From: Squalus acanthias
Taxonomy: Eukaryota
Assembly (NCBI GenBank): GCA_030390025.1
Contig: CM059431.1
Location: forward strand, 147,810,001 to 147,874,000
Direction: 5' to 3'
Length of the DNA: 64,000 bases
In this document: positions 1-64,000 of the stretch, piece after piece
How the letters are laid out: the number at the start of each line of letters is the position of its first letter
Numbering within the stretch: the stretch's first letter is position 1
Notes under the pieces: generated by a model
What the model saw: the letters and a program-made list of their open reading frames with translations, nothing else
Told to the model about the DNA's origin: nothing
Database searches by the model: none
Position numbers and translations under genes: made by a program

Positions 1-949
1 TAAACAGAGCAATATGCCAGTTGTTGCTAGAACCACAGCCGCAGTTTTCTCGGTGATATATTTTGTTTTAAGCTTCTGGCAACAAATGGCCACAAATCCA
101 TCAAAGGTGAAAGTGATGGTGAACCAGACAGAACAGTCTGCAGCTGCACGAGTCAGGACAAGGATAACACTACACACAGGGGTGATGTCCAGGAAAGACA
201 AAGGGAAATAATACCAGTTGATCTGCCTCAGTATCACCTCAGTGATAATAACCAGTAGATCCGCCGCTGCCATGGCCACCAGGTAGCGAGTGGTGCAGTT
301 GGAGAGCCCACACTTTCACCAGGACTGGATCACAATCGCCACCAAATTAACTGTAAAAAAGAGAAGGGAAAAGAGACTGGAAATTACTGATCACACATTC
401 ACCGTGTCTGAGCCCAGTCAGTCAGAGCTGGATTACAGTACTAAAAATGGGTGGGTTGGGGGTGGGTCAGAGTTTAAAATTTAAAAAATATCATACCGAA
501 CCCAAGCCTCCAATCAGCCTGCTTCCCACTATAACGGAGACGGGACACGGGCGGGCAGCTAACCGCTCCCTGGAGGCGGGTTGGCAATTTCAATATTTTA
601 ATGAGGCTGCAGCCACTGATTGAACCTGTTTTACAGCATTAATTCTGGCCTCGGGAAATCCGGGACACGAAGGGAGGCCTGGACAGCTTCGTGGACAATG
701 TATTTGCCGCCACAGCACTGCTTGCTGGCCAGGGGGCGGAGGAATTCTTCCTGAATGCGCCACTAGCTCCCCCTCCCCTTAGACCAACCCCCATACAAAG
801 AAACCCGCGGTCGGAGCCCCCGAGTCCTGGAGAGGAACCCCCTGAATCCGAAACTCCAACCCCTCCTGTTCAACCCGCCCCTGCTTACATCCAGGCCTAA
901 GTATTTGAGCAAATCAAAATAGTGAGACTGTTATCAACCTGTTAACAAA

Positions 950-1290
950 CAGAGAACTCTGCAAACATTCAGCAGTTCAGGCAGCATCTGTGGAGAGAGA
1001 AACAGAGCGAACATTTAATGGGAACATTCAAGAATCAATATATTGGTCCAGAGGCATTTTGGAAGTATTGGGTTGGCAAGTGGCATCGTCAGAACATGTG
1101 CAGCGGAGATGGAGAAACAGGGAGAATGGAATAGAGTCCTTCCAGGAAGCGGGGAGGGAGGATATATAATAAAGGTAGCTGTGGGAGTCGGTGGGCATAT
1201 AGTAGATATTGGTGAGCAGCCTATTCCCTGAATCTGAGTTAGAGAAGTCGTGGAAGGGACGTGTCAGAGAAGGACAATGTGAAGGCGGGG
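950..1290 (-). mobile_element. Penelope-like element fragment (family B)
   Basis: Same tail (caggcagcatctgtggagagagaaacagag) and RT C-terminal sequence as the element at 37291-39691. Confidence 0.7.
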
Positions 1291-1639
1291 CAGGGGCTCA
1301 AATAACACGCAAATACCGCATGGGGCCTTCGGAAAGTGCCAGCGGGAGAGGGTGCAGGTAAACTGGCCGGGAAATGACCTCATGGTGTCTGTCAGGTAAG
1401 ATCCCGTCCGCTGTGAGTTTGGGAGAAGTCGGGTTTCCTGGCCTTTTGATCAGCGAGGTGCGGACTGACAGCTCCGAACCCAGAAGGAAGGGAGTCCCGC
1501 GTGTTGTAGGACAGTAGGCTCATCAACCAATTCCTGAGGATTCAGAGCCCGAGAAAGGGAAAGAGATCTGTGAGGTTATATTAAACATAAATCAACCTTG
1601 GTTACACCACACTGAGCGAACTTGTGATCTCCATCTTAG

Positions 1640-2160
1640 AAAAAGCCGATCAAGGCACTGGGGAAGGTGCAACATCTTTTCCAAGATGATACCATAACTG
1701 AGAGATTTTACCTTCAGTAAAGTCTGAACTGGCTGTGGCCCTTTTCACTAGATAAGAGAAGGCTGAGGGTGACCGAATAGAGACTTTTGAAATTGTGAAT
1801 CGGTAACATAGGGTAGATGTCAAGAAGATATTTCCATTATTGAATGAGTCAAAGTCTAGAGATAATCAATATAAGATAGACACCAATCAAATCAATCAGG
1901 AAGTCAGAAGAAATTTCTTTATTCAGAAAGTGCGTAGAATGTGGAACCTGCTACAACAAGGAATAGTTGAGGTGAACAGCATAGATGCAATTAAGGGAAG
2001 ATAGACAAGTGCTTGAGGGAGAAAGTAACCGAAGGATATGCTGATAGGATTAGACGGGCTGGGATGGGGAGAGAGGCTCCTGTGGAGAATAAATACAGAG
2101 ATAAACTAGTTGGGCAGAATGGCCAGTTTCTGGGCTGTAAATTCCATGTAATTCTGTGTA
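1640..2160 (+). mobile_element. Decayed CR1 LINE 3' fragment
   Basis: Degenerate CR1 ORF2 C-terminus (..RRNFFIQKVRRMWNLLQQ..) and 3' UTR (gggcagaatggcc), matching other CR1 tails in the window. Confidence 0.75.
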
Positions 2161-2832
2161 ACTTGAGTATTAATTATTCACAGTCACCAGTTCCATAACA
2201 TTGCAGATATTGAAATGTTTACTTATTGAAGCAGTGCACTATTTATTTCATTATTAAGAGTTTACCAATGTTAATTTTTACTGCCACCGGACTGATCTCT
2301 GCATTATGAAAACCCAATATTTATGTTATTCTGTTATATGTGTCTTTCTTAGCAGGGACACACCACACTGGTTACCTGTGTAGACTCCGAATAAGAACTG
2401 GTTCGTCAAAACATAATCAGTTACAGAAGTGGAGTAATTAATAACCGCAGTCCAATATTCATCCTGTGTAGTAGCTAGATAGTAAAATTCGGCACACATA
2501 ACCCACAGATTCTCAGCACCGTGTTGGGGAAGGAGATTAATCAGCACCAAAACAATTAAAGTGTTTACAGGAACTATACTTTGATTAAGAGTAAGTCATT
2601 ATGCAGAGGATTTGCATAATTTGAATAGTTAACATCCGTTTCTGTTGGTGCAATTCAATAGGAAACAGAATATCATCAATGCATTTAATTTTATACACGT
2701 ATTCCCAGCCTCTTCAACCAGCAGCAAAAGGATTCCCATTTGCCATCGATTAAATTCAAAACACACGACGGCAGCTTCATGGAGTGGAGAGATCAGTCAC
2801 CTGAAACAATGATTTCAACGTAGATCAATTTC

Positions 2833-3400
2833 CTTCCACTCCGGTTAGTGACCCACACTCAGTACAGTTCTACAATGACAGACACTTCCAGTAATACATG
2901 GCCACAGGTTCAGGTGTTCCACTCCGGTTAGTGACCCACACTGAGTACAGTTCTACAATGATAGACACTCCCAGTAATACATGGCCACTGGGGTCAGGTG
3001 TTCCACTCCTGTTAATGACCCAAACTCAGTACAGTTCTACAGAGACAGATAATCCCAGTAATACCTGGACACGGGGGTCAGGTGTTCCACTCCGGTTAGT
3101 GACCCACACTCAGTACAGTTCTACAGTGACAGATAATCCCAGTAATACATGGCCACAGGGTCAGGTGCTCCACTCCGGTTAGTGAACCACACTCAGTACA
3201 ATTCTACAGTGACAGTAAATCCCAGTAATACCTGGACACGGGGGTCAGGTGTTCCACTCCGGTTAGTGACCCACACTCAGTACAGTTCTACAGTGACAGA
3301 TAATCCCAGTAATACATGGACACGGGGGTCAGGTGTTCCACTCCGGATAGTGACTCACAATTCGAACAATTATACAGTGAATGATAATCCCAGTAATACC
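2833..3400. repeat. Minisatellite, about 84-bp unit, 6-7 copies, in the GPCR pseudogene intron
   Basis: Unit gggtcaggtgttccactccggttagtgacccacactcagtacagttctacagtgacagataatcccagtaatacatggccac; it produces the 28-aa periodic ORFs 2898-3182 and 3149-3520. Confidence 0.95.
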
Positions 3401-3848
3401 TTCTCTGAGAGAATAGCCGCACTGAGGACTGATACAACAATACATGATGTTCCACAAACAGCAATAACTTGTGAATTCAGCGAGCCTGTGAGTTACAAGC
3501 AGTGGTTTACTTTCAGATGAGGCAATGGAATAAAACCGCAGAGGTAAATCAGAACATTAACGAAAAGATATCACTGATCGGGTGTCTGTATATTGGGGAC
3601 CTGTACATCAGCATGTAACATTATCTGTCACAGAGGAAAACCAGAGACCAGCTCACTCACAGATTTACACAACTTCAATGGTTATAATCACTTACCAGGA
3701 ACACCAATGACGGCAAGGATCGTGTAGCATATGTTTTGGACATGTTGTATTGGTCGATGAATTTTCTGTGTGAAGCGATCTGTCCCCTCGTGCTGCAGGC
3801 AATCTCTCTGAATTAAACTCTGAGCCGATACATTCCCAGAGGCTGTAA

Positions 3849-3854
3849 TTTATA
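3849..3854 (-). promoter_or_regulatory. Putative TATA box of the GPCR pseudogene
   Basis: TATAAA on the minus strand about 90 nt upstream of the start-codon position; the paralogue has a similarly placed TATA box. Confidence 0.45.
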
Positions 3855-4289
3855 GACTGCGGGATCTCTACCGGGACATTGAGGTTGCAACATCGTTCAA
3901 AATAGTTATTTTTAAAATGTGAACAAACAGATGACGACAGCCGAGTTAACTCCCCGTTGTGATAGAATATATTTAGTGCTGAGATTGAAATTGAAAGCAC
4001 GAAAGTCTGGAGAATTCTGATCACATTACTTAACTAATGGAAATTGCCAGCTGTATTCTCGCAGCAATGGAATTGTTGTTTCAAACACCATCAGGCCCAT
4101 CTCTAGATCTCATCTTGTTTCAGTGATGTCCTTCACTCTGCTGTGGCCATTCAGCAATTAAATTCCAAATGTTAGAGTGTCCTCTCATGGCTGCTCTGCT
4201 GCACTCTGGGATGTGGCTGCCCTCTGTAACTGTCTCCATTGAGTTAAACATTTAAAGTACGGAATTTATGTCGATAGCCCTCTAACTAA

Positions 4290-4525
4290 GTAATCTCCTC
4301 CAACAAATATAGCCACACAAGCTAATGCAAGTATTACAACTACTGAAAATAACTAATCTAATACCACACCCCAAATAATACAGAACCTCAAATTCAAATT
4401 CATACATCATCTCCAACTCTTGCACCCTCAAACTAATACAGCACCTCAAACTCATACAGCTCGTTAAAATCATACAACAACTCAACCTAATGCAGCACAT
4501 TAAACCAATTAATGTAGCATCTCAA
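4290..4525. repeat. Degenerate 18-bp tandem array
   Basis: Decayed copies of cagcacctcaaactaata. Confidence 0.75.
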
Positions 4526-4548
4526 ACCAAAAAGCTCGAAAAATTAAG

Positions 4549-4985
4549 TGCAAAGCAGCCCGATTGATCGGCATCCAATCCACCACTTTAAACAGTCACT
4601 CCCTCCACCACAGGCACACCGTGGCTGCAATGTGTGTCATTTACAAGATTCACTGCTGCAACTCGCCAAGGCTTCTTCGACAGCACCTCCCAAGCCCACT
4701 ACTTGTAAAACCTGGACGGACAAGGGCAGCAGGCGCATGGGAACCTTCAAGTTACCCTCCACGTCATGCACCATCCTGACTTGGAAGTATATCAATGTTC
4801 TTACATCGTCGCTGTTTCAAAGTCTTGGTTCTCCCTACCTAACCGCACTGTGGGATCACCTTCACCATGCGGACTGCAGCTGTTCAAGAAAGCGGCTCAA
4901 CAACACATGCTCAAGGTCCATTAGGGATGGACAATAAATGCTGGTTTTACCAGCGACCCCCACAATCCGTGAATGAATAAAAGTA
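4549..4985 (+). mobile_element. CR1/L2-clade LINE 3' fragment
   Basis: HSLHHRHTVAAMCVIYKIHC-type RT C-terminus followed by a 3' UTR ending gaatgaataaaa. Confidence 0.7.
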
Positions 4986-5019
4986 ATACTACTGGCCATT
5001 TGACATCAAAAAATTTGAA

Positions 5020-6055
5020 CACCCAGAAACGGGCTAACTGACTTAATCTAACTAAGATGAAAATAACTGGCCGACTGACCACTACCTGATCAAGTACCCA
5101 GAAACTGACCAACTGACCACATTCTGATCGAGCAACCAGAAACTGACCAACTGACCACATTCTGATCGAGCAACCAGAAACTGACCAACTGGCAACTTGA
5201 CAAATTACTCAGAAACTGATCAACTGACCACAATCTGACAGAAGACTCAGAAACTGAATAACTGACCAGAATCTAAACAAGCACCAAGAAACTGACCCAC
5301 TGACCAGAATCTAAGCAAGCAACAAGAAACTGGCCAACTGACCAAAAAATAAGCAAGCACCAAGAAACACACCAACTGACCAGAACATAAGCAAGCACCA
5401 AGAAACTGCCCAATTGACCACAACCTGCCGAGCACCCAAAATCTGACCAATTGACAAGTAACTGACCACACACTCATAAACTGAAAATTGACATATCCCT
5501 ACCGAGCTCAATGAAATGATCAACTGGCCACAACATGACCGAACACCAAGTCCCTCAACAAATGACCACTGCCTCAACGAGTAGTCTGAAACTGACCAAT
5601 TGACCAGAACCTGGCTGAGCAATCAGAAAGTGATCAACTGACCAAAACATGACCGAGCTCAAAAAACTGATCAACTGACCACAATCTGATCGAGCAACCA
5701 GAAACTGATCAACTCTACACAGTCTGATCGAGCAACCAGAAACTGATCAACTGACCACAGTCTGATCGAGCAACCAGAAATTGATCACCTGACCACAGTC
5801 TGATCGAGCAACCAGAAACTGATCAACTGACCACAATCTGTTCGAGCAACCTGAAAATGACCAACTGACCCCAATTTGATCGAGCAACCAGAAACTGATC
5901 AACTGACCACAATTTGATCAAATACTCAGAAACTGACTAATGAACACGACATGACCAAAAATTCTCCAACTAACCACGAGCAACGTGGCCCTTGGAAACT
6001 TCCCTGTATACAACAATCTGACTGAGCACATGGAAATTGACCATCAGACCACAAA
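5020..6055. repeat. Minisatellite, about 38-bp unit
   Basis: Unit gaaactgatcaactgaccacaatctgatcgagcaacca, with variable divergence. Confidence 0.9.
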
Positions 6056-6134
6056 CAAACCTCAGCGCTGCTCTACTGTTCGCTGGGGTGTCCCCTTTAA
6101 CTGTGGCCATTCAGTTAAATGGTTAAAGTGGTCC

Positions 6135-7410
6135 TCAAACTAATATATCCAATCAAACTAATGAAACTACTACATAAAAGTAATCAATCTACTACATCAC
6201 CTCAATGTAATACCGAACTGCAAACTGATACATCATCTCCAACTTATACAGTCCCTCAAACAAATACAACACCTCAAATTGATACTTAAACTCAAACTGA
6301 TACCTTCAAATTAATCTTGCCCATCAAACTACTACAGCTCCTGCACCTCATAGAGACCGTCAAACGCTTGTGCCAACTTGAACTAATACAACGATTCAGA
6401 TAACAAAGCACTTCAAATACAGCATCTCAAACTAACAGAGAGCCTCAAGTTAATACAGCACCTCAAACTAATACAGCCCCTCAAACTAATACAGCACCTC
6501 AATCTGATACAACACCTCAAACTAATATAGCACCTCAAACTAATGCAGCACCACAAACTAATAGAGTCACTCAAACTAATAGAGAACCTCAAACTAATAC
6601 AGCACCTCAAACTAATAAAGCCCCTCAAACTAATACAGCCCCTCAAACTAATACAGCCCCTCAAACTAATACAGCACCTCAAACTAATACAGCCCCTCAC
6701 ACTAATAGAGAATCTCAAATTAATACAGCGACTCAAACTAATAGAGAACATCAAGCTAATACAGCCCCTCGAAATAATACAGCCCCTCAAACTAATACAG
6801 CATCTCAAACTAATGCAGCCCCTCAAGCAAATAGAGAACCTAAAATAATACAGCACCTCAAACTAATACAGCCGCTCAAACTAATACAGCACCTCAAACT
6901 AATGCAGCCCCTCAAATTAATACAGCCCCTCAAACTAAGACAGCCCCTCAAACTAATACAGCACCTCAAACTAATGGCGCCACTCAAAGTAATACAGCCA
7001 CTCAAACTAATACAGCCCCTCAAACTAATACAGCATCTCAAACTAATGCAGCCCCTCAAACTAATACCGCCCCTCAAACTAATACACCACCTCAAACTAA
7101 TACAGCACCTCAAACTAATACAGCCCCTCAAACTAATACAGCATCTCAAACGAATGCAGCCCCTCAAACAAATAGAAAACCTTAAAATAATAGAGAACTT
7201 AAAATTAATACAGCACCTCAAACTAATACAGTACCAAAAACAAATAAGACAACTCAAGCTAATGCAGCAACTGAAAGTAATTACAGCCCCGCAGACTAAT
7301 AGAGAACATCAAATTTATCAGCCACTCAAATTAATAAAGAAACTCAAATTAATGAAGCACTCAAACTAATACAGCACCTTGACCTACTAAAACACCTCAA
7401 ACTAATAGAT
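6135..7410. repeat. 18-bp tandem array (about 70 units)
   Basis: Unit cagc(a/c)cctcaaactaata; it produces the spurious LKLIQP and CISLR periodic ORFs. Confidence 0.95.
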
Positions 7411-7469
7411 TCCACTAAGTAATGTATCACATTTTATCACTGAAACAAAATCAGCTGGTCACCAACCAG

Positions 7470-7745
7470 CACAAAGCAGCCCACATGATTGGCACCCAAT
7501 CCACCACCTTGAACAATCACTCCCTCCACCACTGGTGCACCGGGGCTGAATTGTGCACCATCTGCAAGATGCACTGCTGCAACTCGCCAAGGCTTCTTCG
7601 GCAGTACCTCCCAAACCCTCGTCCTCTACTACCTCATAGAACAAGGGCAGCAGGTGCCTGACAGCAGGACCACTTCCAGGTTACCCTCCAGGTTATACAA
7701 CACATTGACATGGACATAATTCGTCGCTCCTTCATCGTCGTTGTG
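7470..7745 (+). mobile_element. CR1/L2-clade LINE 3' fragment, split by a Penelope insertion (resumes 10546-10680)
   Basis: Homologous to 4549-4985; the colinear remainder (taacagcgctatgggactgcagcggttcagg...gtgaaccaataataaa) resumes after 10545. Confidence 0.75.
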
Positions 7746-7753
7746 TCGAAACC

Positions 7754-10534
7754 AAGATAGAGTCCATGCTCTCAGCCTGTGCTCAGGGCACAGCAGACCA
7801 GCTACGAGACACCGCCAAACAGACGAGGCAACGGAACTACGCTTCCTACATGCGCATCAAGAACAGGAAGCTTGAGAAACTCGGCATCACCACCAGCTTC
7901 AACCAAGGCTCCCCCGGTACCACGGTTGCAACCACAGGGAAGTCCATCGTCAACCTGTCGGACCACACCCTTCAACCAGACGAAATCGAAGTTCTCGCCC
8001 TGGGGCTCAAGTTCTGCCCCACCACCAAAATTGACCCCATCGGTCTCGCGGCAGACACAGAGGAATTCATCAGGAGAATGAGGATCCGGGAATACTACCA
8101 CAAATCCCAAGATGTCAGCAACAAACCTAAGGAGACAATCAATGATCCTGAACAGCAGACAGAGGGAACCGCAGTGCTACAACCGAGGAAGAAAGAGTCA
8201 AATTGGAACCCTCCGGAGGGTCGCTGCCCTAAGCTTGACATGTATGCTCAAGCTGTCAGGAAATGCATCAACGCCACATTCATCAGCCGCACTCACAATA
8301 CAGTCCAGAATGTCACCCGAGCACAACACAACGCCATCCACGCTCTCAAGACCAACCGCAACATCGTCATCAAACCAGCGGACAAAGGAGGAGCCATCGT
8401 CATACAGAACAGAATGGACTATTGCAAAGAAGCATACCGACAACTGGACAACCAGGAACACTACAGACAGCTACCCGCAGATACGACCAAAGAACACACC
8501 CGCCAACTCAATAGACTGATCAAGACCTTCGATCCAGACCTTCAAAACATCCTACGCGCTCTCATCCCATGTACTCCCCGCGTAGGAGACTTTTACTGCC
8601 TCCCAAAGATACACAAAGCCAACACACCCGGACGTCCTATCGTATCAGGCAACGGAACCCTATGTGAGAACCTCTCTGGGTACATCGAGGGCATCCTGAA
8701 ACCCATCGTACAGGGAACCCCCAGCTTCTGTCGCGACACTACAGACTTCTTGCAGAAACTCAGCACCCATGGACCAGTTGAACCAGGAACACTCCTCGCC
8801 ACGATGGACGTATCGGCACTGTACACCAATATCCCCCACGATGACGGAATCGCTGCGACAGCCTCAGTACTCAACACCAACAACAGCCAATCTCCAGACG
8901 CCATCCTACAACTCATCCGCTTCATCCTTGACCACAATGTCTTCACCTTCGCCAACCAGTTTTTTACCCAAACACACGGAACAGCCATGGGGACCAAATT
9001 CGCACCCCAATACGCCAACATCTTCATGCACAAGTTCGAGCAAGACTTCTTCGCTGCACAGGACCTCTAACCAACGCTGTACACCAGATACATCGACGAC
9101 ATCTTCTTCCTTTGGACCCAAGGCGAAGGAACACTGAAAGGACTACACGATAGCATCAACAGGTTCCATCCCACCATCAAACTCACCATGGACTACTCCA
9201 CTGAATCGGTTTCATTCTTGGACACACGAATGTCCATCAAAGATGGACGCCTCAGCACTTCACTCTACCGCAAGCCCACGGACAACCTCACGATGCTCCA
9301 CTTCTCCAGCTTCCACCCTAACCACGTTAAAGAAGCCACCCCTATGGACAAGCCCTGCGAATACACAGGAACTGCTCAGACGAGGAGGAACGCGATGGAC
9401 ACCTACGGACACTGAAAGACGCCCTCGTAAGAACGGGATATGACGCTCGACTCGTCAATCGACAGTTCCAACGGGCCACAGCGAAAAACCGCATAGACCT
9501 CCTCAGAAGACGAACACGGGACACAACCAACAGAGTACCCTACGTCGTCCAGTACTTCCCCGGAGCAGAGAAACTACGCCATGTTGTTTGCAGCCTTCAA
9601 CATGTCATCGATGACGACGAACACCTTGCTAAGGCCATCCCCACGCCTCCACTACTCGCCTTCAAGCAGCCGCCTAACCTCAAAAGTACCATCGTCCGCA
9701 GCAAATTATCCAGCTGTCAGGAAAACAGCGACCACGACACCACACAACCCTGCCACGGCAACCTCTGCAGGACATGCCAGATCATGAACATAGATACCGT
9801 CATCACACGTGAGGACACTACCCACCAGGTACATGGTACATACTCATGTGACTCGGCCAACGTTGTCTACCTGATACGTTACAGTAAAGGATGCCCCAGA
9901 GCATGGTACATCGGCGAGACCATGCAGACACTGAGACAACGTATGAACGGACACCGCGCAACAATCGCCAGGCAGGATGGTTGCCTCCCAGTCGGGGAAC
10001 ACTTCAGCAGTCAAGGGCATTCAGCCTCGGATCTGCGAGTTAGCGTGCTCCACGGCGGCCTTCGGGATACACGACAATGCAAAATCATCGAGCAGAAACT
10101 GATAGCCAAGTTCCGCACTCATGAGGACGGTCTCAATCGGGATATCGGGTTCATGTCACGCTATAGAACGTGACTTGACATCGATGCTTGTCTTTCCAGT
10201 TTAAAAAAAAAACAAACACAAGAAACAAACACAAAAAACAAACCGAAATGGAGAGTATATGCAGCCAGCAGGTGTTGGACCCCCTGGGACACATCTCATA
10301 GTCTTGGCTGTGCTCTTAGCGTGTCTTTGATGTAGGGAAAGATTTAATCTCTGCATTTTCTCTGTGTTTATATTCTGTGAATTCTGATAGATTCTCTCAC
10401 AGCAACTCTACCCGAAGAAGGGGCAGGATAGCTCTGAATGCTTGTAATTTTAAATAAATCTGTTGGGCTATAACCTGGTGTTGTGCGACTTCTCATTTTT
10501 GTTCACCCCAGTCCAACGCCGGCATCTCCGCATC
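7754..10534 (+). mobile_element. Penelope-like retroelement (family A), 5'-truncated, RT + GIY-YIG endonuclease, disabled
   Basis: PADKGG, YCLPKIHK, PGRPIVS, MDVSALYTNIP, GTAMG and YIDD RT motifs; GIY-YIG VVYLIRYSKGCPRAWYIGET in ORF 9784-10173. TAA at 9068-9070 and a frameshift near 9340. Candidate TSD gtgtc(g/a)aaacc at 7743-7753 and 10535-10545. Confidence 0.92.
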
Positions 10535-10699
10535 GTGTCAAAACCTTACTAACAGCGCTATGGGACTGCAGCGGTTCAGGAAGGCTGCTCACCACCACCT
10601 TCGCAAGGTCAATTCGGGACGTGCAGTAAATTCTGGCCTTGCCAGCGACTCCGACATGCCGTGAACCAATAATAAATGTCATGTGTATTATTGGGATAA

Positions 10700-13600
10700 C
10701 AGCGGCAAACTGCCATTGGTTAATGCAGTTTATATTATAAACGTTGGACTCGTTTGAAATGATTGGCAACATTTAAAAAGCACTGTTTCTGAATTCGGTT
10801 ACTGCAAGTCCGAGACCTGCTGTTGTGATTGGTTCCTCCACCACCCCCTTGACAGGCAAGAATTAATTTGGAATAAAAGACGATTTATCTCTGTGGGCAG
10901 CAAGATATTAACTTCCGGCCGGGCTGATCCAGTGGATTCTTGCAGAGGCTGAGAGGAGGTAACAGCCCTTAGGGATGGTCAAAGGCTGAGCTCATTCTAA
11001 AATCACCCTCAGGGACAGTGAGAATGACAAGGCGGATCAGCGAGCCAAAACGTTATAGATTGCCCTCAAAATGTGGGAACCACCCGTAGCCTTGCAGGGC
11101 CAGATGATTAATATTAAAGTCAAACAGCCCCTTCCAAACTTGCAGTGGTGCAGAATGAGTTCCCTTGAATTAAATCAGTCCATGCGGCCATCAAAGGAGA
11201 GTCCTCATGGCCCAAAGATTCCTGTAACAGAAAGGACAATGTTATCGTCCAGGCTGACTTGTTATTTGATCTGGGTAGATGGGTGTTCCCAGAGTTACTT
11301 CTAATGAGTTGGTCCGAGGGGTGAGAGCCTGGTCCAAAGGCAAGTCCAGCAGGTGCGGTGGGCCAGTAATGATCAGACCCTGAATGCCATTATTGCCGAC
11401 TGCCTCACCTATGCCTATTATGACCCGGGCACAGAGTTAAAACACCCTCCAGCCATGTCCCAGCATCCATGGCCCGTGAGGGAATTTGCAGACTTCTAAA
11501 ATTGGCCGCTTGCAAAGGACTCAGAAGGGTGACCAGTAAAACGTGGTTATAATTGATGTTAATCTAAATAGGTTAGTTGTAATTATCAGTAATTGACCTT
11601 ATCTGCAGACATCGTCAGATATCACATGTCACAGTGTGGTGACGATTTGTACTAAAGGCTTTGCCTGTCAGAGGCTGGGCCTCAACTCAGTCCAGATCAT
11701 CTGTTAACACCCCAATCAGATTGGGAGTTACACCCAAAAGTAATTCGAAGCACTTTAGTCTCTAATGTAAAACCACCAAGCCGGGCCAACATTTGTCTCT
11801 GAAAGTGTAACTGATAAGATAACTGGAAATGAATTGCTGCTTCAAGCACTCGAGAAGGGAAAATTTAACTGCACTTTAAGAGAATAATTAAATTTTCATG
11901 ACAAGAATGGAGAGAAGGGCAATCCAGGTGGTTCCTGCCCACTGCCGGGTATCAATAAAGCAAGATTTAGGGAAATAAAGTTTAGCATTGCGAGGGCTGT
12001 CTGTCTATCAATACTGCTCCTCGGATTTGGGATGATTGTGATCTGATAAAATGGAGTCAGGCAAAATATTTTGTGAATGAAAGTTGCTCCAATGTAAAGA
12101 CACACATTGTGTTAATAACTTGGACTAGGTGGGAAGGTGTTTTCTATCTTTAACATTATATTTGACAGTAAATACCCTGCAGGGGGCATGGACGTAATTA
12201 CATGTTAATTAACCTTTAAAATTGAATGAGAGGAAGTGGTTGAGATTATAAGATAGAAACAGGCACATTACACTCCCAATTGGGAAACTTTCTGAAATCA
12301 TTCTCTTACGTGATTTGGAATAGATCTTCTGGGCACAATTCACCGAACGATATCAAGGAAGCAACAATGCACATTCTAATAAAAGTCAGGCAAGTGTAGG
12401 TGATAATAGTTAATTTATAGATTTTTCTTGGAGATGTTTGTGTGCTTGCATTTAATGAACAAGAGGAAAACCGCATTTGAAATCCTGGCCACTAACGGAG
12501 TCATCGAGACTCTGCAGGAGAAGCTGAGCAAAGCTCTTCAGACACCCTCCACGATCTGTTGATAAGCTCCCTTGAAAGCCCAACAATGACTTGTATCGGA
12601 TGTCACGTGCGCATGATATTACGATACTGGTGAGTGTGTGCAAATATGAGGCATCTAGCATGCGGAAATATATGGTGCAGATGCACTGAAGACGTGTCTC
12701 AGACATGCTTAGTTACTTGACAAGAGTACGACAGAAAATGGTTAATGTAGTTCAGGAGAGTGAGAAAATTTTTGATCAAAGCACCGACACTTACTCCACA
12801 GAGAAACCAAACTGTTTATGAAAGAGGAAAGAGCTAAACAAACTGGAACCTGGCAGATGGATTGAAATTAAAATACACATTGAATTAGAATTTGGAGTTC
12901 TAATGTTCAGGTTTGGTTTCCTTTGCGTTGACAATGAAATTGGGACAAGTGAGGGCTCGGGAGAAATAATACTGAGCAAGGATTATAATTGTCAACATGA
13001 TAAAAAACGTTTAAAAGGAGAGCCATAGATTCTCTTAAGTCCATGATTTCTTGGTAATATGGTACACTGGTAACTTCTTTATATTGTATTATGCTTTTCT
13101 TTGCTTGTATCTGATGTATAGTACTGTTCAGATAAAACTTGGCCTAGCTCTGAGTGCTTATGTAAATGTGATATTAATCGACTGTAAACTCCAAGGTAAT
13201 TCAAGGTGAAGTCAGAAAGAATGAAAATGAACGAATGTCAGTAGACCCGGAGTGGATTCTCCCAGGGTCAGAAGGAGGGAATGGTAAAGTGTTAAAAAAT
13301 GGTTCATAAGGTCAACGAATTCCTGTGGGCTTTTCTATAGTATTTTAATCAGTGAGCGAATCTGGAAGAAAGGGGAAATGTATAAACAAGTTAAAAATGG
13401 GACACAAAAGACAGAAAATGATAAACACCCAGGTCAACTGGCGGCCCATATGGAGTATGTGGGCGGTTGCTCGGAACCCACATCCCACAGTAAGAGATAG
13501 TACAGACAGGGAATTTTAAACACACAGGTCAAGAGGCGGCCCATATCGAGCTAAGGGGGCCGTTGCAAAGAAACCACATCCCACACTAACAGATAGTACA

Positions 13601-13960
13601 GACAGTGAATTATAAAGACCCAGATCAAGAGGCGGTCCATATCGAGCTAAGAGGGCGGTTGCTAGGATCCCACATCCCACAGTAATTGATAGTACAAGAC
13701 AGTTAGAATATTGGAAGCTGCACGGCCACTTGGCCGAGGCATTAAACAAAGCTTGTAGAACAGAGCTGAAGGCCCAAATATTAGAAGCCGGGTGAACACC
13801 TCAGTAAGTGGCCTCAGCCAACGGGCATAATGTTGTGTGTAGGTGCAGCCTAAGGTAGCCGAATAGTACAATAATGGGTCCTTTTCTCTCTTAACTACAG
13901 GGTAATGGCGGGATAGATAGAAATCCATCCAAGAAAGGTTACAGCTCAGAGCAGTTTGAC
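10700..13960 (+). mobile_element. Heavily decayed retrovirus-like LTR element: RNase H, integrase, env-like remnant, PPT, 3' LTR
   Basis: Hand translation gives WNKRRFISVGSKIL and VKG*AHS...ENDKADQRAK (retroviral-type RNase H), and CLTYAYYDPG..GP*GNLQTSKIGRL..KGDQ*NVVIIDV (integrase). A purine tract at 13364-13378 is followed by TG and direct repeats. Confidence 0.65.
13420..13712. repeat. Three ~95-bp direct repeats at the start of the putative LTR (U3-like)
   Basis: ac(c/a)caggtcaagaggcggcccatatcgagctaag...cacatcccacagtaa..gatagtacagacag starting at about 13427, 13522 and 13618. Confidence 0.9.
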
Positions 13961-13964
13961 AAAA

Positions 13965-14232
13965 AAAGAAAGCCTTGCATTTATATAGCGCGTTTTACAA
14001 CAACCGGATGTCCCAAAGCGCTTTACAGCCAATCAAGTACTTTTGAATTGTATTCACTGTAGTTATCTTGGATAAGCGGCAGCCCATTTGCGCACAGCAA
14101 GCTCCAAAGTAATAATGACCAGAAAATCTGATTTTGTTATGTTGAGTAAGGGTTAAATATTAGCCAGGACACCGGCAATAACTCCCCTGCTCTTCTTCGA
14201 AATAGCGCCATGGTTTCTTTTATATTCACCTG
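13965..14232 (-). mobile_element. DeuSINE-type (SacSINE1-like) SINE, 3' part
   Basis: Matches the tail and body of the more complete copy at 33565-33992 (ccggatgtcccaaagcgctttacagc, ttgcgcacagcaagctcc). Confidence 0.7.
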
Positions 14233-14745
14233 AAATACCACCAACGCTACCTCCGCAAGATCCTGCAAATCCATTGGGAGGATCGGTGCACCAACGTCAT
14301 TGTTCTCGCTCAGGCCAACATCCCCAGCATCGATGCTTTGACCGCGCTCGATCAGCTCCGATGGACGGGTCACATCGTCCACATGCCCGATACGAGACTC
14401 TCAAAACAAGCGCTCTACTCGGAGCTCCGACACGGCAAAAGAGCCCCAGGTGGGCAGAGGAAACGCTTCAAGGACACCCTCAAAGCCTCCAGGAAAAAAA
14501 TGCAACAATTCCACCGACACCTGGGAATCCCTGGCCCAAGACCGTTCAAAGTGGAGGAGAAGCATCCGGGAAGGCACGGAACACCTCGAGTCTCTTCGCC
14601 GGGAGCAAGCGGAAGCCAAGCGCAGGCAACGCAAGGAGCGCACATCAACCCAAGCACCCCACCCACCCGCCCCTTCAACCACTGCCTGCCGCACCTGTGA
14701 CAGAGACTGTAGGTCCCGCATTGGACTCATCAGTCACCTGAGAAG
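14233..14745 (+). mobile_element. RTE-clade LINE 3' fragment
   Basis: YHQRYLRKILQIHWED..QLRWTGHIVHMPDTRLSKQALYSELRHGKRAPGGQRKRFKDTLK plus a terminal CRTC..SRIGLISHLR zinc finger. Confidence 0.9.
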
Positions 14746-16804
14746 AAGAAAAGTAGGACAATTGCATGAAGCGAAAAATGTTAATAGTCCATTTATAGTG
14801 AAGCTTGTTTTTTAAAAATCACTCGATGCTGAAACTGAGCGCAGGTTATTTTTGCAGAACGAACAACCCTTTGTTGTGACCATAACCACGTGGACTCTGT
14901 TATTTTGAGGAGTGATTCGAAGTAGGAGTGCCCATTATCAATTATAAATGATAAGTTAGTAAGAACTTAATTGTTATTTCTCTTTAAATAATTTTTGATA
15001 AGAGTACTTAAGCAGTTTAAGTGAAGGGGAAATGTTAAATATTTGGGATTCTGTTGGTTTAAGAAGAGTAAAACAAGGTTACGCTGCAGGAGGAGTAAAT
15101 TGGTAGAGCAGGCAGTGGAAACCAGTTTTCTAATCAATCAGCAGTGGTGACTCATTTGGTTTTAAACAAACAAACAGTATAAAAAGACCAGTGCTAGTGC
15201 GAGTCAGCAGAGAGTGCTGAGTTTGGGTAAATTTGAGTTCGGGTGAGTGGAGTGTGGGGTGCTCTTTTAATACTTTAATTCTGTGGGTTGTAGTTAATAA
15301 GGCCTTTCTGGTACAGAGTGACTGTTGGTAAACCATTTAACTGGTGTGATTTAGAGGGATGATTTGATTTAAATCCAATTAATTAGAGGGGATACTTGCA
15401 TCTATAATCGGGCAGAGAGTGTCCATAACTAACAATAAAAAATGTAATTAATTACATAGAATGGAGCAGGTGATGTGTTACTGTTGCGAGATGTGGGAGC
15501 CGGTGGACCCCATTGAGGCTCACGGTGATTACATCTGAGACAAGTGTCTGCTGCTACAGGAATTCCAGCTCCGTGTTGATGAGCTGGAGTCTGAGCTTCA
15601 GACACTGCGACACATCAGGGAGGGGGTAAAGTACCTGGACTCTGTATTTCAGGAGGTGGTCACACCTATGAAGTGAATTAATTCAGATGTAGCCCATGGT
15701 CAGGGACAGGACGGTGTGACGACGAGTGAGACAGGTACGGGGATCCAGGAGGTAGTGTTGGAGGAGCCGTAGCACTTGCTCTTTGCAACAGGGTCGAGGT
15801 TATTATTCCATATGGGGACAGGAGCATGGACTGCAGGGAGGATGAGCAACCTGGCCACAGCACCGTGGAACGGGGGGCCATTCAAGAGGGGGAAGTAAAT
15901 AGAAATGTTGTAGTGGTAGGGGATAGTATTATTAGGGGGATAGATAGAGTTCTCTGCAGCCGAGAGCGAGAGTCCCGTAGGCTGTGTTGCCTGCGCCGTG
16001 CCAGGGTTAAGGACATCTCCTCTGGGCTGGAAAGAAACTTGCGATGGGAGGGGGTGGATCCAGTTGTCGTGGTCCATGTTGGTGCAAACGACGTAGATAG
16101 GACATGGAAGCCAGTTCTGTTAAAGGAGTACGAGCAGCTAGGGGTCAAATTAAAAAACAGAACCTCAAGGGTATTAATCTCTGGATTATTACCTGAGCCA
16201 CGAGCGAATTTTTCTAGGACAAATAAAATTAGAGAGTTAAATGAGTGGCTCAAAGACTGGTGTGGGAGAAATGGGTTTTGCTTCCTGGGACACTGGCACC
16301 AGTACTGGGGCAGGAGGTAGCTGTTCCGTTGGGACGGGCTTCATTGGCCAGTGCTGGGACTTGAGTCCTGGCGGATCATATAACTAGGGCTGTAGAGAGG
16401 GCTTTAAACTAACCAGTGGCGGGGAGGTTCCTAGAGAGCAAATAAAAAAGAGAACAGAGAATGTCAGAGACTTAGGTAGCAGTGGGGAAATTAAAAACCA
16501 GAGTGTGTCAGGAAGGGGCAGAAGGTATGCAGTAAAAGGTAAAGTAATAAAAAGTGCAAAAGCGGGAACTAAGTGTCACAAAACATATTTGAAAGTTCTA
16601 TACCTGAATGCACGTAGCATCATAACAAAATAGACGAGTTAATGGCACAAATAACTACATATGGGTATGATCTTGTGGCCATTACAGAAACATGGCTGCA
16701 GGGTGACAATGCCTGGGAATTAAAATACCAGGTTATTTAACGATCAGGAAGAACAGGCAGGAAGGAAGGGGACGTGGAGTGGCTATGTTAATAAAGGAAA
16801 CAAT

Positions 16805-17545
16805 GGCCCAAAAATTAGTGCCGCTACGCGAGAGTACGCACTGCGTACTCTCGCGTATTCTGTCTCCAATTGCCGGTTTTCCGCATGCACTGCGCATGCG
16901 CTGAAAACCGGCACTTGGTGAATGGAAAAGGGGGCGGGTCCTAAGTGAACCGCATGCGCGCTACAGGCTGCGCGCATGCAGTGCACTTAGTGGTTTCAAC
17001 GCGCAGGTAAGTACGGAAGATTCTACACATAAAAAAAGGAGGAGTAAGACCCACTTTTAACAAGGTAAGTAGAGAATTAAGTATTATTTTGAATTTTTTT
17101 TAACAGGTATATCTTTTTTAGAGACTTTAAAGACAGGTAAGTTTATTTTTATAACTTTTTAAAAGATTTTAAATGTTTTCAAAAATGTAATTTTTTATTT
17201 AAAATGGTTAATTTATTTAACTATACTTATTTTATTAATGTGATGGATTTTTAAAATTTAATTGAGGTTTAGCGGTTCTTTTGGGGGGCTATAGTATTCA
17301 TAGCTTTCACAGCACTTATGTGAAAGTTATGAATGGAAGATGGTGTGCTGCCATTGGCTCTAACTGAGTCACGTGATCCCACAGCACGCACGAATTAACT
17401 ACGCCTGCGGGATACGCAAGCCCAGCGCAGCAGCTGTCCAGAACATCAAGTTCGTGCGAGCTGGAACTGAAAAAGCCAACACGCAGTGAGAGATCGCGGG
17501 GAGGCCTTACCCTCGCATGAAGGCTTCCTCACGAATTTTTGGGCC
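16805..17545. mobile_element. Non-autonomous TIR element (MITE, PIF/Harbinger-like), copy 1
   Basis: TIR GGCCCAAAAATT/AATTTTTGGGCC, 3-bp TSD AAT, 741 bp. Removing it restores the CR1 frame LIKETITLIQRND. Confidence 0.9.
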
Positions 17546-19865
17546 AATCACTTTAATACAGAGAAATGATATTGGGTCAAAGGTCAGGATAATGAAACAG
17601 TTTGGGTGGAGATAAGGAATAATAAGGGGAAAAAACATTAGTGGGCGTAGTCTATAGGCCTCCAAACAGTTGCAACTCTGTTGGACGGAGTATCAATAAG
17701 GAAATAGTTGAGGCTTGTAGTAAGGGAACATCTATAATTATGGGGGATTTTAACTATCATATTATATGGACAAATCAAATTGGCAGGGCTGCCTTGAGGA
17801 TGAGTTCATTGAGTGTATCAGGGATGTGTTTCTTGAGCAGTATGTAACTGAACCGACCAGGGGGCAAGCAACCTTAGATCTGGTCCTGTGAAACGAGACA
17901 GGATGAATTAAAAAAATTCTAGTAAAGGATCCCCTTGGAATGAGTGACCATAACATGGTTGAATTCCATATTCAATTAGAAGGTGAGAAGGTTGGATCTC
18001 AAACAAACGTGCTAAGCTTGAATAAAGGAGACTTTGAAGGTATGCGACCGGAATTGAGTAGAGTGGATTGGGAAAATAGATTAAAGGGTAAAACGATACA
18101 TGATCAGTGGTGTACATATAAGGAGTTATTTTACAACTTCCAAAAAATATATATTCAACTGAGAAGAAAAGGGTGTAAAAGAAAAGACAGTCATCCGTGG
18201 CTAAGTAAAGAAATTAAGTATAGTATTCGACTAAAAACAAGGGCTTATAAGGTAGCCAAATCTAGTGGGAGAATAGAGGTTTGGGAAAACTTTAAAAGAC
18301 AGCAAAAAATAACAAAAAGATTGATTAAGAAAGGGAAGATAGATTATGAAAGTAAATTAGCAAAGAAATATAAAAACAGATTGTAAGAGTTTTTATAGTT
18401 CTATAAAAAGAAAAAGGGTGGCTAAAGTAAATGTTGGTCCCTTAGAGGATGAGACCGGGAAATTAACGGTGGGAAATATGGAGATGGCAAATACACTTAA
18501 TGAATATTTTGTATCAGTCTTTACAGTAGAGGACACTAAGAATATCCCAACACTGGAAAAACAGGGGGCTATAGGGGGGAGGAGCTAAACACGATCAAAA
18601 TCACTAAGGAAGTTGTACTCGGTAAAATAATGGGACTCAAGGCGATTAAATCACCTGGACCTGATGCCCTACATCCTAGGGTCTTGAGCGAAGTGGCGGT
18701 AGGGTTTGTGGATGCATTGGTAATCATTTTCCAAAACGCCCTGGACTCAGCTAAGATCCCGGCAGACTGGAAAACTGCTAATGTAACACCCTCATTTAAA
18801 ATGGCAGTAGACAGAAGGCTGGAAACTATAGACAGGTTAGCCTAACATCTGTGGTAGGTAAAATTTTGGAGTCCATTATTAAGGAGACATTTGGATAATC
18901 ATAATTTAATAGGACAAAGTCAGCATGGTTTTATGAAGGGGAAATCATGTTTGACAAATTTGATGGAGTTCCTTGAGGAAGTAACATACAGGGTGGATAA
19001 AGGGGAATTAGTGGATGTGGTGTATTTAGACTTCCAAAAGGCATCTGACAAGGTTCCATACAAAAAAATATTGCTTAATATAAAAAATCACGGGATTAGG
19101 GATACTATTCTGGCATGGATAGAGGATTGGCTATCTAACAGAAGGCAGAGAGTTGGGATAAACGGTTCATTCTCAGACTGGCAATCAGTAACTACTGGTG
19201 TTCTGCAGGGGTCAGTGCTGGGTCCCCAACTCTTTACAATCTATATTAACGATTTGGAGGAGGGGACCGAGTGTAACATATCAAAGTTTGCAGATGATAC
19301 TAAGATGGGAGGGAAAGTAGTGAGTGAGGAGGACATAAAAAATCTGCAAGGGGACATGGACAGGCTAAGTAAGTGGGCAGAGATTTGGCAGATGGAATAC
19401 AATACTGGAAAGTGTGAGGTTATACACTTTGGCAGGAAAAATAGTAGAGCAAGTTTTTATCTAAATAGCAAGAAACTGGAAAGTACTGAAGTACAAAGGG
19501 ATCTGGAGGTCCTGGTGCGCGAAACTCAAAAGGTTAGTTTGCAGGTGCAGCAAGTGATTAAGAAGGCCAATGAGTTGTTAGCTTTCATTGCTAAGGGGAT
19601 AGAATATAAAAATAGGGAGGTATTGCTTCAGTTGTACAAGGTATTGGTGAGACCGCACCTGGAATACTGCATACAATTTTGGTGTCCATACTTAAGAAAA
19701 GACATATTTGCTCTCGAGTCAGTACAAAGAAGGTTCACTCGGTTAATCCCGGGGATGAGGGGATGGACATATGAGGAGAGGTTGGGTACATTGGGACTCT
19801 ACTCATTGGAGTTCAGAAGAATGAGAGGCGATCTTATTGAAACATATAAGATTGTGAAGGGGTTA

Positions 19866-20222
19866 ACATAGAAACATAGAAAAATAGAAAATAGGTACAG
19901 GAGTAGACCATTCGGTCCTTCGAGCCTGCACCGCCATTCAATGCGTTCATGGCTGAACATGCTACCTCAGTACCCCATTCCTGCTTTCTCGCCATACCCC
20001 TTGATCCCCTTAGTTGTGAGTGTTATATCTAACTCCCTTTTGAATATATTTAGCGAACTGGCCTCAACAACCTTCTGTGGAAGAGAATTCCATAGATTCA
20101 CCACTCTCTGGGTGAAGAAGTTCCTCCTCAGCTCAGTCCTAAATGGATTCCCCTTAATCCTTAGACTGTGACCCCTAGTTCTAGTTTTCCCTACCATTGG
20201 GAACATTCTGCCCGCATCTAAT
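19866..20222 (-). mobile_element. Inverted CR1 3' fragment nested in the CR1
   Basis: Minus-strand RMFPMVGKTRTRGHSLRIKG..FFTQRVVNLWNSLP with a (tttctatg)n tail. Confidence 0.88.
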
Positions 20223-20724
20223 TTGTTGGATCGGGTGGATGTGGGGAGGATGTTCCCGATGATGTGTGAAACTAGAACTCGGGGGCAAAGTCTTAGAATA
20301 ATGGGCTGCTCTTTCAAAACTGAGATGAGAAGGAACTACTTCACTCAGAAGGTGATAGGTCCATGGAATATGCTGCCCCCAAAAGCTGTAGAAGCTACAT
20401 CATTTCATAAATTTAAAACAGAAATAGACAGTTTCCTAGAAGTAAAGGGAATTAAGGTTTACGTGGAGCCGGCAGGAATTTGGACATGAGTCTAGTTTGG
20501 GATCGGTCATGGCCCTGTGGGTAGCGTAGCGGGCCCAGGGGCCGTGTAGCCTGATCCTGCTCCTATTTCGTGTGTCCAATTCTGTTAGGTTCAGGAGATG
20601 GTTCTGTGATAGTAGATTGGCGGTTAGGATCAGATCAGCCATGATCTTATTGAATGGCGGAGCAGGCTCGAGTGGCCAATTGGCCTACTCCTGCTCCTAT
20701 TTCTTATATTCTTATGTTCTTATG

Positions 20725-21566
20725 CATAGGCGCCACCTGGTGATGCCCATCATGGTCCAATATCCGAGTTCGGACTCCCAAAAACCCATGTGTCGGCCCC
20801 GGAGTGTGTTTGGGAGACAACCCGGGTTTCTTCTTCTTCTTCCCGCGATTGTGTTTTATTTGCGGTGGGGGGGGGGGGGGGGGGAGGGGGGGGAGTTTAT
20901 GACGGGCTTTCACTTTGAATTCTCTGGTATCTGTGGTTCCGTTTCCACAATCCGATACATGATCAGTAACACACATTTCATGGCCCAGCCCTCCCTCCTT
21001 TTCACCTAGCATCCATTGATAAGGGGGATCATTTTCTGCACCGGTCACACACGCAGGAGAAAGGCTGCAAACTAGGAATTCGGACCCAAAATTGACCCAA
21101 TTCTTGAGTGGGCCTGGTCGAGGCTTGACACATCCATATTTACCCTCATGCTCCTGCCACCACCGTGGCCAACACAACATGGTTTCCCCATGGCCTTCCC
21201 ATTGAATTGGGCTCCCATTATATCCCCAAGGATCTCCTATCTGGCGGTAACTAGTATTGTCACCTACCGTTGCCTGAATGAACCATACACGCGGCTGATT
21301 CACAGTCCCACTCTTACACTTTATACATAATCGCCTCCCTTCTTGAACCGTGTAGGAGGTTACCCGGACTATTCCTGAACAACTTTTGTCACATGTACCC
21401 TTGATAGATCGGAGAGTGACCTCCCGAGCGATACCTTGGGGCGGAGTTACGCGGCAATGGTAATCTGACTGTCGTAACTTGAATCGCTGGATGCTTCCAC
21501 ATGAGTTGCTGCTGCCCTTTCGAGATGGAGCGCTATGTCACACAGCAACCTAAATATCCTCCCCAT
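20725..21566 (-). pseudogene. env-position ORF: putative signal peptide plus immunoglobulin-like domains, truncated at a CR1 tail
   Basis: Acceptor ctctccgctttgttcccctcttccacAG at 21587-21586, then gaaATGG at 21566 (MGRIFRLLCDIALHLERAAA). After a frame change, the frame is open from 21537 and contains DYHCRV, TVQEGRRLCIKC..RVWF..EHEGKYGC and VNFGSEFLVC..PPYQW..DCGNG; sequons NTS and NGT. Confidence 0.6.
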
Positions 21567-21670
21567 TTCTCTGCCTTGTTCTGGCCTGTGGAAGAGGGGA
21601 ACAAAGCGGAGAGTTACTCGCAGTCCCGCCTCCCTTCTTCCCACCATTGGTCTTTTAGGCTCTGCACTGA

Positions 21671-24600
21671 CTATTCACTGGACCGCCTTGGCCGTTTCCC
21701 AGGTCCTTGCCTTAGATTGTAACCAACATCCTGTTCATGGGGAGGCACCTTGTCACACGGAGGTTCCTCAGGTGGGGTCGCCGCATTAGGCACCCCTTCT
21801 CCATCATCCCATTGGAGCGGCTGAGTCAGTCTCACCATGCTCATGATCGCAGCTTGCTGTCTTCTTGACCTACTTGTGGGCTGAAAATATTTCATCTGGT
21901 TAATGTGAAACAATTAGGGTTTCTGAGGTAACTGAAACGCGTATACCAGAGGACAAGCTTTGTCAACAATGTTATACGGTCCCTTATAGAGGGGTTCGAA
22001 CACTCCCACCCTCGCATAGTTTCGTAACATTACCTGGCTCGCTACTTCCCACTCCTGCGGTTTACTCGGAGCCAGGTGTAATCTGTTGCGTTGGTTTGTC
22101 TTTCCAATGTTATGGGCGGCTCTCAAGTTCAGTTCTTTCAAAGTTCCCCACAGGTCGCTCAGGAATTTGTCCCGAGTGACTTCATTCATTTGTTTATCAG
22201 TCAGAGTGGGAGCCAACAGGTGTGTGGGGGTTCGCATGGGTCTCCCTGTTACCAACTTATGAGGGGAGTGACCCGCTCCTTTGGATTTGTTACTGTGGAT
22301 CCCCATAAGGATTAGGGGAAGTATCTCATCCCACTTAGTGGGCTGTTTGTTTAATTCCTTTCGCAGGGCCAACTTCAACGTACGGTTCATTCTTTCCACA
22401 ATCCCTGATGACTGCGGTTTGGGGGTTACGTGTCATTTCCCTTCAATTCCAAACAACTTCAGGGTGGCTTGCATCACTTGACCTGTAAAATGACTCCCTT
22501 GGTCTGCACGGGAAAGCTTCGACCCACTTGGTAAAATTGTCCACTAGGACTAGACAATATTTATTACCCTTTCTTAATGGTGGGCAGAGGTCTGATAAAA
22601 TCTATCTGGACACACTGCCCCGGTCCCTCTGGTCGACGGGGGTGCCCGAGGGGAGCCTTTCTTTTATGTGGGTGAGGATTGTTAGCAGCACACACTAAAC
22701 AGGTTTTACAGTAATCTTCTATGTCTTTCCTCAGATGAGGCGACCACCCTACATCCTCGACCCGCTTCCAGGTTGTTTCTGTTCCGGGGTGTCCAGCCCC
22801 CGGTCCCCCGTGAGCGAGTTGCATGTATTCCTCCCTGTATCCCTCGGGCACAATCCACTTCTCTCCTTTGAACAACATACCTTCCCTGGCATTTACATCT
22901 TTGGCCCCATAAGGCGCTTCTACAATCTGACCTGCTTCTCTTTCCTTGAGGACAGCTTTTAGCACTACATCTGTCAGCTGTGTTATTTTGATATCCGGGG
23001 GAAGCGGAACAGTAACAGCCAGAGTGATGGCTGCTCCCACTCCCGATTGATACGGGTCCCACGGGACCCCTCTCTCCGCTCCCACCTCAGCAAGCTCGTC
23101 TGCTTTCCTATTTCCCTCCCACCTGGGTTCTGCATTAGAGTGGGCTTTGACCTTATGCATATAGTATTCCTCGCCTCCACTTCTTATGACTTCCGCTATG
23201 GTTGCCAGCATTGGCGCGGTAACCAGTGGCTTGCCATCTGCTGATTTAAAACCTCTTCTAGCCCAAAACGCCAACTATTCTGTGCAAGAATTACATGTAA
23301 ACATAGAGTCAGAGCAGATCGTATAGGGCGGGGGGAAATCGGTGGGATGTGTTACCACATAAGTTCCGGCTGCTAACTCTGCCTGCTGAGCTCTGAGAGT
23401 TGTGGGTAACTTACTCGCCACTTCCATTCCTTTCTGCGGGTCGTAAATTACACATCCTGTTTTACGTTGACCCCTTTCCATAAAACTAGACCCATCCAAA
23501 TATCTCTCTCTCCCTTCAGGGTGGATATCAGGTTTGAATCCGCCTTCTGTTTCCCACACCCCCTCGACTGTACAAGTGTGCGGTTCACCCATATATATAA
23601 GACTGGGTGCTAATTTCAGATCGTTTAACGGTTTCACTTTCAGGTTCATCCCTTCTAACTGTAGGGTCCATGTAGCTACTCGAGTGCTTGACACTGTTCC
23701 TTGCCTAATTCGGCCTTGTAACAGGAGGCGGGTTGGCGTGTGGTGGGTGAAGAGAGTGATGGGCTCGGTCCCCGGGAATAGGCAAAATGCTTCACTGCCC
23801 AGGATGTGGCCAGCAAGTGCCGCTCACAGGTAGAGTATCCCTTCTCCAGCTCAGTTAGCACTTTGGAGACATGAGCAACTGGTCTCAGGCTACCATTCAC
23901 TTCCTGCATTAAAACAGAACTCAGACTGGCGTCTGTTTCCGCTACTTCCAAAAAGAAGTCCTTCTTAGCATCTACGGCCCCCAATGCTGGGGCTGTTTGT
24001 AGATCCTTTTTCAACTTTACAAAAGCTTCCTCACAGTGCTCATCCCAATCCCATTCCACTCCCTTTCTGAGTAATCTCAGCAAAGGAGCTACCATCGCTG
24101 CGTAATTCTCAATAAATTCTCTACAGTACCCTGTTAGATCCAGGAATGATCTGAGAGCAGCTATTGAACCCGGGCGCTGCAATTCCTGGACAGTTTGGCG
24201 CTTTGCTCCGTCTATCGCGCGCTCCCCTGGTAACATAGTCAGTGTAAGAAACTGAAACTCTCTTTGCCCTACCGGTGCCTTCACGTGCTTTACCTTAAAA
24301 CCTACGGCTGCAAGCGATTCTAACAATTCCTGCAGCAGTTGCTCATGTTCCTCTTCGCTATCTGAGAACAGCAGGAAATCATCTGCACCCTGCACAAGCT
24401 GGCCTGGCTGACTGAATTCTGATAGACTGTTAGCCATACACTGATGGACAATAGACGGGCTATTGTGGAATCCCTGTGGCAAACAAGTCCACGCATACTG
24501 CTGACCTTTAAAGGTAAAAGCAAATTTATACTGGTCCTCCGGGTGTGAGGGAATTGACCAGAATCCTTTAGATATGTCCAATACTGGGAACACAGGGACA

Positions 24601-25450
24601 GAGCTGGGAATGTTGCCGATTAAATCAATCACAGCTGCTCCTGTGGGACCACAAGCAGGGATGGTTTTATTCAAGATTCTGTAATCTACAGTCATCCGCC
24701 AGGAATTGTCTGGCTTCATTACTGGCCAATCAGGAGAGTTAACATGCGTCACAATAGGTCTCAGGACCACGTGTTCTACTAAGGACGCAACAGCTTTTTC
24801 TCAGTCTCTCTCTCTGCTTCCTTGGGGAACCTACACTGTTTCTGGGGCGGGGACATTGGCTCACGCCCACACCCAACTCTACTCCTGTCACCCTTCCACA
24901 ATCATGTCTGTGGGTAGCACAAGCTCACTTGACATTCAGCACTGCGGTTTGATACCTCTCGGTCACCCTGGCCGTTAGTGTTTCTGAGTCATCGGGTGCC
25001 GCAGGTGTTACCACCCACGCTTCTCCATGTCTCGGGGGTATAACGATTACTTCTTCACCACAGTCCACTACGCCCCACAAACAGTTATTATCCATATCCA
25101 CTGCCACATTGTGAGACAACATCCAGTCAGAGCCCAGCTCTCCCATTCCTGGCTGATCACATTTCATTAGGAAACATCTCCACTTTGTCTGTAGGGGTCC
25201 GTCTGTGAAGATTAAAGTATTTGAGACCGCCCCAGCCGCTGAGTTACCCGTGAAACCTCCTAAAACACAGGGGAGGCGGGCACTTGACCAGGGAGACGAC
25301 ATCGGGGAGGGAGAGTGGATCTACCCTGCTTGACGCTCCAGTGTCTACCAGATAGTCCCCTCTCTCGCCCTCAATCAGAATGTCTACACACGGCCTTCCC
25401 CAATCACCGTACCTGATTGGGCACAGGTACTCGGGCTGGGCGCGGCCCCG
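21671..25450 (-). pseudogene. pol: pro-pol of the LTR element (protease, RT, RNase H-derived tether, RNase H, integrase)
   Basis: ORF pieces 24925-25302, 23676-24770, 23275-23694, 22564-23274, 21914-22399 and 21671-21913. The RT YxDD motif reads GADD; the integrase core has a deletion between WVEAFP and DQGSHF. Confidence 0.9.
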
Positions 25451-27843
25451 TCATGTTCGGGTCTTCCCGCGATCCTCCCCATGGGCCGCGTGGACCTTTC
25501 CTTGAGATGGTTCAAGCTCCTTCATCTGCTTAGCTACATATCGAATGAAATCCCCATAACTGGGGGCGCTGGGCTGAGATTCTGCCTCTCGTGGGGCCGC
25601 CTCAACCATTTCTTTCTCAGATGATCTTTTACAGTTCCGGGCATAGTGTCCCAACACCCCACAGGCAGAGCACTTCTTTCCCTGACTCCACTCATGCAAC
25701 CACTTCCGAGGTGCCCCCCGCCCTTCATTTCACAGACCTTGCCTTTTGACTTGCTTATTACCCCGGAGTTCTTTTTATCTAACTGGCGCGCCTGGAAACG
25801 CAGGCTCATTTTCCGCAACACCCTGATCTCAGTATTGGTGATATCTTCTGGGTCAAAGTACGCCATTGCGGCTTGTAAATAGGGCACACTGTAGGAGATC
25901 AGTGTGCAACCAATGGTTCCCCGCTTCTCCGTCGAGGTCTGCTCTCCTTACCACCCCTCCCATGGCTGCATTATAGGTCGGCCATAACCTGTCAGCAAAA
26001 GCTGCCAGGTGTTCGTTTGGGCCTTGATCCACGTCCGCCACGGCCTTAAAAGAAACCCTTTACCCTGTCACAACAACTGGGCAACCCTCAACTTTAGCGC
26101 ACCGTCAGTGCCCTCTCTCCTCTTATTCTCTGGTGGAAGTCCAGCAAAGACACTGGAGCTCAGAGTAAATAGCAGCAAGCGCTTCTTTTCCTCCTTAACC
26201 AGGTCATTTAAAGCGGCCTTCTGCACCAGTCGCTGAAGGTAAGCATGCAGGTACAGCAGGCGGTTAAGATGGCAAATGGTATGTTGGCCTTCATAGCGAG
26301 AGGATTCGAGTACAGGAGCAAGGATGTTTTGCTGCAGTTGTCCAAGGCCTTGGTGAGACCACACCTTTAGTATTGTGTGCAGTTTTGGTCGCCTTATCTG
26401 AGGAAGGATGTTGTTGCCATGGAGAGAGTGCAGCGAAGATTTACCAGACTGATACCTGGGACGGCAGGAATGACGTATGAAGATAGATTTGGTCGATTAG
26501 GCTTATATTCGCTAGAGTTTAGAAGAATGAGAGGGGATCTCATTGAAACTTATAAAACTCCAACAGGACTAGACAGACTAGATGCAGGAAGGATGTTCCC
26601 GATGGCAGGGTTGTCCAGAACCAGGGGTCACAGTCTAAGGATAAGGGGTAAGCCATTTAGGACTGAGATGAGGAGGAATTTCTTCACCCAGAGAGTGTTG
26701 AACCTGTGGAATTCTCTACCACAGAAGGCATTTGAGGCCAATTCATTAAATATATTCAAGAAGGAGATAGATATATTTCTTAAGGCGAAAGGGATCAAGG
26801 AATATGGTGAGAAAGCAGGGACAGGGTACTGAATTTGGATGATCAGCCATGATCTCATTAAATGGCGGAGCAGTCTCGAGGGGCCGAATGGCCAACTCCT
26901 GCTCCTATCTTCTATGCTTCTATGCTTCTATGCTTCTACTTCCAGATAATACCCTTGGGGGCCCCCTCCCATTGCCAGCTTGTTCATATCACTGGACATT
27001 TTCCTTAACTCCTCAGTATTATACGGGACCACAAACTCCCTCTCTAGCGCCCCCAGCGCTCCTTCACCCGCACCCACGGCCGGAGCCTGGTACCGTTTTT
27101 GACACATCGGGGCCATAGGTGGGGGACTGAATCCCTCCGGTGGGCTATTTCCAGTTTGTGAGCCCGTCGGCGGGTGATTTTTATCAACCCCTTTGGTATC
27201 CTGCAGATCTCCTCCAACCACAGGAGTCATGGCACACACAATACCCCTCTGGACCTTCAACTTTTCCCGCAGCTCCCTAATCAATTCCTTCCATTCAGTG
27301 TCATCCCCGGCAGCACTCCGGTCCTCCAGAGCCTGTCTCTGAGTGAACCTGAATGCAGCCTTCAAATCGTCATCAGCTTTCTCTGCTCGTTCTTACCGAT
27401 CTCTCTGGTTGGCCGCCTCCTCTGAACAAACATCTCACTGATTCTGATTATTTACACACCGGCTCTCAAGGTACTGCCCTTTGTTACACCACCTCTCCTT
27501 TACCTTTTTAAGCTGTCCCTAAGCCTTTTCTTACTTTCTCTTTCACCCTCTAATTCCAGTCGAACCCGGTTTACAACCGCTTCCCTATCACTGACATCCT
27601 TTACCATCTCTTCCATCTCCTTATGCATCTGAGCCATTTTACACACATCATTCTTAAACTGCCTCTGGTCTGCCATTGACCAGACGGCCGTTACCATCCC
27701 TGGCCGGCAGGTGGACCCTTGGTCCACTGTTCAGCCTCAGCCACTGGGTCAGCAACCTCAATAATGCCCCGTACCCACCCCTTCCTGAGGGGTAACTTCG
27801 CTCTCACATATTTCCTGACTAACTCATACATTGTTTTTGCCAT
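25451..27843 (-). pseudogene. gag: gag of the LTR element, interrupted by a CR1
   Basis: MAKTMYELVRKY start, coiled-coil segments, MHR-like motif, CCHC knuckle, PSAP, and TGA at 25453-25451. Confidence 0.85.
26225..26937 (+). mobile_element. 5'-truncated CR1 inserted in gag
   Basis: ORF 26377-26832 is the CR1 RT C-terminus; (tatgcttc)n tail; gag sequence continues on both sides. Confidence 0.92.
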
Positions 27844-27859
27844 TGTTTTTTCCGAGCGA

Positions 27860-27877
27860 GTCCCTGTTCGGGCGCCA
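27860..27877 (-). promoter_or_regulatory. Primer binding site for tRNA-Lys(UUU) (Lys3)
   Basis: Minus strand TGGCGCCCGAACAGGGAC, an 18/18 match to the tRNA-Lys3 primer site, 5 nt after the ...CTTACA LTR end. Confidence 0.95.
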
Positions 27878-27882
27878 GAATC

Positions 27883-28554
27883 TGTAAGATGTTCTGATTG
27901 TCTGAGAGTTTATAGAGTTCAGACTCGGGGAACAGACAACACAAAACACAATGAATCTGTGAAACTTCTTTTACTTAAAAATCAACAAGAGGTTACAAGT
28001 AATTCCCAGAATACAAACTCTACTCAATTCATGAATTTATCACAAGCAAACATCTAAAATCATTGACTTTAAGCTCAGGTGATTATAAGTAAAACCACAT
28101 ACATACTATTCACCAGATGAGAGGTCAATTCAATATGACAGACGTATGACTAACTGTAACTGGCACCTGACCACGTCACCATCGACTATAGTCCCGGATC
28201 TCAGTGTCCAATAACACTTATAACCCAAAACTGGGCAACTGGCCCCCAGCATTTATGTCCCAAACTGTGGGGAATGTTGTTTTCCTCTCCCTCTCTCTCC
28301 CTCTCTCTATCTGTTTTAAGGCTCAGTTCACCAAGGCCAGACTCCAAGGGCTGGAGACAGTCATTGTTTTTCACATCTGCAGGGCTGTTAAGGTTCTCAC
28401 AGAATTTTCAAGATCTTATCTTCCGAAGGAAAAGTACCAGCACATTAGAAGTCTTGCAAATGTTTTTAGCCAATCAGTCTCTTGCCCTCAAATCTTGTCG
28501 GTACATTTGGTCAATTTTAGATTCAGTCAAATGGAGATTCAGTCAAGTTTACCA
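27883..28554 (-). repeat. Putative 5' LTR (about 670 bp); outer boundary approximate
   Basis: Ends in CA just before the PBS; candidate TG start (tggtaaac) at 28554; CATAAA and AGTAAA as TATA-like and polyA-like signals. There is no second LTR to confirm it. Confidence 0.6.
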
Positions 28555-29365
28555 GGACAGTTCTCTTTTGGGCCTCAACTATTCACTGCTTTTGTTAACG
28601 ACTTTATTGATAGGATTGAGAGCCACATATCCAAGTTTGATGATGACACAATGATAGGCGGCATTTAAACAGTTTAGATGGAACCACGAAATTAGAAGAG
28701 ATATTAATAGATTAAGTGAATGGGCAAAACTATGGCAAATTGATTTAAATATAAGCAAGTGTGAGGTCATCCACTTCGGATTTAAAATGGAGAGATCAAA
28801 TTACTTTCTAAATGGTGAATAGCTGGAACCAATGGATGTCCAAAGAGACTTATGGGTCCATGCACATATATCATTAAATTGTCATGGACAGGTACAGAAA
28901 ATATCAAAAGGGCTAATTGAATGGTGGTATTTATATCTATAGGAGTACAATATAAGGGGGAGAAGTTATGCTACACCTATACAAAACACTGGTTAGACCA
29001 GACCTGGAGTACTCTGTTCATTTCTGTGCATCACATCTTAGGAAGGAAGTATTAGCCTGAAAGAGTGAAGCGTAGATTTACCAGAATGATACATAGAGCC
29101 CAAGGGTTAAATTATGAGGAGAGATTACACAAACGAAGGTTGTTTTCTCTGGAATTTAGAAGCATAAGGGGTGATTTCATTGAAGTATTCATAATATTAA
29201 GTGGAACCGATAGATAAGATAGAGAGAAGATATTTTCGATGATTCACAAGTCTAGGACTAGGTGACTTAGCCTTAATATTAGATCCAAGCCTTTCCGGAG
29301 TGAAGTTAGGAAACACTTCTACATGTAATGGGTGCTAGAAATCTGTAACTCACCCCCACAAACAG
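28555..29365 (+). mobile_element. Decayed CR1 3' fragment
   Basis: GPQLFT..ISKFDDDT and a degenerate RT C-terminus. Confidence 0.8.
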
Positions 29366-29369
29366 CATA

Positions 29370-31188
29370 AAAGGGAACCCAAAAATCTTCTAACGGCATA
29401 AAGACATTATGCAGTTAGTAAGAGGCAGGGTGGATCCTATTAGGGACAAATAAGTTGATATATGCGTAGAGGCGCAGGGCAAGGCTAGAATACCAAATCA
29501 GTACTTTGTATCGGTAGAAGTGGAAAAGGTAGAAGCAATGGAAGGGGTGAAAATAGATAGACAGGAAGTACGAGAAAGGCTGGGTATACATAGAGTGGAC
29601 AAGGCGTCTGGTCCAGGTGGCTTCCATCCCAGGTTGCTATGGAAAATGGAGGAGGAGATGGCGGAGGGCTTGCCATAATTTTCCAATCTTCCCTAGATAC
29701 GGGGGAGGTGCCTGACGATTGGAAAGTGGCAAATGTGACACAATTGTTCAAGAAAGGGCGTAAGGACAATCCTAGTAACTACAGGCCGGTCAGTTTAACA
29801 TCAGTGGTGGGTAAAGTTTAAAAACAATAATCAAGGAAAAAATTAACGGGCATTTGGTGAGGTTTAAGCTAATTAAGGAGAGACAACACGGGTTTTTAAA
29901 AGGCAGATCATGTTTGAGTAATCTAATTGAATTTTTTGATGAAGTAACAAAGAGGATTGAAGAAGGGAATACAATGGATGCTGTCCACATGGATTTTCGG
30001 AAGGCGCTTGACAAAGTATCACATAGAAGGCTGCTTAACAAAATTAAGGCTCATGGAATAGGTGGGTCAGTTGCAGCTTGGATAAGGAATTGGCTTAAGG
30101 ACAGAAAACAGCGAGTTGTGGTAAATGGCCGTTTTCAGACTGGAGGATGGTAGACAGTGGTGTTCTGCAAGGATCAGTTCTGGGGCCAATGCTTTTTTGA
30201 TATATATATATATATATATATAAACGACCTGGATATTGGAATACAGAGTAGAATTTCTAAATTTGCTGATGACACCGAACTTGGGTGTGTGGCAAACAGT
30301 GATGATGATATCAACTGGCTGCAACTGGACATAGAAAGGCTAGCAGACAATTGGCAGATGGAATTTAACAAAGAGAAGTGTGAGGTGATGTATTTTGGCA
30401 GAAGGAACAGAGAGAGGCAACATACACTTAATGGTACAGTTTTAAAGAGTGTGCAGGGACAGAGGGACCTGGGAGTTAATGTGCATGGGTCCCTGAAGGT
30501 GGCAGGATGTATTGAGAGAGCCGTTAACAAAGCATATGCGATCTTGTGGTTCATAAATAGCGGTATTGAGTAAAAAATTAGAGAAGTAATGCTGAACATT
30601 TATAAAGCGCTGGTTAGGCCACAACTCACAACTGGAGTATTGCATCCAGTTCTGGCCACCACACTTTCGAAAAGATGTGAAGGCCCTTGAGATGGGGTAC
30701 AGGAGATTTACCAGAATGGTTCCGGGGATGGGAGAATCTTAGCTACAAGGACAGGTTGAAGAAGCTGGATTTGTTTTCATTAGAGAAAAGGAGGTTGACG
30801 TGTGATTTGATAGAGGTGTGCAAGGTTATGACGGGTTTGGATAGGCTAGACGGGGAATTAGTGTTCCTACTACTTGATGGTACAAGGACATAGGGGATAC
30901 AAATTTAAGGTTTTGGGCAGGAGATACAGGGGAGACGTGAGGAAAAACATTTTTTGCACAATGAGTGTTGATGACTTGGAATTCGCTGCGGTCGGAAGTG
31001 CTGGAAGCGGAGACACTCAATGTTTTAAAGGGGAGACTGGACAGGCACTTGTGGGAAATAAACTTGCAGGGCTACGGGGATAGAGCGGGGAATGGGACTG
31101 ACTGGATTGCTCTACAGACAGACGACAAGGACTCGATGGACCGAATGGTCTCCTTCTGTGCCGTAATGACTCGATGAATCTATGACTC
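29370..31188 (+). mobile_element. 5'-truncated CR1 LINE
   Basis: [32 protein letters not shown], then a 3' UTR with a short repeat tail. Confidence 0.88.
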
Positions 31189-31460
31189 TAGATGGAACGA
31201 TGAAATTAGAACAGATATTAATAGATTAAGCGAATGGGCAAATCAGTGGCAAACTGATTTAAATATAAGCAAGTGTGAGGTCATCCACTTAGGATCTAAA
31301 AAGGAGAGATCAGTATACTTTCTAAATGGTGAAAGCCTGGAACCAGTTGAGGTCCAAAGAGACTTAAGTGCCCATGTACATACAAAATTAAATTGTCATG
31401 AACAGGTACAGAAAATAATCAAAAAGGGTAATTTAATGCTGCTATTTATATCTGGAGGAC
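31189..31460 (+). mobile_element. CR1 fragment closely similar to 28675-28945
   Basis: tagatggaac..aaattagaa.agatattaatagattaag.gaatgggcaaa.. is colinear with the earlier copy. Confidence 0.8.
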
Positions 31461-31809
31461 ATTGTATTATATACAGGCCTGATATATAGGCTGTTCGAAT
31501 CTGAATTGAAATATGGAAACCTCTGAAACTGTTGACCTCAGCACTTGAAGTTTAGTTACACTTTCCATGTTAACAATCTTATGCTAAACATACAAAGATC
31601 ACAAATATCCGGGACCTGAATGTGTGCGAGACACTGCTCTTGATCCACCCGATAAGGTGGACCATGGCGAGCAGTTTCATCTTGTCCAGAACAGGTGCAC
31701 CAGAGGACACGGCCTGAGATTGAAGGGGGTAAATTCAAACTAATCTCCAGAAACATTATTTCAGTAGCGATTGTGTATCTATGGAACAGGCTTCCTTCCT
31801 AATCTTTAT

Positions 31810-32360
31810 AATTAAAACTAGGGGACAGGGGAGTTCAGGGGAACACGAGCAGCAAAAATAGAAATAGAATAAAGGGGAATTTAGGGGAGCATTGCAAATA
31901 TTTAATTAGACATAGAGCACAGGAACATTAAGTAGAACAAAATAAGTTTTAATTAGAAATAGAATAAAGGGAATATAGGGGATCACATTGATGGTTTAAT
32001 TAGTAATAGAGGTCATGGGAATATGGCAACTGATATTAGAAATGGGGACCAGCGGAACACAATAACCCTTCATTTACAAATGCGGACAGGTGAAGACAGT
32101 AACTGTTCAATTAGAAATACAGGACAAGGAGATTCAGGGGGATAAACTAACTGTCTAATCAGAAATATAATAAAAGGAAACATGGGGTAACACAGTAAAT
32201 AACTGTTTATTTAAAAGTAAGGGACGGGGAGGCAGTGACTATTTATTTATAAATAGAGGAGACGAGAATGTCAGAGAAACACAGTAACTGTTTAATTAGA
32301 AATAGAGAAACACAAGGGAATACAACAACTGGTTAATTAGAAACAGGGGACGGAGAATCA
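31810..32360. repeat. Degenerate ~45-bp tandem array
   Basis: Recurring aattagaaatag..ggac.ggg..aacacagtaactgttt. Confidence 0.7.
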
Positions 32361-33564
32361 CAATCACACCAGATTGAATGTGTCACGGTAATGTAATGTT
32401 TAATTATTCATGCATTCCCTTTCTATTTTACCTGTGGAGTTTGGATGATGTGGTTGATTGAAGGTCGCCTTCTTAGGATTGTAGCTTTTTGCAGAACATC
32501 GCTGACTGATGGAACTGAAACCTCTGCCGGCTGCCTGACTCGGGCCTTAAATACTACTGGTTGTCCGAATCCAGTTAAATGAGAATGTGGCTTTTACACA
32601 AAACTGCCCGCAACTAATCACCACTTCCCCCAGAAGCTGGATGCCAGCCGTATTGGCAGAGCTCGGGCTCCACGGGGCTCTGCAACAAAAAGGGTTGTGG
32701 TTTTGGAGAACGTCTGTGTCAAGTGGAACGTTAAAGAGTGACGGGGAAAGCGGGCTCTTAATCACAGTTAGTAAATGGAGCCCATTCACAATTAAAGTAC
32801 AAAGGCTCTTGTCAGCATAAGCTTTTCAATAATGTTCTTCAACATTGGAGTGATGTGCCATAGGTTTATTAAGCACATAATACATGCAATAGTCCTTACA
32901 CACACACTTAAAAGGTAGGAATGAGAACCACACCTGATGATGGTTGGTGTGGAGACCCAAACATGTCACAGTCCTGAGCTCAGTATCTTTGTGGCATTTA
33001 CCAAACCGAATACATTTTTATACATTTTTCTCACTCCCTGTGCTTGACAATCCTCGGAATTCTGCTTTACACAATTATATCAAAGTCAAAATAAAACACT
33101 ACACAAAGATAATTTAATTGATTTATCTGATCGAGAGCTTCACTCTTGACCCATATAATTGCAATTGTACCAAGTGAAACCTTTAACATTAATTCTGTCT
33201 GTTTCTGTATCTATTGTACGAATTGAAAATGATGATGGACGCCCGGATGTTTTCCATTGCCGAACTAACGCTCTTCCCAAACTGTTACCAAATGATTAAA
33301 GTTCCCTGAAATTAATGAATCTATTTGCAATCTCATGAGTTTAATTAAATCGCTTATTACTACATCGTGAAACTGACCATTGATGCAGGGTCTGCCCTGG
33401 CCCAACAGCCCAGTGGGAATTTAAACAGACCAGTACTTCCCTGCTTAACAGGAAAAGGCTAAAGGTTAACTTTGCTACGATAGAAAGAGAAATCAACACA
33501 GTATCACATTAGCAGATTTTAGGATATTCTGTTTCGGCGGAAAAAAATATATTCATCCGGGTTA

Positions 33565-33992
33565 AAAGAAAGAAAAGGAAAGATTTGTATTTCTAGCTCC
33601 TGTCACGGCCACCGGACGTCCCAAAGCGCCTTACAGCAAACGAAGTGTTTTTTGAGATGTAATCACTGTTGAAATGTAGGAAACGCGGCAACCAATCTGC
33701 GCACAGCAAGCTCCCACAAATAGCAATGTAATAAGGGCCAGTTAATTTGTTTTTTTAGTGATGCTGATTGAGGGATAAATATTGGCTTGGACACCTGGCT
33801 CTTCCACGAAATAGTGCACAGGAGCTTCGGTTTAATTTATCACCCGAAAGAGGGCTCCTCCGACAATGCAGCACTCCCTCAGCCCTGCACTGGAGTGTCA
33901 GCCTAGATTATGGTAGATTATTGAGTCTCTGGAGCGTGACTTGAAGCCACAACCTTCTCACGAGGTTGCTACCAGCTGAGCCACGGCTGACC
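33565..33992 (-). mobile_element. tRNA-derived DeuSINE-type (SacSINE1-like) SINE
   Basis: Head gtcagccgTGGCTCAGCTGGtagc..ggcTTCAAGTC (A/B boxes), central ctaggctgacactccagtgcagggctgagggagtgctgcattgtcggagg, and a (ttct)n tail. Confidence 0.75.
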
Positions 33993-34129
33993 CAGGGAAA
34001 GCAGCAGACACAAAACACACGGCACAAAAAGGAAGAAAGGTTTTCTGATACCTGTTCATTTTCACAGCAACAATCGGCTTTCCTCCTAACGGTAAGACGG
34101 CCATTCTAAAATGGAACACGGGCTGCAAT

Positions 34130-37100
34130 TTAATTCTGGTTAAAGGAAGATTTGGTTTGACTTTTCATTTGTTTAACCAATATCAGAATCAATGTCAAAG
34201 GAGATTTCACCACTTTCGTCAGCTCTTCCCTGAATTTAGTTTGTGTAGCTGCATAAATACAAGTGTTTGTACAGGAACTCAAAAACATGAGCATATATCC
34301 GGCTAGAGTGGCGATGAATGCAGGAGATGTATAATCGGGTCGGAGATGCACGGCCAGTTTGTTAATTATAGAATTTACAGCAGATGTCAACCAAAACAGT
34401 ATAAAACTGCCCGATACAATGAACAGTAAAATGATAGATTTCCTTCGGTTCTCCATCTCTGGATCGCTCTGATTCTCACTGCTGTCACCCCGGAGTCCCC
34501 TGCGGATTCTACTGGCCACTAAAATACGTCTGACTGTCAAACAATTAAACAGTAATATCAAAACAAAAGGAAGATATGTAATTAAAATATTCTGTATGTG
34601 GAAGTAGGCTACACCTGCAGGCGATGAAAAAAAGGCCATACTGGGGCGGAAACCCCAGGTAATATTGTTGATTATTTGTTTGTGCTCATATGCAAACAAA
34701 TAGGGGATGTTCTCTAAATAAACCAGAACAGAGACCGTTGTTATAACCGCGGCCGCAGTTCTCACTGTGCAATACTTTGTTTTAAACTTCTGAAAACATA
34801 TAGCTACAAATCGGTCAAATGTGAAGGAGACGGTAAACCACACCGACATATCCAGGTTGGTACAAGACATGTACATCATGAACTTACAAACGGCAGTGTA
34901 GGACAGGAATGAATATGGGAAGTGTTGACTCAAAATATGATATACGATTACATTGACGATCATGACCAGTAGATCTGCTGTTGCCATGGCCACCATGTAG
35001 ACAGAGATACATTTGGAAAGGCCGCATTTTCCTCTGGAGAGAATCACCATTGTCAAAAGGTTCGCTGTAAGAAAGAGGGACAAGAGTAAGTAATGGGGAC
35101 ACTCGGATAAATCTGACAACGTATTGTGGGGAGATGAACCGATGTGTTCCTACTGAGGGTTATGCACACACTATTATATAGACGATATTGACAATGGACA
35201 TTTTCAAACGAAATTTATCATTAAACACTCAATATCGAGGGAGTGAGAATGCGCCGTCCTGCCAGCACACTTCAGTCAGACTGTGACAAGGTGGTGGGTG
35301 GAGGTGGGTGTTGGGAGGATCGCTCGTATTCAGTATCGGAAATGGCAACGGATAGCGACCCCAACACCACCGACAACCAAGCACTGATGACTCAACGGAG
35401 GGAAATTTTGATTTTGGGCGATAGTGTAAAACGGGCGACAAAGGATCAGCCGTCCATGATACGTCTCTTCCGATTGAATCTCCATCGATATCGCCACTGA
35501 CACTATATTCATGAAAAAAAACAGAAAATTCTGGAAATACTCAGCAGGACAAGCATCATCTGTAGAGAGGGAAACAAAGTTTACGTTTCATGTCGAAACC
35601 TTTCGTTAGAAATCTTTTGAGGCTCCATTCACACTTTAACGGTGCGGTCCAGGCCAAGACACAATGGCCCAAAAATTAGTCCCGCTACGCGAGAGTACGC
35701 ACTGTGTACTCTCGCGTATTCTGTCTCCAATTGCCGGTTTTCTGCATGCACTGCGCATGCGCTGAAAACCGGCACTTGGTGAATGGAAAAGGGGGCGGGT
35801 CCTAGGTGAACCGCGTGCGCGCTACAGGCTGCGCGCACGCTGTGCACTTAGTGGTTTCAACGCGCAGGTAAGTACGGAAGATTCTGGACATAAAAAAAGG
35901 AGGAGTAAGACCCACTTTTAACAAGGTAAGTAGTGAATTAAGTATTATTCTGAATTTTTTTTAACAGGTATATCTTTTTTAGAGACTTTAAAGACAGGTA
36001 AGTTTATTTTTATAACTTTTTAAAAGATTTTAAATTTTTTCAAAAATTAAATGTTTTATTTGAAATGGTAAATTTATTTAACTATACTTATTTTATTAAT
36101 GTGATGGTTTTTTAAAATTTAATTGAGGTTTAGCGGTTCTTTTGGGGGGCTATAGTATTCATAACTTTCACAGCACTTATGTGAAAGTTATGAATGGAAA
36201 ATGGTGTGCTGCCATTGGCTCTAACTGAGTCACGTGATCCCACAGCTCGCACGAATTAACTACGCCGGTGGGATACGCAAGCCCAGCACAGCAGCTGTCC
36301 AGAACATCAAGTTCGTGCGAGCTGGAACTGAAAAAGCCAACGCGGAGTGAGAGATCGCGGGGAGGCCTTACCCTCGCACGAAGGCTTCCTCACGAATTTT
36401 TGGGCCAATAACTCGCAGGGACGGTCCAGTTACAGATTAAAGTCCCTTAAAGGGCAGCCTTTGACGGTTCTGTAACTTGTTAATTTTCAGAATCAATAAA
36501 GAAGCGAATTCCCTTACATATATCCAAACACACATTCCAATGCAGTGTGGCTGGGACCATGTGATGCACCGAGCCAATTTGATGAGTTACTACAGCGGCC
36601 CCAGGGAGCAATCGATGGACTTTTACATTTAATCTCATCGGTTTAATTGGCGAGGGGGATCTCGGTAGCGGCATCAGATGTAAGCTCTATTCAATATATT
36701 TTAAACACAATTACTGGAAAGATATGAATTAAAATAATACATTCAGCAGTGACACAAACATTCGATGTAGGTCGAAACTCTGCGCTTTTTCTATTTCTAA
36801 TGGCCCCGAGGGAAGCTGCTCGGTAACAGAGCGGGAGCTGGTGGAGCCGTGAAGATTCTTTGCAGCCTAGGGGAGGAGTGAAGCTCCCTGAGCGGAACTT
36901 ATTGCTCCAAATATCTTTCACAGTCCTCTGATGGGTGGAGGTGGCTGCGGTACCAGGAATTATCAACTTAAAGTAGACAGGGAACAACGGTACAGATGAA
37001 ATGATTAACATGGACACTAAACAACACATTCTTTAATGATCTATGTACTATTTGAGATGCCGGGGAATCAGCCTCGCCCTCCCTCAGTATAGGGAGCAAG

Positions 37101-39778
37101 GTTGAGCGCCCGGTGGCCACGATCGAGCGATCAGAACAGCGCCTCAGCGGCCGCGCGGACAGGTCTCAATTCCCGCTGATATTCACCGACTTATCCCGGT
37201 GGATCAATGAATCTGCAATGAGGACATGCTCGGAATCTGTTACATTAACACTGAGATAGCCAACAGCTGTTAACTAACAGGATACATTGATACGATAGCA
37301 AAATACTGCGGATGCTGGAAATCCGAAATAACAACAGAAAACGCTGGAAAAACTCAGTAGGCCAGGCAACATCCGTGGAGAGAGAAAGAGAGTTAACGTT
37401 TCAGGTCGAAACCCTTCGTCGGAACTGAAAGAGCAAGAAATAAACAGATAAAAATGCAAGGGGGAGGCTGGGGGGTGGAATAAAAGAACAACAGGGATGG
37501 TCTTTAGTGAGTAGAGAAATTGAGAGATGCTCAAGGCAAGACGAGATGGTAATGGGACAGGTTGAGAAACAAAAGTTAAGGTGTGAAATGCTGGCAGAAT
37601 CAGAGACAGCTGCCGTGGGGGGAGAGAGAGAAAAAAAGGAAAAAGGCACGGACCAAAATGTGGATAAAATGTATACATATGTGGTAGGGGCCGGGGTTAT
37701 GATCTGACATTGTTGAACTCGATATTGAGTCCGGAAGGCTGTAAAGTGCCTAAACGGAAGATGAGGTGCTGTTCCTGGAGCTTACGCTGCGCCTCCGTGG
37801 AACAATGCAAGAGGCCGAGGACGGTGAGGTCTGAGTGAGCGTGGAGGGGTGAATTAAAATGACAAGCGACCGGAAGCTCGGGGTCACCCTTCCGGACTGA
37901 ACGGAGGTGTTCCGCAAAGCGGTCACCCAATCTGCGTTTGGTCTCCCCAATGTAGAGGAGACCACATCGTGAGCAGCGAATACAGTATACTAGATTGCAA
38001 GAAGTACAAGTAAATCGCTGTTTCACCTGGAAGGGGTGTTTGGGGCCCTGGAGAGTGGGAAGGGAGGATGTATAAGGGCAGGTGTTGCATCTCCTGCGCT
38101 TGCACGGGAAGGTGCCGGGTGAAGGGGAAGGTGTTCTGGGGGTGATAGAGGAGTGGACTAGGGTGTCTCGGAGGGAGCGGTCCCTACGGAATGCTGAAAG
38201 GGGAGGTGAGGGGAAGATACGTTTGGTGGTGGGATCACGTTGGAGGTGGCGGAAATGGCGGAGGATGATCCGTTGAATGTGGAGGCTGGTGGGGTGAAAG
38301 GTGAGGACAAGGGGAACTCTATCGTGGTTCTGGGAGGGAGGGGCCGGGGTGAAGGAAGAAATGCGGGAGATGGAACGGACACGGTCGAGGGCCGTGTTCA
38401 CCACGGTAGAGGGGAATCCTCGGTTGAGGGAAAAGGTTACATGTCGGAAGCACTGGTATGGAAGGTGGCATCGTCGGAGCAGATGCGGCGGAGACGGAGA
38501 AACTGGGAGAAGGGAATAGAGTCCTTACAGGAGGCGGGGTGGGAGGAAGTGTAGTCCAGGTAGCTGTGGGAGTCAGTGGGCTTGCAGTGAATGTTGGTCA
38601 ATAACCTATCCCCAGAGATGGAGACGGAGAAGTCGAGGAAGGGGAGGGAAGAGTCGGAGATGGACCATGTGAAGTTGAGGGAAGGGTGGAAATTGGAGGC
38701 AAAGTGAATGAAATTGTCTAGTTCAGGGCGAGAGCAGGAAACGGCACCGATACAGTCGTCAATGTACCGGAAAAAGAGGTGAGGGAGTGGACCCGAGTAG
38801 GACTGGAACAAAGAGTGTTCCACATATCCCACGAAAAGGCAGGCATAGCTAGGACCCATGCGGGTACCCATAGCAAAACCTTTGATTTGGAGGAAATGAG
38901 TGGAGTCAAAGGAGAAGTTGTTCAATGTGAGAATAAGTTCAGCCAGGCGGAGGAGGGTGGCGGTGGATGGGGACTGGTTGGGCCTCTGTTCAAGGAAGAA
39001 GCGGAGCGCCCTCAGGCCATCCTGGTGGGGGATGGAGGTGTAGAGGGATTGTACGTCCATGGTGAAAAGGAGGCGGTTGGGGCCAGGAAACTGGAAACTG
39101 TTAAAGTGGCGGAGGGCGTCAGAGGAATCGCGGATGTAGGTGGGAAGGGACTGGACAAGGGGAGAAAAAATAGAATCGAGATAGGAAGAGATAAGTTCCG
39201 TGGGGCAAGAGCAGGCTGAAACGATGGGTCTACCAGGGCAGTCCTGTTTGTGGATCTTGGGAAGGAGGTAGAAGCGGGCTGTGCGGGGTTGGGGAACTAT
39301 GAGGTTGACGGCCGCGGGGGGAAGATCTCCAGAGGAGATGAGGTCAGTGACAGTCTTGGACACGGTGGCTTGATGTTCTATAGTGGGGTCATGGTCCAGG
39401 TGGAGGTAGGAGGAGGTGTCGGAGAGTTGGCGTTCAACTTCCGCTAGGTAGAGGTCGGTCCGCCAAACAACGACAGCACCACCCTTGTCAGCAGGTTTAA
39501 TGACAATGTCGGGGTTGGATCTGAGAGAATGGAGTGCTGCAAGTTCAGAGGGAGGTAGGTTGGAGTGAGAGAGGGGAGCAGAGAAATTGAGCTGGCCGCT
39601 GTCACGGCGGCAGTTAGCAATGAAAAGATCTAGAGAGGGTAAGAGGCCAGAGGGAGTGGTCCAGGTGGAACGAGAATTCTGAAAGCGGGAGAGGATACAT
39701 TGACTTACCGGGAATGCCAAAAGTTGCGAGAATAGGGTAGTAAAGTTGCTGTATCTTTAGAATTGTTGGCAGTTCCAT
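34130..39778 (-). CDS. GPR139/GPR142-like class A GPCR, join(39778-39709, 35064-34130), 334 aa
   Basis: Exon 1 MELPTILKIQQLYYPILATFGIP with GTAAGT donor (phase 1). Exon 2 follows tctttcttacAG and reads ANLLTMVILSRGKCGLS..MATADLL..FTFDRFVAIC..RRKSIILL..TNTCIY..KFREEL. The 1005 nt are in frame and give seven hydrophobic segments. Confidence 0.9.
35515..35615 (-). mobile_element. Penelope family B terminal fragment
   Basis: aacagaaaattctggaaatactcagcagg..catctgtagagagggaaac matches the tails at 37300 and 48580. Confidence 0.7.
35666..36406. mobile_element. TIR element (MITE) copy 2, in the GPCR intron
   Basis: 741 bp, nearly identical to 16805-17545, with the same TIRs and AAT TSD. Confidence 0.92.
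37291..39691 (-). mobile_element. Penelope-like retroelement (family B), 5'-truncated, in the GPCR intron
   Basis: RT motifs PADKGG, LPKIHK, GRPIVS, MDVQSLYTSIP and RYIDD; GIY-YIG LVYCIRCSRCGLLYIGETKR. Stop and frameshift at about 38437. Exact 12-bp TSD aggatacattga at 37279-37290 and 39692-39703. Confidence 0.95.
37391..37426 (-). ncRNA. Minimal hammerhead ribozyme motif (core variant) in the Penelope B tail
   Basis: agtt-CCGACGA-a-gggt-ttcg-acct-GAAA-cg-TT-aact; U4 of the core is C. Confidence 0.6.
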
Positions 39779-39849
39779 TATTTAAAAAAATCGAAATCTG
39801 TTCAGCTTTCCGGTTCGGACTTGAGTGTATCTGAGATCTGATCTCCACA

Positions 39850-39857
39850 TTTATATA
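39850..39857 (-). promoter_or_regulatory. Putative TATA box of the intact GPCR
   Basis: TATATAAA about 75 nt upstream of ATG 39778; a CCAAT motif lies near 39964. Confidence 0.5.
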
Positions 39858-40099
39858 ACAATCTGTGTCCCGGCCAGAAAAAAAACAGCTGACACAATAA
39901 GCGGCGTTAGTTACAGTCACTAAACAAACAAGGGGCGATTATCCGCTTCAGTGCGTCGGACAGCCAATGGGGAAATTGTACGGAACGCTGAATGGAACAA
40001 TACTCCTGGACTCTGCGTTAGGCTCTTGGGGTCTCAAATTCATTCGGTGAAAACTTCACTCATCCATTGTGCACGATAAATTTGCTTTTTTACTGAAAT

Positions 40100-43000
40100 G
40101 ATACCTAGTGATGACTCCGCTCTAATATTACTGGCGATGATTCATCACTAACAATACTGGCAGTGATTAATTGCTAAAAATAACACAAATATTACTGGTG
40201 AGGGCCCAATCTAACATTACTAATGCCGGCTCGATTCTAACATTGCTGAAGGTGACTCTACTCTAACATTACTGGTGGTGACCCGACTCTAACATTACTG
40301 GTGGTGACCCGACTCTAACATTACTGGTGGAGATCCTACTCTAACATTACTGGTGGTGACTCGACTCTAACATTAATGGTGGTGACCAGACTCTAACATT
40401 ACTGGTGGTGACTCTACTCTAAAATTACTGGTGGTGACCCTACTCAAACATTACTGGTGGTGACCCGACTCTAACATTACTGGTGGTGACCCGACTCTAA
40501 CATTACTGGTGGAGATCCTACTCTAACATTACTGGAGATGACTCGACTCTAACATTACTGGTGGTGACCCGACTCTAACATTACTGGTGGTGACTCTACT
40601 CTAACATTACTGGCGGTGACCCTACTCTAACATTACTGGTGGTTTCTCTACTCTAACATTACTGGTGGTGAGCCTACTCTAACATTACTGGTGGTGACTC
40701 TACTCTAACATTACTGGTGGTGACCCTACTCTAACATTACTGGTGGTGACCGTACTATAACATTAGTGGTGGTGAACCTACTCTAACTTTACTGTTGGTG
40801 AAACGACTCTCACATTACTGGTGTTGACTCTACTCTAAAATTACTGGTGGAAACCCTACTCTAACATTACTGGTGCTGAATCTACTCTACAAATACTGGT
40901 GGAGACCCTACTCTAACATGACTGATGGTGACTCTACCCAACCAGTATTGGTGAAGAACCTACTCGAACATTACTGGTGGTGCCCCTTTTCTAACATTAC
41001 TGGTGGTGACTCAACTCAAACATCACTGGTTGACTCAACTCAAACATTACTGGTGGTGACCATACTCTAACTTTACTGTTGGTGTCTCTACTCTAACATT
41101 ACTGGTGGTGACTCTAGGCTAACATTACTAGTGGAGACTCTACTCTAACATTACTGGTGGTGACTCTACTATAACATTACTGGTGTTGACTCTACTATAA
41201 CATTACTGGTGTTGACTCTACTCTAACATTACTGGTGGTGACTCCACTCTAAAATTACAGGTGGCGACCCTACTCTAACATTACTGTTGGTGACTCGACT
41301 CAACCATTATTGGTGAAGAACCTACTCTAACATTACTGGTAGTGCCCCTTTTCTAACATTACTGATGGTGACTCAACTCAAGCATTACTGGCTGACTCAA
41401 CTCAAACATTACTGGTGGTGACCCTACTCTAACATTACTGATGGTGACCCTACCCTAACTTTACTGCTGGTGACTCTATGCTAACATAACTGGACGTGGC
41501 TCTACGCTACCATTACAGCTGGTGACCCTACTCTAACATTACTGATTGTGACTCTACTTTAACATTACTGGTGGTGACCAGACTCTAACATTACTGGTCG
41601 CTGACTCTACTCTAAAACTACTGGTGGAGACCTTACTCTAACATTACTGGTGGTGACAGTACTCTAATATTACAGGTGGAGATCCTACTCTAACATTACT
41701 GGTGGTGACTCGACTCAAACATTATTGGTGAAGAACCTACTTAAACATTACTGTTGGTGCCTCTTTTCTAACATCACTTGTAGTGACCCTATTCTAACAT
41801 TACTGGTGGTGACTCTACTCTAACATTATTGGTGGTGACTCTACTCTAACTTTTCTGTTGGTGACCTCACTCTAACTTTACTGTTGGTGACCCTACCCTA
41901 ACTATACTGATGGTGACTCCACTCTAACTTTACTGTTGGTGACCCTACTCTAACTTTACTGTTGATGACCCTACTCTAACATTACCGGTGGTGACCCTAC
42001 CCTAACTTTACTGATGGTGACCCTACTCTAACTTTACTGTTGGTTTCCCTACTCTAACATAACTGGTCGTGACTCTACTCTAACTTTACTGCTGGAGACC
42101 CTACTCTAACTTTACTGTTGGTGACCCTACCCTAACATTACTGGTGGTGACCCTACCCGAACATTACTGGTGGTTAACCTACTCTAACATTACTGATGGT
42201 GATCCTACTCTAATATTACTGGTGGTGACCCTACTCTAACATTAGTGGTGGTGACCCTACTCTAATATTACTGGTGGTGAACCTACTCTAACATTACTGG
42301 TGGTGAAACGACTCTCACATTACAGGTGTTGACTCTACTCTAAAATTACTGGTGGAAACCCTACTCTAACATTACTGGTGCTGAATCTACTCTACAAATA
42401 CTGGTGGAGACCCTACTCTAACATGACTGAAGGTGACTCTACTCAACCAGTATTGGTGAAGAAACTACTCGAACATTACTGGTGGTGCCCCTTTTCTAAC
42501 ATTTCTGGTGGTGACTCAACTCAAACATTACTGGTGGTGTCTCTACTCTACCATTACTAGTGGAGACTCTACACTAACATTACTGGTGGTGACTCTACAC
42601 TAACATTACTGCTGTTGACCCTACTCTAACATTACTGCTGGTGACTCTACTTTAAGATTACTGGTGGTGACTCTACTTTAAAATTACAGGTGGATACCCT
42701 ACTCTAACATTACTGGTGGTGACTCTACTCTAACTTTATTGTTGGAGACCCTACTCTAACTTTACTGTTGGTGACCCTACTCTAACATTACTGGTGGTGA
42801 CCCTACTCTAACTTTACTGATGGTGACACTACTCGAACTTTACTGTTGGTTTCCCAACTCTAACATAACTGGTCGTGACTCTACTCTAACATTACTGGTG
42901 GTGACTCTACTATAACTTTACTGTTGGAGACCCTACTCTAACCTTACTATTGGTGACCCTACTGTAACATTACTGGTCGTGACTCTTCTCTTACATGACT

Positions 43001-46000
43001 GATGGTGACCCCACATTAACAGTACTGTTGCTGAATCTACGCTAACATTACTGGTGTTGACACTATACTAACATTACTGGTGGTGATTCTACTCTAACAT
43101 TACTGTTGGTGACTGTAATCTAATATTACTGGATGTGACTCTACTGTATTTACTGGTGGTGACTCTAATCTAACTTTACTGATGATGACTATACTCCAGC
43201 TTTACTGTTGGTGACCCCACTCTAACTTTACATTTGATGACCCTACTCTAACATTACTGGTGGTGACCCTACTCCAACATTACTGTTGGAGACCCTACTC
43301 TAACTTTACTGTTGGTGACCCAACTCTAACATTATTGTGGAGACTCTACACTAACATTACTGGTGGTGACTCTACTCTAACATTACTGGTGGTGACCCTA
43401 CTCGAACATTACTGGTGGTGAACCTACTCTAACATTACTGGTGGTGATCCTATTCTAACTTTACAGTTGATGACCCTACTCTAACATTACTGGTGGTGAC
43501 CCTACTCTAACTTTACTGATGGTTACACTACTCGAACTATACTGTTGGTTTCCCTACTCTAACATAACTGGTCGTGACTCTACTCTAACATTACTGGTAG
43601 TGACCCTACTCTAACATTAATGCTGGTGATCCTACTGAAACTTTTCTGGTGATGACCCTAGGCATAAATAACTGGTGGTGACCCAACTCTAACATTGCTG
43701 GTGGTAAGCCTAATCTAAAATTACTGGTGGTGACCCAACTCTAACATGACTGGTGGTGACCCTACTCTAACATTGCTGGTGGTAAGCCTAATGTAAAATT
43801 ACTGGTGGTGACCCAGCTCTAACATTACTGGTGGTGACCCTACTCTAACATTAATTGTGGTAATCCTAATCTAACATTACTGGTGGTGACCCTACTCTAA
43901 CATTACTGGTGTTGACCCAACTCTAACATTACTGGTGGTGACACTACTCTAACATTACTGGTGGTGACCATACTCAAACATGACTGGTGGTGACTCTACT
44001 CTAAAATTACTGTTGGTGACCCCACTTTAACATTACAAGTTGTGTCCCTACCTAAAATTAAGGTGGTGACAGTAATCTAACATTACTGGTCGTGACTCTA
44101 CTCTAAACATACTGGTGTTGAATCTACTGCATCATTAATGCTGGTGGCCCTACTCTCTCTGTACTGGTGGTGGCTCTACACTCATATTACTGGTGCTGAC
44201 CCTATCCTAATATTGCTGGTGCTGAACCTACTCTAACATTACTGGTGCTGACCCTACTCTAACATTGCTGGTGTTGACCCTACTCTAACATTAATGATGT
44301 TGACCCTACGCAACATTACTCGTGATGACCCTACTATAACATTATTGCTAGTAATGCAACTATAAAATTATTGGTGGTGACCCTACTCAAAATTTACCGG
44401 TGGTGTATCTACTCTAAAGTGAATGGTAAAGACCCAACTCTAACATTACTAGTTGTGAACCTACTCTCATAAAACTGGTGGATACAATAATCTAACATTA
44501 CTGGTGGTGAACCTACTCTAGAATGACTGGTTGGGACCCTACTCTAACATTCCTTCTGGTGAGCTTAATCTAACATTAGTGGTGGTGACCCTGCTCAAAC
44601 AGTATTGGTGGTGACCCTACTGTCACATTACTGCTGGTGACGCTACTCTACATTACTGGTGGTCACCCTAATCTAACATTAGTTGTGATGACCCTACTAA
44701 AACATTTCTGGTGGTGACCTCACTCCAAAATGACCGGTGTTGACCCTAATATAACATTACTGGTGGTGACTCTACTCTTACATTACTGGTGGTGACCAAG
44801 GAAACATAGAAGCATAGAAAAATAGTAGCAGGAGTAGGCCATTCGGCTCTTCGAGCCTGCTCTGCCATTCAGTATGATCATGGCTGATCCTCTATCTCAA
44901 TACTATATTCCCAATCTCTCCCCATACTTCTTGATACCTTTGGTGCCTAGAAGTCGATGTATTTCCTTCATAAATATATTCAGTGTCTTGGCCTCCGCAA
45001 CCTTCTATGGTAGAGATTTCCACAGGTGGTAGAGAATTCCACTCCAATATAACATTATTGGCAATGACTCTACTCTACCATTACTGGTGTTGTTTCTACT
45101 CTATCATTCCTGGCGGTGACCCTGCTCACACATTACTAGTGGTGACTCTACTGTAGCATTACTGGTGGTGACTCTGCTCTAACATTACTGGTGGTGACTC
45201 TACTGTAACATTACTGGCGGTGACCCTGCTCACACATTTCTGGTGATGACTCTACTGTAGCATTACTGGTGTTGACTCTGCATCTAACATTACTGGTGGT
45301 GATCCCACTCTAACATTACTGGTGGTGATCCCACTCTAACATTTCTGGTGGTGACACTACTCTAACATTACTGGTGATGATCCCTCTGTAACATTACTGG
45401 TGGTGACCTTACTCTAACATTACTGGTGGTGACCCTACTCTAACATTACTGGTGGTGATCCCTCTGTAACATTACTGGTGGTGACCCTACTCTAACATTA
45501 CTGGTGGTGACCCTTCTCTAACATTACTGGTGGTGACCCTACTCAAACATTACTGGTGGTGATCCCACTGTAACATTACTGGTGGTGACCCTACTCTAAC
45601 ATTACTGGTGGTGATCCCACTGTAACATTACTAGTGGTGACCCTACTCTAACATTACTGGTGGTGACTCTACTCTAATATTTCTGGTGGTGACCCTACTC
45701 TATCATTACTGATGGTGACCCTACTGTATCATTACTGGCGGTGACCCTGCTCACTCATTGCTGGTGGTGACCCAACTCTAACATTACTGATGGTGACCGT
45801 ACACTAACTTTACTAGTGATCGCCCTATTGTAGCATTGCTGGTGATCCCCCTACTCTGTCATTAATGGTATGGCCGTACACTGACATGCGTTTTGAGGAA
45901 TCTAATCAAGCATTTTTGGTAGTTATCCTACTGGTGATCAGTATACTCTAGCGTTACCCTATTCTAACATTATTTTTGATGAATATACACTAACATTAGC

Positions 46001-46030
46001 AGTAATAACCACACTTTAACATTTATGATA
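40100..46030. repeat. 26-bp satellite array, about 5.9 kb (roughly 200+ units)
   Basis: Unit ctctaacattactggtggtgacccta, head to tail, with degenerate edges and no unique spacers. Confidence 0.97.
44797..45045 (-). mobile_element. CR1 3' tail inserted in the satellite
   Basis: aaacatagaagcatagaaa..ggagtaggccattcggc matches other CR1 tails. Confidence 0.85.
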
Positions 46031-46044
46031 GTAATACCACTCTG

Positions 46045-46330
46045 CATAAGAACATAAGTTCATAAGAAGTAGGAGCAGGCGTAGGCCATACGGCACCTCG
46101 GCCTGCTCCGACATTCAATAAGATCATGAATGATCTTCTACCTCAACTCCACTTTCCCGCACGATCATCATATCTCTTGATTCCACCAGAGTTCAATAAT
46201 CTATCTATCTCAGCCTTGAATACACTCAACAAAAGTGCCAGAGATAACTTTGTCGGTTCACGTAATCATAGAGTCACAGAATGATACAGCACAGAAGGAG
46301 CCCATTTGGCCCATCGCGCCTGTGCAATGA
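46045..46330 (-). mobile_element. Short CR1 3' tails
   Basis: cataagaacataag..gtaggccata and catagagtcacagaatgatacagcacagaaggag tails. Confidence 0.7.
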
Positions 46331-47071
46331 CAGTGGACTCCACAGAATGATGTCAACGTCCTGCAGATTCTCCCGGTTCCACTCCGGGGACCGTCCTTTC
46401 TTCACTGAGTTACACAGTCCGGCTCTACCAGCGGAACTCACTGCGGGAATTGGTGCCTGGCCTTTCTGTCACCTCACACTGCATCTTCATTCATCTCAGA
46501 ACATGGACAATCCCCACAGATCACAGCAGGTGCAGAGTAAAATTAGCACAATATTAATTAGTAGTTTGAGGAGTTGTAAGCAGTTCAATTCCGAAACCAA
46601 AATATCGTTTGCAACTAAAAATCTGTTTATTGTGTTCGTCCAAGTCCAGATACACACATGTTTTCTTTGTTTTTCCACATAACTAGAACCTTACTCTGAA
46701 GTCTGTCTCACTAGTTCTCCAGTACCATGGAGAGAAGCGCCTGATGCCTTGATTTATTTAATATAACAGACATAAACACAGGTATTCGTTCAAAATCAAC
46801 CTGCAGGTGGCCACACACAGATGAACACAGCCAGCGATACAGAGAATATCGGGAAACACCGGGAAATAGACAAGAGATATTGACAAGGACAAATGCCCTC
46901 AGAACATTGCCTGAACCCCTGTGGTCAATGAATGGTTTGATGGTTGACTTCGTTATACACGTTGCAATTCAGGAGGACTTGATCCGTGGTTTGCAGAACA
47001 AGTTGAACCCGTGGGGCGGAGCCAACAGCTGCCGCGGTGTAATAAGCGACAAGGACGGAAAGTTTAACCAG

Positions 47072-47145
47072 GCCCGGCTAGATCAGTCGGAAGAGCATCA
47101 GACTCTTAATTTCAGGAGTCGTCGGTTCGAGCTCCCCGATGGGTG
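47072..47145 (+). tRNA. tRNA-Lys(CTT), probable pseudogene
   Basis: GCCCGGCTAGATCAGTCGGAAGAGCATCAGACTCTTAATTTCAGGAGTCGTCGGTTCGAGCTCCCCGATGGGTG follows the vertebrate tRNA-Lys-CTT sequence with several stem-breaking changes; a T-run terminator follows. Confidence 0.85.
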
Positions 47146-47689
47146 AACATTTTTTCAACCTTTCATGTTGATTTCACAGCGACCCCCAGCTCTGAATTGC
47201 TGCGACAGTGTCACCAGACTGAAAACGCGGCACCTTTTCCTTAATGTCATAGTTCCTGTTTTAAGAGTGAAAACTGGCCTCCGCTTCACTGTCAGTGTCG
47301 GAGACAACTTTGTAGATGGCAGGTAATCATAGAAGTATAGAATGATACAGCACAGAATGAGGCCATTCGGCCCATCGTGCCTGTGCCGGCTCTTTGGCAG
47401 AGCTATCCCATTAATCCCTCACCCCTGCTCTTTCCCCATAGCCCTGTATTTTTCCCTTCTAGTAATGTAAAATAAATGTTAAAACGTTTAAAAGGAACAG
47501 GAAGAGTTAGGGATTCCGATACACAAACATTTCTGACGGGCCTCAGACTCTCCTCTGTTTCTTTGTCCTTTGCGAGGCAGGTGTGACGTTCCAGTCAAAG
47601 CTCTTTCCAAACAAAACTGGCTGCAGTCACAGAATTAGAATGGCCACGTCATGGGGACCGAGAGCAGCCGGTCCACGTCGAGGAAGAAG

Positions 47690-48305
47690 CAGAGGCGATA
47701 TTTTTTTTACACGCGTGTTGTTGTCATCTGGAATGCACTCTCTGACAGAGCGGTGGAAGCAGATTCAATCGTAACTTTCAAAGGAGAACTGGATAAATAC
47801 TTGAAGGGGCAAAAATTACAGGTCTATGAGGACATAATCGGGACTGAGATTAATTGGATATTTCTACCAAAGAACCGGCACAGCCATGAGCGGCCGAATG
47901 ATCTCCTTCTGTGCTGGATAATTATATCATTCTGTGATCCTGTGAAAGAATCCTGACGAGAATTATCTGTCTCAGGAGATTAGGGAAGGACAATTAGGGT
48001 GCTCCTTCAGAACGATGATCAGTTAAAAAATACCATTTCCTTTGCGACCTGTGTGGTTTCGATCAGTGAAATGTCTGTAAAAGGCAACGAAGGCGAGGGA
48101 TTTAGAGTTTTTAATCTTTAGTGGGAATCAGATTCCATGGAAACTTTCAAAAGGCAATTGGACATATATTTCAAGAGCACTAATTAGCAGGGTTGTGGGG
48201 TAAGAGCTGGGTGTGGGACTGAAGTGGAGCATTCATTCAAAGACCCGGCACAGGCAGGATTCGGTGCTGTAAGATTCTATGATCCTAAGATTCCATGATT
48301 CTATG
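47690..48305 (+). mobile_element. Decayed CR1 3' fragments
   Basis: FFYTRVVVIWNALSDRAVEADS and gattctat-type tails. Confidence 0.65.
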
Positions 48306-48574
48306 ACTCCGCCCTCTTGTGCATCCCCCTTTCATTTCACACTACAAATAGTCTGCCACAACCTGTGCATCACTGCCTAGAATTTACATCCCAAAACCTC
48401 CAGTTTCCTATTAGACGCTCCTTAAAACCATAAGCTGTGAGGAATCTTTTGGTCACACGTCTTAATAGCTCCTTCTTTGGATTTGCCTTCCATATTTTTG
48501 ATCACACCTCTCTGAACCGCATTGGGAGACCCCCTACAAGTGGGGAGGGGCCAAGCTTTTATCAACACCATAAA

Positions 48575-50300
48575 AAAATACTGCGGATGCTGGAAATCTG
48601 AAATAACAACAGAAAGTGCTGGATATACTGAGCACGCCAGACAGCATCCGTGGAGAGAGAAACAGATTTAACGTTTCAGGTCTGGGACCTTTCATCAGAA
48701 CTGGAAAAAGCTGGGGATGTAACAGATATTCAGCAGTTGCAGAGATGGGGGTGGGAGGGGAGGATGGAATTGAAAGAACATACTGTGCTTATGTAAGAGG
48801 CAGGAAAGATAAAATGTTGCAAATGGGAATGGCAAAAAATTACAGAATGAAAAATGGGGGCAGGGGTTATTGTCTGAAATTGTTTAACTCGATGTTGAGT
48901 CCGGAAGGTTGTAAAGTGCCGAATCGAAAGATCTGGTGCTGTTCCTCGAGCTTACGTTAAGCTTCAGTGGAACAGTGTAATAGACCGAGAGCAGAGAGAG
49001 CAGAGAGATCAGAGTGGGAGTGGAGCAGGGAATTAAAGTGACAGGTGACCGGAAGCTCAGGGTCACCCTTACGGACTGAACAGAGGTGTTCTGCAAAGCG
49101 GTCACCCAATCTGCGTTTGGTCTCCCCAATGTAGAGGAGACCGCATCGTGAGCAGCGAATACAGTATATTAAATTGCAAGAATACAAGTAAATCGCTGTT
49201 TCACCCGGAAGGGGTGTTTGGGGCCCTGGACAGTGGGAAGGGAGGAGGTAACAGGGCATATGTTGCATCTCCTGCGCATGCACGGGAAGGTGCCAGGCAA
49301 AGGAGAAGGGCTGTTATTCGTGATTGAGGAGTGGACCAGGGTGTCGCGGAGTTAGCGGTCCCTTCAGAATGCTGAAAGGGGAGGTGAGGGGAAGATGTGT
49401 TTGGTGGTGGGATCACGTTGGAGGTGGCAGAAATGGCGGAGGATGATCCATTGAATGTGGAGGCTGGTGGGGTGAAAGGTGAGGACAAAGGGAACCCTAT
49501 CGTGGTTCTGGGAGGGAGGGGAAGGGGTGAGAGCAGAAGTGCGGGAAATGGAACGGACACTGTCAAGGGCCATGTCAACCACAGTAGAGGGGAATCCTCG
49601 GTTGAGGAAAAATAAATACATGTCGGAAGCACTGGTATGGAAGGTGGCATCGTCAGAGCAGATGCGGCGGAGACTAAGAAACTGGGAGAATGGAATAGAG
49701 TCCAAGCGGGGTGGGAGGAGTGTAGTCCAGACCGCTGTGGGAGTCAGTTGGCCTGTAGTGGATGTTTGTCTAAAGCCGATCGCCAGAAATGGAGACGGAG
49801 AAGTCAAGGAAGGGAAGGGAAGAGTCGAAGATGGACCATGTGAACGTGAGGGCAGAGTGGAAATTGGAAGTAAAGTGAATGAATTTATCTAGTTCAGGTC
49901 GAGAGCAGGAAACAGCACCAATACAGTCATCAATGTACCGGAAAAAGAGGTGATGGAGGGGACCTGAGTAGTACTGGAGCAAAGAATGTTCCACATATCC
50001 CATGAACAGGCAGGCATAGCTAGGGCCCATGCGGGTTCCCATAGCAACACCTTTAATTTGGAGGACGTGAGTGAAGTCAGTGGAGAAGTTGTTCAATGTG
50101 AGAACAAGTTCAGCCAGGCGGAGGAGTGTGGTAGTGGATGGGGACTGTTTGGGCCTCTGTTCAAGAAAGAAACGGAGCGCCCTCAGGCCGTCCTGGTGGG
50201 GGATGGAGGTGTAGAGGGATGGGACGTCGATAGTGAAAAGGAGATGGTTGAGGCCAGGAAACTAGAAACTGTTAAAGTGACGGAGGGCGTCGGAAGAGTC
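48575..50300 (-). mobile_element. Penelope-like element family B, second copy, degraded
   Basis: Colinear with about 37300-39130 (GVAMGTRMGPSYACLF, RYIDD, YCIRCSRCGLLYIGET) with several frameshifts. Confidence 0.92.
48666..48702 (-). ncRNA. Minimal hammerhead ribozyme motif in the Penelope B tail
   Basis: agtt-CTGATGA-a-aggtc-cca-gacct-GAAA-cg-TT-aaat; intact core, one stem I mismatch. Confidence 0.7.
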
Positions 50301-50469
50301 GCTATCGTTGTGCCACAAGGTCATCACATCACGCCGAAAGAAACTAACAAACTGCTCAAAATACGCAACAGTTTGAGCAGCTTCTGAGAAACAATTAAAC
50401 TTTCTGCGTGTCTACAATAGTTAGAACTGCAAACAAGGCCGTGTGTAAATATGAACTGTGGGTGTGTAT

Positions 50470-51000
50470 ATAGAATCATAGAAACTCACAGCACAGGAGG
50501 AGGACATTCGGCCCGTCGTGCCTGTGCTGGCTTAGAAAGAGCTGCCGTGCTCAGTCCCACCCCCACCCCCCGCTTTTTGTCAGTAACCCTGGAAGTTCCT
50601 CATCCTGAAGTACCTGTCCAATTCCCTTTAAAATTATTTATGGAATCAACTTCCACCATCTTTTCTGGTAGGGCATTTCAGATCCCGACAACCCTCTGAA
50701 TGAAAAGAAATGTCAGGTGATTGGCAGAAGAATCAAAGGCGACATGAGCAAAATCTTCTTTGCACAGCGAATATTTGTGATCTGGAATGCCCTGCCTGAA
50801 AGGGTGGTGGAGGCAGACTCAATCGTGGCTTTCAAAAGGGAGTTGGATAATTACTTGAAGGAAAATAAATGCATGGCTAGGGGGAAAGGGCGGGGGAGTG
50901 GGACTAGCTGAAGTGCTCTTGCAGAGAGCAGGCACGGGCTCGACGGGCCAAATGGCCTCCTTCTGTGCTGTAACCATTCTATGATTCTATGATTCTAAAT
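50470..51000. mobile_element. Two CR1 3' fragments in opposite orientation
   Basis: A minus-strand tail at 50470-50710 and a plus-strand tail at 50715-50998 ending (attctatg)n. Confidence 0.75.
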
Positions 51001-53500
51001 CACCTCACCCATCCTCTTTTGCCAGTGATTTTTAATCTATAACCTCTGGTTATTGAACCTCTCGGCAGAGGGAATATTTTTTTTCTCTGTCTACTGTATC
51101 AAAATCTTTCATCATCCTGAAACACTCGATTAGCTCACCTCTTAACCTTCTCTGTTCCAAGGAGAACAGTCCTAACTTTTCCAAACACTCCTCATAACTG
51201 AAGTCCCTCATCCCTTGTAACGGAAGATGTTTTAGCAATTTTGAAGAACCTGAGGGTCGATAAGTCCCCTGGGCCAGATGGGATATATCCTAGGATTCTT
51301 TGGGAGGCAAGGGAGGAGATTGCGGAGCCTTTGGCTTTGATCTTTGCGTCCTCACTGTCCACGGGGATGGTGCCAGAGGACTGGAGAGTGGCGAATGTTG
51401 TTCCTCTCTTCAAGAAAGGAAATAGGAATGACCCTGGTAATTATAGGCCGGTTAGTCTTACTTCGGTGGTTGGTAAGATAATGGAAAAGGTCCTGATGGA
51501 TAGGATTTATGACCATTTGGAAAGAGGCAACTTAATCAGGGATAGTCAACACGGATTCGTGAAGGGTAAGTCTTGCCTAACAAATTTGATTGAATTCTTT
51601 GAGGAGGTAACTAAGTGTGTAGATGAAGGTAGAGCAGTTGATGTCGTATACATGGATTTTAGTAAGGCGTTTGATAAGGTTCCCCATGGTCGGCTCATGA
51701 AGAAAGTAAGGAGTTGTGGAATAGAGGGAAATTTGGCTGATTGGATAAGTAACTGGCTATCTCATAGAAGGCAGAGGGTGGTGGTGGATGGAAAATTTTC
51801 GGACTGGAGACCAGTTACCAGCGGTGTGCCACAGGGGTCGGTGCTGGGTCCTCTGCTGTTTGTGATTTTTATCAATGACTTGGAGGAGGGGACTGAAGGG
51901 TAGATCAGTAAATTTGCTGATGACACCAAGATTGGTGGAGTAGTGGATGAGGTGGAGGGCTGTTGTAGGCTGCAAAGAGACATTGATAGGATGCAGAGAT
52001 GGGCCGAAAAATGGCAGATGGAATTTAACCCTGATAAGTGCGAGGTGATTCATTTTGGTAGGGCAAATTTGAATAAGGATTACAGGGTCAACGGCAGGAT
52101 TCTGAGGAACGTGGAGGAACAGATGGATCTGGGGGTTCATATCCACAGATCTCTGAAGGTTGCCACTCAAGTGGATAGAGCAGTAAAGAAGGCCTATAGT
52201 GTGTTAGCGTTTATTAACAAGGGGTTTGAGTTTAAGAACCGTGAGGTTATGCTACAACTGTACAGGACCTTGGTGAGACCACATTTGGAATATTGTGTGC
52301 AGTTCTGGTCACCTCACTATAGGAAGGACGTGGAAGCATTGGAAAGAGTGCAAAGGAGATTTACCAGGATGCTGCCTGGTTTGTGGGGGAGGTCTTATGA
52401 GGAAAGATTGAAGGAGTTGGGGCTTTTCTCTTTCGAGCAGAGGAGGATGAGAGGCGACTTAATAGAGGTTTATAAGATGATGAGGGGGATAGATAGAGTG
52501 GATGTTCAGAGACTATTTCCTCGGGTGGAGGTAGCTGTTACAAGGGGGCATAACTATAAGGTGCTTGGGGGGAGATATAGAAGGGATGTCCGAGGTAGAT
52601 TCTTTACTCAGAGAGTGGTTGGGGTGTGGAATGGACTGCCTGCTGTGATAGTGGAGTCGGACACTTTAGGAACTTTCAAGCGGATATTGGATAAGCACAT
52701 GGAGCACACCAGAATGATAGGGAGTGGGATAGCTTGATCTTGGTTTCGGACAATGCTCGGCACAACATCGAGGGCCGAAGGGCCTGTAATGTGCTGTACT
52801 GTTCTATGTTCTATGTTCTATCCTGGTAAACCTCCCCTGTAGCCTTTCTCAGGCCTTTACATCTTTCCTGAAGTGTGGTGCCCAGAATTGTTCACAATAC
52901 TCCAGCTGAGGCCTACCCAGTGATTTATAAAGTCCGAGCATGATCTCCTTGCTTTTATATTCTATGCCTCTATTTATGAACCCATGTAACCCATTAGTTT
53001 TTTAAGCACATTATCAAATTGCCCTGCCACCATTAAGGATTTGTGTATTAGAATACCAAGGCCTCGCTGCTCATCTTCACTTTTCAAAATCGTTCCATTT
53101 ATAGTATACTTTCTTTCCATTTTAGTCCTCCCAAAGTGCATCACTTCGCAGTTCTCCACATTGAACTCTATCTGCCATGATTCAGCCCATTTCACCATCA
53201 TGCCTATGTCATCCTGAAGTCTACAACTATGCTATTCACTATCTGCTACGTTGCCGAGATTGGTAACAGGAGCAAACTGGATAGTGCTGCCCCTAAACCG
53301 AGTCTAGGTCGATTATAAATGTTGCAAAGAGTAATTGAATAAAAACTGACCCTTGGGAACACCACTGCAAACCTCTTCCCCGTCTGATTAACATCCGTCC
53401 AACAACACTGTTTGCTTCCTGTCACTGAGCCAATTGCGTATCCATAGCATCATTTTACCCTTAATTCCATGGACTTCCGTCTTCTTCACATGTCTCCTAT
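51000..53500 (-). mobile_element. Older CR1 fragment split by a younger CR1
   Basis: Minus-strand RT C-terminal sequence at 51000-51215 and 52822-53500. Confidence 0.75.
51221..52820 (+). mobile_element. Young 5'-truncated CR1 LINE
   Basis: 51241-52737 is one frame broken only by TAG at 51901-51903; full RT motifs; (gttctat)n tail. Confidence 0.93.
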
Positions 53501-53530
53501 GCGGGTCTGATGCGTGTATATAAAGTTAAT

Positions 53531-54291
53531 GAGCTAAAAATTCGGCCCTTCCCGGGTGAGTACGCGCTCTGTACTCACCCGTATTACTTCCCGAAGTGCC
53601 GGTTTCCTGCATGCACTGCGCATGCGCGGGAAAACTGAACTTCCGGTATGGTGAAGGGGGCGGTTCCTAGGTGAACAGCGTGCGCTCCAGAGGCTGCACG
53701 CGTGCAGCACAATTTGATTTATTTTCAGGTTTCTACGCAAGGGTTAGTATTGAAGATACTACGCTAAAGAAAAGGAGGCGCAAGGCCCGTTTTGAACAAG
53801 GTAAGTGGTTAATTAAGTATAATTTTAATTTTTTTTCAACAGGTTTATCTTTTTTAGATACTTTAAAGAAAGGTAAGTTTATTTTTATAACTTTTAAAAG
53901 TATTTAAATTTTTTCAAAAATGTAAATTTTTGTTTAAAGTGGTTAATTTATTTAACTATAGTTATTTTATAAATGTGATGGCTTTTTAAAATTTATTTTA
54001 AGTTTAGCTGTTCTTTTGGGGCCGATTTCAATTCACAGATTTGACAGGTCTCCTGTCAAATCTATGAATGAAAGATGGTCTGCTGCCATTGCCTCTCCAT
54101 GGCACACGTGATCCCAGGGGACACATCGCACTAACTGCGCCCCTGGAACACGCAAGCACTGCGCGCCGGCAGTTGGGAGAGGCCCAGGACCCAAAGTTCC
54201 CGTGGGCCAAAAACACAACGGCAGTCGTGGTGGGTAAGATCGCGCACGATCCTTACCCCTGCAGCAAACCGGAGAAGCGAATTTCTGGGCC
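53531..54291. mobile_element. TIR element (MITE) copy 3, diverged subfamily
   Basis: Degenerate TIRs gagctaaaaatt/aatttctgggcc, AAT/AGT flanks, and an interior colinear with copies 1 and 2. Confidence 0.85.
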
Positions 54292-55126
54292 AGTGTTTAC
54301 GTGATGAGTGTGATGCTTTATATGTGTGCCAGTTTAAAGTTTATTTTGTTAATAGGAGATATCCGGCATAAAAATATAAATATATATTGCTGCATCAGTG
54401 ATACTTCTAACTGTATTTGGGTATATTTGTGTACTAGTTATACATATATTTGTGTGTATCTGTGTTTTATTTATCATTGTATTTGTGTGTGTCTGTGTTA
54501 TGTATACATGTATTTGTGTGTAATTTAAAAGTACCATATTGAGAAATAAATACTTACAAAATTCATTTGAAATGAAGACAGATACCCCACCCCCCCCCAA
54601 TCAATGGATCAATATCCCAGATACAGGGAAATACATTTGTTAGCAGCAGAATCATGAAAGGTATTTACATATAAAACAAATCAAAAATAATTTTGTACCC
54701 AAAACGGATAAACTCAATTGTATTTAAGATTATCGCATTCCTTTCCTTCCGTTTTCTCCGGTGGGCTGGCAGTTTGGATTTCGATGCTTTTCGCGCCGGG
54801 CATCTGGGTTTATCAGGAAAAGCAGAAATAAAATTGAAGCTTTTAATAAAATTACTTGATGCATCTAATGTGAGAAAGAATTGTTTTAATCACCATTAAT
54901 GAACTGATGACCTTCTTTAGCAGAATGAAAGAAATGCTGACTAACCAAGAGTCGATACTTCAATATGTTTTCTGTGATGAACTGTGACCCACATTTCATT
55001 TCACACATTGAAGTCTGGTTTAAAATGTTCATTGCTTCTGAAACTAGGAATCTGGTGTAACTTTTGTTGAACTTAACGGGACCGGTTATTTCCCGGAAAA
55101 AATAAATTCTCTGACACAATGTTCCC

Positions 55127-55190
55127 GCCAGCTTTAGCTCAGCGGTTACTTCACAGCACCAACTTCATCGGGAGTTCGAATCTGTCTCAC
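55127..55190 (+). pseudogene. tRNA-derived remnant (A and B box)
   Basis: TAGCTCAGCGG ... GAGTTCGAATC without a recognisable anticodon arm. Confidence 0.4.
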
Positions 55191-55894
55191 CGCGGGCGCT
55201 GCCTGGCGCTTTATTGTTATTTTCAATCAGCACCTTTTACAAGGAACACATTGTAACCGTGATTTTAAATGTTCACTGGGTTATTTTTAGAAGCCACCTT
55301 TAAATTATTCAAATCCGACTCCTATCTTGTGTCATTCCGGCCATTTCAGCCGCCGTGTTGAAAATAAAACAAATCCTTCGACTTTTCGCATTTTCAATCG
55401 AAATGCCAAAAAATAATTTCCAAATACTGAGTAAAATGTTTGGAAGGAGGTGCAGCTAACAAGCGGAAGATCTGATTGTGTTATTGATGATTGAGCGGAA
55501 GGCATTGCACCTTCAAGGCTTTTCGATTTCCTGAAACCCCTTGGAATTCAGCCGAGCCCGGTACATGGCTTGTGAAATAAGCTGAGGCACCAGGTCGAAG
55601 CCAACATCCGCCTTCCTGCAATAAGAGTCATCGAGAAGCGATCGCGACATTCGCGGATAGCTCAGTCTTAAAAGTGTGACGTTCTAGTCAAGCCCCTGTC
55701 CGAACAAAGCTGGCCAGAGTCACAGATTTCCAGCATCCACAGTATTTTGATTTTGTGTCACTGTGGATCAGTTTACACTGACTTAACGTTCCCTGTTTAG
55801 AAAAGTGAAAGAACGAGCTTTTAAAGAACGAGGCAGCGGTCACTGCCGCCCAGTTTGACCAGAGAATAAACTCGGCCTTGTTTGTTCATCCGCA

Positions 55895-56800
55895 GCAAAA
55901 TGCTGGAAATCTGAACTCAAAACAAATAGTGCTGGAAACACGCAACAAGTCAGGCAGAATCTGTGGAGAGAGAAACAGAGTTAATGTTTCAAGTCGGTGA
56001 GATTTTTCACAACTGGAAGAATTTAGAGATTTAATAGTTTATAAGCAAGTACAGTGACAATTAAGACTTCACCTGGCGAAGGAGCAGCGCACCGAAAGCT
56101 TGTGATTTCAATTAAAGCTGTTGGACTATAACCTGGTGTTGTGCGACTTCTCAAATTAATTGTGGGTGGTGAGGAGGAAAGTATAAACGGTGTTGTGATA
56201 GGATGGAGGGCAGGATATATTAAATGATAAAATGGATGATGGTGCAAGACAAATGAGGTTAACACTAGGACAAGTAAGACATTAATGGGACGAGTAAAGA
56301 AACAAGAGACAAGTCCAGAGGAGATATAAATGACAACAACAGAACCATTTGCAGCACGTGCTGTCCAGGACAATGGGAGCCGTGATGACGATCTGAAGAT
56401 GTTGAACTCAGTGTTGTGTCTGGAAGGTTGTAAATGGCCTAATCGACAGATGAAGGGCTGTTTCTCGAGCTTCCGTTTGAAATACATTGGATCAGTGTAG
56501 GTGGCTGAAGGAGGACAAAGAGGGAGTGAGCAGAGTGGGTGTGGGATGGAAATTTAAAGTGGCAAGCGACCGGAAGCTCAGGGTCAAGCTTGCGGACTGA
56601 ATGGAGGTGTTCAGACAAGCAATCGCCCAATCTGTTTGGTCTCCCCAGTGTAGAGGAGACGGCATTGGGAACAGCCAATACAATATAATAAGTTGGAAGT
56701 ATTACAAGTAAATCGCAGTTTCACCTGGAAAGTGTGTTTGGGGCCCTGGACGTTGTGAAGGAGGGAGGTAAAAGGGCAGTTTTCTTCTCTGCTGTGACTG
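55895..56800 (-). mobile_element. Penelope family B 3' fragment with a nested family A tail (about 56060-56155, plus strand)
   Basis: Decayed GIY-YIG region; the insert ttcacctggcgaaggagcagcgcaccgaaagcttgtga..gttggactataacctggtgttgtg is flanked by aattaa. Confidence 0.8.
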
Positions 56801-57419
56801 CATGGAAATCAGCCGCAATGATGTTCATAACAACAGAATAATTCGGAGCAGGAGAGGACATACAGCCCCCGAGCCTGCTCCACCATTCAATAAGATCATG
56901 GCTGGTCTTCGACCTCAAGTCTACATTCCAGCCCTATCCCCATAGCCTTGATGCTCTCATATCCAAAAATCTATGCATCTCCGCCCTGAACATACCCAAG
57001 ACGGAGATCGACAGATTCAATTCAAGTTTTATTCATTTTAATCTGGAAAATTTACAGTGCAACCGCATACGAATTGCAAATTCACCCGTGAGCCGCTCGG
57101 CAATCAAATAAACTGAACTTTATTCTGGCCGAAAGTCACCACTTGAAATCGAGGCTTTCTCCGACACGTAATTCTTAATGTCATAGTTGGCGGACTAAGA
57201 GGTAAAACGGGCCTCTGCTTCACTGAAAGTGCAAGAGACAACTGTGTAGATGCCGCATAGTGTTACAGACCATTACGCTGCTCCATTTTTGGCGTCTTAT
57301 TTTCAGCTAACGGGAAAATTACTGACAAATAGGATGGCGAGTAACAACTCGAGATCACAATCCTCTTTCCAACTGGGGTACTGATCCAACATATAGGCAT
57401 TTGGGGGCAATGGTGAGTT

Positions 57420-58030
57420 TGGTTCTCAGATATAACTGGAAAAACAGAGAAGTTATGTTAAACTCATATAGAACCTTGTTTACACGACACTTGGAGTACT
57501 GTGAACAGTTCAGGTCTCCGTATTATAAAAAGGAAATAGAGGAACTGGAGAAGGTGAAAAAAGGATTGACTAGAATGATGCCGGAGCTCAGAGGTTATAC
57601 CTATCAGGAAAGATTGAACAGGCTGGGGCACCTTTCTATTGAAAACAGAAGACTGAGTGGTGACCCGATAGAAGTATTTAAGATGATAAAAGCGTTTGAT
57701 AGATGTAGAGAAGATGTTTTCACTTGCGGGAGAAACCAGAACGAGGGGCCATAAATATCAGGTAGTCACTAATAAATCCAATAGTTAATTCAGGAGAAAT
57801 GTATTTACCCAGAGAGTGCTTAGAATGTGAAACTTGCTACCACAAGCATTAATTGTGGCGAATAGCATAGACGCATTTAAGGGGAATCCAGATAAACACA
57901 CGAGGGAGAAAGTAGTAGAAGGATATGCTGATGGGGTTAGATGAAGGAGAGTGGGAGGAGGCTCATGTGGAGAATAAAAACACGTTAATGGACCTGTTGG
58001 GCTGAATGGCCTGTTTCCCTGCTGCAAATA
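57420..58030 (+). mobile_element. CR1 3' fragment
   Basis: KNREVMLNSYRTLFTRHLEYCEQF..; CR1 3' UTR. Confidence 0.82.
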
Positions 58031-58719
58031 CTGTGTAAATACTGTGTAATACAGCACAGATATTCCCCCGTGCACACTTCATCTACTTGTACTATTTTTT
58101 AAGTGGTTCTGGGCATCATCTGTCCAAATATTTGCCGCCGGTTCGCTGCTGGCAAAGACCAATTTCACTCAACGATCTTCTGAGGCGGAGATGAGAGTGC
58201 TGGAACTGATTCCAAGCTAGTCTGAACCGGACATCTGTTCCTGTATTGTTGTGTGGGTTCTTTGGTAATATCCTACTTTTTTCTATTCCAAGTTATGAAA
58301 GTTCTGACCCTCAGTTTTTGCATAAAATGATCACAAATCTTCAATGACCGACACTCAAAATTTTCTCAGTTTCCACAACCACTTTCTCCAAAAATTGTTC
58401 TAAATGCCATAAAAATATCCAATCCCCTTTTATATTAATGGTAATTATAATCAAAAATCTTCGCTCTTGATTAATCGAATCACATTCCAGGTGGAGTGGG
58501 TCTTTATCAATGCTTTGGTTGAAGGCTTGACGTGAGGAAGATTATTTAAGCTTTTGCGGCACTGACAATTAACATTTAAACTTCAGTAATATTGAGCACA
58601 TGAAGTTGGTGTAAGTGTTCGGTTGGGACGCGGGGGCCGACTGATTCTGCGACGGATTATTAATTAATTGTGTGAAGTTCGCGTGGATTTGAATTTCGCC
58701 CTAACTCGCAACCACTCCC

Positions 58720-59145
58720 GTTCACAACTATGCTCGCTGACCTACAGTGGCTCCCGGTTCGCCAACGCCTCGATATTAAAATTGTCATCATTGTTTTCAA
58801 ATTCTTCCATGGGCTCGCCTCTCCCTATCTCTGATAATCTCGCCCAGCCCTACAACAAAACGAGATTGAGGCGCTCCTCTAATTCTGGCCTCTTGTGCAT
58901 CCCCGATTTTAATCACTCCACCATTGGTGGCGTTGCCTTCATTTTGCCAAGGCCCTAAGCTCCGTAATTCCCTCTCTAAACTTCTCCGCCTCCCTACCTC
59001 TCTTTCCTCCTTTAAGCCGCTCCTTAAAACCTATGTGTTTGACGAAGCTTTCGGTCATCTGCCCTAACATCTCCTTATGTGATGCACTTTGGGACATTTT
59101 ACTACATTAGAGGCGCTATATGAATACTAGTTGTTATTGTAGTTA
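58720..59145 (+). mobile_element. L2-clade LINE 3' fragment
   Basis: LADLQWLPV..RLDIKIVIIVFK-type tail ending ..aggcgctatatgaat..gttgttattgt. Confidence 0.7.
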
Positions 59146-59509
59146 GAAACATAGGAGGAGGCAATTCAGCCCCTCGAGCCTGTTCCGCCATTTACTTAGT
59201 TCACGCCTGATCTGTATCTTAACACCACCCACCTGCCTACTTTCCATTATCATATTTGCCTTTTATTTAACTTTGATATATACAAGTTTTAGAATAACAT
59301 TGAATTCGTTTAAATTCTGCACCATTTTCGCGATTATTACCGAAAATCCCATCGAGCTCTAGAATGGCTTTTTCTGCTTACACATTCAGCGTCCTGGATG
59401 CTGTGAGTGTTCCAGAGTGTGAGGTCACGGTTGCTGCCATTGAGACAACGATAGGAACATGGGAGAGGTGGGAAATCGCGGGTCGAGGCTGCTGTCAGTG
59501 ATCGGACAC

Positions 59510-60105
59510 AGAATCATTGAATCACACAGCAGAGTAGGAGGCCATTGGGCCCACCGTGCCTGTGCCGACTCTTTGAAATAGTTATCCAATTATTCCCACT
59601 CCCCTGCACTTTCCCCATAGCCCTGCAATGCTTTTCGTTTAACTTCCTTTTTAAAGTTACTATTGAATCTACTTTCTCCGCCCTCTCAAGCAGTGCATTC
59701 CAGATCGTAACAGCTCGCTGAGTAAAACAAAGGCTGGAAGGGAGACCGCACCGATTGCAGGAGAGCTGGTTTGCGGTGGCATGGATGTGTCTGCAGTGTG
59801 CTGGACCAGACAGTCTCTGTGTGTCCATAATGTATGTGCCATTCTTTAATTTGGAAATGTAAAACTGGTACACCACCTCCCCGCCACGGCTTTTTTTTAA
59901 CCAATTATCTTAAATCAGTGTCCTTTGGGTAACGACCCACTTGTCAGTGGAAAAAGTTTCTCCCTCTCTGCTCTATTACCCCGCCCCATCTCCCGCTTAA
60001 TTTGGAACACCTCTATTAAATCTCTGCTTCACCTTCTTTGCTCTAAGGAGAACAATCCCAGCTTCTATAGTCTCTCCACATCATTGAATTCCCTCATCCC
60101 TGGAC
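59510..60105 (-). mobile_element. CR1 3' fragment containing a 140-bp foreign insert
   Basis: CR1 tail at 59510-59727 and 59875-60105; the insert is also present at 60438-60578. Confidence 0.75.
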
Positions 60106-60639
60106 ATGATGCAAGGCGGAGGATTCGAAAATATTGCCAGTTGGGACCGGGAAAATTGACAGGATCCAAAAACATAAAAACAGTAACCAGCTTTGGGAAT
60201 CTTTAGATGCGCTTCAGGAAACGGAATCAGAGGAGAATGAAGGGCGAACCGCCCGATTGACCAGAGGCGGTTAAGACACCGGTACCTGGTTTCAGACGCT
60301 GGAATATTTACTCTGATGTTATCGATGACATTAACTGCTCTGAAACATTTAAAGGATTCTCGTTACTGCAGATCAGGAAATCAAACGCAACATTCGGTTC
60401 GGGACAATCAGAGTAATTCGGAACAAACAAGGCACCGAAAGGCTGGAAGGGAGACTGCACCGGTTGCAAGAGAGCTGGTTTGCGGTGACATGGCTGTGTC
60501 TGCAGTGTGCGGGACCAGACAGTCTCTGTGTGTTTACAATGATTGTCCTATTCTACAATTTGGAAATGCAAAACTGATAGTGAGAAATTGCTATTCCGGT
60601 CACAGCAATCTGAAACTTAAACTCGATGACACCCTAGTT

Positions 60640-61555
60640 TAGTGTGAGAAGTCTCACAACACCTGGTTATAGTCCAACAGCTTTATTTGAAATCACAAGC
60701 TTTCGGAGCGCTGCTCCTTCATCAGGTGAAGTGAAGAGATTCATATAGGCACAGCTAATATAGTCAGAGAACACTGCAAGATGATTACATTTAATCTTTC
60801 TAACTGCCCTTTATCACACCTTGGCAGAGAGATAATCACGGCAATCAAAGATGTGCATGGTGTCCAAACAGGTCAGTCAGGAAAACATTACGTCAAAGAA
60901 AATTGGTGGGGTCACAAGGGGTCAATGTGTCAGATGATGGGGTCTGTATGGAAAACACAAAATCTTTTTTTGCTGGAAATCACACCGGGCCCGGCCGCAT
61001 CTGTGTAGAGAGAAAAAGCCAACGACGACTCGAGTCTGGAAGACTCTACGTCAGGTGGGGTTCAATGTAGCGTGACATGAACCCAAGATCACAATTGAGG
61101 CCGTCCTCATGGGTGCGCAACTTGGCTTTCAGTTTCTGCTCGACGATTTTGCGTTGTCGTGTGTCTCGAAGGCCACCTTGCAGAACGCTTATCCGAAGAT
61201 CGGAGGCTGAATGTCCTTGACTGCTGAAGTGTTCCCCGACTGGGAGGGAACACTCCTGCTTGGCGATTGTTGTGCTGTGTCTGTTCATACGTGGTCGCAG
61301 TGTCTACATGGTCTCGCCGATGTACCATGCTACAGTGCATCCTTTCCTGCAACGTATGAGGTAGACAACGTTGGCCGAGTCACATGAGTATGTACCATGT
61401 TCCTGGTGGGTAGTGTCCTCACGTGTGATGATGGTATCTGTGTTGATGATCTGGCATGTCTTGCAGAGGTTGCCATGGCAGGTTTGTGTGGTGTCGTGGT
61501 CGCTGTTCTCCTGAAAGCTGGGTAATTTGCTGCGAACGATGGTCTGTTTGAGGAA
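60640..61555 (-). mobile_element. Penelope family A 3' fragment (GIY-YIG end and tail)
   Basis: VGEHFSSQGHSASDLR..THEDGLN matches 9784-10173; tail gttggactataaccaggtgttgtg. Confidence 0.9.
60693..60729 (-). ncRNA. Intact minimal hammerhead ribozyme motif in the Penelope A tail
   Basis: tcac-CTGATGA-a-ggagc-agc-gctcc-GAAA-gc-TT-gtga: full core with stems I and II paired. Confidence 0.8.
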
Positions 61556-62075
61556 CCAGTCTGGTGAACCTTCGTTGCGCTCCCTCTATGGCAAGTATAT
61601 CCTTCTTTATGTAAGGAGAGCAAAACTGTACACAATACTCGAGGTGTGGTCTCACCAGGGCTCTATATAAGTGCAGTCAGGCGTCCTTACTTTTTACTCC
61701 AATCCTTTTATAATAAAGGCCGACATACCATTTGCTTTCCTAATTGCTTGCTTTACCTGTATGTTAACTTTCAGTGATTTGTGTGCGAGGACACCCAGGT
61801 CCCACTGAAGATCAACATTTACCAAGCAGGCAACATTTAAAACATACTCTGCTTTTCTATTTTTTCCTACCAAAGTGGATAACTTCACATTTCTCCACAT
61901 AATATTCAATTTGCCATATTCTTGCCCACTCACTTATTCTGTCCATATCCCCTTGAAGCCTTCTTGTATCCTGCTCACAACTTACATTCCTGCTCAGCTT
62001 CCGAGGCCAATGTATTTCCTTAAATCGGTGCCGTGTCCAGAACTGCACAGAGTACTCCAGAGGTACTAACAAGTA
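61556..62075 (-). mobile_element. CR1 fragments
   Basis: [10 protein letters not shown] and LQGDMDRISEWARIWQ..KCEVIHFG. Confidence 0.8.
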
Positions 62076-62695
62076 TAGTTGTAGCAAAACTTTCTCCCCT
62101 TTGTATAACTGCCTTTTTAACAGATTATACAGCTAGTGTAATTGGTTTGTATATACCGACTCGGCAAAATAAGGACTCGTTTGATCAGAATAAACTCATT
62201 AAAAAATTCGATTTTAAATCAATTCCACAATTAAATAATTTTATAATTTTTTTTTCAAAACTGTATATAAATCCTGAGTTAGACTGTCATTGAAACAGGG
62301 GAAATTCGTCAATCACCACACACTGTGCATCGACACTGCAGAGGCTCCAGCACCTCTTTCAATATTGTCTTTCCAAACACTCAGTTTTTCAAAATTAAAT
62401 TGGATAATTACTTGAAAGGGAAAAAGGTGCAGGGCAATGGGAAAAGAGCAGGGAAGTGGAATTAACTCGAGAGCTCTTTCAACGAGCCGCCACAGGCAGG
62501 ATGGGTGAATAGCCTCCTTCTGTGCTGTGTCAATCTATGATTCTACTAATAGCTAAATTTCTGCCATTCTCTACAGCGTTCCTAAACAGAGCACCGTAAT
62601 TCTATTTCTGTAAAACAAGGTACTGAAGTACAGCACGGCTGCCCAGTTTAACGATAGCACTCTGGTTACCTTCCTAATATCATTCGTGCCATAGT

Positions 62696-62769
62696 ATTTC
62701 CGTAGTGTAGTAGTTATCACGTTCGCCAAACACGCGTAAAATTCCCCAGTCCGGTACTGGACGACGACG
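62696..62769 (+). tRNA. tRNA-Val(AAC) pseudogene
   Basis: ATTTCCGTAGTGTAGTAGTTATCACGTTCGCCAAACACGCG matches the 5' half of vertebrate tRNA-Val; the T arm, B box and acceptor stem are degraded; TTTT follows. Confidence 0.8.
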
Positions 62770-62924
62770 TTTTGAGAACTTGTTCAATTAAATATTAGGA
62801 AAACAGAATAATTTACATTTGTATTTAGATATTAACAAAATACAATATCTCACTGCTGTGTTACATTTGCTGTTTCTATGTACGGTTCTGTACACTTTCA
62901 AACTCGACAGTGTCTCTGTATGTA

Positions 62925-63760
62925 GTGTCGCTGCAGCTATATAAAACCCTGGTTAGACCACACCTGGAGTACTGTGAGCAATTCTGGGCACCAGGCCTTC
63001 GGAACGATAGATTGGTCTTGGAGGGAGTGCAGCGTAGGTTTACCAGAATGATACCCGGACTTCAAGGGTTAAGTTAGAAGGAGAGATTACACAAATTAGG
63101 GTTGTATTCCCTGGAATTTAGAAGGTTAAGTGGTGATCTGTTCCAGGTTTCAAGATGATAAGTAGAACAGATAGGGTAGATAGAGAGAAACTATTTCCGC
63201 TGCTTGATATGCTAGGACTGGAGCACATAGTGTACAAATTAAAGACAGACATTCCAGGAGTGAAATTGGGGAAACATTTCTCCACACAAAGCGTAGTAGA
63301 AGTTTGGAACACTCTTCCGCAAACGCCAGATGAATTGCTAATTTTAATTTTGAGATTGATAGTTTTTTGTTACCGAAATGTATTAAAGGATATGGGCCAA
63401 AGGCGGGTTTATGCAGTTAGGTCGCAGTTCAGCCATGATCTCATTGAATGGCGGAATAGGCTCGAGGGGCTGAATGGCCTACTCCTGTTCCTATGTTCTC
63501 TCACTCTGGAGTACTGTGCACAGTTCAGCACAGTGCCCAGAGGCTTGTGAATCTTTGGAATTCTCCGCCCGAGGGTGATGTGAATGCTAAATCTTTGAGT
63601 ATATTCAAGGCTGAGATCGATCGATTTTTGAACTCTCGGCGAATCTAGGGATATGGAGATCGGGCGGGGAAGTGTAGTTGAGGTCGCTGATCAGCCATGA
63701 TCTCTTGGAATGGTGGAACAGGCTCGAGGAGCTGAATGGCCTCCTCCTGTTCCTATGTTC
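62925..63760 (+). mobile_element. Two CR1 3' fragments
   Basis: [19 protein letters not shown]..; tails cctactcctgttcctatgttc at about 63480 and 63740. Confidence 0.82.
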
Positions 63761-64000
63761 CGATGCTCTTTCACTCGCTCCTGTCACCAGCCCTGACGCT
63801 GCAGAAAGCCTCTCTCAAAGCTAAACATTCCGGCTGATATCAGTTAAATTATGAGAGATGATTCAAGGATCCTGCAGCGCTGCCTCGTTCAACAAAAGCA
63901 GTTCTAATCCGCATTTCAAACCCGGGAACAAACCCATCAATGATTCGTTCCTCCCCAGCTCCAGAGTGAGTAAGGCAAGCAACAAGCAGCAACATTCCGG

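Follow-up and report, generated by a model that had tools for sequence, protein, structure and literature searches.

To establish what kind of gene occupies positions 20725–21620 of a 64,000-nucleotide stretch of the Squalus acanthias genome (the window), we examined the element around it and its other copies in the genome. A first-pass annotation had read the interval as the spliced env-position gene of a retrovirus-like element, built from one partial and two fuller Ig-like domains, and had offered two roles for the product: an attachment module in front of a fusion protein, or an accessory gene. The position was borne out, as the interval is the 5′ third of env of a multi-copy endogenous retrovirus. 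We consider it probable that it encodes the N-terminal part of Env, with a possibly Ig-like head ahead of an F-type fusion subunit, in a protein that would be made from a spliced message, cleaved and receptor-binding.

The element in the window is a provirus on the minus strand, on which all features below are read. It carries the components of a retrovirus-type provirus (Retroviridae in the wide sense), namely an LTR, a tRNA primer site, a gag CCHC knuckle, reverse transcriptase (RT), a tether plus RNase H, an integrase and env. The 5′ LTR (27883–28560) begins with TGTCC and ends with TTACA, and it is the same sequence, at 88–89% identity, as that found 3′ of the env stop in the copy L024 (L024 3089–3282 versus window 28561–28359, and L024 3433–3838 versus window 28285–27882). 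The 18-nt primer-binding site (27860–27877) is complementary to the 3′ end of host tRNA-Lys(UUU); the reverse complement of its 15-nt core occurs 420 times in the genome, versus 0 for a control, and at locus L100 the core lies at the 3′ end of a gene called tRNA-Lys(ttt) by ARAGORN. The gag-pro-pol region (21671–27844) is broken by stops and frameshifts, and a repeat of family D6 is inserted in gag (approximately 26371–26933). Pfam matches in this region are zf-CCHC, the gag zinc knuckle (25451–25729), RVT_1 with RT_RNaseH_2 (23676–24800), RNase_H (23275–23823) and Integrase_H2C2 (22564–23274). Pol contains a degenerate “tether” RNase H and a second RNase H, and the integrase reading frame ends at a TAG at 21673–21671.

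The window copy is dead. A one-base frame break shared by its whole subfamily interrupts env, and a repeat has removed everything after position 20725. This repeat, which is LINE-tail or SINE-like (20440–20725, no strand assigned), was recognized from repeat matches: 20633–20725 recurs at 26841–26933 with 82% identity, and 20440–20722 matches L021 5486–5768 with 96% identity, at a place that lies outside the env of L021. Homology to the env of other copies stops at 20726–20728. No later parts of env and no 3′ LTR were found in the window; other copies have both, and what this copy lacks of env amounts to its 3′ two thirds. A search for LTRs as direct repeats inside 12000–34000 returned only LINE/SINE-type repeats, which fits the missing 3′ LTR.

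The start of env is marked by a splice-acceptor-like signal (21586–21618) that comprises a branch-point-like AGTAAC (21618–21613), a pyrimidine-rich run (21612–21589) and CAG (21588–21586), with the acceptor AG at 21587–21586, exactly where it had been placed before. The env ATG (21566–21564) lies 19 nt after the putative exon start and has A at −3 and G at +4. The first-pass annotation had made conservation of the acceptor and the ATG among copies a test of its reading, and such conservation was found. The ATG, the AG and the pyrimidine tract before it are retained in all 20 aligned copies, as is AGTAAC (exact in 19, with TTAC in one), and each of the 39 family loci with a match spanning the acceptor has a pyrimidine run that ends in AG-G. 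Of 69 family loci compared, 42 match the 5′ stretch, and 36 of these 42 keep the ATG. The env mRNA would be a spliced one; contigs from three runs of uncertain kind, compared with the provirus, gave no joint linking the leader to 21586.

The frame opened by this ATG begins MGRIFRLLCDIALHLERAAA and stops after 39 codons, while a second frame, open from 21537 to 20704 (277 aa), holds the three segments previously quoted as domains together with a proline/lysine-rich linker. The frame break falls in the part that carries the start codon, a signal-peptide-like stretch and a short N-terminal stretch (21451–21566). The distance from the ATG to the codons for VTPPQ, with which the head domain begins, measures 116 nt in the window copy, as it does in each of the other 19 members of subfamily 1. 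By our reading of the aligned strings, 12 loci have 117 nt here; in L043 the distance is 129 nt. Both lengths keep the frame. In six of the 12 (L024, L031, L035, L039, L040 and L045), a clean ATG opens a single uninterrupted frame, and in the lineages with in-frame length (L024, L030, L031, L035 and others) the start runs straight into the head domain. These copies agree with the earlier reading of an ATG, a signal-peptide-like start and a single frame change. The signal-peptide-like stretch is the strongest 19-residue hydropathy window of L030:467–1339 (mean 1.02); in the window copy, an Asp inside the hydrophobic core counts against a signal peptide.

The head that follows comprises about 180 residues, is rich in cysteine and is probably receptor-binding. 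Conservation was counted over 47 family rows kept at no more than 80% identity, with the rows covering each column as denominators. Segment 1 (residues 1–28 from VTPPQ, 21367–21450) has two conserved cysteines, C20 in 20 of 30 rows and C24 in 22 of 25. Segment 2 (residues 29–112, 21115–21366), which contains EGRRLCIKC, VWF and EGKYGC in that order, is the candidate Ig-like domain. Segment 3 (residues 113–182, 20905–21114) is the hypervariable part: its amino acid identity to other lineages is 28–44% in 10 of 11 comparable pairs and 74% in the remaining one (L045), and residues 1–112 in the same 11 pairs show 42–76% identity. C128, W146, C160 and C168 are nevertheless kept in segment 3. The last stretch before the repeat (20726–20904) encodes the proline/lysine-rich linker, including a poly-C run, and the first 30 or so residues of a conserved region that precedes a furin-type site. 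In such an arrangement, the hypervariable third segment would set receptor specificity, by analogy with gammaretroviral SU and its variable regions and proline-rich hinge.

The proposal of one partial and two fuller Ig-like domains was not supported. The middle segment alone gave an Ig signal, below threshold, and segments 1 and 3 gave none (hhalign E 0.33 and 0.18, respectively). As far as its sequence goes, segment 2 weakly resembles an immunoglobulin domain, and its Ig-likeness is only partly supported. Colinear Ig motifs are present in segment 2 alone (C45, W56 and the EGKYGC ending at C107) and fall in the same columns as in host I-set exons. The likeness to I-set and Ig_3 domains consists of a G-x-x-L-x-I-x-C, a Trp 11 residues on and a G-x-Y-x-C 62 residues after the first Cys; the differences are that segment 2 scores below every curated threshold and that it has extra cysteines and a Trp-rich stretch. 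A test of membership in curated Ig profiles gave no significant match for segment 2. The best Pfam result for the window domain was Ig_3 at E 0.19, with 12.7 bits versus a cut-off of 30, in an alignment of domain residues 32–108 to profile positions 10–75 of 78. An Ig-type regular expression, designed after the sequence had been seen, occurs once in the 127,996 six-frame residues of the window, at 21130–21339.

The strongest alternative is that the head is a real env domain with a novel cysteine-rich fold, in which Ig-like motifs arose by chance in a sequence rich in Cys, Trp and Gly. We give this alternative an appreciable, though minority, chance. It draws on the fact that no Pfam Ig family reached its cut-off: of 106 family rows, 4 gave an Ig_3 match (best E 0.084) and 102 gave none even at E≤10, and Lep_receptor_Ig and Ig_C17orf99 each matched one row. 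It is also compatible with the fold predictions, as AlphaFold2 gave a low-confidence model of the head from a single sequence (pLDDT 37.6) and did not converge with the 106-row alignment (pLDDT 36.1), with short strands only. Segment 2 also has two extra conserved cysteines, C42 and C93, and a WPRWW motif, features that are untypical for Ig domains, and a loose version of the regular expression arises in 65 of 20,000 shuffles of the head domain itself. Chance resemblance is harder to reconcile with the profile comparisons. Aligned to 20 host I-set exons by hhalign, segment 2 scored 21.06 (E 0.0017), colinearly over the B, C and F strand motifs; none of 150 column shuffles, a lenient control, reached that score (10.4±2.2), and the reversed profile was exceeded too, although the hhalign probability was 15% here and 5–15% across the Ig comparisons. 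The Ig_3 alignment spans nearly the whole profile, as given above. An independent protein-language-model search listed V-set/I-set clusters at 0.91, which we treat as a lead only. Finally, the Cys-Trp-Cys triplet is kept in diverged rows (C45 in 27 of 35, W56 in 27 of 36 and C107 in 27 of 29). If the Ig-like reading is right, the conserved middle segment would form a β-sandwich scaffold for the head.

Because the env frame of the window copy ends where the repeat inserted at 20725, the rest of the protein was read from other copies. Three of them carry segment 2, segment 3, the proline linker, the furin-type site and a fusion-peptide-like stretch in a single frame: L024:759–1778 (340 aa), L046:703–1767 (355 aa) and L048:101–1159 (353 aa). 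In other copies, the frame runs for about 600 residues beyond the linker. The conserved region comes first, then R-x-R-R and a hydrophobic stretch rich in Gly, Ala and Thr; a long heptad region leads to a cysteine-containing core of about 200 residues, which is followed by a second heptad region, a strong membrane anchor and, at the end, a tail that is short and basic. Among 14 aligned rows, the furin-type site reads R-x-R-R in 10 and RRRL, RRRQ, RTRW or RMRQ in the other four; where it is RKRR, it directly precedes a stretch beginning GLIND. Heptad windows number 13 after RKRR, versus 1.2 in shuffles, and 3 before the anchor, versus 0.34, and hydropathy in the anchor window averages 2.71. A furin-type site, a fusion-peptide-like stretch, heptad regions and a membrane anchor, features that the first-pass annotation had proposed to look for in other copies, follow the head there.

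As read from the open frames of several copies and from simple scans, these parts follow one another as in an F-type class I protein, in which a signal peptide and an outer part precede the furin site and the fusion peptide, and two heptad regions, with a large core between them, lead to the transmembrane segment. This layout resembles paramyxovirus and baculovirus F, not a canonical retroviral TM. As a lead, the language-model search with the fusion core placed Baculo_F clusters at 0.95 (206 of 256 shared features, with 20 of 30 matches in that set) and Fusion_gly at 0.79. Cleavage at the furin-type site would separate a class I, F-type fusion subunit from an outer subunit that comprises the head, the linker and the conserved region, and the head would bind the receptor.

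The segment is therefore the N-terminal part of env and not an accessory gene, and of the two roles first suggested, the attachment-type module ahead of a fusion protein is the one that agrees with the continuous frames. A separate secreted accessory or immune-modulating protein outside env could be argued from the window, in which the frame ends soon after the linker and the head has its own signal-peptide-like start. However, that end is due to the repeat insertion, at least three other copies join the head to the furin-type site and fusion-peptide-like stretch in one frame, no examined copy has a conserved stop between the linker and the fusion part, and the frames that join the two contradict this alternative, which we regard as very improbable. 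Still less credible is unrelated host or flanking DNA, or a host Ig exon captured recently by this copy alone, a reading that has nothing beyond motif resemblance in its favor, whereas the segment, which other copies had been expected to lack if it were foreign, adjoins the integrase end in all 20 aligned copies and also in lineages with protein identity as low as 39%, a head fragment is found in every one of 40 fetched places, and host I-set exons are at most distantly similar.

The extent of the family was assessed by two genome searches. Nucleotides 20726–21700 gave 54 matches, among them, besides the window itself, 24 near-full-length ones at 87–93% identity. The protein search, in which 134 of 4815 first-look candidates were scored, gave at least 140 matches at 39–100% identity and found only places of this kind; in each of the 40 diverse places fetched (L034–L073), one or more fragments matched the head domain. 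As a measure of selection on head residues 1–112, dN/dS between the window and 11 diverged lineages was 0.10–0.54, two further lineages being saturated and giving no value, and within the subfamily of the window it was 0.73. This subfamily would have multiplied without a working env, through retrotransposition or complementation, and its spread despite the shared env defect fits env-independent amplification.

Searches for relatives of this env returned nothing that we accept as related. Curated env families gave no env match to the env pieces (5 + 7 scanned, E up to 1 and 10), and neither PF00523 (Fusion_gly) nor PF12259 matched any of those 12 pieces. Across the genome, PF00523 gave no match in a search with a stricter first look, which may miss weak matches, and PF12259 gave 11 weak ones; the three of these that were fetched all belong to an unrelated gamma-type ERV family. 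Nothing related was found in the PDB, either by sequence search with the 277-aa window frame and L021:2061–2744 or with profiles of the head and mid-env. HMMER with the 277-aa frame against 1.84 billion representatives gave three matches, all to repeat-rich unrelated proteins. Word-seeded searches with the head and fusion core, restricted to near lengths, gave none at E≤0.01, a scan of IMG/VR with the mid-env alignment gave none, and the sole match in a metagenome scan lay on a high-GC bacterial contig and was judged to be chance. No relatives outside this genome were thus found in collections that hold few vertebrate repeats. The best named relatives of the RT are coelacanth UniRef entries (38–41% identity), followed by plant Ty3/gypsy proteins (about 31%).

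A more specific possibility, which we put forward tentatively and consider rather unlikely, is that the family is an old retroviral lineage, possibly lokiretrovirus-like, in which an Ig domain, a fast-evolving specificity module and a proline hinge stand ahead of an F-type fusogen. In the literature searched, no retrovirus is described as having an Env of this modular build. If an Ig-type head with a hypervariable module does sit on an F-type fusogen, it would bear on how retroviruses acquire and rebuild entry proteins and on whether F-type fusogens can gain receptor-binding heads of their own. The family is large and diverse, with hundreds of places in the genome, and its env has no curated family match while its anatomy can still be read. 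Because some env genes escape every profile, screens that need a recognizable Env miss whole ERV lineages, a limit that a shark ERV screen states for its own method (PMC4422223).

Among known systems, the lokiretroviruses offer one comparison. According to the available text of Wang & Han (Mol Biol Evol 2020, PMC7947760), their Env has a signal peptide, an RXKR site, a fusion peptide, a coiled coil and a transmembrane segment, resembles the F protein of paramyxoviruses and pneumoviruses, not canonical retroviral Env, and matches PF00523 at E 2.2e-7. The present provirus shares with them the tether plus RNase H and that Env plan, and the best named relatives of its RT are coelacanth and Ty3/gypsy-like proteins, not canonical retroviruses. 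It differs in that none of its env pieces matches PF00523, and in its cysteine-rich, partly hypervariable head of about 180 residues and proline linker, which the same portion of that report does not mention.

The F-type ENV of errantiviruses and baculoviruses (Pfam Baculo_F; eLife 2026 PMC13524379; bioRxiv 10.1101/2023.10.26.564294) likewise has a furin site, a hydrophobic fusion peptide, flanking helices and a large ectodomain, with binding and fusion both falling to one protein. The fusion core described here is nearest to Baculo_F clusters by language-model search. In contrast, it has no HMM match, its host is a vertebrate and its pol carries the double RNase H of retroviruses; the same study reports that it found no homologues of the invertebrate elements among vertebrate ERVs.

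Compared with gamma-type Env, the fusion subunit has no C-x6-CC in the four pieces scanned, it lacks the immunosuppressive-domain motif that is present in the gamma-type envs of this genome, and its heptad regions are separated by a core of about 200 residues. Likenesses lie in the outer part. Gammaretroviral SU, as set out in the available part of PMC9967133, consists of an N-terminal receptor-binding domain, a proline-rich region and a C-terminal domain, with a β-strand core whose variable regions face the receptor and a poorly conserved proline-rich hinge behind it. A CXXC in the outer subunit is a further likeness, represented here by C-I-K-C in segment 2, although its two cysteines more probably form ordinary intradomain bonds. 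If the modular reading of this Env is true, it would represent a convergent invention of the gammaretroviral plan of receptor-binding domain, proline hinge and fusion machine on a different fusogen.

On the minus strand, the integrase stop codon TAG (21673-21671) is followed by a branch-point-like AGTAAC at 21618-21613, by a pyrimidine-rich run with a CAG whose 3' end lies at 21586, and by an env ATG at 21566-21564 with A at -3 and G at +4. The frame from this ATG comprises 39 codons before a stop, and a second open frame of 277 amino acids (21537-20704) holds the three segments quoted in the first-pass annotation and then a proline/lysine-rich stretch. The annotation's coordinates and its sequence-level description of the acceptor-like signal, the ATG and this frame were correct. 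The acceptor-like signal and the ATG are conserved in 20 of 20 aligned copies of the window's own subfamily. Among 69 loci of the family, 42 match the 5' stretch of env; the ATG is kept in 36 of these 42, and the pyrimidine run ending in AG-G is kept in all 39 loci whose match covers the acceptor. A genome DNA search with 20726-21700 gave 54 matches, 24 of which, besides the window itself, are near full length at 87-93% identity. When an intact relative of the N-terminal, cysteine-rich part of env (the head) served as protein query against the genome, 140 matches at 39-100% identity were obtained, with 134 scored of 4815 first-look candidates. For head residues 1-112, numbered from VTPPQ, dN/dS of the window copy against diverged lineages was 0.10-0.54 (11 computable pairs; two were saturated), and inside the window's subfamily it was 0.73. 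The env head region is a real, multi-copy gene.

The env start consists of M-G-R, a run of about 12 hydrophobic residues and then a stretch of small ones. No other 19-residue window of the N-terminal piece is as hydrophobic, and this start is conserved even in lineages with only 72-76% DNA identity; it fits a putative signal peptide. The single frame change proposed earlier was borne out: the span between the start codon and VTPPQ measures 116 nt in the window copy and in 19 of 19 other copies of its subfamily, as against an in-frame 117 nt in 12 loci of other lineages (counted by eye on aligned strings) and 129 nt, also in frame, in one further locus (L043). Start and domain share one frame in several in-frame lineages, and six of the 12 loci with 117 nt (L024, L031, L035, L039, L040 and L045) have a clean ATG and a single continuous frame. 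At another locus, L030:467-1339, a 291-amino-acid frame runs from the start into the domain, and the match has no internal stop. The window's subfamily carries an Asp within the hydrophobic run as well as the common frame break, and it therefore probably multiplied with its env already dead. The window copy itself is a dead, truncated family member. Three runs with the same species label, recorded as "RNA?" (a guess), gave contig depths of 32-93 on the LTR and 6-13 on the env head, with gag and pol coverage mostly near 0 in comparison with window 20726-28600. In two of these contigs (1409 and 1123 nt) the match to the window breaks off at precisely 21526, although they continue for more than 660 nt; the break could mark a diverged lineage or a junction with sequence that lies beyond the stretch.

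The env frame of the window ends where a repeat replaces the element at 20725. Homology to other family copies ends at 20726-20728, and in eight other copies the shared sequence extends at least 1.5 kb further; 20440-20722 has 96% identity to a repeat elsewhere in the genome, and 20633-20725 occurs a second time at 26841-26933. In the family loci L024, L046 and L048, single frames of 340-355 amino acids pass from segment 2 (residues 29-112 of the head) through segment 3 (residues 113-182), the proline linker and a conserved region of about 130 residues to R-x-R-R, and then into a Gly/Ala/Thr-rich hydrophobic stretch. Further natural frames tile the remaining env. They begin with a long first heptad region (13 windows versus 1.2 in shuffles) and a ~200-residue core that contains conserved cysteines; behind these come a second heptad region, a membrane anchor of mean hydropathy 2.71, and a short basic/acidic tail. 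The L024 env is 2,454 nt long from its ATG through to the stop (about 818 codons) and contains three or more frame breaks. The frames that run past R-x-R-R favor the earlier proposal of an attachment module in front of a fusion protein. The head forms the N-terminal part, probably with a receptor-binding role, of an env that looks class I and F-type and belongs to a large ERV family. The alternative of a separate accessory gene, suggested by the frame that closes in the window, was rejected, since that end is a repeat insertion and the head is continuous with the furin-type site and the fusion part in other copies. A poly-C run and a purine run (20866-20897) allow copies to read the linker (20830-20904) in two alternative frames, lysine-rich and glutamate-rich, that converge again at PKHTPGP; copies seem to tolerate, or to compensate for, changes of homopolymer length here. 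A LINE with a long RT frame (15730-20171, plus strand) lies directly beyond the env breakpoint, and the same LINE-tail or SINE-like repeat is present at the breakpoint (20440-20725) and inside gag (26371-26933).

In having a large core between its heptad regions, the env is laid out like the F-type proteins of paramyxoviruses and baculoviruses and unlike canonical retroviral TM, and the C-x6-CC motif was not found in the env fusion part. The env pieces had no HMM match and no PDB sequence match. Baculo_F clusters were the closest to the core in a language-model search (0.95, with 206 of 256 features shared; 20 of the 30 hits), and Fusion_gly was listed at 0.79; we take this result as a lead, not as proof. 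Another ERV family (L094, L095 and L096) has open, canonical gamma-type env frames of 466-612 amino acids, unrelated to the env discussed here, which carry C-x6-CC and an immunosuppressive-domain-like motif.

The first-pass annotation had read the head as one partial and two fuller Ig-like domains. No Pfam Ig family reached threshold in the window domain or in any of 106 family fragments, the family profile of the head had no match in the PDB, and AlphaFold2 gave the head a pLDDT of 37.6 alone and 36.1 with a 106-row alignment. The remaining signal, below threshold, concerns segment 2 (21366-21115): Ig_3 was the best weak Pfam match of the window domain after a noise hit (E 0.19; residues 32-108 against profile positions 10-75 of 78). 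We compared this segment by hhalign with a host profile of 20 I-set exons from the Squalus acanthias genome, two from G000:C3:20.0-20.4 Mb and 18 from other places. The alignment is colinear: EGRRLCIKC matches the B strand, VWF the C-strand Trp and EGKYGC the DxGxYxC of the F strand. It scored 21.06, versus 10.4 ± 2.2 in 150 column shuffles (none reached it) and 10.4 for the reversed profile, with a calibrated probability of only 15%. An Ig-type regular expression, derived from the host I-set alignment and chosen after the fact, occurs once (21130-21339) in the six-frame translation of the window (127,996 residues), and among 20000 shuffles of the domain its loose form arose in 65 and its strict form in 2. 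The language-model search of the head placed V-set/I-set clusters at 0.91, below two unnamed clusters. In the set thinned to at most 80% identity, the Cys-Trp-Cys triplet of segment 2 is kept in 27 of 35, 27 of 36 and 27 of 29 rows, respectively. Segments 1 (21450-21367) and 3 (21114-20905) gave no Ig signal in hhalign (E 0.33 and 0.18). Three Ig-like domains are not supported; the Ig idea survives for segment 2 alone, plausible but unproven, and on these sequence comparisons the chances that the head holds a single Ig-like domain appear evenly balanced. The G000:C3:20.0-20.4 Mb region is a dense I-set exon array of a titin-like gene.

Upstream of env, Pfam matches occur in the order gag zinc knuckle, RVT_1 with RT_RNaseH_2, second RNase_H and H2C2 integrase; RT_RNaseH_2 is the degenerate RNase H-like "tether" and the second RNase_H the true one. 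The 5' LTR was placed at about 28560-27883 (minus strand) because the sequence 3' of the env stop in L024 matches window 28561-27882. Five bases past this LTR is an 18-nt primer-binding site, whose 15-nt core equals the 3' end of a host tRNA-Lys(UUU) gene called by ARAGORN; this 15-mer occurs 420 times genome-wide, mostly adjoining copies of the same ERV family. The core also repeats every ~1.78 kb at G000:C29:11697240-11721402, which looks like a tandem tRNA-Lys cluster because one unit contains a tRNA-Lys(UUU) gene. The family's LTR carries a tandem array that differs greatly in length among copies: hits step by ~29 bp over more than 1 kb in L021 (4205-5486) and L022 (4231-9001), and the array is short in L024 (3260-3440) and nearly absent in the window. 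Elsewhere in the window, at 13409-13696, a ~96-nt unit is present in three to four tandem copies (repeat families D4, D5 and D7).

Among named sequences, the RT is closest to coelacanth entries at 38-41% identity and next to plant Ty3/gypsy elements, and no canonical retrovirus is among the 25 RT hits. Three features, the double RNase H, the RT affinity just described and the layout of env, suggest a place in the lokiretrovirus-like part of the tree of retroviruses, as far as the available text of two papers describes it (PMC7947760, PMC9040795). The lokiretrovirus Env is described there as a signal peptide, RXKR, fusion peptide, coiled coil and TM, with PF00523 similarity (PMC7947760, available text); Pfam Env similarity, a lokiretrovirus hallmark, was not found for the env of the window's family. 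The words "shark" and "cartilaginous" are absent from that available text, and a study of ENV of the F and gB types states, in its available part, that it found no vertebrate ERV with homology to the elements of invertebrates (eLife PMC13524379; bioRxiv 10.1101/2023.10.26.564294). A full-text literature search, covering the main texts of papers in non-subscription journals, yielded no account of a retroviral Env of F type whose N-terminal head is Ig-like or hypervariable, and our claim of novelty is limited to that body of text. Overall, the env-position gene of an ERV, with a probable attachment-type head, stands, and the three-domain Ig architecture and the accessory gene are not supported.

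Segment 3 is the fast-changing part of the head. Among the 11 lineage pairs in which both regions were comparable, its identity is 28-44% in 10 and 74% in one (L045), versus 42-76% for residues 1-112 in the same pairs. When the two subfamilies with the best sampling are compared, DNA homology is lost over about 250 nt in this part, but the cysteines and one Trp of segment 3 are conserved. Gammaretroviral SU comprises a receptor-binding domain, variable regions and a PRR, according to the available text of a review of gamma-type Env (PMC9967133). By analogy with this plan, the head may be the receptor-binding part of env: like gammaretroviral SU as described in that text, it joins a conserved scaffold to a rapidly evolving module and a proline-rich hinge.

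Follow-up and report, generated by a model that had tools for sequence, protein, structure and literature searches.

A family of endogenous retroviruses in the genome of Squalus acanthias appears, on balance, to make its Gag-Pol polyprotein by an alphavirus-like readthrough of UGA, in which a leaky UGA-C context is combined with a predicted long-range RNA stem. The production of Gag-Pol via UGA readthrough is, judging from the sequence, very likely. Given readthrough, the predicted long-range stem probably stimulates it. The frame, the stop, its contexts and the pairing potential were observed across 12 subfamilies. An earlier note on this DNA had proposed UGA readthrough stimulated by an RNA structure. 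Readthrough would indeed be the best explanation of a conserved TGA lying in one frame with both genes, and a structure probably helps, although the local H-type pseudoknot suggested in that note was unsupported.

Provirus in the window

The window, the whole stretch of 64,000 nt that was analysed, holds a provirus on the minus strand, with a primer binding site (PBS), a broken gag, protease-reverse transcriptase-tether-RNase H-integrase (PR-RT-tether-RNase H-IN) and an env remnant. The PBS (27860..27877) is complementary to the host tRNA-Lys(UUU); it is the sole exact match in the window, and the complementary pattern matches genomic tRNA-Lys(ttt) genes. The gag gene (25454..27845) is interrupted by stops, frameshifts and an insertion. 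It was located by tblastn with a Gag query from a younger family, which matched at 27380-26934 and 26002-25460, and its approximate 5' end was placed at the first ATG downstream of the PBS. The insertion is of LINE/SINE type (26224..26933, no strand assigned), contains a LINE-like ORF at 26371-26832 and is private to the window copy, as the close copies that were compared lack it, their alignments skipping from about 26223 to 26934. A single CCHC zinc knuckle of the nucleocapsid was recognized in the translated frame at 25631..25672; the younger-family Gag matched Pfam zf-CCHC at E 0.0014, under the curated cut-off.

Pro-pol (21866..25450) carries frameshifts and stops. It was mapped by tblastn and by the Pfam domains RVT_1, RT_RNaseH_2, RNase_H and Integrase_H2C2. 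The env remnant (20704..21537) is a truncated N-terminal part, with a weak tblastn match to the younger-family env (21369-21127, E 5e-5). No LTR pair was found for the window copy. With the LTR pairs taken from younger-family copies, the layout is that of an endogenous retrovirus, LTR-PBS-gag-pro-pol(RT, tether, RNase H, IN)-env-LTR. The window copy itself is an inactive relic of the family's gag/UGA/pro-pol design. The PBS of the younger family differs from that of the window copy, being complementary to tRNA-Arg(UCG) (L065:2491-2508), and shares bases with an ATG that is in frame with gag.

In-frame stop between gag and pro

The codons CGA ACA TGA CGG GGC are found on the minus strand as the earlier note described, with the TGA at 25453-25451 and the type II hexamer TGA-CGG at 25448..25453. 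A single frame runs from the CCHC knuckle (25672-25631) through this stop into RGRAQPEYLCPIRYGDWGRPCVDILIEGERGDYLVDTGAS and reaches the protease active-site motif DTGA (25334..25345) 36 codons past the stop, a spacing that recurs in other subfamilies.

It was observed that TGA is the state of the family and not a product of CpG decay. It is present in 30/30 close loci, and the post-junction codon pattern gave 2,869 matches in this genome with the stop unspecified versus 2,832 with TGA, where the former count required a preceding base other than T and the latter allowed any; the two are not perfectly nested. Reversed control patterns gave 0 matches in the genome. TGA was present in 98 of the first 100 listed matches of the stop-unspecified pattern.

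Type II readthrough, as defined by Beier and Grimm, occurs at UGA followed by CGG or CUA (PMC13517186). The window (UGA-CGG) and 2,538 of the 2,832 junctions carry such a context, and both known forms are found at the same junction site. CGG, which had been taken as the context of the element, is not the norm in the family; CUA is (2,484 versus 54 junctions). In the window's clade, a hand count of the first 100 of 112 matches gave CGG 35, AGA 22, AGG 21, CUA 13, other 5 and not TGA 4, and CGG is thus one state among several. The poor context UGA-A occurred in 43 of these 100 listed copies, in UGA-AGA or UGA-AGG subfamilies of clade A that include L114, L105 and L131. This counts against the model proposed below. 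The predicted stem described below reaches +1 in two folded UGA-AGA copies.

The region past the stop is conserved like protein. In codons +11..+23 the amino-acid identity was 65%, and 47% of the identical residues were on different codons, as in RT. These codons precede any in-frame ATG, and in 5/12 subfamilies, the window's included, there is no ATG ahead of the catalytic Asp. Ribosomes must therefore come from upstream in the gag frame. Frameshifting in place of readthrough was rejected: pol shares the frame of gag, and in 29/29 representatives one or more of the other frames closes within 72 nt. The stop is a real, ancestral feature of the family.

Copies and subfamilies

The nearest copies of the window element are 91-94% identical to it, and most of them lose the frame 67 codons past the stop. 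Their common ancestor must therefore have been a provirus that was broken before it was copied, and they do not count as independent evidence; for this reason other subfamilies were added by protein and pattern searches. One protease frameshift is common to the close copies L002-L024 (C7, C26, C29, C31 and unplaced contigs), which are thus duplicates or passive copies of a broken provirus. The 12 subfamilies are working groups, assigned by eye on junction motifs.

In the younger family, six stretches chosen for their long frames showed gag, TGA, 1,493-1,500 open pol codons and then env. LTR pairs were found in 4/6 stretches and were 98.6-99.0% identical. The family has thus undergone replication in the recent past while carrying the stop.

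The env of the younger family (L066:187-1539; L065:9070-9903) gave an ESM Atlas lead to Baculo_F/Fusion_gly (0.94-0.95, low recognition) and a weak match to an Ig domain (E 0.1); a Pfam search of this env gave no match to an F-type fusion protein. An open frame of 165-172 codons overlaps env in another frame (L062:572-1072, L064:826-1323, L066:549-1067 and L072:542-1042) and is possibly an accessory gene.

Local RNA structure

Both elements of the local pseudoknot are present in the window (25399..25430, minus strand), namely the stem GTACCTG/CAGGTAC, which starts 20 nt past the stop, and the complementarity CCCAAT/ATTGGG. Neither conservation across copies nor stability beyond chance could be confirmed for it. 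Stem 1 was complete in 22/28 close copies and stem 2 in 1/28, the window itself, which was also the only one of 124 junctions with both stems complete (L018 and L028, which have indels, and six 3' stretches without the junction are excluded from this count). The proposed stimulator is thus private to the window copy. The 64-nt fold had z = -1.69, with 11/200 shuffles as stable, and on the 38-copy alignment 77.7% of the pseudoknot was paired, a value reached by 28/500 shuffles. The probability of stem 1 exceeded 0.5 in 15/144 junction folds (nested folding only). In the 252-nt fold of the window copy it was 0.00, its bases being taken up there by pairing with partners about 170-200 nt downstream. 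The pseudoknot is formally possible, unconserved and outcompeted in longer folds.

The 8-bp hairpin that the earlier note gave as an alternative is intact in the window; among the subfamilies, some keep it complete and others have it broken, and its probability was >0.5 in 23/144 folds. Local folds of 60-160 nt were discarded, as they gave no consistent signal over 13 copies (z +1.2 to -2.8). The junction has UGA throughout and not the UAG-G of gammaretroviruses, and it lacks the conserved H-type pseudoknot after an 8-nt spacer that is typical of them. Rfam searches of four loci returned nothing at the gathering score.

Predicted long-range stem

In the 252-nt fold of the window copy, positions +2..+29 past the stop (25449-25422) paired with 25252-25223, mostly with probabilities of 0.93-1.0, and the 254-nt fold had z = -2.43. 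The 5' arm (25422..25449, minus strand) contains a conserved core at +10..+17 and +24..+29; the 3' arm (25223..25252, minus strand) lies in the protease coding region, at the G-F-T-G...A-G-A codons. The pairing predicted from folds and alignments joins +10..+29 with +195..+218 and leaves a loop of about 165 nt. The predicted folds thus agree with the alphavirus type of stem, which is characterized by ~11-14 bp, a start 8-12 nt past the stop, a long loop and conservation in relatives.

The arm probability exceeded 0.5 in 125/144 junctions versus 2/133 control windows, a comparison for which the arm positions were selected after the data had been seen. Among the 127 junctions with a recognizable distal arm in place, 119 exceeded the same value. 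The RNAalifold consensus recovered the stem unprompted. In 38 copies the 14-pair core was 94.2% paired, which was matched by 0/500 shuffles, and a 20-pair version was 84.7% paired, with three double changes. One core pair is C-G in 20/38 copies and G-C in 12/38, both sites being silent. Compensatory changes were few: both sides change in 1/14 core pairs and in 3/20 pairs of the longer model, and, since the copies are related, these double changes represent few events.

Silent sites were found to prefer the pairing base well beyond codon usage. At +213, where a share of 0.18 is expected for U, this base occupied 9.3 of 12 subfamilies (0/15 other Ala columns were as fixed); G was present at +27 and at +15 in 12/12 each, and G at +210 in 10.3 of 11 subfamilies. 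Codons +1..+10 had the highest silent-site conservation of 456 windows (466 pol codons). In 1,400 nt of pol, the long-range stem was the best chained conserved helix, scoring 27.4, whereas the runner-up among helices that do not have both arms in common with it scored 16.4.

Three predictions were written before 20 new loci were fetched. The predicted fold held in 17/20 of these loci. Of the loci in which both arms were present, 18/18 had G at +210 as well as the predicted purine at +198, and 16/18 had U at +213. The prediction that +216 tracks +12 failed in 8/18 new loci (6 A-C and 2 G-G), where a single bulge shifts the register instead.

Several observations weaken the case for the stem. 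The distal arm showed no clear silent-site peak (excess 0.18-0.20; the proximal arm reached 0.55 and other regions about 0.15). The inner helix was slightly outscored by a competing single helix that pairs +24..+35 with +102..+113. The duplex outperformed all 174 control anchors in 8/16 representatives only; in the other 8/16, some control anchors paired as strongly (up to 37 of 174), and in 3/13 representatives the best pairing partner was elsewhere. The conserved stem could also serve RNA stability or packaging.

Synthesis of Gag-Pol

In the proposed mechanism, gag and pro-pol, which lie in one frame split by a single conserved UGA, are joined by readthrough of this stop, at which most ribosomes would halt and release Gag, and a minority would insert a near-cognate amino acid. 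The leaky UGA-C context and the stem, which is predicted to pair the first ~30 nt with protease-coding RNA about 170-200 nt downstream, would likely stimulate this readthrough. The stem core, about 9 nt past the stop, would be placed at the mRNA entry channel and could hinder termination there, as PMC8310308 and PMC13517186 discuss for such elements. The outcome would be Gag-Pol at a fixed low ratio.

Readthrough could also be driven by UGA-C(UA) and the nearby primary sequence alone, the pairing then serving protection from NMD, packaging or splice control, or being a by-product. This is a less probable alternative. The Rous sarcoma virus reportedly has an RNA stability element, which would be a precedent for such a role. 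Silent-site conservation is concentrated in codons +1..+13, and the weakest duplexes (-23 to -30 kcal/mol) occur in the most numerous of the UGA-CUA families, a context for which structure is only conditionally needed according to a 2026 review (PMC13517186). However, the distal-arm silent sites hold the pairing base, and the core starts 9 nt beyond the stop codon, where the stimulators described in PMC3159437 and PMC13517186 are also located. In addition, UGACGG requires a downstream stem in VEEV and CTFV (PMC13517186), and the strongest duplexes tend to be those of CGG/AGR copies, a tendency confounded by GC content. Stimulation by the local pseudoknot, 20 nt past the UGA, is very improbable: both of its stems are perfect in the window copy and stem 1 is retained in most close copies, but complete pairing is otherwise lost, stem 1 is partly dictated by two Tyr codons, and the 20-nt spacer exceeds the 8-12 nt of the cases described as tested in PMC3159437. 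Its stem 1 and loop may also raise a steric problem. A loop of 4 nt would be tight for spanning a 7-bp stem.

The alternatives that dispense with readthrough fared worse than reliance on context. It is unlikely that Pol comes from a spliced or separately initiated mRNA, as in foamy viruses, or from a bypass of the stop as in the Candida element Tca2, whose UGA and predicted pseudoknot gave no readthrough in a reporter (PMC2194720). An invariant CAG at +13..+15 could act as a splice acceptor, but the pyrimidine tract before it is scant and no GT..AG joint was found among the joints listed from contigs (contigs only, a weak test). Likewise, the ATG at codon +24 in 7/12 subfamilies could allow separate initiation, yet the protein-like conservation begins upstream of it and the remaining subfamilies, including that of the window, have none; without readthrough, moreover, the type II contexts would lack a reason to persist. 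Least probable of all is that the stop represents decay from CGA to TGA, a site of A-to-I editing or a selenocysteine codon. The window copy is decayed and the long duplex beside the stop could draw ADAR, but about 98% of copies have TGA, including those of recent origin, and the decay reading is largely refuted. Among 100 rows listed for clade A, a single one had TGG at the stop, and among 100 listed general rows none did, which counts against editing because edited genomes should be fixed as TGG, and no SECIS match was obtained with Rfam in four loci including LTRs. UGA readthrough aided by the long-range stem is thus the preferred reading.

Comparison with known readthrough systems

The closest resemblance is to the alphaviruses. 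Both of their contexts, UGA-CGG in VEEV and UGA-CUA in Sindbis virus (SINV) according to PMC3159437 and PMC13517186, also occur in the shark family, and the predicted shark stem has the same geometry as the VEEV and SINV elements presented as tested in PMC3159437, where stimulators begin 8-12 nt past the stop. Common to both would be a stem of ~8+6 bp or longer with a one-base bulge, a core 9 nt past the stop and a long loop. The alphaviruses also obtain their polymerase via readthrough, as would the shark family. Unlike them, the shark element sits at a retroviral gag-pro junction. Its loop is about 165 nt (inner helix) or 190 nt (outer helix), versus 101 nt in VEEV, 154 nt in SINV and 268 nt in kelch, and only its proximal arm has a clear silent-site peak, whereas alphaviruses have two.

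With the gammaretrovirus MoMLV, the shark family shares a single in-frame stop between nucleocapsid and protease and a structure, here predicted, on the 3' side of the stop. MoMLV uses UAG-G, an 8-nt spacer and a compact pseudoknot, whereas the shark family has UGA-C and no conserved pseudoknot. The earlier note regarded the combination of UGA and RNA structure as unusual for a retrovirus-like element. UGA junctions as such were already known, the 2026 review giving SSSV (UGAAGA), ZFERV (UGACGA) and a Rhinella toad ERV (UGAAGU), but for none of the three does it give an extended stem or a type II hexamer (PMC13517186). These three elements resemble the shark family in the in-frame gag/pro UGA and the aquatic hosts, and UGA-AGA, which L142 shows as well, is shared with the window's clade. 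They differ in being epsilon-related class I elements. The review describes readthrough outside gammaretroviruses as lacking experimental verification, with unclear cis elements, and a pseudoknot survey reports none after the SnRV or WDSV stop (PMC3835772). In the freely accessible literature searched, no retrovirus was described as having either a type II context or an extended stem. UGA junctions in some fish and frog retroviruses are thus known; the type II context with an extended predicted stem was not found in print.

It seems somewhat more plausible than not that, independently of alphaviruses, a retrovirus lineage evolved a complete type II cassette, with UGA-CUA/CGG and a stem that encloses about 170-190 nt of the RNA coding for the protease, the stem being perhaps old and of longer range in SnRV. 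If true, retroviruses would have a third route to Gag-Pol, in addition to frameshifting and the UAG pseudoknot, and the Retroviridae would join the groups with type II readthrough. It would suggest convergence of a retrovirus on the alphavirus recoding design, and natural copies numbering in the thousands, from at least 12 subfamilies, point to one specific, testable element. It also offers a lead for the missing stimulators of SnRV, SSSV and epsilonretroviruses, which may lie 200-350 nt downstream, beyond the nearest 60 nt.

Relatives and other observations

In the databases, the most similar proteins (about 50% identity) come from frogs and coelacanth. The best named RT match was the snakehead retrovirus, SnRV (L133), with 44% identity over 257 aa versus 34-37% for class I; the RT of L133 matches the SnRV row in the PMC7947760 supplement. 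SnRV also has an in-frame stop ahead of the protease and a PL...GRP.V motif past it, but its stop context is UAG-GGC. SnRV-like ERVs have been described as clade Huo (PMC6001957) and as CmiERV lineage I (PMC4422223). The trees gave no supported clade of SnRV with the shark elements, and in one tree SnRV grouped with class I at 96/95; grouping with the shark elements was not rejected by the AU test (p = 0.20).

A first guess, lokiretrovirus, was rejected on the compact PR-RT layout and the trees. Lokiretroviruses have an RT sister to that of all other retroviruses, a Pol with long PR-RT inserts and an Env related to paramyxovirus F. Compared by eye, the layout of the published Pol entries inspected is unlike the compact PR-RT of the shark family, and the loki-like P0011 and P0138, a label assigned by inference, branch apart from the shark elements.

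In L133, +1..+30 past the gag UAG was predicted to pair with about +323..+357, with a duplex of -34.7 kcal/mol versus -28.0 for the best control, a value from one sequence with no covariation. The coelacanth gene model P0005 joins Gag and Pol in one predicted protein, with Gln and then Gly at the stop position, as would be expected either of a relative using UAG-G or of a sense codon at this site.

Two further features were seen in the window. An intronless open frame of 339 codons at 34130-35149 (minus strand) resembles, by eye, a seven-transmembrane receptor, and from about 40070 a long tandem array contains at least 172 copies of a 26-nt unit.
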